A stretch of 64,000 nucleotides of DNA from NCBI RefSeq assembly GCF_045037415.1, contig NZ_CP173438.1. The stretch is one strand, 5' to 3'. Origin of the DNA: Escherichia coli. Lineage in GTDB: Bacteria > Pseudomonadota > Gammaproteobacteria > Enterobacterales > Enterobacteriaceae. The notes beneath the pieces were generated by a model. The model was not told the DNA's origin and ran no database searches. It saw only the letters and a list, made by a program, of their open reading frames with translations. Each line of letters starts with the position of its first letter. The first letter of the stretch is position 1. This document shows positions 1 to 64,000 of the stretch, piece by piece. The position numbers and the translations under genes are program-made.

Positions 1-1332
1 TTTATCTTTTGCTGGTTCGGGTTGGCAAAAATTGGCGCGATTATGGTGCCGATTAACGCCCGCCTGTTGCGCGAAGAAAGCACGTGGATCCTGCAAAATA
101 GCCAGGCGTGCCTGCTGGTGACCAGTGCGCAATTTTATCCTATGTATCAACAGATTCAGCAGGAAGATGCCTCTCAGTTGCGGCACATTTGCCTGACAGA
201 TATGGCACTTCCCGCTGATGATGGCGTGAGTTCGTTTACTCAACTGAAAAATCAACAACCTGCCACCTTGTGCTATGCACCGCCGCTATCGACTGACGAT
301 ACGGCGGAAATTCTCTTCACCTCCGGCACCACCTCCCGACCGAAAGGGGTGGTGATAACTCATTACAACCTGCGCTTCGCTGGATATTACTCCGCCTGGC
401 AGTGCGCACTGCGTGATGATGACATCTACCTGACGGTAATGCCTGCATTTCATATCGATTGCCAGTGTACTGCGGCAATGGCGGCATTTTCTGCCGGGGC
501 CACCTTTGTGCTGGTCGAGAAATACAGCGTCCGCGCCTTCTGGGGGCAGGTACAGAAGTACCGTGCCACCGTTACCGAATGTATTCCGATGATGATCCGT
601 ACCCTGATGGTACAACCACCTTCTGTGAATGACAGGCAACACTGCCTGCGGGAAGTGATGTTTTATCTCAACCTGTCAGAGCAGGAAAAAGACGCTTTTT
701 GTGAACGCTTCGGCGTCCGCTTGCTGACGTCTTACGGGATGACGGAAACCATTGTTGGCATTATCGGCGATCGCCCTGGCGATAAACGACGCTGGCCGTC
801 AATTGGTCGGGCGGGGTTTTGCTACGAAGCGGAGATCCGCGACGATCACAATCGCCCGCTCCCGGCAGGTGAAATCGGTGAAATCTGTATTAAAGGCGTA
901 CCAGGGAAAACCATCTTCAAAGAGTATTTTCTCAACCCGAAAGCCACTGCGAAAGTGCTGGAAGCCGATGGCTGGCTACATACCGGCGATACCGGATACC
1001 GCGACGAAGAGGGCTTTTTTTATTTCGTCGATCGCCGCTGCAATATGATCAAACGCGGTGGCGAGAATGTCTCCTGCGTGGAGCTCGAAAATATCATCGC
1101 CACCCATCCCAAAATTCAGGATATCGTGGTTGTGGGTATTAAAGATTCGATTCGCGATGAAGCCATCAAAGCATTTGTGGTGCTGAATGAAGGTGAAACA
1201 TTGAGCGAAGAGGAATTTTTCCGCTTCTGCGAACAAAATATGGCGAAATTTAAAGTGCCCTCTTATCTGGAGATCAGAAAAGATCTGCCACGTAATTGCT
1301 CGGGGAAAATAATTAGAAAGAATCTGAAATAA
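1..1332 (+). CDS. caiC: Crotonobetaine/carnitine-CoA ligase, C-terminal portion (5' end lies outside the window; the TTG at 22 is internal, the frame is open from nt 1)
   Basis: Acyl-CoA synthetase AMP-binding signature [11 protein letters not shown] in the translation; sits directly upstream of caiD-caiE as in the cai operon. Confidence 0.9.
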
Positions 1333-1440
1333 ATGAAACGGCAGGGAACTACCCTGTCAGCTAATAATCACGCTCTAAAACAATATGCATTTTTTGCAGG
1401 GATGTTGTCGTCCCTGAAAAAGCAAAAATGGAGAAAAGGA

Positions 1441-2226
1441 ATGAGTGAATCATTACATCTGACCCGCAATGGATCAATTCTGGAAATTACCCTTGATCGT
1501 CCAAAAGCGAATGCTATTGATGCAAAAACCAGCTTTGAAATGGGCGAAGTATTTCTAAATTTCCGTGACGATCCGCAATTACGTGTCGCCATTATTACCG
1601 GTGCCGGAGAGAAATTCTTTTCCGCGGGCTGGGATTTAAAAGCGGCAGCAGAAGGCGAAGCACCGGATGCTGACTTTGGCCCGGGAGGTTTTGCGGGATT
1701 AACCGAAATTTTCAATCTCGACAAACCGGTCATCGCCGCTGTGAACGGCTATGCCTTTGGCGGCGGCTTTGAACTGGCGCTGGCGGCAGATTTTATTGTT
1801 TGTGCCGATAACGCCAGCTTCGCCCTACCGGAAGCCAAACTGGGCATCGTTCCTGACAGCGGCGGCGTGCTGCGTCTGCCGAAGATCCTGCCGCCTGCCA
1901 TCGTCAATGAAATGGTGATGACCGGCAGACGAATGGGCGCAGAAGAGGCGCTGCGTTGGGGGGTAGTCAACCGCGTGGTTAGCCAGGCGGAACTGATGGA
2001 TAACGCCCGCGAACTGGCGCAGCAGCTGGTTAACAGCGCTCCGCTGGCGATTGCGGCGCTGAAAGAGATCTACCGCACCACCAGCGAAATGCCGGTAGAA
2101 GAAGCGTATCGCTATATTCGCAGCGGCGTGTTGAAACACTATCCATCGGTTCTGCATTCGGAAGATGCCATTGAAGGGCCGCTGGCGTTTGCCGAGAAGC
2201 GCGATCCAGTGTGGAAAGGACGTTAA
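1441..2226 (+). CDS. caiD: Carnitinyl-CoA dehydratase (crotonase fold), 261 aa
   Basis: Translation from the ATG at 1441 ([27 protein letters not shown]...) matches CaiD; the ORF track extends to 1333 but the conserved start is internal. Confidence 0.9.
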
Positions 2227-2231
2227 CAACC

Positions 2232-2822
2232 GTGAGCTATTACGCCTTTGAGGGGTTAATTCCGGTTGTTCACCCGACGGCGTTTGTCCATCCCAGTGCA
2301 GTATTGATTGGCGATGTGATTGTGGGAGCCGGTGTCTACATCGGCCCACTCGCCTCACTGCGTGGTGACTACGGGCGGTTGATCGTGCTAGCGGGAGCCA
2401 ATATTCAGGATGGCTGCATTATGCATGGCTACTGCGACACTGACACCATCGTTGGGGAAAACGGTCATATCGGGCACGGAGCGATCCTGCATGGTTGTGT
2501 GATTGGTCGCGATGCACTGGTCGGGATGAACAGCGTGATTATGGATGGCGCGGTCATTGGCGAAGAGAGCATTGTTGCCGCTATGAGCTTTGTCAAAGCG
2601 GGCTTTCGCGGCGAGAAACGCCAGTTGTTGATGGGTACGCCAGCCCGCGCTGTACGCAGCGTGAGTGACGACGAGTTACACTGGAAACGGTTGAATACCA
2701 AAGAGTATCAGGATCTTGTCGGGCGCTGTCATGCATCGTTACATGAAACGCAGCCACTGAGGCAAATGGAGGAAAATCGCCCCCGTTTGCAGGGGACGAC
2801 GGATGTGACGCCGAAACGGTGA
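2232..2822 (+). CDS. caiE: Carnitine operon protein CaiE (hexapeptide-repeat transferase family), GTG start
   Basis: Translation [18 protein letters not shown]... with left-handed beta-helix style repeats; position after caiD. Confidence 0.85.
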
Positions 2823-2825
2823 TCT

Positions 2826-2916
2826 TGCCGGATGCGGCGTAAACGCCTTATCCGACCTGGCTGGAAAGCAACCGTAGGCCGGATAAGATGCGCCAGCATC
2901 GCATCCGGCAACCAGG
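2826..2916. repeat. REP/BIME-type extragenic palindromic repeats (two inverted copies)
   Basis: gccggatgcggcgtaaacgccttatccgac ... gtaggccggataagatgcgccagcatcgcatccggc motif between convergent caiE and caiF. Confidence 0.7.
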
Positions 2917-2940
2917 CTGCGTGGTATCAACGAAATGACA

Positions 2941-3336
2941 TTAACGACGCATACTCTTTGACAACATCATCTGCCACTTCTGCTCGCGGTTAAGTTCCGT
3001 GAGCGGAACGGCAGGAATACGCGGCGTCTTTCTTACGCCGACTAATTTATCCCGGCTGTTATTGCGCAGACGCGCGTAAATTTGCTCATCGATATCAACC
3101 ACTTTAACCAGTCGCTGACACTGGCATCCCCGCCCTTCCAGCTTATTAGGGATCATCTTAACTTCGCAGCTTATTTCTGTGACTTCCGACAGAATATAAG
3201 TCAGGGTATTAACCGCCTTGCTGTGTTCAATATCGAAATGAATAGAGATCTCTCTTGCTATCACCCACCGATTTTCAGCCATCATCCATTCGGCGATTAA
3301 CAAGTAGAGTGGTTTTTCAACATATCCTTCACACAT
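2941..3336 (-). CDS. caiF: Transcriptional activator of the cai/fix operons, 131 aa
   Basis: Translation from the internal Met (MCEGYVEKPLYLLIAEWMMAENRWVIAREISIHFDIEH...) matches CaiF; the ORF track start at 3441 is an upstream extension. Confidence 0.85.
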   Translation of the reverse strand: MCEGYVEKPLYLLIAEWMMAENRWVIAREISIHFDIEHSKAVNTLTYILSEVTEISCEVKMIPNKLEGRGCQCQRLVKVVDIDEQIYARLRNNSRDKLVGVRKTPRIPAVPLTELNREQKWQMMLSKSMRR

Positions 3337-3596
3337 ACGAACTCCAGTTTCACAAATTAAAAGACTGGCTATGACTCGTTTTGCAGCAATTAAACAAGGC
3401 CATATTAAAATTGTGGATATATCGATAGTATGCAACTTCACCGTCGATAAGTGTGAGCTAAATCCTGCTTATGTCATCAAAAATATCGATTCCCCAAAAG
3501 ATTTACTTAATGGGCAAAAAAAACGGTCCTCATCAGAGAACCGTATTAGTTATTTGATCAAATTAGCGGATGAAAAATATCCGCCATGACACGCTA

Positions 3597-6818
<3,222 letters not shown>

Positions 6819-6835
6819 GGCTCTTTTACTCCTGA

Positions 6836-7984
6836 TTACTTAGCGGTTTTACGGTACTGCTCAATTAACGCGATAAAGTGGTCAAACAACGGCGCGGCGT
6901 CGTGTGGACCAGGGCTGGCTTCCGGGTGTCCCTGGAAGCTGAACGCCGGTTTATCGGTACGATGAATGCCCTGTAACGTACCGTCGAACAGGGATTTATG
7001 TGTGACACGCAGGTTTGCAGGTAATGTTGCTTCATCCACCGCAAAACCGTGGTTCTGGGCGGTGATCATCACCACATTTTTCTCAACATCTTTAACCGGA
7101 TGGTTGCCGCCGTGGTGACCAAATTTCATTTTGACAGTCTTCGCACCGCTCGCCAGCGCCAGCAGCTGATGGCCGAGGCAGATGCCGAATACCGGAATAT
7201 CGGTTTCGAGGAATTTCTGGATGGCGGTAATGGCGTAATCGCACGGGGCCGGGTCGCCAGGACCGTTGGAGAGGAAGATGCCGTCTGGATTCATTTTCAG
7301 CACATCTTCCGCAGAAGTTTGCGCCGGAACGATGGTCAGACGACAGCCTCTATCCACCAGCATCCGCAGGATGTTGCGCTTGGCACCAAAATCATAAGCC
7401 ACGACGTGGTACGGCAGCTCGTCTTCTTTTTTCGCTTCTGGCAGACCGCCGGTCAGCGTCCAGCTCCCTTGTGTCCAGCTATAGGGTTCTGCGGTAGTCA
7501 CTTCTTTTGCCAGATCCATGCCATTCAGGCCAGGGAACGCGCGGGCTTTTTCTAACGCCAGCGCCGCATCCGGGTTATCGCCTGCGATAATGCAGCCATT
7601 CTGTGCGCCTTTCTCGCGCAGTAAACGCGTCAGCTTACGGGTATCGATATCGGCAATCGCCACGATGTTATGGCGCTTCAGGTAAGAAGAGAGGTCTTCG
7701 GTATTACGAAAGTTGCTGGCAATCAGCGGCAGGTCGCGAATCACCAGACCTTGGGCATGTACCTGAGAAGATTCTTCATCGGCGTCATTAGTGCCGACAT
7801 TGCCAATATGGGGATAAGTAAGAGTAACGATTTGACGAGAATAGGAAGGATCAGTGAGGATTTCTTGATAACCGGTCATTGAAGTATTGAAAACGACTTC
7901 CCCAACCGCCGAACCTGTTGCCCCTATGGCCCGACCGTGAAACTGGGTTCCGTCTTCCAGAACCAATAGCGCTGACTTAATCAA
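6836..7984 (-). CDS. carA: Carbamoyl-phosphate synthase small (glutamine amidotransferase) subunit, 382 aa, TTG start
   Basis: Translation (M)[23 protein letters not shown]...; carA is known to start at a UUG codon, and the ORF-track upstream extension has no support. Confidence 0.93.
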
Positions 7985-8017
7985 AACACCCTCCAGAGAA
8001 TATTCACTCACTTTATT

Positions 8018-8060
8018 TGCATATTAATTCACAATGATGACGTAAATCAATGCAAATCTG
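8018..8060 (-). promoter_or_regulatory. carAB control region: ARG-box-like operators (TGAAT-N-ATTCA type) overlapping the arginine-regulated promoter
   Basis: Reverse complement reads tgaattaatatgcaaataaagtgagtgaatattctct immediately upstream of carA; matches the ArgR box pattern. Confidence 0.4.
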
Positions 8061-8354
8061 CTTACCGACGAATTTCTGGCAAACGGCGGCATTCTGGAGA
8101 TATGGGAGCTAAAAGTCAACTTAATGGCGGGATTTTTTATATTATTTTGTGGCTCATGCATGTTTTACAGGCATTAAGCGACAAAAAGATCATATAACAT
8201 GTTCTGGAAAACGCTTGCGCAGCAAGAAGATTGCATGAAATCAAAATGAGTAGAAAAAAGTGGACCAAATGGTCAAAATTTACATTAAAACAACAAAAAC
8301 AGAATACAAAACATGTAACTTTCAGCATTTGCATTAAATTTAAAAACATAACAC

Positions 8355-8390
8355 CAAAAATAAAAGGGCCAAAAATTAAAGCCCTTTATA
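8355..8390 (-). terminator. Putative intrinsic terminator downstream of dapB
   Basis: Hairpin aaagggc-N11-gcccttt followed by a T-rich run on the minus strand. Confidence 0.4.
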
Positions 8391-8439
8391 TTCAATGAAT
8401 TAAATGTGTTATTTTTGCATCATTATAAATATTTTGTGG

Positions 8440-9276
<837 letters not shown>

Positions 9277-9421
9277 TTAATTTGCATAGACCGTTTTCAG
9301 AGTAACCAGCGCATCGCTACGCCGCCAGCCAAAAACGCTGATAATTAGAAATTAATGATAAACAGGGAGGGATATCAGTGAAAGGCATGACGCAGAAAGT
9401 GATGCGTCATACCCTCTGGCA

Positions 9422-9787
9422 TTATGCCTGGTCTTGTGACTTTGACGGCAGGCAGCACAGTATAAGCAGAATTACGCCCGTAACAGGGATCAACACGACA
9501 ATGGTAACCCACCACCCTGAATATCCGATATCGTGCATCCTTCTGACGGCTAACGCTATCGCCGGTACGGCAAAAATCAACGTTAAAATAAATGACGCGG
9601 GCAGCGCAAAAAAAATGAAAACACCATAGTCATTGTTAATTGTTACCGCTAACCACCAACATAAAAGCGGAAGCAGACAGATAACGCCACTACCAATCAT
9701 AAACGACCAGAACTCGAAGCGATTGGAAACACCTTCATAATTAAAGATGTTTTTCCACCCTTCCAGATACGCTTCTCCATACGTCAT
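9422..9787 (-). CDS. Small inner-membrane protein, DUF805-like (YhaH/YhaI family); not present at this position in K-12
   Basis: 121 aa; N-terminal NYEGVSNRFEFWSF motif resembling the DUF805 signature, followed by hydrophobic helices; good SD (aaggaag) 8 nt before the ATG; 22 bp downstream of rihC. Confidence 0.65.
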   Translation of the reverse strand: MTYGEAYLEGWKNIFNYEGVSNRFEFWSFMIGSGVICLLPLLCWWLAVTINNDYGVFIFFALPASFILTLIFAVPAIALAVRRMHDIGYSGWWVTIVVLIPVTGVILLILCCLPSKSQDQA

Positions 9788-9809
9788 AGAACACTTCCTT
9801 GTTTTATTA

Positions 9810-10724
9810 TTAGAGCGCCAGGGCCAGCACCTCAGCCACCCACTGCTGGAAGCCTTTCACATCCAGATCCAGCGCCACCTGTACATTGGCTGGTTTGCCC
9901 AGGCAACCGTCGATATCAACAACCGTCGTGCCTGAGGTAAATTCACCCTGAGTTTCTACCGCGACAAAACACGGTTTGAGTGTGAACAATTCCGGGCGCA
10001 CCAGCCAGGCGATAGCGCAAAGATCGTGCATACGTAGTCCACTTTGCATACTGCCGCTACGGTAGTGGCTAAACAGGGCGTGTAGCATTTTTCCGGTGCG
10101 ATTCAACTCCGGCAAAGTAGCGAGATAGTCAGGGGTTAATATTGCCTGATTGGTGACATCCAGACCGCACATGACGATTTCGATGCCGCTACGGAAGACA
10201 CAGGCTGCCGCTTCTGGATCGGCAGCGATATTAAACTCGGCGTTTGGTGTGCAGTTGCCGCGACCAGCAGAACCGCCCATGATCACCAGACGGCGAATAT
10301 ACGGCTTACATTCCGGGCATTGTGAAAGTAACAGCGCAATATTGGTTAACGGACCGATAGCCACCAGGGTAACGGGCTCTGGCGCACGCATCAGGGCATC
10401 ACGAATTGCCAGAAACGCCGGTATACCCAGTGGCTGACGGTTGTGTTCAACAAAGTTATAGCCAGCCATTCCCGATTCACCGTGTACAGATGCCGCATCG
10501 CGCGGCGCACGAACCAGTGGTACGGCAGCGCCCTGGGCAAGCGGAATATCCACATTCCAGAAATGCAGCAGTTGCAGGGCGTTGCGGGTGGTTTTCTCTA
10601 CCGAAACATTACCCGCGACTGTGGTCATCAGTTGCAGATCGAGTTCGGGGGTAAAAATCGCGGCGGCAATGGCAACGGCATCGTCAATGCCGGGGTCTGT
10701 ATCGAGGAAGATAGGTAAATGCAT
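9810..10724 (-). CDS. rihC: Non-specific ribonucleoside hydrolase, 304 aa
   Basis: [22 protein letters not shown]... nucleoside hydrolase DxDxxxDD motif. Confidence 0.93.
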
Positions 10725-10789
10725 GTTTTCTCCATAAAAAATGCCGGTAACAAGACCGGCATTTTCGCATAACTTAGACTACTAATGAC

Positions 10790-11740
10790 TTAATCGACTT
10801 CACGAATATCGACACGCAGCTCTTTCGGCACTTCGAAGACGATATTTTCTTCGCGGCCTTCCAGCGGAATGGCTTCGCCACCGCCAAGCTGCTGCAAGCG
10901 TGCCACCACATTCTGCACCAGAATATCCGGAGCCGATGCGCCCGCAGTCACGCCGACGCATTTAACCTCTTTCACCCACTCTTCCTGGATATCTTTCGCA
11001 TCGTCAATCAAAAATGCGCGTTTGCCCATACGCTGGGCCAGTTCCGCCAGACGGTTGGAGTTGGAGGAGTTTTTCGAACCAACCACCAGTACTACTTCCG
11101 CCTGCTCTGCCAGGGCGCGTACCGCTTCCTGACGGTTAGTCGTGGCGTAGCAGATGTCATCTTTGCGCGGACCGACAATTTTCGGGAAGCGTTTACGCAG
11201 CGCGTCGATCACATCAGACGTGTCATCCACCGACAGCGTGGTTTGGGTCATAAAGGAGAGCTTCTCTTCATTTTTGACCGTCAGTTTCCACACATCGTCT
11301 GGCGATTCGACCAGATACATTCCCCCTTCCGGGTTGCTGTACTGGCCCATCGTCCCTTCCACTTCCGGGTGCCCGGCGTGACCGATGAGAATAGATTCTT
11401 CACCACGACGGCTGGCGCGGGCGACTTCCATATGCACTTTGGTCACCAGCGGACAGGTGGCATCAAACACCGTCAAATCGCGGCTTTTCGCTTCGTTACG
11501 TACTGCCTGAGAAACACCGTGTGCGGAGAAAATCAGGATCGCGCCGTCCGGTACTTCGCTAATCTGCTCAATAAAGATAGCCCCACGCTCGCGCAGGCTA
11601 TCGACCACGTAGCGGTTATGCACCACTTCGTGACGGACATATATCGGTGCGCCGTAAATGGCCAGCGCGTTTTCAACAATGCTGATAGCGCGGTCTACCC
11701 CGGCACAAAAACCACGCGGGTTGGCCAACAGGATCTGCAT
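10790..11740 (-). CDS. ispH: 4-hydroxy-3-methylbut-2-enyl diphosphate reductase, 316 aa
   Basis: Translation from the internal Met [19 protein letters not shown]... matches IspH/LytB; the ORF-track start at 11824 is an upstream extension. Confidence 0.93.
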
Positions 11741-11741
11741 G

Positions 11742-12191
11742 TTACGCCTCCAGTGCCGGATCGATTTCCAGCACTTCAATATCAAAATGAACGGTCTGCC
11801 CGGCCAGCGGATGGTTGAAATCAACGGTAATGGAGTCGCCGTTAATTTCGCGGATCACGCCAGGCATCTCACTGCCATCCATTGCGGTAAAAAGCATGAT
11901 TGCGCCAATTTCTGGCTCGCCTGCATCCATAAATTCACGGCGGGAGAAGTACTGAATCAGGTCCGGTGACGGCACGCCAAACGCCGCATCTGGCTCCAGC
12001 GAGAAGGTGGTTTTATCGCCCACTTTCAGCCCCAGCAGGTGTTGCTCCAGCCCTTCAGAAAGAGAAGCATCACCCAGGCGGAACAGCGCCGGTTTACCGT
12101 TGTTGCGGGTAGACTCAGCGGTGGTGCCATCATCGAGTTTCAGCGTGAAGTGCACCAGGACGGCGCTATTGCTCTGTACAGATTCAGACAT
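11742..12191 (-). CDS. fkpB: FKBP-type peptidyl-prolyl cis-trans isomerase, 149 aa
   Basis: [41 protein letters not shown]... ; stop adjacent to the ispH start. Confidence 0.93.
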
Positions 12192-12213
12192 GCAGGTTTG
12201 CTCTTATATTTTG

Positions 12214-12295
12214 AGGATTTTTGCCGGATGCGGCCTACGATTTCGCAGCAATCTGTAGGCCGGATAAGATGCGTCAGCATCGCATCCGGCAGGGT
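12214..12295. repeat. REP/BIME palindromic repeats between lspA and fkpB
   Basis: gccggatgcggcctacg ... gtaggccggataagatgcgtcagcatcgcatccggc. Confidence 0.6.
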
Positions 12296-12298
12296 TTA

Positions 12299-12793
12299 TT
12301 ATTGTTTTTTCGCTTTAGAAGGTAAAAAACCTTCCAGCACAATCAGTGCCGCACCGACACAAATGGCAGTATCGGCAAGGTTGAAGGTGGCGAAGTGCCA
12401 GTCGCCGACGTAGAAGTCGATCATATCGACAACGAAGCCGTGCCACAGGCGGTCGAACAGGTTGCCCAGCGCGCCGCCAATAATCAGCGCGTAAGCGATA
12501 TTGTTTAGCTTCTGCGCGGCCTTCGAGCGATACATCATCACTACCAGGATCACGCTAATACCAATCGCAATACCGGCAAAGAACCAACGCTGCCAGCCGC
12601 CGCTATCGGCAAGGAAACTAAACGCCGCGCCATAGTTACGCGCATAATGCAGATTAAGCGACGGGAACAGCGGGACCGTATCCCCCAGAGCAAAGTTCTG
12701 GAGGATCAGGTATTTGCTGCCCAGATCGATAATCAGCACGACTACCACCAGCCACAGCCAGCGTAGCCCTGTTGAACAGATCGATTGACTCAT
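12299..12793 (-). CDS. lspA: Lipoprotein signal peptidase (SPase II), 164 aa
   Basis: Polytopic membrane protein of the correct length and position; start overlaps the ileS stop. Confidence 0.95.
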
Positions 12794-15609
12794 CAGGCAA
12801 ACTTACGTTTTTCACCGTCACCGGCGACGTTGCTGACACAGCGGCCGCAGATTTCTGCGTGTTCCGCCACCTTGCCGACATCCTGGGTGTAGTGCCAGCA
12901 GCGAGGGCACTTCTCACCTTCGGCTTTACTCAACGCGACTTTCAGCCCTTTGAGGACTTCGCTCTGCTGGGCATCAGCAGGTGCGTCGTTATAGTCTGCA
13001 ACGGTAGCGCCGGAGGTCAACAGGACAAATCGTAATTCATCGCCCAGCGCGGTCAGTTTCGCCGCCAGTTCCGGTTCTGCATACAAGGTTACTGCAGCTT
13101 CCAGCGAGCCGCCCACTTTCTTATCGGCACGCGCTTGCTCAATGACTTTGTTCACTTCGCCACGCACTTTCAACAGCTCGTCCCAGAACGCATCGTTCAT
13201 TGCTTCACTGTCTGCCAGACCAAACAGGCCTTCGTACCACTCGCCGGTGAAGACGTATTTTTCACGTTCGCCCGGCAGGTAGCCCCACACTTCATCAGCG
13301 GTGAAGGAGAGGATTGGTGCCATCCAGCGAACCAGCGCTTCTGCGATGTGATACAGCGCAGTCTGGCAGCTACGACGCGCCACGCTGTCCGCTTTGGCGG
13401 TATACTGACGGTCTTTGATGATGTCGAGGTAGAAGGAACCCATCTCAACGGAGCAGAAGCGCATCAGACGCTGTACCACTTCGTGGAAATCGTATGCTTC
13501 GTACGCCTTGAGGATGTCTTCCTGTGCCGCTTTCGCACAACCTACGGCCCAGCGATCCAGTACCACCATCTCTTCCGGTTTCACCATATCTTTTGCCGGA
13601 TCAAAACCGTTCAGGTTTGCCAGCAGGAAGCGCGCGGTGTTACGGATACGACGATAGCTGTCGGCAGCACGTTTCAGAATCTCGTCAGAAACAGCCATTT
13701 CGCCGGTGTAGTCGGTTGATGCCACCCACAGACGCAGAATATCCGCACCCAGTTTGTTCATCACATCCTGCGGCGAAACGGTGTTACCGATGGATTTAGA
13801 CATCTTGCGACCCTGACCATCCACGGTAAAGCCGTGAGTCAGTACCTGACGATATGGCGCTTTGCCCTTCATCGCGGTAGAGATCATCAGGGAAGACATG
13901 AACCAGCCACGGTGTTGGTCAGAACCTTCCAGATACATGTCCGCTGCGTGACCGGCAAATTCCGGACGCACATCAACAACGGAAGAGTGGGTAGATCCGG
14001 AGTCAAACCATACATCCAGCGTATCCGGTACTTTCACATACTGGTCAGCTTCGTCGCCGAGGATCTCTTTCGCATCGAGATCCCACCACGCCTGGATGCC
14101 GTCAACTTCAACGCGTTTTGCCACTTCTTCCATCAGTTCGAGAGTACGCGGATGCAGTTCTTCTGTGTCTTTGTGCACGAACAGTGACATCGGCACGCCC
14201 CAGGTACGCTGACGAGAGATACACCAGTCAGGACGGTTAGCAACCATCGACTCGATACGCGCCTGGCCCCAGTCAGGGATCCACTGCACGCCTTTGATCT
14301 CTTTCAGTGACTGCGCACGCAGACCTTTCTGATCCATGCTGACGAACCACTGCGGCGTCGCGCGGAAGATGATCGGCGTTTTATGACGCCAGCAGCACGG
14401 ATAGCTGTGTTGCATTTTCTCAACGTGCAACAGTGCGCCTTTTTCCTGCAACAACGCAATGACAATATCGTTCGCTTTGAAGACGTTAACGCCATCCAGA
14501 GTCGGGTAAGTACCCGGCAGATAAGTGCCGTCCGGGCCAACCGGGTTAGCGGTTTCCAGACCATATTTTTGACCGATCACATAGTCGTCCGGACCGTGGC
14601 CTGGCGCGGTATGAACGGCACCGGTACCGGCATCCAGCGTAACGTGGTCGCCAAGAATTGCCGGAACATCGAAGTCCATAAACGGATGGGTAAAGCGCAA
14701 CAGTTCCAGCTCAGCACCTTTCACCGTGCCAAGAATGGTGTAATCGCTAACGCCGATACGCTGCATTACGCTTTCAACCAGATCTTTCGCCAGAATCACG
14801 GCCTGACCGTCGATTTGCACCAGCGCATAATCAAAATCAGGTGCAATGGAGATTGCGCGGTTAGCAGGCAGCGTCCACGGCGTGGTGGTCCATATAACCA
14901 GCGAAATTGGGCCGTTAACATTGCTTACGCCAAATTTCGTTTTCAGCGCATCCTGATCGACCGCCTGGAAAGCGACGTCGATGGACGGAGAAGTTTTGTC
15001 GTAATACTCAACTTCCGCTTCTGCCAGTGCAGAACGGCAGTCAACGCACCAGTGCACCGGCTTCGCGCCTTTGTGCAGGTGACCGTTGCCGATGATTTTG
15101 CCCAGCGCGCGGATGATGTTGGCTTCAGTTTTGAAGTCCATGGTCAGGTACGGGTGCGACCAGTCGCCCAGCACGCCCAGACGGATAAAGTCTTTGCGCT
15201 GACCGTCAACCTGGGTCGCAGCGTATTCGCGGCACTTGGCGCGGAACTCAGCGGCGGTGAATTTCTCCCCCGGCTTACCGTATTCTTGCTCTACTTTCAG
15301 TTCGATTGGCAGACCATGACAGTCCCAGCCAGGCACATACGGCGAGTCATATCCAGAAAGCCCTTTGGACTTAATGATAATGTCTTTCAGAATCTTGTTA
15401 ACCGAGTGACCAATATGAATGCTGCCATTCGCATAAGGAGGGCCATCATGCAGAATGAAGGTTTTTTTGCCTTTTTTAGCTGCACGAATGATGCCGTACA
15501 GATCATCATCAGTCCAACGCGCCAGCATTCCCGGTTCGCGCTTGGCGAGATCGCCACGCATCGGGAACCCTGTTTCCGGCAAATTCAGGGTTGATTTATA
15601 GTCACTCAT
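12793..15609 (-). CDS. ileS: Isoleucine--tRNA ligase, 938 aa
   Basis: Class I aaRS HIGH ([11 protein letters not shown]) and KMSKS (KMSKSIGN) motifs; C-terminal zinc-binding cysteines. Confidence 0.97.
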
Positions 15610-15651
15610 CAGATTCTCGGTTCCGTATTTCGGTTTGATTACATAACAGGC

Positions 15652-16593
15652 TTAAGCCGGTTTTGTTAGCCCAAAAAATTCGCGGGCGGTTAATTCATCA
15701 CGCGCAATCTGCGCTTTCAGTTCGTCCAGCGATGCAAATCGCTGCTCATTGCGTATTTTTTTACGCAGCACTACTTGTATATGGCGACCATAAAGGTCCA
15801 TTGCAACATCTAACAAATGCACTTCCAGTTGCTGGCGAATACCGGCAACCGTTGGGCGTGTTCCGATGTTTGCAACGCCGGGTAACGGCTTTTCGCCAAG
15901 GCCCAACACTTCTACCGCATAAACCCCTTTCACCGGGGAAACCTGACGGCGTAGCGGTACATTCGCCGTCGGGAAACCTATAGTGCGCCCTAATTCATCA
16001 CCGTGGACTACACGCCCGGAGATGGCAAACGGGTGCCCCAGTAAACTTTCTGCCAGAGCCAGATTGTCATCCGCCAGCGCCTGACGCACGGCGGTGCTGC
16101 TGATACGCACGCCACCTTCGCAAAAAGTTTGCGTGCTGGTGATATCGAAGCCGTATTCCATACCCGCTTTCTGTAATAACAAGAAATCGCCTTCACGACC
16201 AGCGCCAAAGCGGAAATCGTCACCTACGGCAAGAAATTTTACCCGCAAGTGCTTCACCAGAAGATCACTGATGAAGTTTTGCGCGGTTAACGCCGCAAAA
16301 CGCCTGTCAAAACGCACGCACAGCACGTAATCAACGCCACACTCTGCAAGATAACGCAGTTTTTCCCGCAGCCGGGTCAGCCGTGCCGGGGCTTTATCAG
16401 TAGCAAACAGTTCCAGTGGTTGAGGTTCAAAAAGCATCACCATCACCGGTAAGTTGCGCTTGCGCCCTTCTTCCTGCAAGCCCTGTAACAGCGCGCGATG
16501 ACCGCGATGCACGCCGTCGAAATTACCAATAGTCAGCACACACCCTTCTTGCGGGGCCTGGCTGAGATTATGTATGCCGCGTATCAGCTTCAT
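15652..16593 (-). CDS. ribF: Bifunctional riboflavin kinase / FMN adenylyltransferase, 313 aa
   Basis: MKLIRGIHNLSQAPQEGCVLTIGNFDGVHRGH...; upstream of ileS in the same orientation. Confidence 0.95.
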   Translation of the reverse strand: MKLIRGIHNLSQAPQEGCVLTIGNFDGVHRGHRALLQGLQEEGRKRNLPVMVMLFEPQPLELFATDKAPARLTRLREKLRYLAECGVDYVLCVRFDRRFAALTAQNFISDLLVKHLRVKFLAVGDDFRFGAGREGDFLLLQKAGMEYGFDITSTQTFCEGGVRISSTAVRQALADDNLALAESLLGHPFAISGRVVHGDELGRTIGFPTANVPLRRQVSPVKGVYAVEVLGLGEKPLPGVANIGTRPTVAGIRQQLEVHLLDVAMDLYGRHIQVVLRKKIRNEQRFASLDELKAQIARDELTAREFFGLTKPA

Positions 16594-16600
16594 GTCTGGC

Positions 16601-16819
16601 TCAAAACAGTGAAAATCGTCCGAGTATACCTTGTACAGCGGTCAAGGTTAACCGGCGATTGAGTACCGAAATCAGAAAGAAGTGGCTTTTCATTGCTATG
16701 GCGCAAATCATGGGAAGAAACTGACCGCCTACTGCAATTTTTCTCGCGGAAAAGCTGTATTCACACCCCGCAAGCTGGTAGAATCCTGCGCCATCACTAC
16801 GTAACGAGTGCCGGCACAT
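16601..16819 (-). CDS. yaaY: Uncharacterised small protein YaaY, 72 aa
   Basis: Same size and position (between rpsT and ribF) as K-12 yaaY; no functional signal visible. Confidence 0.5.
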   Translation of the reverse strand: MCRHSLRSDGAGFYQLAGCEYSFSARKIAVGGQFLPMICAIAMKSHFFLISVLNRRLTLTAVQGILGRFSLF

Positions 16820-16900
16820 TAACGGCGCTTATTTGCACAAATCCATTGACAAAAGAAGGCTAAAAGGGCATATTCCTCGGCCTTTGAATTGTCCATATAG

Positions 16901-17185
<285 letters not shown>

Positions 17186-17208
17186 TTGCCTGTTGTTGTC
17201 AGCTTTGT

Positions 17209-17237
17209 AAAAAAACCCGCTCTGGCGGGTTTTTTTA
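17209..17237 (+). terminator. rpsT intrinsic terminator
   Basis: aaaaaaacccgc-tctg-gcgggttttttt: GC stem with T7 run, flanked by an A-run. Confidence 0.8.
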
Positions 17238-17573
17238 TGCCTGCGGAAGTTACCGTTAATCGATTATATATTTTCTCCATGAATACATCATAAATATAAT
17301 TGATGCTTTTTCATTGTGAAAGATAAAATATTTCATTTGGCTGTAAAACGTGAACTGTATAACAAATAGCAGGAAAACTGAATAAAAAACTAATTAACGC
17401 AACCTTAAAACGAAAAATTATAATTGTCGCTCTTCCCCACTTTAATTACTCTCATTGCCACAACGTTGCTTTACATCATTAATAAATACGCATCAAGGAT
17501 AGTTAGCATGTATTTGCTTAGAAAGTAAAAGTCGTTTTTCTGAGCCAGGCATTCTTGTTCTGGAGAGAATATA

Positions 17574-18947
17574 ATGAGTTCCGTACTTGAAACTGATAAA
17601 TCATCCGCATCCGATTCACTGCCTTTAATACAACGGATCAGCTATGGTTCGCTGGATGTTGCAGGTAATCTGCTCTACTGTTTTGGCTCCACCTACATTC
17701 TCTATTTCTACACTGACGTGGCGGGCATAAGCCTTGCCGTAGCTGGCATCATCCTGCTACTGGCGCGTATTGTAGACGGTATCGATGCCCCGGTATGGGG
17801 GATTATTATTGATAAAACGCATTCCCGCTACGGTAAATGTCGGCCGTGGTTTTTATGGTTGCCATTACCTTTTGCTGTATTTAGCGCACTCTCATTCTGG
17901 TCGCCAGATATCAGTATGACAGGTAAAACCATATATTCAGCAATATCGTACATGTTAGCCAGCATTCTTTTTACCGGTTTAAACACGCCGCTAAGCGCAA
18001 TATTACCTTTGATGACGTTATCACCAAAAGAACGGTTGGTATTAAACTCTTACCGGATGACCGGCGGGCAAATTGGCGTGTTATTAATGAATGCGACGGC
18101 GCTACCGTTAGTGGCTTTTCTTGGAAACGGTAATGATAAGGCAGGATTTATTTATACTGCTATCGTCTTTTCCGTAATCTCCTGTGCGCTAACGCTATTT
18201 GCCTTCAAAAATATTCGAGAACTGGATACCGACAAAATACAGCAGGAACCACGTCTGCCGATGAAAAAGAGCTTTTCGGCAATGAAAGGCAACTGGCCGT
18301 GGATCCTGATGGTGCTGGCAAATCTCATCTTCTGGATTGCCTTACAGCAGCGCAACACAACCATTGTTTACTATTTAACCTACAACCTGGATCGCAAAGA
18401 TTTAGTTCCCTTGATCAACAGCCTCGCCACCATTCAGATTTTGTTTATCATCGCAATTCCGTTTTTCAGCCGTTACCTCTCCAAAACCTGGATTTGGATC
18501 ACCGGCCTGCTGGTCGCCATGTTCGGCGGAGGACTGATGTGGCTGGCTGGAGACAATATTCCTTTGATGATTGCCGCCTGGATGCTGGCGAATATTGGCA
18601 GTGGCATTGCCTGCTCTATGCCCTTCGCCATGCTTGGTTTCGCGGTTGATTTTGGTCGCTGGAAAACAGGGATTAAAGCTACCGGCATTCTAATCGCCTT
18701 CGGCAGTACCTTCTGCATCAAGATGGGCAGTGGTATCGGCACCGCCTTCGCCGCCTGGATTATGAACAGCTTTGGCTATATTCCCAACCAGCCACAAACT
18801 GCCGCCGGTCTGGACGGTATTAGCTGGGCGTTTATCTGGGTGCCAGCCGTGCTCTTTGCACTCGCCGCCATTCCACTGCTCTTCTTTCGTAAATATGAAG
18901 CGATGGAAGAGTGCATCCAACACGATTTGCAAGTTCATAACCCTTAA
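17574..18947 (+). CDS. Glycoside-pentoside-hexuronide (GPH) family cation symporter, 457 aa
   Basis: Multi-helix membrane protein with the MelB/GPH signature region IVDGIDAPVWGIIIDKTHSRYGKCRPW; absent from K-12 at this position. Confidence 0.8.
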   Translation: MSSVLETDKSSASDSLPLIQRISYGSLDVAGNLLYCFGSTYILYFYTDVAGISLAVAGIILLLARIVDGIDAPVWGIIIDKTHSRYGKCRPWFLWLPLPFAVFSALSFWSPDISMTGKTIYSAISYMLASILFTGLNTPLSAILPLMTLSPKERLVLNSYRMTGGQIGVLLMNATALPLVAFLGNGNDKAGFIYTAIVFSVISCALTLFAFKNIRELDTDKIQQEPRLPMKKSFSAMKGNWPWILMVLANLIFWIALQQRNTTIVYYLTYNLDRKDLVPLINSLATIQILFIIAIPFFSRYLSKTWIWITGLLVAMFGGGLMWLAGDNIPLMIAAWMLANIGSGIACSMPFAMLGFAVDFGRWKTGIKATGILIAFGSTFCIKMGSGIGTAFAAWIMNSFGYIPNQPQTAAGLDGISWAFIWVPAVLFALAAIPLLFFRKYEAMEECIQHDLQVHNP

Positions 18948-18974
18948 ACATGTCACAAGCTCCTGGAGGAAATT

Positions 18975-21014
18975 ATGTCGTTTATTAAGCAAGATCCCCA
19001 TCGTCTGGTCTGGCAACAAGACGATCGTTATCTCTGGATTGAAGCATGGGGTGAGAACAGTTTACGTGTGCGTAGCGGTCGCCATCTGCCGATGATGCGC
19101 AATGAAAACTGGGCATTAACAGAAGAAAAAGGTGATGCTGTCGCCTATATCACATATGAAGAAAAGCAGGCAACACTACAAAACGGCAAAATCACCGCCA
19201 TTGTTAATCTGCAGGGTCAGATCTCTTTCTGGCGTAATGCAGAAAAATGCCTGCTGCAGGAGTTCTGGCGTCAGCGCGGCGAAATTGGCGAAGATGAGTC
19301 GGCCCACGGTCAGTATGTCAGCGCCCTGAATTTACAGGCCCGCGAGTTCAAACCGATTCCCGGCGGGAAATACACAATCAAGGCGCGGTTCGAAGCCAAC
19401 GATGGCGAAAAGTTGTTTGGCATGGGGCAGTACCAGCAGCCAAATCTGGATTTAAAAGGCTGTATGCTAGAGCTGGCGCAGCGTAATTCTCAGGCATCGG
19501 TTCCCTTCCTGCTTTCTAATCGCGGCTATGGTTTTCTGTGGAATAACCCAGCGGTGGGTCGCGTCACTTTCGCGCAAAATGGCACGGAATGGGTGGCAGA
19601 AGTTAGCGAACAGTTGGACTACTGGGTTACCGCAGGGGATACTCCCGCAGAAATCAGCGCCGCCTATGCACGTGTTACCGGTACGCCGCCAATGATGCCC
19701 GATTACGCCATGGGATTCTGGCAGTGCAAGTTGCGCTACCGTAATCAGCAAGAGTTACTAGAAGTTGCACGTGGCTACAAGCAGCGTAATTTGCCTATTT
19801 CGGTGATTGTCATCGATTTCTTCCATTGGCCGAATCAGGGTGACTGGATGTTCGATCTGCGCGACTGGCCCGATCCCGATGCCATGATTGCCGAACTAAA
19901 AGAGATGGGCATTGAACTGATGGTCTCCTTCTGGCCCACGGTTGATAACCGTACCGAGAGTTATCGGGAGATGAAAGAAAACGGCTGGCTGGTCCACACC
20001 GAGCGTGGTTTGCCTATCAATATGGATTTCCTTGGCAACACCACGTTCTTTGATGCTACCCATCCTGGCGCACGGGAATATGTCTGGAACAAAGCCAAAC
20101 GCAATTATTACGATAAAGGCGTGAAACTGTTCTGGCTGGATGAAGCCGAGCCAGAGTTCGGTGTTTACGATTATGACAACTATCGTTACTACGCAGGGCC
20201 TGTGCTGGAAGTCGGTAATATCTATCCGCGTATGTACGCCAAAACGTTCTTCGATGGTATGACCGCGGCTGGTGAAAAGCAGGTGATTAACCTGCTGCGC
20301 TGTGCCTGGGCTGGCAGTCAGAAATATGGCGCTCTGGTGTGGTCAGGCGATATTCACTCCTCTTTCCGTTCTTTGCGTAATCAGTTTGCCGCTGGCTTGA
20401 ACATGGGAATTGCCGGGATCCCGTGGTGGACAACCGATATTGGTGGTTTCCACGGCGGTAATATTCACGATCCGAAATTCCATGAACTGTTAATTCGCTG
20501 GTTCCAGTGGGGGGTATTCAGCCCAGTAATGCGTTTACATGGCAACCGCGACCCGCAGGTTTTGCCTGAACAACCCTATCGTGATGGCATAGCACAATGT
20601 CCGACTGGCGCGCCGAATGAAGTCTGGAGCTATGGTGAAGAAACCGGTGAAATTCTCACTTCCTGCCTGCAGTTGCGTGAAAAACTGAAATCTTATATCA
20701 GTAAAATTATGGCTGAGACGCACGAGAAGAACAGCCCGATAATGCGCACGATGTTCTTTGAATTTCCTGACCAGGCAGAAAGCTGGAATATTTATGATCA
20801 GTACTGCTTTGGCCCAGACCTTCTCGTTGCCCCTGTAATGCACGAAGGTACACGTTCACGTGATGTCTGGTTGCCTGCTGGAGAGACATGGATCGATTTT
20901 TATACCCATGAACACTACGCGGGTGGGCAAACGCTTCATCATTGCGCACCGCTGCACCAGATACCGGTATTCATTCGCGAGAAAGGGAAATATCGCCAGA
21001 TATTTCCCGTTTAA
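18975..21014 (+). CDS. Glycoside hydrolase family 31 alpha-glycosidase, 679 aa
   Basis: GH31-like catalytic regions KLFWLDEAEPEF (nucleophile Asp context) and ALVWSGDIHSSF (acid/base context); 27 bp downstream of the GPH symporter, suggesting one operon. Confidence 0.8.
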   Translation: MSFIKQDPHRLVWQQDDRYLWIEAWGENSLRVRSGRHLPMMRNENWALTEEKGDAVAYITYEEKQATLQNGKITAIVNLQGQISFWRNAEKCLLQEFWRQRGEIGEDESAHGQYVSALNLQAREFKPIPGGKYTIKARFEANDGEKLFGMGQYQQPNLDLKGCMLELAQRNSQASVPFLLSNRGYGFLWNNPAVGRVTFAQNGTEWVAEVSEQLDYWVTAGDTPAEISAAYARVTGTPPMMPDYAMGFWQCKLRYRNQQELLEVARGYKQRNLPISVIVIDFFHWPNQGDWMFDLRDWPDPDAMIAELKEMGIELMVSFWPTVDNRTESYREMKENGWLVHTERGLPINMDFLGNTTFFDATHPGAREYVWNKAKRNYYDKGVKLFWLDEAEPEFGVYDYDNYRYYAGPVLEVGNIYPRMYAKTFFDGMTAAGEKQVINLLRCAWAGSQKYGALVWSGDIHSSFRSLRNQFAAGLNMGIAGIPWWTTDIGGFHGGNIHDPKFHELLIRWFQWGVFSPVMRLHGNRDPQVLPEQPYRDGIAQCPTGAPNEVWSYGEETGEILTSCLQLREKLKSYISKIMAETHEKNSPIMRTMFFEFPDQAESWNIYDQYCFGPDLLVAPVMHEGTRSRDVWLPAGETWIDFYTHEHYAGGQTLHHCAPLHQIPVFIREKGKYRQIFPV

Positions 21015-21071
21015 AGGACATCGTTTGTTCATTAGCACGCCCCGTATGTAGCGGGGCGTGAGTTTTAATAG

Positions 21072-21977
21072 CTATCGTGAGGCGGGAGAAAACAACGAAG
21101 AATAATCCGTATTGCAGATTCGCTGTACCGCCGGGTGCTGAATCATCCGCTCAGCAAAAATAGCATGGTACTCTTCCATCACATTCTCGACGCGACCAAT
21201 TTCTACGACAGTTTTATCGGCATAAAAGTCATATGCATAAAGCGTTGGAGCAACGAAGATTGCATTGTGCATCGCACCAAAAGCTTTCATCAACGCGGCA
21301 TCATCAAACTCGCCAAGGATTTCTACGTTTAATCCCTGGGAGTTAAACCAGTTAAGCAATTTGCGCCCTAACATTGAACGTCGCCCAGGAATCAAAAGCC
21401 GCCGTTCTTCCAGACAAGCCGGGAACGGTTTTTCCGGTGGTGGATTTGTACACCAGAAACTCACGCCACATTCGCCAATTCTCACGGAGAACAGGCCTTC
21501 CTGCTGCGTAGAATCTATCGGACAGTCGGAAATGATCATATCCAGTTTATGCTGACTTAATTGCTCCAGCAGCATTTCGTGGGTGGATTCGAAGCAGCGA
21601 AGATGAATCGGCTCGCCTTCTACCACTGCGGCGTTAAGTACGCTACTGACCAGACGTTTGGAAAGTGCATCTGCCACACCAACATCAAACAATAAGTTGG
21701 ACTCTTTGCGATAGTTGACGATATCCAGCATTTCCTGGCTTAAGGTGAACATTTTATCGGCATAGCGATAGACCAGTTCCCCCAGTTCGCTGGGTTCCAG
21801 ACCACGTCCTTTACGCTTAAATAGTTTCCCTTGCAGGCGCTCTTCCAGCGCCCGGATCTGCCCGGTAATGGTTTGTGGTGTTAAATAAAGCGCCTCCGCT
21901 GCGCCAACCACAGAACCTTCTTTGTAGACATGCCAGAAGTAATACAAGTGGTTGTAATTGATATGAGACATGCTCAT
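21072..21977 (-). CDS. nhaR: LysR-type transcriptional activator of nhaA, 301 aa
   Basis: Translation from [41 protein letters not shown]... (LysR HTH); the ORF-track start at 21995 is 6 codons too long. Confidence 0.93.
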
Positions 21978-22036
21978 TTCTCTCCCTGATAACAATGAAA
22001 AGGGAGCCGTTTATGGCTCCCCAGTACATCGTCCTG

Positions 22037-23203
22037 TCAAACTGATGGACGTAAACGAACGCGTAACCAGCTATATCCAATTACCGCCGAAGAAATTGAA
22101 CCGACAAGGATACCTAATTTTGCCCAGTTAATCAGTTCTGGATCTACGCTACCAAATGCCAGGCTGGCAATAAAGATAGACATAGTAAAACCGATACCGC
22201 ACAGGATACCAACCGCCATAATTTGCTGGTAAGTCGTTCCCTCTGGCAGATGTGCCAGTTTCAAACGCAGCGCCAACCAGCAGAACAGACTAATACCCAG
22301 TGGCTTGCCAATCAGCAAACCAGCGATGATCCCTAATGGCAGAATGGAGGTCAAACCTTCCAGCGTGACACCTTGCAGTGAAACGCCAGCATTAGCAAAT
22401 GCAAACAGCGGCAAAATCAGATACGCCACCCATGGATGCAAAACATGCTCCAGACGTTTAGCCGGAGAGCGCCCATGCTTCTCTTTTAACGGAATAAAGA
22501 AGCCGACAATGACGCCAGCCAGCGTTGCATGGACACCTGATTTCAACACCGCTGTCCACAGCACCACGCCAACCAGAATATAAACGCCCGTGCGGCGTAC
22601 ACCACACAGATTCAATACCGCGAGTACCGCAATTGCTACAGCCGCGACGCCAAGAGAGGCCATCGATAAGTCATTAGTGTAGAACAATGCGATGATAATG
22701 ATGGCCCCAAGATCGTCGATAATAGCCAGAGCCATCAAAAAGATCTTCAGCGCTAACGGAACACGACTTCCCAACAGCGCCAACACACCAAGTGCAAAGG
22801 CAATGTCAGTCGCCGCCGGGATTGCCCAGCCTTCGCGAGTGATAGGATCGGCATAGTTAAAAGCCAGATAGAGCAATGCCGGGACAATCATCCCGCCGAT
22901 TGCGGCAATAACAGGAAATGCCGCCTGGCGCAGACTGGCCAGCGAACCTTGCATCAGCTCGCGTTTAACTTCCAGACCAACCAACAGGAAAAATACCGCC
23001 ATCAGAGCGTCATTGATCCATAGCAGCATGTTCTTGTTGATCTCAAGTGTCCCAACCCGGAGCTGAACCGGCGTCTCAAGAAAGTCGTGATACCATCCAC
23101 TGGTTGCACCGCTGTTGGCCATAATCATCGCTAATACAGCGGCAATAATGAGAATAATGCCTCCCGAGGCATCACTGCTAAAGAATCGATGCAGATGTTT
23201 CAC
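22037..23203 (-). CDS. nhaA: Na+/H+ antiporter NhaA, 388 aa
   Basis: [42 protein letters not shown]... full length. Confidence 0.96.
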
Positions 23204-23437
23204 TTTTTATTTCTCTTCAGGTGAATAGATCGTTTTCACGATTTTACCCCGCACGAATCATCGTTAAAATCAGATTATAGTGTAGGAATAGCTCGCTTTT
23301 TACGATCTATTAAAAGAATTGCGCCATCAGCGAGAGATGAGTTTTTGATGCCCGAAAGCGGCGGCTGATGACCTTAAACCCCATTAATCATAGTCTAATG
23401 TCAAGATTTCTGAAGAAATTATTCGGAAAAGTAATAA

Positions 23438-24697
23438 TTAAATTGTTCCATGCTCTAGTTTTTTATTCCACAGATGTTTGAGGATATCTAATGTAGAAAC
23501 GACATTCGCAGGAGACATTCGGTTCAATGATATAAGGAAAGGATGGTTCTCCACAAAGTGGATAAAACGCGTCGCACTGTTCAATGTTGCATGCCGCATC
23601 TCGCGGACTTTCTTACTGCCAGTGAGATTGCATACAGCCATTGAATAATTGCGGTTAGAAAATGCACGCCAGACATTATTTCGTACCCCACCACTAAGGA
23701 ATAATCGCGGCGGAAAATCAATGGTGGCGGGTGCCACACCGCGCTCTTTGACAAAGGAAATATGGCAGCGACCTTGATGAATATGCTGCAAATTAGCCAT
23801 CAGGCAGCCGCCCAATATAAAGCATTCGTGATCAAGGTAATGCTGAACGTTGTTGGAATGCTCATCGGTCAGTATTCTGACCAGTTCAAAATGACGATAT
23901 GCCGGAAGAACCGGTTTTACCAACATTCCCGGATCGTTTTGATGTAAAACTGCCGGGCCGTAATCAATATCAAACAAGGTATCCCGCCGCATAGTAAGTA
24001 ACTCTTTGCGCTGGACATGATGTGCCAGCGTCCCTGGAGACATACGCTCTTCATAGTTCGATGTGTATTGATAATGTTGCTCTACGGCAGATGGGGAGTA
24101 ATTGGTTGAGATGGCAACCACCCTGCCGCTTTGTTCTTCTGCGGTAACAAGAGCATAAAGAGAGTTATTGCTACCATTATACTTGACGCGAAAAGCGCGG
24201 GTACTCAGGGTAATATCAGAAGCTGGGAAACACTGTCGACTTTCTTTATAGTTTGCTTCACGCGCTAATTTTAACAGTTCACGGCTAAGTCCAGTGCTGT
24301 TAAGAAGTAATGACTTTCTGATATCCGCAAGTGCCTCCCCTTGCTCAATCATCAATGCTAACTGGGCTCCTCGTGGTGTGGTAATTACATGTTCCAGAGT
24401 GATAAATGTTTTCTCACAATGATGGCAATACATTCTTCTCTGGCCTTGTGCAGAATATCCATATTTTTTGAGGGACGTGCCTCCGCAAGTTGAACATTGG
24501 CAAATCAAACCTCTCCAGGAGTGATTCACAATATTACGATAAATATTAAGCGACTGTTCAGATATCACTGGAAACAAGTAACCACATTCACGGCATAAAA
24601 TATTTTTACCCTGTGCGACATAATCCTGGCTATTCAGCAACCCCAGGTTTTTACATCCTGGTGTTTTGCAACAATCAACATTTACGTTGGTAAACAT
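23438..24697 (-). CDS. Cysteine-rich hypothetical protein (tandem CxxC zinc-ribbon-like N-terminus, then a helix-turn-helix-like segment and a ~300 aa domain of unknown function)
   Basis: Cys pairs at C12/C17, C37/C40, C68-C70-C73, C93/C96; likely start is the ATG at 24697 with an agggag SD (the ORF track uses the GTG at 24703); no radical-SAM CX3CX2C motif; AT-rich gene. Confidence 0.6.
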   Translation of the reverse strand: MFTNVNVDCCKTPGCKNLGLLNSQDYVAQGKNILCRECGYLFPVISEQSLNIYRNIVNHSWRGLICQCSTCGGTSLKKYGYSAQGQRRMYCHHCEKTFITLEHVITTPRGAQLALMIEQGEALADIRKSLLLNSTGLSRELLKLAREANYKESRQCFPASDITLSTRAFRVKYNGSNNSLYALVTAEEQSGRVVAISTNYSPSAVEQHYQYTSNYEERMSPGTLAHHVQRKELLTMRRDTLFDIDYGPAVLHQNDPGMLVKPVLPAYRHFELVRILTDEHSNNVQHYLDHECFILGGCLMANLQHIHQGRCHISFVKERGVAPATIDFPPRLFLSGGVRNNVWRAFSNRNYSMAVCNLTGSKKVREMRHATLNSATRFIHFVENHPFLISLNRMSPANVVSTLDILKHLWNKKLEHGTI

Positions 24698-24825
24698 ATC
24701 CACTCCCTGCGAATAGCCGTATCTTGATATTGTTCAACGCGAAAAGAACCTGATTCAATGCGTAGCACTGAATCAGGCGGGCATAGCCCTAAATGGCATA
24801 CATTACATTTATTATGATTATCAGG

Positions 24826-26319
24826 TTAGCCCCAGGTCACCGCTTCTGGTTTATCACCTCTGGCTTTCATTAGAGAATCATTATCAATATCAGTTTTATA
24901 TTTTAAAAACTTACCATACATCTGTTTTTCAATATCTGGTTTTTTACCGATCAGATTAAGTGTTTCATAACGATCAGATTTCAGATTGTAGAGATATTTC
25001 GGTTTATTATTGCGATCGATAATCATCTTCCAGTCACCATCACGGATCGCCCATTCATCGGTTGGATCATCCTGGAATGGCATATCAATCCCGAAAATTA
25101 ATGGCTTTTCGCGTTTCAATGCTTTTTGCTCAAGAACAGGAACCAGCGATTCACCATCGAAAGTACGGTCTGTAGGTAATTTGAAGTTCATCATTTTCGC
25201 TAAAGTAGGCATCCAGTCCAGACCATAAACGGGTGTATCTGAAACCATTCCCTGTGGTAGATGTTTACCATATTTAATAATGGCTGGAACACGAATTCCG
25301 CCTTCCCAAAGGTTATCCTTGCGACCGCGTAATCCATCCGTTTCCCCTGCCAAATTCAGCTCATACACTTTGCGCGCTTCACGCGTTACCGGACCGTTAT
25401 CACTGGTAAAAATAACGATTGTGTTATCTTCTTCACCCACAGCTTTGATTTTATCCAGCACTTTTCCAACCTGTGCATCCAGATAGCTGATATTGGCATA
25501 ATATTCCCCCACACCACGCCAGGGTTTGTCTGCCCAGTCGCCATAAAATAAATCAGGATGCTGCTTCTGATACGCGCTCATATATTGTGAGTACATATCG
25601 AGGTATTTTTTGGGCGAAGCCAGGGGGCTATGCACTTCGGTAAAAGCAACATAGAGGAAGAAAGGCTTGCTGTCCTTTTTGTTATCCAGCCAGTTGACGA
25701 CTTCCGAACTGACATACTCACCGCTCATTTTATCGGCTCGTGGAGTGGGTTGCCCGTTACGTAGCCAGCCTGTCGGGTAAACCATGCCATAACGCGGGCG
25801 TTCTTTAGCGTTATCCAGCGTGGCGTCGGTAACAAAGCCCGCCGTATTAACCAGTGAGTAATCAAAGCCCATATCTTGTGCTTGTGGCTGATCGGTGCGA
25901 TCGCTGCCTGCATTCAGATGCAGCTTACCCATCATTGCCGTGTCGTACCCTTGCGCTTTGAGTAGATTAGCAATCGTGAGTTCGTTACGCCCTAAGGCAA
26001 CATCTTTGCCTGAAGGAATCCATGAGCGAATTCCAGTACGAAATGGCATCCGGCCGGTTAATAGCCCTGCGCGTGAAGGTGAACTTAAAGGAGCGGGGGC
26101 ATAGTAGTCAGTAAATTTGACCCCTTCCTGGGCAAGCCTGTCGATATTAGGTGTTTTAACGATCTGATGACCATATGTTGCTAAATCGCCATAACCTAAA
26201 TCATCCGCCATAATAATGACTAAATTAGGTTGTTTAGCCTCTGCGGCTAAGGCAGGACTAAAAGCATTCCCTGTGCAAACTGCAAGGCCGATCAAACTGG
26301 CCATTAACGTTTTCTGCAT
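24826..26319 (-). CDS. Periplasmic Ser-type sulfatase (arylsulfatase family), 497 aa
   Basis: Signal peptide MQKTLMASLIGLAVCTGNAFSPALAAEA; sulfatase signature S79-S-P-S-R-AGLL-TGR where the formylglycine position is Ser (codon AGT on the minus strand, plus-strand 26083..26085); metal-binding DD at IIMADDLGYGD. Confidence 0.85.
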   Translation of the reverse strand: MQKTLMASLIGLAVCTGNAFSPALAAEAKQPNLVIIMADDLGYGDLATYGHQIVKTPNIDRLAQEGVKFTDYYAPAPLSSPSRAGLLTGRMPFRTGIRSWIPSGKDVALGRNELTIANLLKAQGYDTAMMGKLHLNAGSDRTDQPQAQDMGFDYSLVNTAGFVTDATLDNAKERPRYGMVYPTGWLRNGQPTPRADKMSGEYVSSEVVNWLDNKKDSKPFFLYVAFTEVHSPLASPKKYLDMYSQYMSAYQKQHPDLFYGDWADKPWRGVGEYYANISYLDAQVGKVLDKIKAVGEEDNTIVIFTSDNGPVTREARKVYELNLAGETDGLRGRKDNLWEGGIRVPAIIKYGKHLPQGMVSDTPVYGLDWMPTLAKMMNFKLPTDRTFDGESLVPVLEQKALKREKPLIFGIDMPFQDDPTDEWAIRDGDWKMIIDRNNKPKYLYNLKSDRYETLNLIGKKPDIEKQMYGKFLKYKTDIDNDSLMKARGDKPEAVTWG

Positions 26320-26339
26320 AATTATTCCCTGATAAAAAA

Positions 26340-27101
26340 TTAGAAATCATAACCAAGCATATAAATCATTTGATCGCCAAAGCCATCGTAGCCCAGCTTA
26401 TTATCGAAATAACGCCACGTCACACTGGCTTTCCAGCGAGGATAGAACTTCCAGGCAATAGTTAAACCGCCATTTAACCCGTTCCGGCCAAATTGCTGCT
26501 CCGTGTAAGCATCGTTCCTGTCCAGTTCTATTTCATTCCAGTTAGATAAAACAAATTTTTCGTCAAATAACGTAAATGGTAATACTGCTGTCCAGCCAAC
26601 AACATAACCATTCCAACCATTCGTTTGACCATATTTAGCTGATACGTAGTCACCAGATTGATTATGTAATCCAATATACGGTTTAAAAAAGCCCCACTCG
26701 CCGTTCCAGCCGAGGTAACCGAATCCATAAAACATGTCCAGATCGTCACCCCATGAGTTATCCCATTGGCCATAAATTTTGCCAAAGAATGTCATATCAG
26801 AGTCAAAGAGTCTGACATGCGTCATTACTGAAACCGTATGATTTCGCCCTGCTACAGCATGATTGAGTACATTACTTTCATAAAATGAGTAAAATTCTGC
26901 TTCTTTAAAATTTACCCCAAAATCCGCAGTCACTTTCCATACTTCACCACGGTGAGTGTTTACAAATCCACTATTCCAGTCTGCATAACCCGCATTTATT
27001 GAACCAAAGGTTCCTTTATATTCTAATGAAGAATATGCAGGAAAATGATAGATAGCTGTTATCAGGGTACACGCAATAAGAAGTCGTCTTTTGGCAGACA
27101 T
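26340..27101 (-). CDS. Outer-membrane beta-barrel channel, Tsx/OmpK-like, 253 aa
   Basis: Signal peptide; aromatic-rich alternating pattern; C-terminal ...MLGYDF ending in Phe; general resemblance to the Tsx nucleoside channel family (from memory, not a computed alignment). Confidence 0.6.
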   Translation of the reverse strand: MSAKRRLLIACTLITAIYHFPAYSSLEYKGTFGSINAGYADWNSGFVNTHRGEVWKVTADFGVNFKEAEFYSFYESNVLNHAVAGRNHTVSVMTHVRLFDSDMTFFGKIYGQWDNSWGDDLDMFYGFGYLGWNGEWGFFKPYIGLHNQSGDYVSAKYGQTNGWNGYVVGWTAVLPFTLFDEKFVLSNWNEIELDRNDAYTEQQFGRNGLNGGLTIAWKFYPRWKASVTWRYFDNKLGYDGFGDQMIYMLGYDF

Positions 27102-27611
27102 ATAATATGTTCTCCATTCATTGTTTTTATGATTCCATAGGAATTAATACACCAGACAATTCATTTTTATTAAGAATGACCAGGCCAGTATATTTAAAGA
27201 TGACTATCGAAGCGTGATGAAGATCGCAGATTACTTTTGCGAACGGGCGGAGGGATATCGTGTTTCAGAAAATGTGTCTGTTTTAAATATCACCCTTTGA
27301 TTTATAGGCATTTTTCATGATGAACTTAGCATTGGCTGCTGAACGTATTTCTTTGTCTCTCTATAGTATTACACTAACCTTTAATAATTAATTTCCTTTA
27401 GCCATTCACTTTTGATAGAGGAAAACACCTTTTTTGTGAATCCCTGGATATATTTAAGTTAAATAAATTGATGTATTGAAATATTATTCCGCAAAAATGC
27501 GAGGCGTCTTCAGAAAAAGAATTGATAAAACAGAAGTGAATTAAAAGCGCAGTATAATAGCGGCGGGTGCTTGAGGCTGTCTGTCTCAGGCATTGGCTGA
27601 ACGGCAGATAG

Positions 27612-27666
27612 AGAAAAGCCCCGAGTGATATTTTACCATCAACCCGAGGCCCCCTATATGCAGAAC
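27612..27666 (-). ncRNA. sokC: Predicted Sok-type antisense RNA of the hokC/mokC type I toxin-antitoxin locus
   Basis: Position inferred from the conserved hok/sok architecture (antisense RNA overlapping the mok start); no independent promoter or terminator was verified. Confidence 0.3.
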
Positions 27667-27867
27667 ACATGTAGAGTGCCTCTTACTGACCGAAAGGTCA
27701 AGGAGAAGAGAGCAATGAAGCAGCATAAGGCGATGATTGTCGCCCTGATCGTCATCTGTATCACCGCCGTAGTGGCGGCGCTGGTAACGAGAAAAGACCT
27801 CTGTGAGGTTCACATCCGAACTGGCCAGACGGAGGTTGCTGTTTTCACGGCTTACGAATCCGAGTAA
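27658..27867 (+). CDS. mokC: Mok-type leader reading frame overlapping hokC, 69 aa
   Basis: Frame M-QNTCRVPLTDRKVKEKRA... running into hokC; same 210-nt length as K-12 mokC. Confidence 0.55.
   Translation: MQNTCRVPLTDRKVKEKRAMKQHKAMIVALIVICITAVVAALVTRKDLCEVHIRTGQTEVAVFTAYESE
27715..27867 (+). CDS. hokC: Hok-family membrane toxin, 50 aa
   Basis: MKQHKAMIVALIVICITAVVAALVTRKDLCEVHIRTGQTEVAVFTAYESE, the Hok/Gef toxin sequence. Confidence 0.88.
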   Translation: MKQHKAMIVALIVICITAVVAALVTRKDLCEVHIRTGQTEVAVFTAYESE

Positions 27868-27941
27868 GAGCAACGGCGGGGAGTGATCCCCGCCACTTTA
27901 CAGGTGCTCGCATATCTTCAACGCACCCTTTTTTTTACCTG

Positions 27942-27966
27942 GCCTGCCCACGGGCAGGCTTTTGGG
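27942..27966 (+). terminator. Putative intrinsic terminator after hokC
   Basis: gcctgcc-cacg-ggcaggc hairpin followed by tttt. Confidence 0.45.
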
Positions 27967-27970
27967 GAGG

Positions 27971-29101
27971 TTAGCGAGTCAGGTCGTCGAAAAACTTCTT
28001 CACACCATCAAAGAAGCTCTTTGAGCGCGGGCTGTTGTGCTCGCCGGTTGGGCCACCAAAGCTTTCTTGCAGCTCTTGCAGCAGCTGTTTCTGCTTCTCG
28101 TTCAGGCCTACCGGTGTTTCGACGACAACGCGGCACAGCAAATCACCCTGTGCGCCGCCGCGGACAGACTTGACGCCTTTACCACGCATACGGAACAGCT
28201 TACCGGTCTGGGTTTCGCCAGGAACTTTCAGTTTAACGCGACCATCAAGGGTCGGCACTTCGATTTCGCCGCCCAGCGCCGCCATAGCGAAGTTGATCGG
28301 GACTTCGCAATACAGGTTGTTGCCTTCACGCTCGAAAATCGGGTGCTGTTTAACCTGAACCTGAACGTACAGGTCGCCTGCCGGTGCGCCGTGTTCGCCC
28401 GCTTCACCTTCGCCCGCAAGACGGATGCGGTCTCCAGTGTCCACCCCTGCCGGGATTTTAACGGACAGCGTTTTGCTGCGCTCAACACGACCATGACCAT
28501 GACATTTGTTGCACGGATCTTTGATCAGCGTACCGCGGCCCTGACAGTGTGGACAGGTCTGCTGCACGGCAAAGAAACCCTGGCGCATCTGCACCTGGCC
28601 AGAACCATGACAGGTCGGACAGGTCTGCGGCTGTGTACCTGGTTTTGCACCGCTACCGTGGCAAACGTCACACTCTTCCAGAGTCGGAATGCGGATCTCT
28701 TTGGTCACGCCACGTACAGCTTCTTCGAGGGTGAGCTCCATGTTATAGCGTAAATCAGCACCGCGCGCCGCACGTTGACGACCACGTCCGCCGCCAAAAA
28801 TATCGCCGAAAACGTCACCAAAAATATCGCTGAAGTCTGCGCCGCCGCCAAAACCGCCGCCGCCCATGCCGCCTTGCTCAAACGCAGCATGACCATACTG
28901 ATCGTATGCCGCACGTTTTTGCGAGTCGGTCAGAACTTCATAAGCTTCCTTGATCTCTTTAAATTTCGCCTCGGCCTCTTTGTCACCCTGGTTACGGTCC
29001 GGGTGGTATTTCATGGCCAGGCGTTTGTAGGCCTTTTTGATTTCACGCTCTTCCGCTGTTTTGGAAACGCCTAAAATCTCGTAATAATCTTGCTTAGCCA
29101 T
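27971..29101 (-). CDS. dnaJ: Hsp40 co-chaperone DnaJ, 376 aa
   Basis: [37 protein letters not shown] (J domain, HPD), Gly/Phe-rich region, four CxxCxGxG zinc-finger repeats; the ORF-track start at 29131 is an upstream extension. Confidence 0.96.
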
Positions 29102-29189
29102 CTTTTTTGATTTGCCCCTAGATGAATGCACGGGCGGAGAGGAAATTCCCCTTCGCCCGTGTCAGTATAATTACCCGTTTATAGGGCGA

Positions 29190-31106
29190 TTATTTTTTGT
29201 CTTTGACTTCTTCAAATTCAGCGTCGACAACATCGTCATCTTTCGCGTTGTTTGCAGAAGCATCAGCACCGGCAGTCTGCTGCTGGGCATGTTGCTGCTG
29301 GGCGATTTCCATCAGTTTCTGGGAAACCTGTGCCAGTTCCTGCATTTTCGCTTCGATAGCGGCTTTGTCTTCACCTTTCAGAGCAGTTTCCAGTGCAGTC
29401 AGCGCAGACTCGATAGCAGTTTTGTCGTCAGCCGGCAGTTTGTCGCCTGCTTCTTCAACCTGCTTACGGGTGCTGTGCAGCAGATGGTCGCCCTGGTTGC
29501 GAGTCTGTACCAGCTCTTCAAACTTACGGTCAGCTTCGGCGTTAGCTTCTGCGTCGCGTACCATTTTCTGGATTTCATCTTCGTTCAGACCAGAAGAAGC
29601 CTTGATAGTGATCTTCTGCTCTTTACCGCTGTTTTTGTCTTTCGCGGAAACGTGCAGGATACCGTCAGCATCGATATCGAAGGTAACTTCGATCTGCGGC
29701 ATGCCGCGCGGTGCCGGGTTGATACCATCCAGGTTGAACTGACCCAGAGATTTGTTATCAGCCGCACGTTTACGTTCACCCTGCAGCACATGGATGGTTA
29801 CCGCAGACTGGTTGTCTTCAGCGGTAGAGAACACCTGGCTGTGCTTGGTCGGGATAGTGGTGTTTTTCGCGATCAGCGTGGTCATCACACCGCCCATGGT
29901 TTCGATACCCAGAGACAGCGGGGTAACGTCCAGCAGCAGTACGTCTTTTACGTCACCAGTCAGAACACCACCCTGAACAGCAGCACCGATGGCTACAGCT
30001 TCGTCCGGGTTAACATCTTTACGCGGCTCTTTACCAAAGAATTCAGCAACTTTCTTCTGAACCATTGGCATACGAGTCTGACCACCAACGAGGATAACGT
30101 CGTCGATATCAGATACGGACAGGCCAGCGTCCTGCAGTGCAACTTTCAGCGGCTCAATGGAACGGTTTACCAGATCTTCAACCAGGCTTTCCAGTTTCGC
30201 ACGAGTCACTTTGATGTTCATGTGTTTCGGACCGGTCGCGTCTGCAGTGATGTACGGCAGGTTAACGTCGGTCTGCTGAGCGGAAGACAGTTCGATTTTC
30301 GCTTTTTCTGCCGCTTCTTTCAGGCGCTGCATTGCCAGCGGATCGTTGCGCAGGTCAATGCCCTGATCTTTCTTGAATTCTTCAACCAGATAGTTGATCA
30401 GACGGCTGTCGAAGTCTTCACCACCCAGGTGGGTATCACCGTTGGTTGCCAGAACTTCGAAGGTTTTTTCGCCGTCAACTTCGTCGATTTCGATAATGGA
30501 AATATCGAAAGTACCACCACCCAGGTCATAAACCGCGATAGTACGGTTGCCAGTACCTTTGTCCAGACCGTAAGCCAGCGCAGCTGCGGTCGGTTCGTTG
30601 ATGATACGTTTTACTTCCAGACCAGCGATACGGCCTGCGTCTTTGGTTGCCTGACGCTGAGCATCGTTAAAGTATGCCGGTACGGTAATAACAGCTTCAG
30701 TTACCGGTTCACCCAGGTAATCTTCAGCGGTTTTCTTCATTTTTTTCAGCACTTCAGCAGAGATCTGCGGCGGTGCCATTTTCTGGCCTTTAACTTCGAC
30801 CCATGCGTCGCCGTTATCAGCAGCAATAATTTTGAACGGCATGATGGAAACATCACGCTGTACTTCTTCGTCCTGGAAGCGGCGGCCAATCAGGCGTTTA
30901 ATCGCAAACAGGGTGTTTTGCGGGTTCGTCACTGCCTGACGTTTAGCCGGCTGACCAACCAGAGTTTCACCATCCTGGGTATAGGCAATGATAGAAGGCG
31001 TGGTGCGATCGCCTTCGGCGTTCTCCAGTACACGAGGAGTGGTGCCATCCATAATCGCTACACAAGAGTTGGTAGTACCCAGGTCGATACCAATTATTTT
31101 ACCCAT
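29190..31106 (-). CDS. dnaK: Hsp70 chaperone DnaK, 638 aa
   Basis: [21 protein letters not shown]... full-length Hsp70. Confidence 0.97.
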
Positions 31107-31228
31107 CTAAACGTCTCCACTATATATTCGGTCATCATGTGGTTGTGAGTCTGTAATAGGGGCGAAACGTCTGGTTTCAACTGCCCAATTTCATTTTTTT
31201 GCAGACTCACTCACTGCGGTTGACTACT

Positions 31229-31262
31229 AAATGGGGTCGTAACCCACGTCATCAAGGGGGAG
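31229..31262 (-). promoter_or_regulatory. sigma32 heat-shock promoter of dnaK (P1)
   Basis: Minus-strand reads ccCTTGATGAcgtgggttacgaCCCCATTT, matching the sigma32 -35 CTTGAA / -10 CCCCATnT consensus about 120 nt upstream of dnaK. Confidence 0.6.
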
Positions 31263-31476
31263 ATGCAAAAATTTTTTGTGCTTTTGCGCAGAAATTTCGC
31301 GATATGGCAGGACAAGACGTGAAACTGACAGCAATTTTATTCATATAAAGAATGAATCGCAGCAAGGCATTCATCAAAAAATTGTAATAAAAAGAAAATA
31401 TTACGTGCCTGAAACTTCTCTTTATCAGCGGTAAACTAGTTTCATCCCCTTACCCCTCCCCACCAAGAGAATCCTT

Positions 31477-31881
31477 ATGAAATCCGTTATTACGATTTCC
31501 GCCAGCCTGGCGATTAGCCTGATGCTGTGCTGCACGGCGCAGGCAAACGACCATAAAATCCTCGGCGTCATTGCAATGCCGCGAAACGAAACCAACGATC
31601 TGGCGCTGAAACTTCCTGTTTGTCGCATTGTTAAACGCATACAACTCTCAGCCGACCATGGCGATTTGCAGTTAAGCGGTGCATCGATTTATTTCAAAGC
31701 CACCCGAAGCGCCAGTCAGACCCTGAATATTCCTTCAGAAATAAAAGAAGGGCAAACCACTGACTGGATCAACATTAACAGCGATAACGACAACAAACGC
31801 TGCGTCTCAAAAATCACCTTTTCCGGTCATACAGTGAACTCATCGGATATGGCCACGCTGAAAATTATCGGCGACGACTAA
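31477..31881 (+). CDS. yaaI: Secreted protein of unknown function (DUF2541-like), 134 aa
   Basis: Signal peptide [23 protein letters not shown]; same size and position as K-12 yaaI. Confidence 0.8.
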
Positions 31882-31906
31882 CGCCAGAATATAGAAACCA
31901 CAAAAA

Positions 31907-32620
31907 ATGAATGTTAATTACCTGAATGATTCAGATCTGGATTTTCTCCAGCATTGTAGTGAGGAACAGTTGGCAAATTTCGCCCGGCTGCTCACCCATA
32001 ATGAAAAAGGCAAAACTCGCCTCTCCAGCGTACTGATGCGCAACGAACTGTTTAAATCGATGGAAGGACATCCCGAGCGACACCGCCGCAACTGGCAGCT
32101 GATTGCCGGAGAATTACAGCATTTTGGTGGCGATAGTATCGCCAACAAACTGCGCGGACACGGTAAATTGTATCGCGCCATTTTGCTCGATGTTTCAAAG
32201 CGATTGAAGCTGAAAGCCGACAAAGAGATGTCTACGTTTGAAATTGAGCAACAGTTACTGGAACAATTTCTGCGTAATACCTGGAAGAAAATGGACGAGG
32301 AACATAAGCAGGAGTTTCTGCACGCGGTCGATGCCAGGGTGAATGAGCTGGAAGAGCTGCTGCCGCTGCTGATGAAAGACAAATTATTGGCAAAAGGTGT
32401 GTCGCATTTGCTTTCCAGCCAATTGACCCGCATTTTACGCACCCACGCAGCAATGAGCGTGCTTGGGCATGGTTTGCTGCGCGGCGCGGGTCTGGGAGGC
32501 CCTGTGGGCGCAGCATTAAATGGGGTTAAAGCGGTCAGCGGCAGTGCCTATCGCGTGACAATTCCAGCCGTACTGCAAATCGCCTGCCTGCGCCGGATGG
32601 TTAGCGCCACTCAGGTCTGA
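31907..32620 (+). CDS. yaaW: Uncharacterised protein YaaW (UPF0174), 237 aa
   Basis: Same size and position as K-12 yaaW. Confidence 0.8.
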   Translation: MNVNYLNDSDLDFLQHCSEEQLANFARLLTHNEKGKTRLSSVLMRNELFKSMEGHPERHRRNWQLIAGELQHFGGDSIANKLRGHGKLYRAILLDVSKRLKLKADKEMSTFEIEQQLLEQFLRNTWKKMDEEHKQEFLHAVDARVNELEELLPLLMKDKLLAKGVSHLLSSQLTRILRTHAAMSVLGHGLLRGAGLGGPVGAALNGVKAVSGSAYRVTIPAVLQIACLRRMVSATQV

Positions 32621-32768
32621 TACCGGAAACCGGGGAAAATTTTCATTTTCCCCTCAAAAGATCGTAGACACTGCCCCACTGGCTGATTATTATGCCGCGC
32701 CCTGAAAACACTACAGTTATTCAGGGAAATTATTTCACCATTCATTCGATGATGATTTTTGAGGAATT

Positions 32769-33335
32769 ATGGGCAACACTAAGTTGGCTAATCCGGCACC
32801 GCTGGGCCTGATGGGCTTCGGCATGACCACCATTCTGCTTAACCTGCACAACGTGGGTTATTTTGCTCTGGACGGTATTATTCTTGCCATGGGCATTTTC
32901 TACGGCGGCATCGCGCAAATTTTTGCCGGTCTGCTGGAGTACAAAAAAGGCAACACTTTCGGTTTAACCGCATTCACCTCTTACGGTTCTTTCTGGCTGA
33001 CGCTGGTTGCAATTCTGCTGATGCCGAAACTGGGGCTGACCGATGCGCCAAATGCACAGTTCCTTGGTGTCTACCTGGGTCTGTGGGGCATATTTACGCT
33101 GTTTATGTTCTTCGGCACGCTGAAAGGCGCACGCGTTCTGCAATTCGTTTTCTTTAGCCTGACCGTGCTGTTTGCCCTGCTGGCGATCGGTAACATTGCC
33201 GGTAACGCCGCGATCATCCACTTTGCCGGCTGGATTGGTCTTATCTGCGGTGCCAGCGCAATCTATCTGGCGATGGGTGAAGTGCTGAACGAGCAGTTTG
33301 GTCGCACCGTTCTGCCGATTGGTGAATCCCACTAA
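32769..33335 (+). CDS. satP: Succinate/acetate:proton symporter (GPR1/FUN34/YaaH family), 188 aa
   Basis: MGNTKLANPAPLGLMGFGMTTILLNLHNVGYF... six-helix membrane protein. Confidence 0.92.
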   Translation: MGNTKLANPAPLGLMGFGMTTILLNLHNVGYFALDGIILAMGIFYGGIAQIFAGLLEYKKGNTFGLTAFTSYGSFWLTLVAILLMPKLGLTDAPNAQFLGVYLGLWGIFTLFMFFGTLKGARVLQFVFFSLTVLFALLAIGNIAGNAAIIHFAGWIGLICGASAIYLAMGEVLNEQFGRTVLPIGESH

Positions 33336-33343
33336 TTGTTTTG

Positions 33344-33370
33344 AGATCCCCCCGCTCGGGGGGATTTTTT
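33344..33370 (+). terminator. Intrinsic terminator after satP
   Basis: atccccccg-ctc-ggggggat hairpin followed by ttttttt. Confidence 0.65.
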
Positions 33371-33957
33371 TATTCGCTAACTTCGCGTCTTGCACTCTTC
33401 GGTCTGAATGCTGCAACCACTTCCGGTGCCGTTTCAACGTATGGCCCTTCCAGCAACTGAATGCAGTACGGTACGCTGGCAAAAATACCGTGCACCACAA
33501 CGTTACCCTCAGCGTCCTTCACACCTTCCAGCGTCTCTTTAATAGACTTCGGTTGACCGGGTAAGTTAAGGATCAGCGCCTGTTTGCGAATCACCCCCAC
33601 CTGACGCGAAAGGATCGCAGTTGGTACAAAATGCAGGCTGATCTGGCGCATCTGTTCACCAAAGCCTGGCATCTCGCGGTCCGCTACTGCCAGCGTCGCA
33701 TCGGGCGTTACGTCACGACGCGCCGGGCCAGTTCCGCCCGTGGTAAGCACCAGATGGCAACTCATTTCATCCACCAGCTCACACAACGTTTGCTCGATGA
33801 TCGCCTGCTCATCGGGAATTAAGCGGGTTTCCAGTTCAAACGGCGTGGTTAGCGCCGATGTCAGCCATTCTTCCAGCGCAGGGATGCCTTTATCCTGATA
33901 AACGCCGCTGGATGCGCGATCAGAGATGGAAACTAAGCCAATACGTAAAGTATTCAT
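33370..33957 (-). CDS. mog: Molybdopterin adenylyltransferase Mog, 195 aa
   Basis: MNTLRIGLVSISDRASSGVY..., MoaB/MogA fold GGTG motif (LTTGGTGPARRD). Confidence 0.93.
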   Translation of the reverse strand: MNTLRIGLVSISDRASSGVYQDKGIPALEEWLTSALTTPFELETRLIPDEQAIIEQTLCELVDEMSCHLVLTTGGTGPARRDVTPDATLAVADREMPGFGEQMRQISLHFVPTAILSRQVGVIRKQALILNLPGQPKSIKETLEGVKDAEGNVVVHGIFASVPYCIQLLEGPYVETAPEVVAAFRPKSARREVSE

Positions 33958-34071
33958 CAAGATTTTTCCGTTTAAACAGTCTCGTTAAACAGAATGATAC
34001 ACTGCGAAGGGAGTGACAGACAGGTTTCAGAAGAGGTAGCGTGACCGACTTCCCGGTCACGCTAAGAATGA

Positions 34072-35025
34072 TTACAGCAGATCGCCGATCATTTTTTCCA
34101 GTTTTTCCTGGTCAACAGCAAACTTACGGATACCTTCCGCCAGTTTATCTACTGCCATTGGATCCTGGTTGTGCTGCCACAGGAACTCGGACTCAGTGAT
34201 ACGCGCCGGACGCGCTTTCACTTCACCAGTGTAAGACAGTTTACGTTCGATAGCCCCTTCGCTCTCCGCCAGCTCTTTCAGCAGTGCCGGTGCGATGGTC
34301 AGACGGTCGCAGCCTGCCAGTTCCAGAATTTCGCCGATGTTACGGAAGCTTGCGCCCATAACCACGGTTTCATAACCGTGCTCTTTGTAGTACTGGTAGA
34401 TTTCAGATACAGAAACCACGCCTGGATCTTCTGCCGGAGCGTACTCTTTCTTATCGGTATTCGCTTTGTACCAGTCAAGAATACGGCCAACAAACGGCGA
34501 GATCAGGAACACGCCCGCTTCCGCACAAGCACGAGCCTGAGCGAAGGAGAACAGCAGGGTCAGGTTACAGTTGATGCCTTCTTTTTCCAGCTGTTCCGCA
34601 GCACGGATACCCTGCCAGGTAGAAGCCAGTTTGATCAGAATACGATCGTTGCTAATACCTGCATCGTTGTAGAGTTTGATCAGGCGTTTTGCTTTCGCAA
34701 TTGACGCTTCGGTGTCATAGGAAAGACGCGCATCAACTTCAGTTGAGATACGGCCCGGAACCAGTTTCAGGATTTCCAGACCAATATTTACGGCCAGTTT
34801 GTCGGTCGCGTCCACGATCTGCTGCGCGCGATCGTTGCTCTGCTGTTTCGCCCAGGCGACAGCATCATCAATCAACTTACGGTATTCCGGAATCTGCGCT
34901 GCGTTAAGAATGAGAGAAGGGTTGGTTGTGGCATCCTGCGGTTGATACAGCTTCATTGCCGCGATGTCCCCAGTGTCGGCCACTACGGTGGTGTACTGAC
35001 GAAGGGAGGTCAATTTGTCCGTCAT
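34072..35025 (-). CDS. talB: Transaldolase B, 317 aa
   Basis: [40 protein letters not shown]...; the ORF-track start at 35088 is an upstream extension. Confidence 0.96.
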
Positions 35026-35303
35026 GATAGTATTTCTCTTTAAACAGCTTGTTAGGGGGATGTAACCGGTCTGCCCTGATGATATCACGACGCAACGTCA
35101 GCGCAACCGCCGACAAGACGGTTATCGCCAGGCGAGACTGTTTCGGATTTCTGACACTGCGTTGATATCGCCCGCCATTTTTATACAAAACCTCATGTAT
35201 GCTACGCAGAAGTTATCAAGTACCTCGTAGCGTATATACTTCTTAAACAATTGGTAACGTTTACACAGGAAAGTCATCGCGACCGGCAATAAGAGGGATA
35301 TGC

Positions 35304-36734
35304 ATGCCAGATTTTTTCTCCTTTATTAACAGCGTCCTTTGGGGTTCGGTAATGATTTACCTGCTCTTCGGCGCAGGTTGTTGGTTCACTTTTCGCACCG
35401 GATTTGTGCAGTTTCGCTACATCCGCCAGTTTGGCAAAAGTCTTAAAAATAGCATTCATCCACAGCCAGGCGGTTTAACCTCATTTCAGTCATTGTGTAC
35501 CAGTCTTGCAGCGCGCGTGGGTAGCGGCAACCTGGCCGGCGTTGCGCTGGCAATTACCGCCGGTGGACCTGGAGCCGTCTTCTGGATGTGGGTTGCCGCA
35601 TTTATCGGCATGGCGACCTCGTTTGCCGAATGTTCCCTCGCACAGCTTTATAAAGAACGTGATGCCAATGGGCAGTTTCGTGGCGGACCGGCATGGTATA
35701 TGGCGCGCGGGCTGGGGATGCGCTGGATGGGCGTTCTGTTCGCCGTCTTTTTGCTCATCGCCTACGGCATAATTTTCAGCGGAGTTCAGGCGAACGCCGT
35801 TGCGCGAGCCCTGAGTTTTTCTTTTGATTTTCCCCCGCTGGTGACAGGTATTATTCTCGCTGTCTTTGCTATGCTGGCGATCACTCGCGGTCTTCATGGC
35901 GTCGCCCGGCTCATGCAGGGGTTTGTCCCGTTGATGGCGATAATCTGGGTACTGACCAGCCTGGTGATTTGCGTAATGAATATCGGGCAACTTCCCCACG
36001 TCATTTGGTCTATTTTTGAGAGTGCTTTTGGCTGGCAGGAAGCGGCAGGCGGCGCGGCGGGATATACCTTAAGCCAGGCGATTACTAACGGTTTTCAGCG
36101 CAGTATGTTTTCCAATGAGGCGGGAATGGGGTCGACGCCAAACGCGGCAGCGGCAGCTGCGTCCTGGCCTCCGCATCCGGCAGCGCAAGGAATTGTCCAG
36201 ATGATTGGCATTTTTATCGACACCCTGGTCATCTGTACGGCAAGCGCCATGCTGATATTACTGGCGGGTAACGGCACAACCTACATGCCGCTGGAAGGTA
36301 TTCAGCTTATCCAGAAGGCGATGCGGGTGCTAATGGGTTCCTGGGGTGCGGAGTTTGTTACCCTCGTGGTTATTCTGTTTGCCTTCAGCTCCATCGTTGC
36401 CAACTACATTTATGCCGAAAACAATCTCTTCTTTTTACGCCTGAACACCCCTAAAGCGATCTGGTGTCTGCGGATCTGCACCTTCGCAACGGTCATCGGC
36501 GGCACCTTGCTAAGTCTTCCGCTGATGTGGCAACTGGCAGATATCATTATGGCCTGCATGGCTATTACCAATTTGACCGCCATATTACTGCTCTCGCCTG
36601 TGGTTCATACCATTGCCAGTGATTATCTACGCCAGCGTAAACTCGGCGTGCGCCCGGTGTTTGATCCGTTGCGTTATCCGGAGATCGGTCGCCAGCTTTC
36701 TCCGGACGCGTGGGATGATGTTTCGCAGGAGTAA
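35304..36734 (+). CDS. yaaJ: Alanine/glycine:cation symporter (AGCS) family transporter, 476 aa
   Basis: Full-length polytopic membrane protein of the same size and position as K-12 yaaJ. Confidence 0.9.
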   Translation: MPDFFSFINSVLWGSVMIYLLFGAGCWFTFRTGFVQFRYIRQFGKSLKNSIHPQPGGLTSFQSLCTSLAARVGSGNLAGVALAITAGGPGAVFWMWVAAFIGMATSFAECSLAQLYKERDANGQFRGGPAWYMARGLGMRWMGVLFAVFLLIAYGIIFSGVQANAVARALSFSFDFPPLVTGIILAVFAMLAITRGLHGVARLMQGFVPLMAIIWVLTSLVICVMNIGQLPHVIWSIFESAFGWQEAAGGAAGYTLSQAITNGFQRSMFSNEAGMGSTPNAAAAAASWPPHPAAQGIVQMIGIFIDTLVICTASAMLILLAGNGTTYMPLEGIQLIQKAMRVLMGSWGAEFVTLVVILFAFSSIVANYIYAENNLFFLRLNTPKAIWCLRICTFATVIGGTLLSLPLMWQLADIIMACMAITNLTAILLLSPVVHTIASDYLRQRKLGVRPVFDPLRYPEIGRQLSPDAWDDVSQE

Positions 36735-36803
36735 TCACAACTATCGATCAACTCATTCTCTTTTTTTGCTAAAGTCGGCATAAATTTCCTGCAAGGACTG
36801 GAT

Positions 36804-37580
36804 ATGCTGATTCTTATTTCACCTGCGAAAACGCTTGATTACCAAAGCCCGTTGACCACCACGCGCTATACGCTGCCGGAGCTGTTAGACAACTCCCAGC
36901 AGCTGATCCATGAAGCGCGGAAACTGACGCCCCCGCAGATTAGCTCCCTGATGCGCATCAGCGATAAACTGGCGGGTATCAACGCCGCTCGCTTTCATGA
37001 CTGGCAGCCAGATTTCACACCGGAAAATGCCCGCCAGGCAATTCTGGCGTTTAAAGGTGATGTCTACACTGGCTTGCAGGCCGAAACCTTCAGCGAAGAC
37101 GATTTCGATTTTGCCCAACAGCATTTGCGAATGCTTTCCGGCTTGTATGGCGTACTGCGCCCGCTCGATTTAATGCAGCCTTATCGTCTGGAAATGGGGA
37201 TACGTCTTGAGAATGCCCGAGGGAAAGATCTGTATCAATTCTGGGGAGATATCATCACCAACAAGCTGAACGAGGCGCTCGCAGCACAAGGCGATAATGT
37301 AGTGATAAATCTGGCGTCAGATGAGTATTTTAAATCGGTGAAGCCGAAGAAATTGAATGCCGAGATTATCAAGCCAGTGTTCCTCGATGAGAAGAACGGC
37401 AAATTTAAGATAATCAGCTTCTACGCTAAGAAAGCACGCGGTCTGATGAGTCGTTTCATTATTGAAAATCGGCTGACCAAACCAGAGCAACTAACTGGTT
37501 TTAATAGCGAAGGTTACTTCTTTGATGAAGCTTCCTCCAGCAATGGCGAACTGGTGTTTAAACGCTACGAGCAGCGTTAA
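36804..37580 (+). CDS. yaaA: Peroxide stress protein YaaA (UPF0246), 258 aa
   Basis: [19 protein letters not shown]... same size and position. Confidence 0.9.
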
Positions 37581-37619
37581 GTTTGTAGTCAATGCCGGAT
37601 GGCAATCCGGCATTGATAT

Positions 37620-37916
37620 TTAGCGATGATGTTTGTCAGGCCCCGGACGATGATCGCCACGATGATCATTGTGCTTGTTATGGCGCGGCGATGGCGGCGG
37701 TCCATATGGGTGCCAGCGATTGCCTCGCCATTCATAATGTTGTTTCCACCAGCCGTGGTCGCGCCAGTGACCGCCATCCCAGTAATAGCCACGATTATCA
37801 CGATCGCCTATCTGTAATTTTACTGACGGGACTAGCGTAATTTCCGCAGCCTGCGCTGCCATGGGAGCGAACAGAACCAGGGAAAGTGCGAGTACGATAG
37901 ATTGCATCTTTTTCAC
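37620..37916 (-). CDS. yaaX: Small secreted His/Arg/Trp-rich protein (DUF2502), 98 aa
   Basis: Signal peptide [23 protein letters not shown] followed by a low-complexity [17 protein letters not shown] region. Confidence 0.8.
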
Positions 37917-38073
37917 AGGTTACTCCTTTTATCATTGCCCGTTATGGGTCGATATCCGGAGATTACGCGATGAGAACGGCAGTTGTTATTCTCCGCAATC
38001 CTAATCTCTAAGTTACCGCATTTATTGAGAATTTCTCCTTTTTCCCTGTCGTTTTTCTCCATATTTTCTTCAT

Positions 38074-38110
38074 AAAAAAGCCGGGCTGCATAAAAGCAAA
38101 CCCGGCCTGA
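38074..38110 (-). terminator. thr operon intrinsic terminator downstream of thrC
   Basis: Minus strand: aggccgggtttgcttttatgcagcccggcttttttat (GC-rich hairpin plus T-run). Confidence 0.6.
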
Positions 38111-38129
38111 TTGAGATAATGAATAGATG

Positions 38130-39416
38130 TTACTGATGATTCATCATCAATTTACGCAACGCAGCAAAATCGGCGGGCAGGTTATGCGAAAGCAAGGGTA
38201 AATCAGCACGTTCTGCCAGCTCTTTTGGCAGATCCAACGTTTCACCGAGAATCGCTTCCACGCTCTCTTTAAATTTTGCCGGATGCGCGGTGCCGAGGAA
38301 CAAGCCATATTCGCCTGGATTCAACTGGTCACGCAGCGCACGATAAGCTACGGCAGCGTGCGGCTCCGAGGTATAGCCCAGTTCTTTTAACTCACGCATT
38401 GTCTGTTGCGTGGTTTCATCATCCACGGCTGCATACCCCAGCTCTTTCAGTTGCCAGATTTTGCGGCGGAACAACTCTTCCACACGCGGCCAGTTGTTTG
38501 GCTGGCTAACATCCATCGCATTGGATAACGTCGCCTGAGTCGCTTTGGGTGACCACTGACCGCCGTGCAGGAAACGTGGCACGGTATCATTCACGTTGGT
38601 CGCAGCAATAAAACGCTTCACCGGCAGGCCAAGAGATTTCGCCAGCAGGCCCGCTGTCAAATCGCCGAAGTTACCGCTCGGCACCGAGACAACCAGCTGG
38701 TTGCGCGCTTCCTGCGGCAACTGCGCCACGGCTTCAAAGTAGTAGCAAATCTGCGCCAGCAAACGGCTGATGTTAATGGAGTTAGCAGAGTTTAGCCCCA
38801 GCGCCACTTTCAGCTCTTCATCATCAAACGCCTGCTTCACCAGCGCCTGACAGGCATCGAAATCGCCGTCGATGGCAACAGTTTCGATATTGCCGCCCAA
38901 TGTACAGAACAGTTTTTCTTGCAGTGGACTGATTTTGCCTCGTGGATAGAGGATAACCACTTTCACATTCGGTAAACCGTAGAAAGCATGAGCCACTGCC
39001 GCTCCAGTATCACCGGATGTCGCGGTCAGAATGGTCACTGGCTTATCGCCCGCAATATGGGTCAGCATTTGTGCCATAAAGCGACCGCCGAAATCTTTAA
39101 ATGCCAGCGTTGGCCCGTGGAACAATTCCAGACAACCGACATCGCTTTCAACATTGGCGACCGGAGCCGGGAAGGCAAACGCCGCACGTACGCGCTCTTC
39201 CAGGATTTCCTGCGGGATTTCATCACCAATAAACGCCGAGAGGATCTTCGCACTGCGGGTGACAAAATCCAGCTTCAGCATCTCATCAATTTCAGTCAGG
39301 CTGAATTCCGGCAGGTCGTGCGGAAAAAACAGCCCCTGATTTTTGCCTAACCCCTGGGTTACGGCTTGCGCAAAGCTGACCTGCTCATTGTGATCTTTCA
39401 GATTGTAGAGTTTCAT
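38130..39416 (-). CDS. thrC: Threonine synthase, 428 aa
   Basis: MKLYNLKDHNEQVSFAQAVTQGLGKNQGLFFPHDLPEF... Confidence 0.97.
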   Translation of the reverse strand: MKLYNLKDHNEQVSFAQAVTQGLGKNQGLFFPHDLPEFSLTEIDEMLKLDFVTRSAKILSAFIGDEIPQEILEERVRAAFAFPAPVANVESDVGCLELFHGPTLAFKDFGGRFMAQMLTHIAGDKPVTILTATSGDTGAAVAHAFYGLPNVKVVILYPRGKISPLQEKLFCTLGGNIETVAIDGDFDACQALVKQAFDDEELKVALGLNSANSINISRLLAQICYYFEAVAQLPQEARNQLVVSVPSGNFGDLTAGLLAKSLGLPVKRFIAATNVNDTVPRFLHGGQWSPKATQATLSNAMDVSQPNNWPRVEELFRRKIWQLKELGYAAVDDETTQQTMRELKELGYTSEPHAAVAYRALRDQLNPGEYGLFLGTAHPAKFKESVEAILGETLDLPKELAERADLPLLSHNLPADFAALRKLMMNHQ

Positions 39417-40349
39417 TTAGTTTTCCAGTACTCGTGCGCCCGCCGTATCCAGCTGGCAAATATGAACAAAACCTTCCTGATTTTGCAGGTAGTTCTTACC
39501 CAACCAGTCGGCAACGCGCTGAGCGGTATCCGGCTTGTCACACAGAGCGAACAAGGTCGGGCCGGAGCCGGAGATACCGCTCGCAACCGCGCCGATTTCC
39601 GCAACCGCCTGCCGCGCCTGCCGGAAGCCAGGCAATAACCGTTCACGGTAGGGTTCAGCGATAACATCTTTCATCAGCTTCGCGGCAAGCTCAGGCTGAC
39701 GGGAATAGCAGGCGTGAATGAATCCTGCCAAATGTCGCCCGTGCGCAATGCAATCCTGGCGGCGATACTGCGCCGGTAAAATAGCCCGGGCTTCTGCCGT
39801 CGAGACTTTAATCCCCGGATACGCCAGCACCCACAGCCACTCATCAAACCCTGGCACTTGCTGACTGATGATGTCGTTTTCTTCAATCATCAACTGCATA
39901 CCACCAAGAAAACACGGTGCCACGTTGTCGTAATGAATGCTGCCGGAGATACGCCCTTCCAACTCGCCCATCAAAGCCAGCAAACGAGTGTCATTAAGCG
40001 GCTTGCCGCAGTGTTCATTCATCGCCATCAGCGCCGCGACCACTGAACAGGCGCTGGAGCCTAAGCCCGAACCGATCGGCATATTCTTTTCCAGAGTCAT
40101 CGCCACTGGAATTTGCTTGCCAAGCTCCTGGCAAAAACGCTCCCAGCACTGATAAACGATATTTTCCCGTGGCTCTGACGGCAGCTTATCGGCAAAGCGT
40201 CCGAGGTTGTTGAGACTGAATGTCTCTGCTGCCTCAACCGTGACTACATCTCCGAGCAATGCACCATCAACAGGTGTCACCGCCGCCCCGAGCACATCAA
40301 ACCCGACGCTCATATTGGCACTGGAAGCCGGGGCATAAACTTTAACCAT
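39417..40349 (-). CDS. thrB: Homoserine kinase, 310 aa
   Basis: [24 protein letters not shown]... GHMP kinase motif [10 protein letters not shown]. Confidence 0.97.
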
Positions 40350-40350
40350 G

Positions 40351-42813
40351 TCAGACTCCTAACTTCCATGAGAGGGTACGTAGCAGATCAGCAAAGACAC
40401 CGGCAGCTGTAACGTCATTGCCCGCACCATATCCGCGCAGTACCAACGGCAGCGGCTGATAATAGTGGCTATAGAAGGCCAGGGCGTTTTCGCCATTTTT
40501 CACTTTGAACAGCGGATCATTACCATCCACTTCGGCAATCTTCACGCGGCAGACGCCATCTTCATCAATATTGCCAACATAGCGCAAAACTTTTCCTTCA
40601 TCACGAGCCTTCGCCACACGCGCGGCAAAGAGATCGTCGAGCTGTGACAGATTCGCCATAAAAGCGGCAACATCACCCTCGGCGTTAAACTCTGCGGGCA
40701 GCACAGGTTCAATTTCAATATCCGCCAACTCCAGTTCACGTCCCGTTTCACGAGCGAGAATCAATAGTTTACGCGCCACATCCATACCAGAAAGATCATC
40801 TCGCGGGTCCGGTTCGGTATAACCCATTTCCCGCGCCAGTGTGGTCGCCTCGGAGAAACTCATGCCTTCGTCTAACTTGCCGAAGATATAAGAAAGCGAA
40901 CCTGAAAGAATGCCGGAGAACTTCATCAATTCATCACCAGCATTGAGCAGATTTTGCAGGTTCTCAATAACCGGTAATCCAGCCCCAACGTTGGTGTCAT
41001 AGAGGAATTTACGCCGCGATTTTTCCGCCGCATAACGCAACTGATGGTAGTAATCCATCGACGAGGTGTTGGCCTTTTTGTTCGGCGTAACAACGTGGAA
41101 ACCTTCGCGCAGGAAGTCGGCATATTGATCTGCCACAGCCTGGCTGGAAGTACAGTCAACAATGACCGGGTTCAGCAGATGATATTCTTTCACGAGGCGA
41201 ATTAAGCGCCCGAGATTAAACGGCTCTTTGGCTTGCGCCAGTTCTTCCTGCCAGTTTTCCAGATTAAGGCCATGTACATTGGTGAGCAGTGCCTTCGAGT
41301 TAGCAACACCGCAGACACGTAAGTCGATATGTTTATTCTTCAACCAGCTTTGCTGACGCTTCAGTTGCTCCAGCAGCGCACCGCCAACGCCACCGACGCC
41401 AATCACAAACACTTCGATAACCTGATCGGTATTGAACAGCATCTGATGAGTAACGCGCACGCCAGTGGTCGCATCATCGTTATTGACCACGACAGAGATT
41501 GAGCGTTCAGAAGATCCCTGAGCAATGGCGACAATATTGATGTTGGCGCGGGCCAGCGCGGCAAAGAATTTCGCCGAGATCCCACGTAAGGTGCGCATAC
41601 CATCACCTACCACCGAGATAATGGCCAGCCGTTCCGTCACCGCCAACGGCTCCAGTAAGCCTTCTTTCAGTTCCAGGTAGAACTCTTCCTGCATTGCCCG
41701 TTCAGCTCGCACACAGTCGCTTTGCGGAACGCAGAAACTGATACTGTATTCGGAAGATGATTGCGTAATCAGCACCACGGAAATACGGGCGCGTGACATC
41801 GCTGCAAAGACGCGCGCCGCCATGCCAACCATCCCTTTCATCCCCGGGCCGGAAACGCTGAACATTGCCATGTTATTCAGATTGGAAATGCCCTTGACCG
41901 GTAATTCGTCTTCATCACGGCTGGCACCAATGAGCGTACCTGGTGCTTGAGGATTTCCGGTATTTTTAATCAGGCAAGGGATCTGGAACTGGGCGATGGG
42001 GGTAATGGTGCGGGGGTGAAGAACTTTAGCGCCGAAGTAAGAAAGCTCCATCGCTTCCTGATAGGACATCGACTTCAACAACCTCGCATCGGGCACCTGA
42101 CGCGGATCGCAGGTATAAACACCGTCAACATCCGTCCAGATCTCGCAACAATCGGCGCGTAAACAGGCCGCCAGCACCGCAGCGGAGTAGTCGGAACCGT
42201 TGCGTCCCAGAACCACCAGCTCGCCTTTTTCATTACCGGCAGTGAAACCAGCCATCAGCACCATGTGGTCAGCCGGAATGCGGCTTGCCGCAATACGGCG
42301 GGTGGATTCAGCAATATCAACGGTAGATTCGAGGTAATGACCCACTGCCAGCAGTTTTTCGACCGGATCGATAACGGTAACGTTGTGACCACGCGCTTCT
42401 AACACGCCGGCCATAATGGCGATCGACATTTTCTCGCCACGGCAAATCAGCGCAGCGTTGATGCTATCCGGGCACTGCCCCAACAAACTGATGCCATGCA
42501 GGACATGTTTTATTTGGGCAAATTCCTGGTCGACGAAAGTTTTCAATTGTGCCAGCGGAAATCCCGGCTGGGCGGCGGCGAGTCCCGTCAGAAGTTCGGC
42601 AAAAATACGTTCGGCATCGCTGATATTGGGTAAAGCATCCTGGCCGCTAATAGTTTTTTCAATCATCGCTACCAGATGGTTGGTAATTTTGGCGGGGGCA
42701 GAGAGGACGGTCGCCACCTGCCCCTGCCTGGCATTGCTTTCCAGAATATCGGCAACCCGCAGAAAACGTTCTGCATTTGCCACTGATGTACCGCCGAACT
42801 TCAACACTCGCAT
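40351..42813 (-). CDS. thrA: Bifunctional aspartokinase I / homoserine dehydrogenase I, 820 aa
   Basis: [53 protein letters not shown]... Confidence 0.97.
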
Positions 42814-42837
42814 GGTTGTTACCTCGTTACCTTTGGT

Positions 42838-42878
42838 CGAAAAAAAAAGCCCGCACTGTCAGGTGCGGGCTTTTTTCT
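42838..42878 (-). terminator. thr attenuator (leader terminator hairpin)
   Basis: Minus strand: aaaaaagcccgcacctgacagtgcgggcttttttttt between thrL and thrA. Confidence 0.85.
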
Positions 42879-42894
42879 GTGTTTCCTGTACGCG

Positions 42895-42963
<69 letters not shown>

Positions 42964-42994
42964 TGTTGTGTACTCTGTAATTTTTATCTGTCTG

Positions 42995-43040
42995 TGCGCT
43001 ATGCCTATATTGGTTAAAGTATTTAGTGACCTAAGTCAAT
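42995..43040 (-). promoter_or_regulatory. thr operon promoter
   Basis: Minus strand TTGACTtaggtcactaaatactttAACCAAtatagg with the -35 TTGACT at plus 43034..43039. Confidence 0.5.
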
Positions 43041-43173
43041 AAAATTTTAATTTGATCACGGCAGGTAACCAGTTCAGAAGCTGCTATCAGACACTCTTTT
43101 TTTAATCCACACAGAGACATATTGCCCGTTGCAGTCAGAATGAAAAGCTGAAAATCACTTACTAAGGCGTTTT

Positions 43174-43860
43174 TTATTTGGTGATATTTTTTTCAATATC
43201 ATGCAGCAAACGGTGCAACATTGCCGTGTCTCGTTGCTCTAAAAGCCCCAGGCGTTGTTGTAACCAGTCGACCAGTTTTATGTCATCTGCCACTGCCAGA
43301 GTCGTCAGCAATGTCATGGCTCGTTCGCGTAAAGCTTGCAGTTGATGTTGGTCTGCCGTTGTGTCACTTTTCGCCGGTTGTTGTATTAATGTTGCTAATT
43401 GATAGCAATAGACCATCACCGCCTGCCCCAGATTGAGCGAAGGATAATCCGCCACCATCGGCACACCAGTAAGAACGTCAGCCAACGCTAACTCTTCGTT
43501 AGTCAGCCCGGAATCTTCGCGACCAAACACCAGAGCGGCATGGCTCATCCATGAAGATTTTTCCTCTAACAGCGGCACCAGTTCTACTGGCGTAGCGTAG
43601 TAATGATATTTCGCCCGACTGCGCGCAGTGGTGGCGACAGTGAAATCGACATCGTGTAACGATTCAGCTAGTGTCTTGAAAACTTTAATATTATCAATAA
43701 TATCACCAGATCCATGTGCGACCCAACGGGCGGCTGGCTCCAGGTACGCCTGACTATCGACAATCCGCAGTTCGCTAAAACCCATCGTTTTCATTGCCCG
43801 CGCCGCTGCCCCAATATTTTCTGCTCTGGCGGGTGCAACCAGAATAATCGTTATACGCAT
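43174..43860 (-). CDS. lasT: SpoU-family tRNA/rRNA 2'-O-methyltransferase, 228 aa
   Basis: MRITIILVAPARAENIGAAARAMKTMGF... SPOUT fold; the ORF-track start at 43881 is 7 codons upstream. Confidence 0.85.
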   Translation of the reverse strand: MRITIILVAPARAENIGAAARAMKTMGFSELRIVDSQAYLEPAARWVAHGSGDIIDNIKVFKTLAESLHDVDFTVATTARSRAKYHYYATPVELVPLLEEKSSWMSHAALVFGREDSGLTNEELALADVLTGVPMVADYPSLNLGQAVMVYCYQLATLIQQPAKSDTTADQHQLQALRERAMTLLTTLAVADDIKLVDWLQQRLGLLEQRDTAMLHRLLHDIEKNITK

Positions 43861-44259
43861 ATTGCCACTCTTCTTGACCAAATAACCGCGAACAGGGTGA
43901 TCACCGTCAACTTATTACGCGGTGAGAATTTACAAATTCTTAACGTAAGTCGCAGAAAAAGCCCTTTACTTAGCTTAAAAAAGGCTAAACTATTTCCTGA
44001 CTGTACTAACGATTGAATTGTTAAAAAATGCTACATATCCTTCTGTTTACTTAGGATAATTTTATAAAAAATAAATCTCGATAATTGGATTCACCACGTT
44101 TATTAGTTGTATGATGCAACTAGTTGGATTATTAAAATAATGTGACGAAAGCTAGCATTTAGATACGATCATTTCATCAAACTGTTAACGTGCTACAATT
44201 GAACTTGATATATGTCAACGAAGCGTAGTTTTATTGGGTGTCCTGCCCCTCTTAGCCTG

Positions 44260-44400
44260 TTATATTGCTGTTAAAATGGTTAGGATGACAGCCGTTTTTG
44301 ACACTGTCGGGTCCTGAGGGAAAGTACCCACGACCAAGCTAATGATGTTGTTGACGTTGATGGAAAGTGCATCAAGAACGCAATTACGTACTTTAGTCAT
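44260..44400 (-). CDS. yjjY: Small protein YjjY, 46 aa
   Basis: Minus-strand translation MTKVRNCVLDALSINVNNIISLVVGTFPQDPTVSKTAVILTILTAI*; below the ORF-track size cut-off, found by hand. Confidence 0.55.
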   Translation of the reverse strand: MTKVRNCVLDALSINVNNIISLVVGTFPQDPTVSKTAVILTILTAI

Positions 44401-44495
44401 GTTACGCCGATCATGTTAATTTGCAGCATGCATCAGGCAGGTCAGGGACTTTTGTACTTCCTGTTTCGATTTAGTTGGCAATTTAGGTAGCAAAC

Positions 44496-45212
44496 ATGCA
44501 GACCCCGCACATTCTTATCGTTGAAGACGAGTTGGTAACACGCAACACGTTGAAAAGTATTTTCGAAGCGGAAGGCTATGATGTTTTCGAAGCGACAGAT
44601 GGCGCGGAAATGCATCAGATCCTCTCTGAATATGACATCAACCTGGTGATCATGGATATCAATCTGCCGGGTAAGAACGGTCTTCTGTTAGCGCGTGAAC
44701 TGCGCGAGCAGGCGAATGTTGCGTTGATGTTCCTGACTGGCCGTGACAACGAAGTCGATAAAATTCTCGGCCTCGAAATCGGTGCAGATGACTACATCAC
44801 CAAACCGTTCAACCCGCGTGAACTGACTATTCGTGCACGCAACCTGCTGTCCCGTACCATGAATCTGGGTACTGTCAGCGAAGAACGTCGTAGCGTTGAA
44901 AGCTACAAGTTCAATGGTTGGGAACTGGACATCAACAGCCGTTCGTTGATCGGCCCTGATGGCGAGCAGTACAAGCTGCCGCGCAGCGAGTTCCGCGCCA
45001 TGCTTCACTTCTGTGAAAACCCAGGTAAAATTCAGTCCCGTGCTGAACTGCTGAAGAAAATGACCGGCCGTGAGCTGAAACCGCACGACCGTACTGTAGA
45101 CGTGACGATCCGCCGTATTCGTAAACATTTCGAATCTACGCCGGATACGCCGGAAATCATCGCCACCATTCACGGTGAAGGTTATCGCTTCTGCGGTGAT
45201 CTGGAAGATTAA
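44496..45212 (+). CDS. arcA: Aerobic respiration control response regulator ArcA, 238 aa
   Basis: [43 protein letters not shown]... receiver plus OmpR-type winged helix. Confidence 0.97.
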
Positions 45213-45229
45213 TCGGCTTTACCACCGTC

Positions 45230-45265
45230 AAAAAAAACGGCGCTTTTTAGCGCCGTTTTTATTTT
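45230..45265. terminator. Bidirectional intrinsic terminator between convergent arcA and creD
   Basis: aaaaaaaacggcgc-ttttt-agcgccgtttttattttt: GC stem flanked by an A-run upstream and T-run downstream. Confidence 0.7.
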
Positions 45266-45271
45266 TCAACA

Positions 45272-46624
45272 TTATTTCCAGATACGTAACTCATCGTCCA
45301 TGGTAACTTCTTTACTGGCTTTCATTTTCGGCAGTGAAAACGCATACCAGTCGATATTACGGGTCACAAACATCATGCCGGCCAGCGCCACCACCAGCAC
45401 ACTGGTTCCCAACAACAGCGCGCTATCGGCAGAGTTGAGCAGTCCCCACATCACACCATCCAGCAACAACAGCACGAGGGTAAACAACATGCTATTACGC
45501 CAGCCTTTCAATACCGCCTGCAAATAAATACCGTTCATTAACGCCCCAATCAGACTGGCGATTATCCATGCCACAGTAAAACCGGTATGTTCAGAAAGCG
45601 CCAGCAAGAGCAAATAAAACATCACCAATGAAAGCCCCACCAGCAAATATTGCATTGGGTGTAAACGTTGCGCGGTGAGCGTTTCAAAAACAAAGAATGC
45701 CATAAAAGTCAGCGCAATCAGCAGAATGGCGTACTTAGTCGCCCGGTCCGTTAATTGGTATTGATCGGCTGGCGTCGTCACTGCGACGCTAAACGCGGGG
45801 AAGTTTTCCCAGCCGGTATCATTGCCTGAAGCAAAACGCTCACCGAGATTATTAGCAAACCAGCTACTTTGCCATTGCGCTTGAAAACCTGACTCGCTAA
45901 CTTCCCGTTTGGCTGGTAGAAAATCACCTAAAAAACTGGGATGCGGCCAGTTGCTGGTTAAGGTCATTTCGCTATTACGCCCGCCAGGCACCACAGAAAG
46001 ATCGCCGGTACCGCTTAAATTCAGCGCCACATTCAGCTTCAGGTTCTGCTTGCGCAAGTCCCCTTCGGGTAAAGGGATATGCACGCCCTGCCCGCCTTGC
46101 TCTAACCCGGTGCCGGGTTCAATGGTCAGCGCCGTACCGTTAACTTCAGGCGCTTTCACCACACCAATACCACGCGCATCCCCGACGCTAATCACAATAA
46201 ATGGCTTGCCTAAGGTGATATTTGGCGCGTCGAGTTCGCTAAGACGCGAAACATCGAAATCGGCTTTTAGCGTTAAATCACTGTGCCAGACCTGACCGGT
46301 ATAGATGCCTATCTTGCGTTCTTCCACATTCTGATTGCCATCAACCATCAATGACTCAGGTAACCAAAAATGAATAAAACTTCGTTTCCGCTCCACGGTT
46401 TTATCGTCTTCCTGCACCGTATAAAGCTCGGTCACAGGAATAGCGATGAGCGGCCCAACGAGTTTTTGCGGCCCGCTGGTACTTTGGCGAATCACATCTT
46501 CCACATCGCTACGGTAATCGGCACGTTCGACAATCACCTGCCGAATCAGCATTATCGGAATCAACAACAGCAATACTGCACCAAACAAGGTGGTCATTTT
46601 CCAGAACAGGGGGGATTTCAACAT
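45272..46624 (-). CDS. creD: Inner-membrane protein CreD, 450 aa
   Basis: Same size and order creA-creB-creC-creD. Confidence 0.93.
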   Translation of the reverse strand: MLKSPLFWKMTTLFGAVLLLLIPIMLIRQVIVERADYRSDVEDVIRQSTSGPQKLVGPLIAIPVTELYTVQEDDKTVERKRSFIHFWLPESLMVDGNQNVEERKIGIYTGQVWHSDLTLKADFDVSRLSELDAPNITLGKPFIVISVGDARGIGVVKAPEVNGTALTIEPGTGLEQGGQGVHIPLPEGDLRKQNLKLNVALNLSGTGDLSVVPGGRNSEMTLTSNWPHPSFLGDFLPAKREVSESGFQAQWQSSWFANNLGERFASGNDTGWENFPAFSVAVTTPADQYQLTDRATKYAILLIALTFMAFFVFETLTAQRLHPMQYLLVGLSLVMFYLLLLALSEHTGFTVAWIIASLIGALMNGIYLQAVLKGWRNSMLFTLVLLLLDGVMWGLLNSADSALLLGTSVLVVALAGMMFVTRNIDWYAFSLPKMKASKEVTMDDELRIWK

Positions 46625-46681
46625 AGTCTTCTCCTTTGCAATGACAGCAGGATACGAAGGCTATGTGGGAAGAATTTGAAG

Positions 46682-48106
46682 CTATGTGAAGTGACGGTGA
46701 AGTCGAAGCGAGGCCAGCACGCCACCTTCCTGCACGTTGCGCAGCGTGACTTCGCCGTTAAACAAACGGGCGACCTCACTGACAAACGCCAACCCCAGAC
46801 CGCTGCTTTTTTGCCCATTTGCACGCGGCAAAGAGTAAAAGCGTTCAAAAATACGTGACAGCGCGTAGTCAGGAATCCCACTACCGGTATCCAGCACCTT
46901 AAGGGTGACGTATTCCTGATCCACTTCGGCGCTTAGCGTTATGCGACCGCTCTCGGGAGTAAAATCGATGGCGTTATCCAGTAAATTCCCCAGCGCCTGC
47001 TCCAGTAACGCCGGTTCAGCAGCAACGTTAATCTCAGTAGGCATAACATGCAAAGTGATGTTTTTTTCTGCCAACTGCACGGTGCGCGCTTCGCTGACGC
47101 GGCGAAATAATGCCGCCACATCAACAGCAGTCAGAACGACTTCCTGACGATTCTCCAGTCTTGCCTGGCGTAGTAACGTTTCCACCAGTGCCTGCATTCG
47201 CGCATTTTGCGTCAGAATGTTGTCGGTAAAACGAGCCACCACTTCCGGCGGCGGACCTTCGCGTAAAATTTCCGCCGCGCCACGAATCGCCGCCAGTGGG
47301 CTTTTTAGCTCATGAGTTAACGCATAAACATACTGCTCAATATAGTTTTTCCCTTCCAGCTTCACGCGCATACTTTCCAGCGCCTGCGCGAGTTTACGCA
47401 GCTCGCTACTACCGAGATCGGGGAGAGGAACGGGCTTATTGTCAGTGACGGAATCAGCATAGCGAGTGAGCCGGGCAATAGAGCGGTTGATCCACCAAAC
47501 CATGCCTGCGCCAATCACCAGTGCAATCCCCAACAAAATGGCGCTGGCCCATAAAATTCGCCGCTCGCTACGCTTAATGACCGGGGCCATCGCCGCGTTC
47601 GGTTTGCCTACGCTCAAAACGCCAATAAGCCGCGAGCCGTCCATAATCGGCGCGGCAACATACATCACAGAACTTTCGGGATCGGCAGGATTTTGCAACG
47701 TGCTGCGCGCACCATACTGACCACGCAACGTTAGCCAGACGTCATTCCAGCGCGAATAATCCTGTCCAACGGCTTTATTTGCCGAATCAAACAATACTTT
47801 GCCCTGCGCATCGGTCATATAGACATGATATTCGTTGCGCACTTTGTTAATGCCACCGATATTGGCGCGAAACGGGCGATGTTGTAGCTGATTAAACGCC
47901 TGCGCCAGTTGCCCATGCGTTGGGTCCCCAGAGAGCAAATCGGGACGCGCCAGCTCCGCCAGCAACGTTGCGGTGTCGATTAACGTCCCCTCGGTTGCTC
48001 TTCGCACGCCCGGTTTAACTTCTTTGACAAAAATAGCCAGTACGAACCAGGCCGCCACCGCCACCAGTAAAAAATAGCCCAGCAACAACCGCATGCCGAT
48101 ACGCAT
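46682..48106 (-). CDS. creC: Sensor histidine kinase CreC, 474 aa
   Basis: H-box ...ELKSPLAAIRGAAEIL... and ATPase G-boxes. Confidence 0.95.
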   Translation of the reverse strand: MRIGMRLLLGYFLLVAVAAWFVLAIFVKEVKPGVRRATEGTLIDTATLLAELARPDLLSGDPTHGQLAQAFNQLQHRPFRANIGGINKVRNEYHVYMTDAQGKVLFDSANKAVGQDYSRWNDVWLTLRGQYGARSTLQNPADPESSVMYVAAPIMDGSRLIGVLSVGKPNAAMAPVIKRSERRILWASAILLGIALVIGAGMVWWINRSIARLTRYADSVTDNKPVPLPDLGSSELRKLAQALESMRVKLEGKNYIEQYVYALTHELKSPLAAIRGAAEILREGPPPEVVARFTDNILTQNARMQALVETLLRQARLENRQEVVLTAVDVAALFRRVSEARTVQLAEKNITLHVMPTEINVAAEPALLEQALGNLLDNAIDFTPESGRITLSAEVDQEYVTLKVLDTGSGIPDYALSRIFERFYSLPRANGQKSSGLGLAFVSEVARLFNGEVTLRNVQEGGVLASLRLHRHFT

Positions 48107-48795
48107 TACAGGCCCCTCAGGCTATATCCCATGCCGCGATGAGTATTAATCGGTGAAAGATCGGGGTTGATGGCGCGCAGCTTGGCACGCAGCGTTTTAA
48201 TGTGGGTATCGACGGTGCGATCGTAGGTGTCCTGCGCATCTTCCCACACGCTATCCATTAGTTGCTGGCGGGACCAGACGCGGCCCGGCGACTTGAGTAA
48301 CGTCTTCAGCAATAAAAACTCATACCGCGTCAGCGTTAATGGCGTGTCAAACCAGCTGATCTGCGCCGCAGGTTCATTCAATTCAAAATGACCAATACGG
48401 ATAACGGGAGACGGCGTCGAGAACTTCTTCACCCGACGCAGTAAGGTGCGCACTCTGGCGCACACTTCGCGAGGTGAAAACGGTTTAGCCACGTAGTCGT
48501 CAGCGCCAATTTCCAGCCCAAGCAGGCGATCGACCTCTTCACTTCGGGCCGTCAGGAACAGTACAGGTAACGCCGGATGGAGCGCCAGTAACTGGCGGCA
48601 CAATTCAAAGCCGCTGATATCAGGCAAACCAACATCGAGAATCATGACATCGGGAACCTGCTGGCGAGCTTTATCCAGCACTGGCAAGCCTCGCTCAAAG
48701 ACCTCGACGCCAAAACCTTCCTGTTGCAACATGTAGACCAGCGTATCGGCTATCCCTTGCTCGTCTTCTACTAACCAGACCGTTTCCCGTTGCAT
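48106..48795 (-). CDS. creB: Response regulator CreB, 229 aa
   Basis: MQRETVWLVEDEQGIADTLVYMLQQEGF... OmpR family. Confidence 0.95.
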   Translation of the reverse strand: MQRETVWLVEDEQGIADTLVYMLQQEGFGVEVFERGLPVLDKARQQVPDVMILDVGLPDISGFELCRQLLALHPALPVLFLTARSEEVDRLLGLEIGADDYVAKPFSPREVCARVRTLLRRVKKFSTPSPVIRIGHFELNEPAAQISWFDTPLTLTRYEFLLLKTLLKSPGRVWSRQQLMDSVWEDAQDTYDRTVDTHIKTLRAKLRAINPDLSPINTHRGMGYSLRGL

Positions 48796-48807
48796 AAATC
48801 GCCTCTG

Positions 48808-49281
48808 TTATTGCCGCCACGGCATGACAGGAACCGCGCTAATCGCGTTTTTCGGCGAACCTTCTACAACTTTGTCGGAGTAAGCCAGATAAGCGAGCGC
48901 GTTGCGTTTAGCGTCATAAAAGCGCACGACCTGTAACGACTTAAAGACCAGGGACGTGCGTTTTTTGAATACTACCTCGCCCTGAGCTTTGCCGTTTTTA
49001 ATACGATCCGACAGTTCAATCGGCCCGACTTGTTGACAAGAAATGGCCGCATCGGAGGTATCTTCTGCCAGGCCCAATCCCCCTTTAATACCACCGGTTT
49101 TCGCCCGGCTCACATAACAGGTGACATTTTTCACATCGGGATCGTCAAAGGCTTCAACAACAATTTTGTGATCCGGGCCGATCATTTTAAATACGGTGTC
49201 GACCGAACCAATCTCTTCTGCATGAGCCAATGGCCCCAGCATTATCAGGCTTAAAGAAAGGATTAAATGCTTGTATTTCAT
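48808..49281 (-). CDS. creA: Periplasmic protein CreA, 157 aa
   Basis: Signal peptide [21 protein letters not shown]; position upstream of creB. Confidence 0.9.
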
Positions 49282-49491
49282 ATTGTTACCATTTTTATCT
49301 ATTACACGAGCAATTAGTTCGTCACGGTAAATAACATATTGATTAAGAACAAAATCTCAATACTTTTATTTCCGTCAAGCCCTAAAACATACTCGACTAA
49401 GAAAAAAACACTGAATGCTAAAACAGCAAAAAATGCTATTATCCAATTACCTGATGTCAGGTGCTCGTTGTTGAAAGGATGAGGATATTTT

Positions 49492-50361
49492 ATGGATCAG
49501 GCCGGCATTATTCGCGACCTTTTAATCTGGCTGGAAGGTCATCTGGATCAGCCCCTGTCGCTCGACAATGTAGCGGCGAAAGCAGGTTATTCCAAGTGGC
49601 ACTTACAGAGAATGTTTAAAGATGTCACTGGCCATGCTATTGGCGCGTATATTCGTGCTCGTCGTTTGTCGAAATCGGCGGTCGCACTACGCCTGACTGC
49701 GCGTCCGATTCTGGACATCGCGCTGCAATACCGCTTCGACTCTCAACAGACATTTACCCGCGCATTCAAGAAGCAGTTTGCCCAGACTCCTGCACTTTAC
49801 CGCCGTTCTCCTGAATGGAGCGCCTTTGGTATTCGCCCGCCGCTGCGTCTGGGTGAATTCACTATGCCAGAGCACAAATTTGTCACCCTGGAAGATACGC
49901 CGCTGATTGGTGTTACCCAGAGCTACTCCTGTTCGCTGGAGCAAATCTCTGATTTCCGCCATGAAATGCGCTACCAGTTCTGGCACGATTTTCTCGGCAA
50001 CGCGCCGACCATTCCGCCGGTGCTCTACGGCCTGAATGAAACGCGTCCGAGTCAGGATAAAGACGATGAACAAGAGGTATTCTATACCACCGCGTTAGCC
50101 CAGGATCAGGCAGATGGCTATGTACTGACGGGGCATCCGGTGATGCTGCAGGGCGGCGAATATGTGATGTTTACCTATGAAGGTCTGGGAACCGGCGTGC
50201 AGGAGTTTATCCTGACGGTATATGGAACATGCATGCCAATGCTCAACCTGACGCGCCGTAAAGGTCAGGATATTGAGCGATACTACCCGGCAGAAGATGC
50301 CAAAGCGGGAGATCGCCCAATTAATCTGCGCTGTGAACTGCTGATTCCGATCCGTCGTTAA
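49492..50361 (+). CDS. rob: AraC/XylS-family right-origin-binding protein Rob, 289 aa
   Basis: MDQAGIIRDLLIWLEGHLDQPLSLDNVAAKAGYSKWHLQRMFKDVTGHAIGAYIRARRL... Confidence 0.95.
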   Translation: MDQAGIIRDLLIWLEGHLDQPLSLDNVAAKAGYSKWHLQRMFKDVTGHAIGAYIRARRLSKSAVALRLTARPILDIALQYRFDSQQTFTRAFKKQFAQTPALYRRSPEWSAFGIRPPLRLGEFTMPEHKFVTLEDTPLIGVTQSYSCSLEQISDFRHEMRYQFWHDFLGNAPTIPPVLYGLNETRPSQDKDDEQEVFYTTALAQDQADGYVLTGHPVMLQGGEYVMFTYEGLGTGVQEFILTVYGTCMPMLNLTRRKGQDIERYYPAEDAKAGDRPINLRCELLIPIRR

Positions 50362-51005
50362 CGCTGCAGCTCATCTAATGCAGGGGCGTCCAGATGCGAG
50401 ATGTCCCCTGCGGTTTCAACCACCCAGCCAGACGCCAGCCACAGGCTTTCCTGATAATCCACGCGCGAAATAGAACAGTTACGCAGACGTAAGCGGCGCT
50501 CTGCCCATGCTGGTAATCCGAGAATCGTACTCACCAGGCATCCCAGTGCAATACCATGGCTCACCAGTAGCGGTCGGCTTCCCTGCGGTAAGTCCCGGCA
50601 AGATTCCAGTGCCGCATTAACGCGATCGCTGAGCTCCTGCATTGACTCGCCTTCAGGAATACGCCCGTCAACGGTGCCATTGACCAGTTGCCGACGCCAG
50701 TTCTCTTCTTCTTCGGTGAGTGAATCGATATTTCTTGTTTCCAGTACACCCATATTTAATTCACGCAGGCGAGAATCAAATATGATGTCACAGCCGCAGG
50801 CCTGGGCGATGATTTCCGCCGTGCGCCGGGTGCGTCCTAAATCGCTACTGATGATATGCGTAATGCCAAGCTCTTTGGCACGGGTTGCCACCTGCATCGC
50901 CTGTTGCTCACCTTTGGCGGTCAGCGGGCTGTCAGACTGGCCCTGAATACGTCGCTCGGCGTTCCACTGCGTTTCACCGTGGCGGACTAGGTATACCTGT
51001 AACAT
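50358..51005 (-). CDS. gpmB: Phosphoglycerate mutase family protein GpmB, 215 aa
   Basis: MLQVYLVRHGETQWNAERRIQGQSDSPLT... RHG catalytic motif. Confidence 0.93.
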   Translation of the reverse strand: MLQVYLVRHGETQWNAERRIQGQSDSPLTAKGEQQAMQVATRAKELGITHIISSDLGRTRRTAEIIAQACGCDIIFDSRLRELNMGVLETRNIDSLTEEEENWRRQLVNGTVDGRIPEGESMQELSDRVNAALESCRDLPQGSRPLLVSHGIALGCLVSTILGLPAWAERRLRLRNCSISRVDYQESLWLASGWVVETAGDISHLDAPALDELQR

Positions 51006-51044
51006 GCTTTTTTTCCGTATACTGCTGTAACGTTAATTTTCTGA

Positions 51045-51584
<540 letters not shown>

Positions 51585-51589
51585 TTAGG

Positions 51590-51660
51590 CGTTCACGCCG
51601 CATCCGGCATTCGGTGCACGATGCCTGATGCGACGCTGACGCATCTTATCAGGCCTACAA
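51590..51660. repeat. REP/BIME palindromic repeats between yjjX and trpR
   Basis: gccgcatccggcattcggtgcacgatgcctgatgcgacgctgacgcatcttatcaggcctac. Confidence 0.6.
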
Positions 51661-51662
51661 AA

Positions 51663-52004
<342 letters not shown>

Positions 52005-52078
52005 TTAGCGGGGGAAGCAAAATGCCTCCCCCGGTTGTACTCGCTAAAGAGTACGATAGCATATCATAAACGTGTGGA

Positions 52079-54016
52079 TCAGTAACGACGTCCCCATTCC
52101 GTGGCGCTCATCAACGTCGGTTTATCCCCCATGAAATAGCGGTAGTAAGCGTCATAAGCCAGCACGTTTTTCACATAACCGCGCGTCTCGGAGAATGGAA
52201 TACTCTCGACAAATGCCACTGCGTCGATACGCCCTGCGCTGTTGCCAAGCCAGGTCCGCACCCGCCCTGGTCCGGCGTTATAAGCTGCTGAGGAGAAAAT
52301 ACGGTTATTGCCAAACTGCTGATAAACATATTGCAGGTAACTGGTGCCAATGTTGATGTTCGTTTCCGGATCCAGCAATTGCCCAGGGCTGCTATAACCG
52401 GGAATAGAGAACATCTTCACCGTATGGGTCGCGGTACCAGGCATAATCTGCATCAGGCCGCTGGCCCCTACCGGTGATTTCACTTTCGGATTCCAGGCAC
52501 TCTCCTGACGAGCAATCGCCATCGCATAGCTTTGCGGGATCTCCTTACCACTGGTGTAGCGTTTGAAAAGATCGTTGTAAGCCAGCGGGAATCGCTCTTC
52601 CAGATGATCCCACAGCTTCCCGGCGATCGTTGCCTGAACGCTAAGATCCCACCATTGGTTATTGAAAGCATACCGAGCCAGTTGAGCCTGCTCTGTTTTT
52701 GACTTGCTCTTCACCAGATTGGCCCACTCGCTACGCGCGGTGTTATCGAGATTCCAGTACATCAACTCGCGCACGCGCGCCATCTCCGGCCCCTGAGTCA
52801 GGGCGCTGTCAACATTCTGCGGCGCTTTATCAATCTTCAGCTCATACTCTTCGCCGATGCGTTGTGCAGCAACCATCGGGTAGAAACCACGCTGTTGCAT
52901 GAGTTGATGCAAAATCTCTTTTGCTTCAGCTTCACGTCCGCGTTCCAGCAGTAAATCCGCCTGCCAGTAACGCCATTCATCTTTCTCTTTCGCTTCCATA
53001 GGCAGACGCGCCAGCCAGGTATTCAGGCCGCGACGATCGCCGGTGCCAAGCGCCATTCGCACACGGCGTTCAATAAGCGAAGTAGATTGCGAGCGCATAA
53101 TCGCGTCATCGCGCCATTTCGCCTGCTCGTCGGTGACATCGTTGCCCATCAAACGCCAGGCGACAATATCGCGCAGCTCCTGAATCTGATCTTCATTAAG
53201 CTGCTGTGCCTGAGCAAGCGACGGGATCATCAGCCGTGCATTTTCAGCATCCTGCCGCGCCACACTGGCAAACGCCACCGCCGCCATTTGACGGGTAAAA
53301 TCGGTCGCGCCGGTTGTACGCGCGAAGGTCAGTACCGTATTAGGGTTGTTCGCCAGTGAAATGATTGCCGAAGCGATAGTCTGGTAATCGGCAGGCATCT
53401 GCCCTGCCAGCACTGTTACCAGGCCGGTGTTACCCGCTTTCATCGCCAGACGGATACGCTCTAAATACGCCAGCGGATCTTGTTTACCTGACGCACGCCA
53501 GACGCTAAATAACTTGTCACAGGCGTTAGGCTGGCTCTTGCCGGTTAGCCACAGCTCTTTCGCCCCTTGCCAGGCTTCTTCACTCTGCCCGGTGTTCCAT
53601 TTCGCATAGTAGTAATTACATTGCGCTTCGGTAGTTCCGGGCTTTTCCGGGCTAAAGGCTAACAAGCCACGCCAGTCTTCACGCCGCGCCAGTTCATTGA
53701 CGAAACGAGATTGCAGCGTGCGAGCGGGAGGAAGCGTGGGGTTAGCGCGAACAAAGTTAGTGACCGTCACCGCCGGTTGATTCATCAGGTCATCAGTGAT
53801 CTGGCGGTATTCCAGGTAGGGATAAAGTGGGTAATCTTTCAGTCCAGGCATCATTTGTTCGACCACATCCATTTGTCGATTATCCCAGGCCTGCTTAATT
53901 TGCGCGTAACGGCTACGCTGCTCATCCAGTGAGTCGGCTCGCGCCACGCTGCTGACCGTCAGCAGACAGACACCGGCAGCCAACAGCCGCCAGGTAACGT
54001 GTTTGGCTTTTTCCAC
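52079..54016 (-). CDS. slt: Soluble lytic murein transglycosylase Slt70, 645 aa, GTG start
   Basis: (M)EKAKHVTWRLLAAGVCLLTVSSVARA... signal peptide, superhelical domain, C-terminal lysozyme-like domain (ESAWNP...). Confidence 0.95.
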   Translation of the reverse strand: MEKAKHVTWRLLAAGVCLLTVSSVARADSLDEQRSRYAQIKQAWDNRQMDVVEQMMPGLKDYPLYPYLEYRQITDDLMNQPAVTVTNFVRANPTLPPARTLQSRFVNELARREDWRGLLAFSPEKPGTTEAQCNYYYAKWNTGQSEEAWQGAKELWLTGKSQPNACDKLFSVWRASGKQDPLAYLERIRLAMKAGNTGLVTVLAGQMPADYQTIASAIISLANNPNTVLTFARTTGATDFTRQMAAVAFASVARQDAENARLMIPSLAQAQQLNEDQIQELRDIVAWRLMGNDVTDEQAKWRDDAIMRSQSTSLIERRVRMALGTGDRRGLNTWLARLPMEAKEKDEWRYWQADLLLERGREAEAKEILHQLMQQRGFYPMVAAQRIGEEYELKIDKAPQNVDSALTQGPEMARVRELMYWNLDNTARSEWANLVKSKSKTEQAQLARYAFNNQWWDLSVQATIAGKLWDHLEERFPLAYNDLFKRYTSGKEIPQSYAMAIARQESAWNPKVKSPVGASGLMQIMPGTATHTVKMFSIPGYSSPGQLLDPETNINIGTSYLQYVYQQFGNNRIFSSAAYNAGPGRVRTWLGNSAGRIDAVAFVESIPFSETRGYVKNVLAYDAYYRYFMGDKPTLMSATEWGRRY

Positions 54017-54222
54017 AAGCGCATCCTCTAAGTGTAAATACATCAATGCAGCGTCATGCCGCGTAATAGATTTATGCTAACCAGTCATTGCCGTTTACGC
54101 CACGTTACGGACACTTTTTTACTTTTACGGGGTGATCGACTGGCTGGGATTAGACAGGGAAACAGGCTACACTTCGCCTTTGAAAACTCATCATCACGAT
54201 AAACATAGAGGCGAAGTCCAAC

Positions 54223-55890
54223 GTGGCTCAATTCGTTTATACCATGCATCGTGTCGGCAAAGTTGTTCCGCCGAAACGTCATATTTTGAAAAACATCTCT
54301 CTGAGTTTCTTCCCTGGGGCAAAAATTGGTGTCCTGGGTCTGAACGGCGCGGGTAAGTCCACCCTGCTGCGCATTATGGCGGGCATTGATAAAGACATCG
54401 AAGGTGAAGCGCGTCCGCAGCCAGACATCAAGATTGGTTATCTGCCGCAGGAACCGCAGCTGAACCCGGAACACACCGTTCGTGAGTCCATTGAAGAAGC
54501 GGTTTCTGAAGTGGTTAACGCCCTGAAACGCCTGGATGAAGTGTATGCGCTGTATGCCGATCCGGATGCCGATTTTGACAAGCTGGCCGCTGAACAAGGC
54601 CGTCTGGAAGAGATCATTCAGGCTCACGACGGTCACAACCTGAACGTTCAGCTGGAGCGTGCGGCGGATGCGCTGCGTCTGCCGGACTGGGATGCGAAAA
54701 TCGCTAACCTTTCCGGTGGTGAGCGTCGTCGCGTGGCGTTGTGCCGCCTGCTGCTGGAAAAACCAGACATGCTGCTGCTCGACGAACCGACCAACCACCT
54801 GGATGCGGAATCCGTAGCGTGGCTGGAGCGCTTCCTGCACGACTTCGAAGGCACCGTGGTGGCGATTACCCACGACCGTTACTTCCTCGATAACGTTGCG
54901 GGCTGGATCCTCGAACTTGACCGCGGTGAAGGTATTCCGTGGGAAGGTAACTACTCCTCCTGGCTGGAGCAGAAAGATCAGCGTCTGGCGCAGGAAGCTT
55001 CACAAGAAGCGGCGCGTCGTAAGTCGATCGAGAAAGAGCTGGAGTGGGTACGTCAGGGAACTAAAGGCCGTCAGTCAAAAGGTAAAGCACGTCTGGCGCG
55101 CTTTGAAGAACTCAACAGCACCGAATATCAGAAACGTAACGAAACCAACGAACTGTTTATTCCACCTGGACCGCGTCTGGGCGATAAAGTGCTGGAAGTC
55201 AGCAACCTGCGTAAATCCTATGGTGATCGTCTGCTGATTGACTCCCTGAGCTTCTCGATCCCGAAAGGAGCGATCGTCGGGATCATCGGTCCGAACGGTG
55301 CGGGTAAATCGACGCTGTTCCGTATGATCTCTGGTCAGGAACAGCCGGACAGCGGCACCATCACTTTGGGTGAAACAGTGAAACTGGCGTCGGTTGATCA
55401 GTTCCGTGACTCAATGGATAACAGCAAAACCGTTTGGGAAGAAGTTTCCGGCGGGCTGGATATCATGAAGATCGGCAACACCGAGATGCCGAGCCGCGCC
55501 TACGTTGGCCGCTTTAACTTTAAAGGGGTTGATCAGGGTAAACGCGTTGGCGAACTCTCCGGCGGTGAGCGCGGTCGTCTGCATCTGGCGAAGCTGCTGC
55601 AGGTTGGCGGCAACATGCTGCTGCTCGACGAACCAACCAACGACCTGGATATCGAAACCCTGCGCGCGCTGGAAAACGCCCTGCTGGAGTTCCCGGGCTG
55701 CGCGATGGTTATCTCGCACGACCGTTGGTTCCTCGACCGTATCGCCACGCACATTCTGGATTACCAGGATGAAGGTAAAGTTGAGTTCTTCGAAGGTAAC
55801 TTTACCGAGTACGAAGAGTACAAGAAACGCACGCTGGGCGCAGACGCGCTGGAGCCGAAGCGTATCAAGTACAAGCGTATTGCGAAGTAA
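54223..55890 (+). CDS. ettA: Energy-dependent translational throttle ABC-F ATPase EttA, 555 aa
   Basis: MAQFVYTMHRVGKVVPPKRHILKNISLSFFPGAKIGVLGLNGAGKSTLLR... two ABC cassettes with Walker A/B and LSGGE signatures. Confidence 0.96.
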   Translation: MAQFVYTMHRVGKVVPPKRHILKNISLSFFPGAKIGVLGLNGAGKSTLLRIMAGIDKDIEGEARPQPDIKIGYLPQEPQLNPEHTVRESIEEAVSEVVNALKRLDEVYALYADPDADFDKLAAEQGRLEEIIQAHDGHNLNVQLERAADALRLPDWDAKIANLSGGERRRVALCRLLLEKPDMLLLDEPTNHLDAESVAWLERFLHDFEGTVVAITHDRYFLDNVAGWILELDRGEGIPWEGNYSSWLEQKDQRLAQEASQEAARRKSIEKELEWVRQGTKGRQSKGKARLARFEELNSTEYQKRNETNELFIPPGPRLGDKVLEVSNLRKSYGDRLLIDSLSFSIPKGAIVGIIGPNGAGKSTLFRMISGQEQPDSGTITLGETVKLASVDQFRDSMDNSKTVWEEVSGGLDIMKIGNTEMPSRAYVGRFNFKGVDQGKRVGELSGGERGRLHLAKLLQVGGNMLLLDEPTNDLDIETLRALENALLEFPGCAMVISHDRWFLDRIATHILDYQDEGKVEFFEGNFTEYEEYKKRTLGADALEPKRIKYKRIAK

Positions 55891-55896
55891 TGCGTA

Positions 55897-56008
<112 letters not shown>

Positions 56009-56010
56009 TC

Positions 56011-57243
56011 TTACCTCTGCTCCCCCATCATCTCCCGCACCAGCTCCACGCAGCGCAGAAAACGGCTGTCGTAATCGTCCTCTTCAACCCGCACGAATTC
56101 GATATTGTTCTCTTCCAGCATCTCCACCAGCAAGTTCTGGAACTCTTTGCGATCCACCGAACTGCCGAGGCTGCGTAAACCATCCGCCACCCACGGCGTG
56201 TTGTTCTCCAGCAGGATCACCAGATCGAAACGGTATTCATCAATCAACGCCTGCACAAACGGATGCTCACGCCCTTCGTACTTTTTGCAGAACGCCTGGG
56301 TAGTGACAAAATCGGTGTCGATAAACGCCACTTTATTGGCATATTTCACTGCAAAATCAATATATTGCGCATGTCCCAGCGCGATTTTATCGTAGTCGGA
56401 ATACTGCAACGCGATCTCATCGCCACCGAGGTGCGAAAAGACATAATCACGACCATATTCCCACGCACTGGTAGTGTTGAAGATATTGGCAAGTTTGTTT
56501 ACCAGGGTGGATTTACCGCTCGATTCACCACCGAGGATCGCCACGGTACGCACAAAGAATGGCTTCACTTCCGTAGGAATATATTCCCAGTAGCGGAACG
56601 GGTTTTCGCGGATCTGCGCACCGCTGATACTCATAAAGGTACGCTTCGGATCGACCAGCACCGTCTCGATCCCCAGATGTTCCATATACTGTGGCGCATC
56701 GGCTTCTTCCGAGGTGTAGATCAGGTCCGGCTGAATCCCTTTTTCAGCCATAAACTTTTTGATGCCGTTGCTCCATACATCCCAGCCGTGTGGATATGGC
56801 TCCATGCCCTCTTCATTGAAAGCATGAATACGGATATTTTTCTGATATTTAAAGGTTTGCAATAGCCAGCGCAGACGATCCGGCACCGTGGGCTGCTGCG
56901 ACATGGCGCTGTCTTCGAACAATGCGCGGTCGCGGGTATCGTCAAAACCCATAATGATATGCAGCTCGTCAACCTGGCTACAGGCGCGCTGGATAAGGTA
57001 GATATGTCCGGTATGCAGCGGGTAAAACTTACCGAATACGACACCGATCGTTTTCTTCTGCCGGGGAAATTCAAGTCCCAAATAACGGTGCAATGCCTCC
57101 AGCTTTTGTGCGCTGGGGCTTTTAATTTTGGCATTCAGTAACTGGCTTAAATACCCTTTGGTCATACCGCTGGCATCAGCTACCTGCTGTAGCGTGCAGC
57201 CCTGTTGCTTGATGGCAGTTTTCAGGTAATCAAATGACGACAT
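56011..57243 (-). CDS. nadR: Trifunctional NAD biosynthesis regulator / NMN adenylyltransferase / ribosylnicotinamide kinase, 410 aa
   Basis: MSSFDYLKTAIKQQGCTLQQVADASGMTKGYLSQLLNAK... HTH, then nucleotidyltransferase (H/T)xGH motif and a P-loop GGESSGKST. Confidence 0.95.
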   Translation of the reverse strand: MSSFDYLKTAIKQQGCTLQQVADASGMTKGYLSQLLNAKIKSPSAQKLEALHRYLGLEFPRQKKTIGVVFGKFYPLHTGHIYLIQRACSQVDELHIIMGFDDTRDRALFEDSAMSQQPTVPDRLRWLLQTFKYQKNIRIHAFNEEGMEPYPHGWDVWSNGIKKFMAEKGIQPDLIYTSEEADAPQYMEHLGIETVLVDPKRTFMSISGAQIRENPFRYWEYIPTEVKPFFVRTVAILGGESSGKSTLVNKLANIFNTTSAWEYGRDYVFSHLGGDEIALQYSDYDKIALGHAQYIDFAVKYANKVAFIDTDFVTTQAFCKKYEGREHPFVQALIDEYRFDLVILLENNTPWVADGLRSLGSSVDRKEFQNLLVEMLEENNIEFVRVEEDDYDSRFLRCVELVREMMGEQR

Positions 57244-57263
57244 ATCTCCCTCCGTATCTCTCA

Positions 57264-58646
57264 TTATAAGTCGTCGAACACGCTAAGCGCGTCGGAGAGT
57301 TTTTTAACGCCAAAAATCTGCATCCCTTCCGGCGTTTTTTTCGGCACGTTAGCCGCCGGAACAATCGCCCGGCGAAAACCGTGTTTCGCCGCTTCTGAGA
57401 TTCGTTCCTGGCCGCTGGGCACCGGGCGGATCTCCCCTGCCAGCCCGACTTCACCAAACACCACCAGATCCTGCGGTAGCGGTCTGTCACGCAGGCTGGA
57501 AACCATCGCCAGCAGTAACGCTAAATCGGCACTGGTTTCCGTCACCTTCACGCCACCGACCACGTTAACAAACACATCCTGATCGGCCATTTGTAGACCA
57601 CCGTGACGGTGAAGCACCGCCAGCAGGATTGCCAGACGGTTTTGCTCCAGCCCGACTGCCACGCGGCGTGGATTCGCCATCATCGAGTGATCGACGAGCG
57701 CCTGAATCTCCACCAGCAGCGGACGCGTTCCTTCCCACACTACCATCACTGAGCTACCGGAGGTCACTTCATCGCCGCGACTTAAGAAAATTGCCGAAGG
57801 GTTGCTGACTTCACGCAGCCCCTGCTCGGTCATTGCAAAGACACCCAGCTCATTCACCGCGCCGAAGCGGTTTTTATGGCTGCGTAAGGTGCGAAAACGG
57901 GAGTCGGCATCGCCATCCAAAAGCACCGAACAGTCGATACAGTGTTCCAGCACTTTAGGGCCAGCCAGCGAGCCATCTTTGGTTACGTGCCCAACCATGA
58001 CAATCGCCACACCGCGCGTTTTGGCGAAGCGCGTCAGATAAGCCGCCGTTTCACGCACCTGTGCCACGCTGCCAGGCGATGATTGTACATCCGCCATATG
58101 CATCACCTGGATGGAGTCAATTACCATCAGCTTCGGTTGCTCTTCTTCGGCAATCAGGCAGATCTGCTCGATGCTGGTTTCCGACAGCATATTAAGATTG
58201 TCAGTCGGCAGGCCAAGGCGATGAGCGCGCATTGCCACCTGTTGCAGCGACTCTTCGCCGGTGACATACAGCGTTTTCATCTGCTGCGCCAGTTTGCACA
58301 GCGTTTGCAGCAACAGCGTGGATTTCCCCGCACCAGGGTTACCGCCAATCAGAATGGCGCTTCCCGGCACCACGCCGCCGCCTAATACGCGGTCGAACTC
58401 TTTAAATCCGGTGGAAAAACGCGGCAGCTCTTCAAGGCTGATGTCGGAAAGTTTCTGGACTTTTGCCACTCCGGCGCTACCGGCATAGCCACTGAGACGC
58501 TCGTTACGCGCCACCGTTGGCGACGCTGCAAGACGCACCTCGGTGATGGTGTTCCAGGCATGACAGGCACTGCACTGCCCCTGCCAGCGCGGATAATCGG
58601 CCCCGCATTCATTACAAACAAAGGCGCGTTTTGGAGCTTTTGCCAC
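57264..58646 (-). CDS. radA: DNA repair protein RadA/Sms, 460 aa, GTG start
   Basis: (M)AKAPKRAFVCNECGADYPRWQGQCSACHAWNT... zinc finger, RecA-like P-loop GGNPGAGKST, Lon-like C-terminal domain. Confidence 0.95.
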   Translation of the reverse strand: MAKAPKRAFVCNECGADYPRWQGQCSACHAWNTITEVRLAASPTVARNERLSGYAGSAGVAKVQKLSDISLEELPRFSTGFKEFDRVLGGGVVPGSAILIGGNPGAGKSTLLLQTLCKLAQQMKTLYVTGEESLQQVAMRAHRLGLPTDNLNMLSETSIEQICLIAEEEQPKLMVIDSIQVMHMADVQSSPGSVAQVRETAAYLTRFAKTRGVAIVMVGHVTKDGSLAGPKVLEHCIDCSVLLDGDADSRFRTLRSHKNRFGAVNELGVFAMTEQGLREVSNPSAIFLSRGDEVTSGSSVMVVWEGTRPLLVEIQALVDHSMMANPRRVAVGLEQNRLAILLAVLHRHGGLQMADQDVFVNVVGGVKVTETSADLALLLAMVSSLRDRPLPQDLVVFGEVGLAGEIRPVPSGQERISEAAKHGFRRAIVPAANVPKKTPEGMQIFGVKKLSDALSVFDDL

Positions 58647-58694
58647 GATGTACCTCGTTAATGCTGTGCCGCCCGCAGGATGACGGGCGGACAA

Positions 58695-59663
58695 TTACTT
58701 CTGATTCAGGCTGCCAGAGAGGATGCAGAATACCCCCATCAGGTCAGCGTGACGGATGGTGACTTCCGTCTTTTCATTCACTTTTGGCTTGGCATGGTAG
58801 GCAATCCCCAGCCCTGCCGCTTTGATCATCGGCAGGTCATTGGCTCCATCGCCAATCGCCACGGTCTGCGCCAGCGGGATTTCATACTCCTGCGCGAGGC
58901 GGGTCAGGGTTTTCGCTTTATATTGCGCGTCAACGATGTCGCCGATCACATTGCCGGTAAATTTACCGTCCATGATCTCCAGTTCATTGGCTACCACGGC
59001 TGTCAGGCGCAGCTTGTCGCGCAGGTATTCAGCAAAGAAAGTAAAGCCGCCGGAGGCAATCGCCACTTTCCAGCCCAGCGTTTCCAGCTTGAGTACCAGC
59101 TGCGTTAAGCCTGACATCAGCGGCAGATTTTCACGCACCTGTTGCAGAATATTGGCGTCAGCGCCTTTCAGCGTCGCCACGCGGCTGCGCAGGCTGGCGG
59201 TAAAATCGAGTTCGCCGCGCATCGCCCGTTCGGTTACCTCCGCCACCCTCTCGCCCGTTCCGGCCAGTTTGGCAATTTCATCAATACATTCAATCTGGAT
59301 GGCGGTGGAATCCATGTCCATCACCAGCAAACCCGGCGTGCGCAGGTGTGGGATTTTCCCCAGCGGTGCGACATCCAGTTGCGCTTCATGGGCCAGGCGC
59401 GTAGCCCGCGCAGTGAGTGAACCTGCCAGACGAATCACCTGATAATCTTCCACGCACCAGGCGGCAACAATCACCATAGCCGCGCCCAGTTTGCTCTGGT
59501 ATTGGGTCAGACGTTGTTTATCCAGCCCACGACCATACAGCAGCCAGCCGCTACGACCTGCGTGGTAATCCAGTGGCATCACTTCATCACCACTTAATGA
59601 AAGAGGCAGACCAGGCCATAAAGAGACATCTTCAGGCAAGTCGCACCAGGTAATGTTAGGCAT
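58695..59663 (-). CDS. serB: Phosphoserine phosphatase, 322 aa
   Basis: MPNITWCDLPEDVSLWPGLPLSLSGDEVMPLDYHAGRSGW... HAD motif DMDST; the ORF-track start at 59801 is an upstream extension. Confidence 0.95.
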   Translation of the reverse strand: MPNITWCDLPEDVSLWPGLPLSLSGDEVMPLDYHAGRSGWLLYGRGLDKQRLTQYQSKLGAAMVIVAAWCVEDYQVIRLAGSLTARATRLAHEAQLDVAPLGKIPHLRTPGLLVMDMDSTAIQIECIDEIAKLAGTGERVAEVTERAMRGELDFTASLRSRVATLKGADANILQQVRENLPLMSGLTQLVLKLETLGWKVAIASGGFTFFAEYLRDKLRLTAVVANELEIMDGKFTGNVIGDIVDAQYKAKTLTRLAQEYEIPLAQTVAIGDGANDLPMIKAAGLGIAYHAKPKVNEKTEVTIRHADLMGVFCILSGSLNQK

Positions 59664-59768
59664 TAAGGCTCCTGTAAAATCGTTCGAAGCAGGGAAAATA
59701 ACGCATGAGGCTACCTTGTATCCATTGCTTCTGGCAACATTAAGTCTCAAATTTTCAAAGGGTGGAAG

Positions 59769-60413
59769 ATGGCTCGCACAAAACTGAAATTCCGGCTGCA
59801 TCGGGCAGTGATTGTCCTGTTCTGTCTTGCCTTGTTAGTGGCGCTGATGCAGGGGGCGTCATGGTTTAGTCAAAACCACCAGCGACAGCGTAATCCGCAA
59901 CTGGAAGAACTGGCCCGCACCCTGGCGCGGCAGGTGACGCTAAACGTTGCACCGCTGATGCGTACCGACTCACCGGATGAAAAACGCATTCAGGCGATCC
60001 TCGATCAGTTAACGGATGAAAGCCGCATTCTCGACGCAGGCGTATATGATGAACAAGGCGATCTTATCGCCCGTTCTGGCGAAAGCGTCGACGTGCGCGA
60101 CCGGCTGGCGCTCGACGGCAAAAAAGCGGGCGGCTATTTTAATCAGCAGATTGTCGAACCCATTGCGGGTAAAAACGGACCGCTCGGCTATCTGCGCCTG
60201 ACGCTCGACACCCATACGCTCGCCACCGAAGCCCAACAGGTGGATAACACCACTAACATTTTACGCCTGATGTTGCTGCTCTCGCTGGCAATCGGCGTAG
60301 TGCTGACCCGCACGCTGCTACAGGGTAAACGCACCCGCTGGCAGCAATCGCCCTTCCTGTTAACCGCCAGCAAACCGGTGCCGGAAGAGGAAGAAAGCGA
60401 GAAAAAAGAGTGA
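59769..60413 (+). CDS. ytjB: Inner-membrane protein YtjB (Smp), 214 aa
   Basis: Same size and position between serB and lplA. Confidence 0.85.
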   Translation: MARTKLKFRLHRAVIVLFCLALLVALMQGASWFSQNHQRQRNPQLEELARTLARQVTLNVAPLMRTDSPDEKRIQAILDQLTDESRILDAGVYDEQGDLIARSGESVDVRDRLALDGKKAGGYFNQQIVEPIAGKNGPLGYLRLTLDTHTLATEAQQVDNTTNILRLMLLLSLAIGVVLTRTLLQGKRTRWQQSPFLLTASKPVPEEEESEKKE

Positions 60414-60440
60414 CCCATTACTACAAGAAAGGAAATCGTT

Positions 60441-61457
60441 ATGTCCACATTACGCCTGCTCATCTCTGACTCTTACGACCCGTGGTTTAACCTGGCGGTA
60501 GAGGAGTGTATTTTTCGCCAGATGCCCGCCACGCAGCGCGTTCTGTTTCTCTGGCGCAATGCCGACACGGTAGTGATTGGTCGTGCGCAGAACCCGTGGA
60601 AAGAGTGTAATACCCGGCGGATGGAAGAAGATAACGTCCGCCTGGCGCGGCGCAGTAGCGGTGGCGGCGCGGTGTTCCACGATCTCGGCAATACCTGTTT
60701 TACCTTTATGGCTGGCAAGCCGGAGTACGATAAAACTATCTCCACGTCGATTGTGCTCAATGCGCTGAACGCGCTTGGCGTCAGCGCCGAAGCTTCCGGG
60801 CGTAACGATCTGGTGGTGAAAACCGCCGAAGGCGACCGCAAAGTCTCAGGCTCGGCCTATCGCGAAACCAAAGATCGTGGCTTCCACCACGGCACTTTGC
60901 TGCTCAATGCCGACCTTAGCCGCCTGGCAAACTATCTCAATCCGGATAAAAAGAAACTGGCGGCGAAAGGCATTACCTCAGTGCGTTCCCGCGTGACCAA
61001 TCTGACCGAATTGCTACCGGGGATCACCCATGAGCAGGTTTGCGAGGCCATAACCGAGGCCTTTTTCGCCCATTATGGCGAGCGCGTGGAAGCGGAAATC
61101 ATCTCCCCGGACAAAACGCCAGACTTGCCAAACTTCGCCGAAACCTTTGCCCGCCAGAGTAGCTGGGAATGGAACTTCGGTCAGGCTCCGGCATTCTCGC
61201 ATCTGCTGGATGAACGCTTTACCTGGGGCGGCGTGGAACTGCATTTCGACGTTGAAAAAGGCCATATCACCCGCGCCCAGGTGTTTACCGACAGTCTCAA
61301 CCCCGCGCCGCTGGAAGCCCTCGCCGGGCGACTGCAAGGCTGTCTGTACCGCGCGGATATGCTGCAACAGGAGTGCGAAGCGCTGCTGGTTGACTTCCAG
61401 GAACAGGAAAAAGAGCTACGGGAGTTGTCGGCATGGATGGCAGGGGCGGTGCGGTAG
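60441..61457 (+). CDS. lplA: Lipoate-protein ligase A, 338 aa
   Basis: [57 protein letters not shown]... Confidence 0.95.
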
Positions 61458-62789
61458 TTACCCACCCATGCGGGTAACTTTCTCTTCGATTTGCCGGATT
61501 TTTTCCGGCATTTCTTGCGCAATGTGGCGAAACGCCTCGCTGATACGCGGATCTCTGGCGACCGTTTGCCAGAACTGCTGCGCCAGCGGGATCGCCGTTA
61601 ACCATGCGCTTTTACTGATGTTAAGATCAAACTTCACCTCAATGGCAGCATCACGCAGCATTCCGGCGCTGTTTGGCGCATAGGCCATCGGCAGCATGTC
61701 GTAGACGGGTGTCAGCGCAAATGGTGGTTCAGATAAATAAAATGATAAATTGCCTGCGTGCATATCGCTGTTGGCGATAAGTCGCCCAAACGCCCAGATC
61801 ACTTCTGTTTGCGCCACGCTCTGGTGAGTGACAAGTTGTTGCTCACACAAATGCCGCATTGCCTCCGGCCACGATCCCGGAGAAGAGATAAACTCACTTT
61901 GCACCGCCTCCAGCGACACAATGGGCAAGCGACCATCGTTACCTTTGCAGTCAAAGCGTTCCGCTTCCAGGAATACCTGCCTGTTACTTGTTACAAGCAC
62001 CGTTGACTCGATGGCGTGGATCCCGCCGTCACGCAGGATTTGCGCGGCAATAGATTCAGCAATTAGCAGGTCCCCCCAACGTTGGCTGACTGCGGTTTGC
62101 TGTGGCACGGTGAATTTCACCAACACATGTTTATTGCCTGACGGCGTTTGTGCATAGCAGGTAAATTTTGGCTGCTCGCCGCCCGCAGAAGAACCCACAA
62201 TTTCTCCAGCCAGAGCATCGCTTGCCAACTGTTCGTAACGGGTGAGTTTTTGATCCAAAGGAATTTCCGCAGGGCGTTGTGCAGTAATCCATCGCTGATA
62301 ATTCCCCTCCCCGACCAACCAACCGCCAGTATATTCACCGTTAAATACGGTCAGGGCGTAGAGCACATCTTCTTCCTGCCAGAGACGTATATCATCAGTC
62401 AGATTCAGTTGCGCGGCTAACTTTCTGCCCCACGCGCGCCCTAAAAAGCCCTGCGGTCGGAGATCGGTCAAATACCAGGGCAAACCATCAAACCACTGTT
62501 CGTCGCCATCTGCGCCTGTTACCAGACAACTTCCCTGTGGCCAGCACAACCGGATGTCGGCGAATTTATGCGCCTTTCCGGCATCGTCCACCCGCCAGAC
62601 GGGAATACGCTCAATTCCGCGATAAGGACGCAGCAGTACATATCGCGTTGCCCGTGCTTTACCAAAGCGAATCACCCGATTTTCTCTGGCAACAAGGCGT
62701 GAGAACGTCGCCTGACTGATTGCCAGACGCTGGCGCAATTCCGGGGCAGAACGCGGCCCTTGCAGTAAAAGATCGGTCAGTTCGCTCAT
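61458..62789 (-). CDS. yjjJ: HipA-family Ser/Thr kinase with N-terminal helix-turn-helix (orphan HipA-like toxin homologue), 443 aa
   Basis: N-terminal HTH (ELRQRLAISQATFSRLV) fused to a HipA-like kinase domain; same size and position as K-12 yjjJ. Confidence 0.85.
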   Translation of the reverse strand: MSELTDLLLQGPRSAPELRQRLAISQATFSRLVARENRVIRFGKARATRYVLLRPYRGIERIPVWRVDDAGKAHKFADIRLCWPQGSCLVTGADGDEQWFDGLPWYLTDLRPQGFLGRAWGRKLAAQLNLTDDIRLWQEEDVLYALTVFNGEYTGGWLVGEGNYQRWITAQRPAEIPLDQKLTRYEQLASDALAGEIVGSSAGGEQPKFTCYAQTPSGNKHVLVKFTVPQQTAVSQRWGDLLIAESIAAQILRDGGIHAIESTVLVTSNRQVFLEAERFDCKGNDGRLPIVSLEAVQSEFISSPGSWPEAMRHLCEQQLVTHQSVAQTEVIWAFGRLIANSDMHAGNLSFYLSEPPFALTPVYDMLPMAYAPNSAGMLRDAAIEVKFDLNISKSAWLTAIPLAQQFWQTVARDPRISEAFRHIAQEMPEKIRQIEEKVTRMGG

Positions 62790-62792
62790 TAA

Positions 62793-62825
62793 TGAATAGA
62801 TTCGTGAATAGATACTTGAATAGAT
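62793..62825. repeat. Three perfect direct repeats of TGAATAGAT at 12-bp spacing, immediately 5' of the yjjJ start codon
   Basis: tgaatagat at 62793-62801, 62805-62813 and 62817-62825, read directly from the sequence. Confidence 0.85.
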
Positions 62826-62892
62826 TTATTAACATATTTCACTGAAAAGTATAGCGAAAATATTCAAGCTGGAGAGATAAATGAATAAATAC

Positions 62893-62932
62893 TAAAAAGC
62901 CGGAGCAGTCTCCCACTCCGGCTTCACACGAC
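62893..62932 (-). terminator. Putative intrinsic terminator downstream of deoD
   Basis: Minus strand: agccggag-tgggagactg-ctccggct followed by ttttagtattt. Confidence 0.55.
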
Positions 62933-62955
62933 AATCGCCTTTCAGCAAAACACAA

Positions 62956-63675
62956 TTACTCTTTATCGCCCAGCAGAACGGATTCCAGCGCGATTTTGAT
63001 CATGTCGTTGAAGGTGGTCTGACGCTCAGCGGCAGTGGTCTGCTCGTGAGTGCGGATGTGGTCAGACACGGTGCAGATGGTCAGGGCTTTCGCGCCAAAT
63101 TCTGCAGCGACGCCGTAGATACCCGCCGCTTCCATTTCCACGCCGAGGATGCCGTATTTTTCCATCACGTCGAACATTTCGCCGTCCGGAGAGTAGAACA
63201 GGTCAGCGGAGAACAGGTTACCAACGCGAGCATCAACGCCCAGTGCTTTTGCCGCGTCTACCGCGTTACGCACCATGTCGAAGTCAGCGATAGCGGCAAA
63301 GTCATGGTCTTTAAAACGGATGCGGTTAACTTTGGAATCGGTGCAGGCACCCATACCGATAACGACGTCGCGCAGTTTTACGTGCGGCAGAACAGCGCCA
63401 CAGGAACCCACGCGGATAATTTTCTTCACGCCGAAATCAGTGATCAGTTCTTTGGTGTAGATGGAGCAGGACGGGATACCCATACCGTGGCCCATTACGG
63501 AAATTTTGCGGCCTTTGTAAGTACCAGTGAAGCCCAGCATACCGCGAACGTTGTTCACTTCACGGGCATCTTCAAGGAAAGTTTCAGCAATATACTTCGC
63601 ACGCAGCGGGTCGCCTGGCATCAAAACTACGTCAGCAAAATCGCCCATTTCTGCATTAATGTGTGGAGTAGCCAT
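62956..63675 (-). CDS. deoD: Purine nucleoside phosphorylase DeoD-type, 239 aa
   Basis: [69 protein letters not shown]...; the ORF-track start at 63732 is an upstream extension. Confidence 0.96.
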
Positions 63676-63731
63676 CGTTTTATCCTTTTTGTGACATATT
63701 AAAGGCGGAGTCACTGCTCCGCCCAAATCCA

Positions 63732-64000
<269 letters not shown>

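Follow-up and report, generated by a model that had tools for sequence, protein, structure and literature searches.

A phased repeat array upstream of the HipA-type kinase gene hipH (yjjJ) in Escherichia coli is a probable operator for its own product

The hipH (yjjJ) gene of Escherichia coli is preceded by an array of short repeated units that probably serves as a negative autoregulatory operator bound by HipH itself. In the 64-kb stretch of E. coli DNA analyzed here (the window), three units lie head to tail directly before the start codon and a fourth lies farther upstream, just past the terminator of deoD (Table 1). Based on comparison of hipH upstream regions across gamma- and beta-proteobacteria, the array is very probably a cis-regulatory DNA element specific to hipH. 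HipH is the least understood HipA-family toxin kinase of E. coli, and how it is restrained without an antitoxin gene is an open question in the literature. An operator of the type proposed here would make HipH a rare case of a toxin that uses its own DNA-binding domain to read direct repeats, not palindromes. No description of the operator, the repeats or hipH autoregulation was found in the literature searched, which excluded the first YjjJ study (Maeda 2017).

Table 1. Features of hipH and its upstream region, in window coordinates. R0 to R3 are the repeat units, read in the sense of hipH.
Feature	Sequence	Coordinates	Strand	Remarks
hipH (yjjJ) CDS, 443 aa		61458..62789	-	N-terminal winged helix, then HipA-type kinase
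Winged helix-turn-helix coding region, residues 1-55		62625..62789	-	AlphaFold2 model, pLDDT ~90-96
Putative 5' UTR, ~29 nt		62790..62818	-	Transcription start placed from the -10 position; almost wholly repeat units
R3	ATCTATTCA	62793..62801	-	Exact 9-mer; 3 nt from ATG; sits where a ribosome-binding site is expected
R2	ATCTATTCA	62805..62813	-	Exact 9-mer; most invariant unit across genera; inside Reg-Seq 'repressor' site +30..+45
R1	ATCTATTCA	62817..62825	-	Promoter-proximal; exact 9-mer; per-column conservation in 24-region alignment
-10-like element	TAATAAA (most genera: GCTATAAAT)	62825..62831	-	Conserved block; within Reg-Seq '-10' region; abuts/overlaps R1
-35-like hexamer	TATACT (other genera: consensus CTTTAC)	62848..62853	-	Conserved block in 24-region alignment; within Reg-Seq '-35' region
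R0 (distal)	ATTTATTCA	62882..62890	-	65 bp upstream of R1, directly past the deoD terminator
deoD intrinsic terminator		62896..62925	-	Terminator scan: 13-pair stem, then T run; upstream boundary of the hipH control region

Repeat array, promoter and leader

The original prediction described three phased 9-mers at 12-bp spacing beside the yjjJ ATG. On the plus strand these are exact copies of TGAATAGAT that begin at 62793, 62805 and 62817 with a period of 12 bp, so the description of the three units was correct, but a fourth copy, R0, had been overlooked. Read in the sense of hipH, the minus strand is ATCTATTCA-AGT-ATCTATTCA-CGA-ATCTATTCA-TTA-ATG. A unit consists of ATCTATTCA plus three variable bases, and the ATG (62789-62787) is separated from the nearest unit by three nucleotides, TTA. 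R0 has one mismatch in the window and is an exact ATCTATTCA in MG1655 and O157.

Tandem Repeats Finder ranks the array as the top-scoring tandem repeat of the 64-kb window (period 12, 2.8 copies, score 54). Its significance lies in the phasing, since the 9-mer alone is not unusual (17 matches at ≤1 mismatch versus 11.7 expected in the window). By our own estimate, the chance of three exact phased 9-mers per window is ~0.27^18 x 128,000, or roughly 1e-5. The window holds two more exact copies of TGAATAGAT, each alone and intergenic. One (23222-23230) is 19 nt upstream of the start of a minus-strand ORF (22037-23203), and the other (38120-38128) is just beyond the stop of ORF 38130-39416, beside a hairpin. 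These lone copies may have arisen by chance, with ~0.5-1 expected in the window.

No strong sigma-70 promoter was found in 62600-63100 by a simple consensus scan, which argues that the hipH promoter is weak. We located it by combining sequence conservation with published Reg-Seq data. Reg-Seq used a computational yjjJ transcription start site (TSS) at 4621716 and reported activator footprints '-35' at -18..-6 and '-10' at +9..+22 (PMC7567609). These two regions, TTTTCGCTATACT and GTTAATAAATCTAT in MG1655, are the two conserved hexamers; the hexamers lie between R0 and the array, and Reg-Seq maps RNA polymerase to the same place. The real TSS should therefore fall in or just after R1, and the computational TSS (MG1655 4621716, ~62842 in the window) is probably ~25 nt too far upstream. 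With the promoter placed in this way, the first base of R1 is shared with the -10-like hexamer, the putative TSS is inside R1, and the array spans the -10 edge, the likely TSS and the sequence up to the ATG. Both Reg-Seq and conservation put the -10 at 36-42 nt before the ATG, from which a leader of ~29 nt would follow. An RpoD holoenzyme site and H-NS have been placed in the deoD-yjjJ spacer by Genomic SELEX (Shimada et al.).

The observation that no good Shine-Dalgarno (SD) sequence precedes yjjJ holds up. The best anti-SD duplex in positions -21..-3 is +0.1 kcal/mol, versus -5.4 for deoD and -5.6 for lplA, and the hipH start is not SD-led. There is no room for an SD sequence because the array fills the leader, and the anti-SD energy averages +0.5 kcal/mol over the 44 loci whose last unit directly adjoins the start codon. 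No alternative in-frame start exists between the hipH ATG and a stop 13 codons upstream, and full-length HipH homologues all align from residue 1.

Two other explanations for the repeats were considered and rejected. An RNA structure or riboswitch does not account for them, as 199 of 200 shuffles fold at least as well as the leader (z-score +2.07), and Rfam 15 has no match. The sole Rfam hit is a spurious lncRNA (E 0.079) far below the gathering score. A 41-aa antisense ORF (62720-62845, plus strand) runs through the repeats, but the conservation follows the 9+3 bases and shows no codon pattern.

Conservation and linkage to hipH

A HipH profile search yielded 80 loci, one genome per species, which together with the window gave 81 upstream regions. 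The homologues range from Escherichia albertii (94% identity) down to beta-proteobacteria (37-41%). We scanned these regions for self-similarity at periods of 5-24, using 400 random segments from the same loci and 405 shuffles as controls. The best period is 12 bp in 67 of the 81 hipH upstream regions, from both gamma- and beta-proteobacteria, versus 35 of the 400 control segments. It is 11 bp in four more, which are Chromobacterium and three Gallionella-like hipH loci. A 12-period score of ≥19/30 was reached by 56 of the 81 upstream regions, by none of the 400 segments and by one of the 405 shuffles.

Nearly all Enterobacterales have two to four ATCTATTCA-like units, spaced at 12 bp and abutting the ATG, and a distal unit ~97-99 nt upstream of the start codon. 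Similar arrays occur upstream of hipH in beta-proteobacteria and other gamma-proteobacteria. Of 51 loci from Enterobacterales, most (43) carry three proximal units, and the other eight are divided equally between four-unit and two-unit arrays. In 39 of the 51 the start codon follows the last unit after 0-3 nt. Across these loci the three spacer positions of the 12-bp unit carry almost no information. The AT flanking the unit core, which was not used for unit selection, is conserved (130/153 and 135/153). R0 and R1 are 63-67 bp apart at 42 of 47 loci, with 29 showing a spacing of exactly 65 bp. When 24 upstream regions are aligned, the only conserved blocks are R0 (with an invariant TATTCA), the -35-like CTTTAC, the -10-like GCTATAAAT and R1-R3; the remainder is unalignable.

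The hipH loci of Enterobacterales are syntenic, with deoD upstream. Every locus outside the order has different neighbours and the array is kept; therefore, the array is tied to hipH, not to deoD or lplA. Conservation across genomes had been proposed as a check on the original prediction, and the outcome favours it: the array is kept with hipH in 80 species, whatever the neighbours.

We also scanned metagenomes for two phased units. The matches are dominated by low-GC tandem-repeat DNA, and those listed do not decide whether HipH has a wider regulon; among the 120 listed, 27 are followed directly by hipH in the same orientation. In these loci a search for a second, separate winged-helix homologue was negative. 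Seven other metagenome contigs carry compact arrays of three or four units of the ATCTATTCA 12-mer, and the retrieved stretches contain neither hipH nor a winged-helix homologue; one of these (68% GC) also has a distal copy ~50 nt upstream. Such arrays may represent operators orphaned from hipH, targets regulated in trans, or places where a different protein binds.

Some lineages differ in layout. In seven loci from Rheinheimera, Alishewanella and Alkalimonas, the hipH unit is AT(C/T)GATGCA, phased at 12 bp, and the array lies 70-105 nt upstream of the start and upstream of the likely -10. Given this position, repression by TSS occlusion would not be universal. In five Pantoea loci the terminator of the upstream gene falls between R0 and the proximal array, and the array is set apart from the start by 10-18 nt of spacer containing SD-like runs of G; elsewhere the start is SD-less.

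The HipH winged helix and its covariation with the repeat

HipH matches the NCBIfam YjjJ equivalog NF007297 over its full length (E 3.5e-202, 672 bits, cut-off 401) and Pfam HipA_C (E 6.9e-21). The best PDB fold matches of its AlphaFold2 model (pLDDT 92.9) are to HipA (E 6e-11), and HipA was found by fold search only, as a PDB sequence search with HipH returned no relative. The gene is monocistronic and lacks an adjacent antitoxin gene; the deoD terminator lies on one side of it and convergent lplA on the other. The equivalog match, HipA_C core, N-terminal helix-turn-helix (HTH) and lack of an antitoxin place HipH among the HipH/YjjJ kinases (Gerdes clade X). The stop codons of hipH and lplA abut at 61457/61458 with zero intergenic bases, and the pair is listed as a convergent 'excludon' (PMC12288877).

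In the model, the winged helix comprises helices at residues 3-8, 15-22 and 26-35 and strands at 39-42 and 49-53. Helix 3 (QATFSRLVAR), preceded by S25, is the predicted recognition helix. A Foldseek search with the isolated domain (residues 1-58) placed HlyU, SqrR, SmtB and CzrA at the top (TM 0.7-0.8, rmsd 1.5-2.3 Å, ~30% identity). Pfam MarR_2, HTH_5 and HTH_20 match about half of 48 homologous domains (HTH_5 26/48, HTH_20 20/48). The HTH of HipH has been noted previously, with the suggestion that it binds DNA or is a cis-acting antitoxin (PMC8262856).

To relate the domain to the DNA, the recognition-helix segment was tabulated beside the repeat unit found de novo for each species (Table 2). 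The repeat sequence changes together with the HipH recognition helix, a lineage-level correlation that involves ~five lineage-level changes and is confounded by shared ancestry; on this basis HipH itself is the likely binder. Where Q26 is lost, in Pantoea sp. A4 and in an unrelated beta-proteobacterium, the unit is ATCGTTTCA. T28 and R31 are invariant across the HipH family, as is the T.CA part of the motif. If HipH reads the units, Q26P would favour ATCGTTTCA and the CDRSTVTR helix would favour ATCGATGCA.

Table 2. Recognition-helix segments of HipH and the repeat units upstream of the corresponding genes.
Helix segment	Repeat unit	Lineage
xSQ(A/P)TxSR	(C/N)TATTCA	Most gamma- and beta-proteobacteria, to 37% overall identity
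CDRSTxTR	AT(C/T)GATGCA	Rheinheimera, Alishewanella, Alkalimonas
ISPATLSR (Q26 to P)	ATCGTTTCA in all four units	Pantoea sp. A4; other Pantoea keep SQ + CTATTCA
VSRPTLAR (Q26 to R)	ATCG.T.CA	Unrelated beta-proteobacterium
I(N/T)QSTLSR	CTATGCA	Rahnella
LSQPTVTR	TA(T/A)RATTCA	Two Burkholderiales

Proposed autoregulation of hipH

We propose that the four units, R0-R3, are the hipH operator, with each 12-bp unit made up of nine conserved bp, ATCTATTCA, and three free bp. Each unit would be bound by one winged helix-turn-helix domain, in tandem monomers, and this domain is most likely the ArsR/MarR-like N-terminus of HipH. R1-R3 lead head to tail from the downstream edge of the -10, via the putative TSS, to the start codon, with R0 beyond the -35 at a fixed ~65 bp. 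Occupied units would keep RNA polymerase from open complex formation or promoter escape, and a loop to the distal R0 possibly reinforces the block. HipH, a kinase whose overproduction is toxic, would in this way be under negative autoregulation. The SD-less, operator-filled leader should keep HipH translation low too. The layout of the units, their conservation, their tie to hipH, the covariation of unit and helix, and the overlap with the RNA polymerase site mapped by experiment are shown by the comparisons above; we infer all four of the main elements: binding by HipH, its occurrence as tandem monomers, its repressive effect, and release by c-di-GMP (see below).

Published data touch on this proposal in several ways. 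Reg-Seq reported a 'repressor' site at +30..+45 of yjjJ, without a named protein, where mutations raised expression; of nine growth conditions, heat shock alone gave the call, and the mutagenized stretch ended inside R3 (PMC7567609). In MG1655 this site reads TCTATTCACGAATCTA and takes in R2 and the first part of R3. The DNA is thus identical to part of our array, but the repeats were not noted, the binding protein was not named and a single condition was involved (Ireland et al. 2020, eLife). A hipH operator would explain this orphan site. Taking together conservation, helix covariation and the Reg-Seq result for units 2 and 3, the suggestion that the repeats are an operator for YjjJ's own HTH has strong comparative support, and binding is predicted.

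ChIP-exo of myc-tagged YjjJ in MG1655 found zero binding sites, and the HTH was not recognized by the authors (PMC8464067). We treat this as a weak negative because the promoter is weak, the leader is SD-less and autorepression is probable. Native HipH expression is probably very low, and the proposed operator would suggest why ChIP-exo failed.

Potentially connecting the operator to a signal, c-di-GMP binds HipH (KD 7.6 uM), and hipH mRNA rises in response to it only if the gene has its native promoter (Zhang et al., PMC11452175). The same study found that the HTH is needed for HipH toxicity and that HipH localises to the nucleoid. We tentatively suggest that c-di-GMP binding releases HipH from the operator and so induces hipH, which would explain induction solely through the native promoter. 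It is conceivable, at a similarly low level of confidence, that HipH is a one-component c-di-GMP-responsive autorepressor whose array sets its own transcription and translation. If true, c-di-GMP-responsive autorepression would give a defined DNA target to a genotoxic kinase known only as a toxin. A hipH operator would also offer a 9-bp motif, a fixed geometry and natural specificity variants paired with helix variants.

Alternative explanations

The units could be bound by a different trans-acting factor, such as MarA, H-NS or an uncharacterized regulator, and not by HipH. Reg-Seq assigned MarA to -24..+18 of the yjjJ promoter, Genomic SELEX put H-NS in the deoD-yjjJ spacer, YjjJ yielded no ChIP-exo sites (PMC8464067), and E. 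coli strains without hipH keep the array. However, the MarA site is the core promoter and not R2/R3, and the array follows hipH into unrelated neighbourhoods in both beta- and gamma-proteobacteria. Further, the unit sequence shifts with the HipH recognition helix, and a factor encoded elsewhere is not expected to covary with it. To our knowledge, H-NS has no 9+3 phased motif of this type. What we take to be the motifs of ArgR, OxyR, DnaA, CRP, Fur, IHF, NarL, RcsAB and DeoR/CytR do not fit the sequence together with the 12-bp direct phasing. We consider a different factor unlikely. If HipH is the binder, it could still act otherwise than by repression, either by activating transcription or by using the array as a DNA scaffold that tethers kinases for autophosphorylation or inactivity, a cis-acting 'DNA antitoxin'. 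HipH has no partner antitoxin gene, a cis-acting antitoxin role has been suggested for its N-terminal domain, and there are conserved serines near the Gly-rich loop of the kinase (PMC8262856). HipH is also found on the nucleoid (PMC11452175), and one clade has its array on the upstream side of the likely promoter. In most lineages, though, the units cover the interval from TSS to ATG, the classic position for repression, the sign of the Reg-Seq effect is repressor-like, and four sites per chromosome would hold very few molecules. This makes activation or scaffolding quite unlikely, and repression by HipH remains our preferred reading.

The original prediction offered translational control of a potentially toxic kinase as a second option, and the units might act mainly in the mRNA, as a region for SD-independent initiation or as a target through which S1, an sRNA or an RNA-binding protein would restrict synthesis of the kinase. 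The array does fill the putative 5' UTR where an SD is absent, and the leader is unusually unstructured, as SD-less initiation would want. Yet R0, of the same sequence and orientation, is upstream of the -35 and outside the hipH transcript; Pantoea has an SD-like spacer before the start; and the array of the Rheinheimera clade is 70-105 nt upstream. Nine contiguous conserved bases with three free bases are a typical pattern for a protein-DNA site. No Rfam family matches, and Reg-Seq reads RNA and not protein. Translational control as the main function is thus not supported and appears very unlikely, and low translation is a probable by-product of an operator that sits in the ribosome-binding region. 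A functionless tandem duplication, or a recombination scar, might be suspected at a locus that is polymorphic in E. coli and where the breakpoint between haplotypes with and without hipH is exactly at the ATG beside the array. This explanation is effectively refuted: the array is kept across proteins down to 37% identity where intergenic flanks are unalignable, and unit number, phase and distal spacing are all conserved.

Comparison with known systems

The operators of hipBA are four TATCC-N8-GGATA palindromes that are bound by HipB dimers, with HipA as co-repressor. Like hipBA, hipH encodes a HipA-family toxin kinase and has several sites that overlap the core promoter or TSS of the toxin gene, with R1 abutting the -10 and the units extending from the putative TSS to the ATG. 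In hipH, however, the sites are direct repeats of unrelated motif, and the winged helix (ArsR/MarR type) is fused to the kinase, whereas HipB is a separate Xre/Cro-type protein. There is no antitoxin gene beside hipH, and neither palindromes nor an upstream Xre-type antitoxin were found. HTH-mediated autoregulation is accepted logic for the HipA family (PMC8262856). The familiar theme is autoregulation of a toxin module; its implementation departs from hipBA in three respects, namely an ArsR-like winged helix fused to the kinase, 12-bp units set head to tail, and the constant 65-bp spacing of R0.

ArsR proteins, of about 100 aa, occur on their own as dimers, have flanking dimerisation helices and recognise operators with inverted repeats; their recognition helix has the signature S-Q-x-T/A-x-S, similar to that of HipH. 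HipH shares with the ArsR/SmtB repressors the winged-helix core, in which the third helix is the recognition helix, and its best fold matches (HlyU, SqrR, SmtB, CzrA) come from this group. In contrast to them, HipH has a 55-residue core that is fused to a kinase and lacks dimerisation helices, and its sites are head to tail. Direct-repeat arrays are known for other winged-helix proteins, including the OmpR/PhoB boxes at 10-11 bp and the 12-bp tubC repeats bound by TubR; the heptads of the omega repressor of the omega-epsilon-zeta toxin-antitoxin system are also listed as tandem direct-repeat sites. As in hipH, these are short units in the same orientation about one helical turn apart, in sets of two to four or more, which implies cooperative side-by-side binding. 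These proteins and their functions are unrelated to HipH, which differs in its 12-bp period (11 in four lineages) and in having R0 at ~65 bp.

E. coli haplotypes without hipH

Only 1347 of 5426 complete E. coli genomes have hipH; about 75% are without it, yet the array is kept. Homology between the two haplotypes stops exactly at the ATG, and the operator remains as an orphan. The deoD terminator, R0 and R1-R3 match between haplotypes and the 65-bp spacing is kept, but the R0-R1 interval (62826-62881 of the window, ~56 bp) is unrelated sequence in the hipH-less haplotype. This suggests that the hipH-less haplotype may descend from a divergent, possibly imported, hipH promoter. We looked for decay of the operator in hipH-less E. 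coli, a comparison without power because those haplotypes are 97-99% identical to one another; array retention in them is uninformative for the same reason.

In place of hipH, 4063 E. coli genomes have a gene for an 87-aa Xre-like HTH protein, on the opposite strand between deoD and lplA. This gene ends in a TGA stop codon that reads, on the other strand, as the final TCA of R3. In some strains the gene is a pseudogene with an internal stop.
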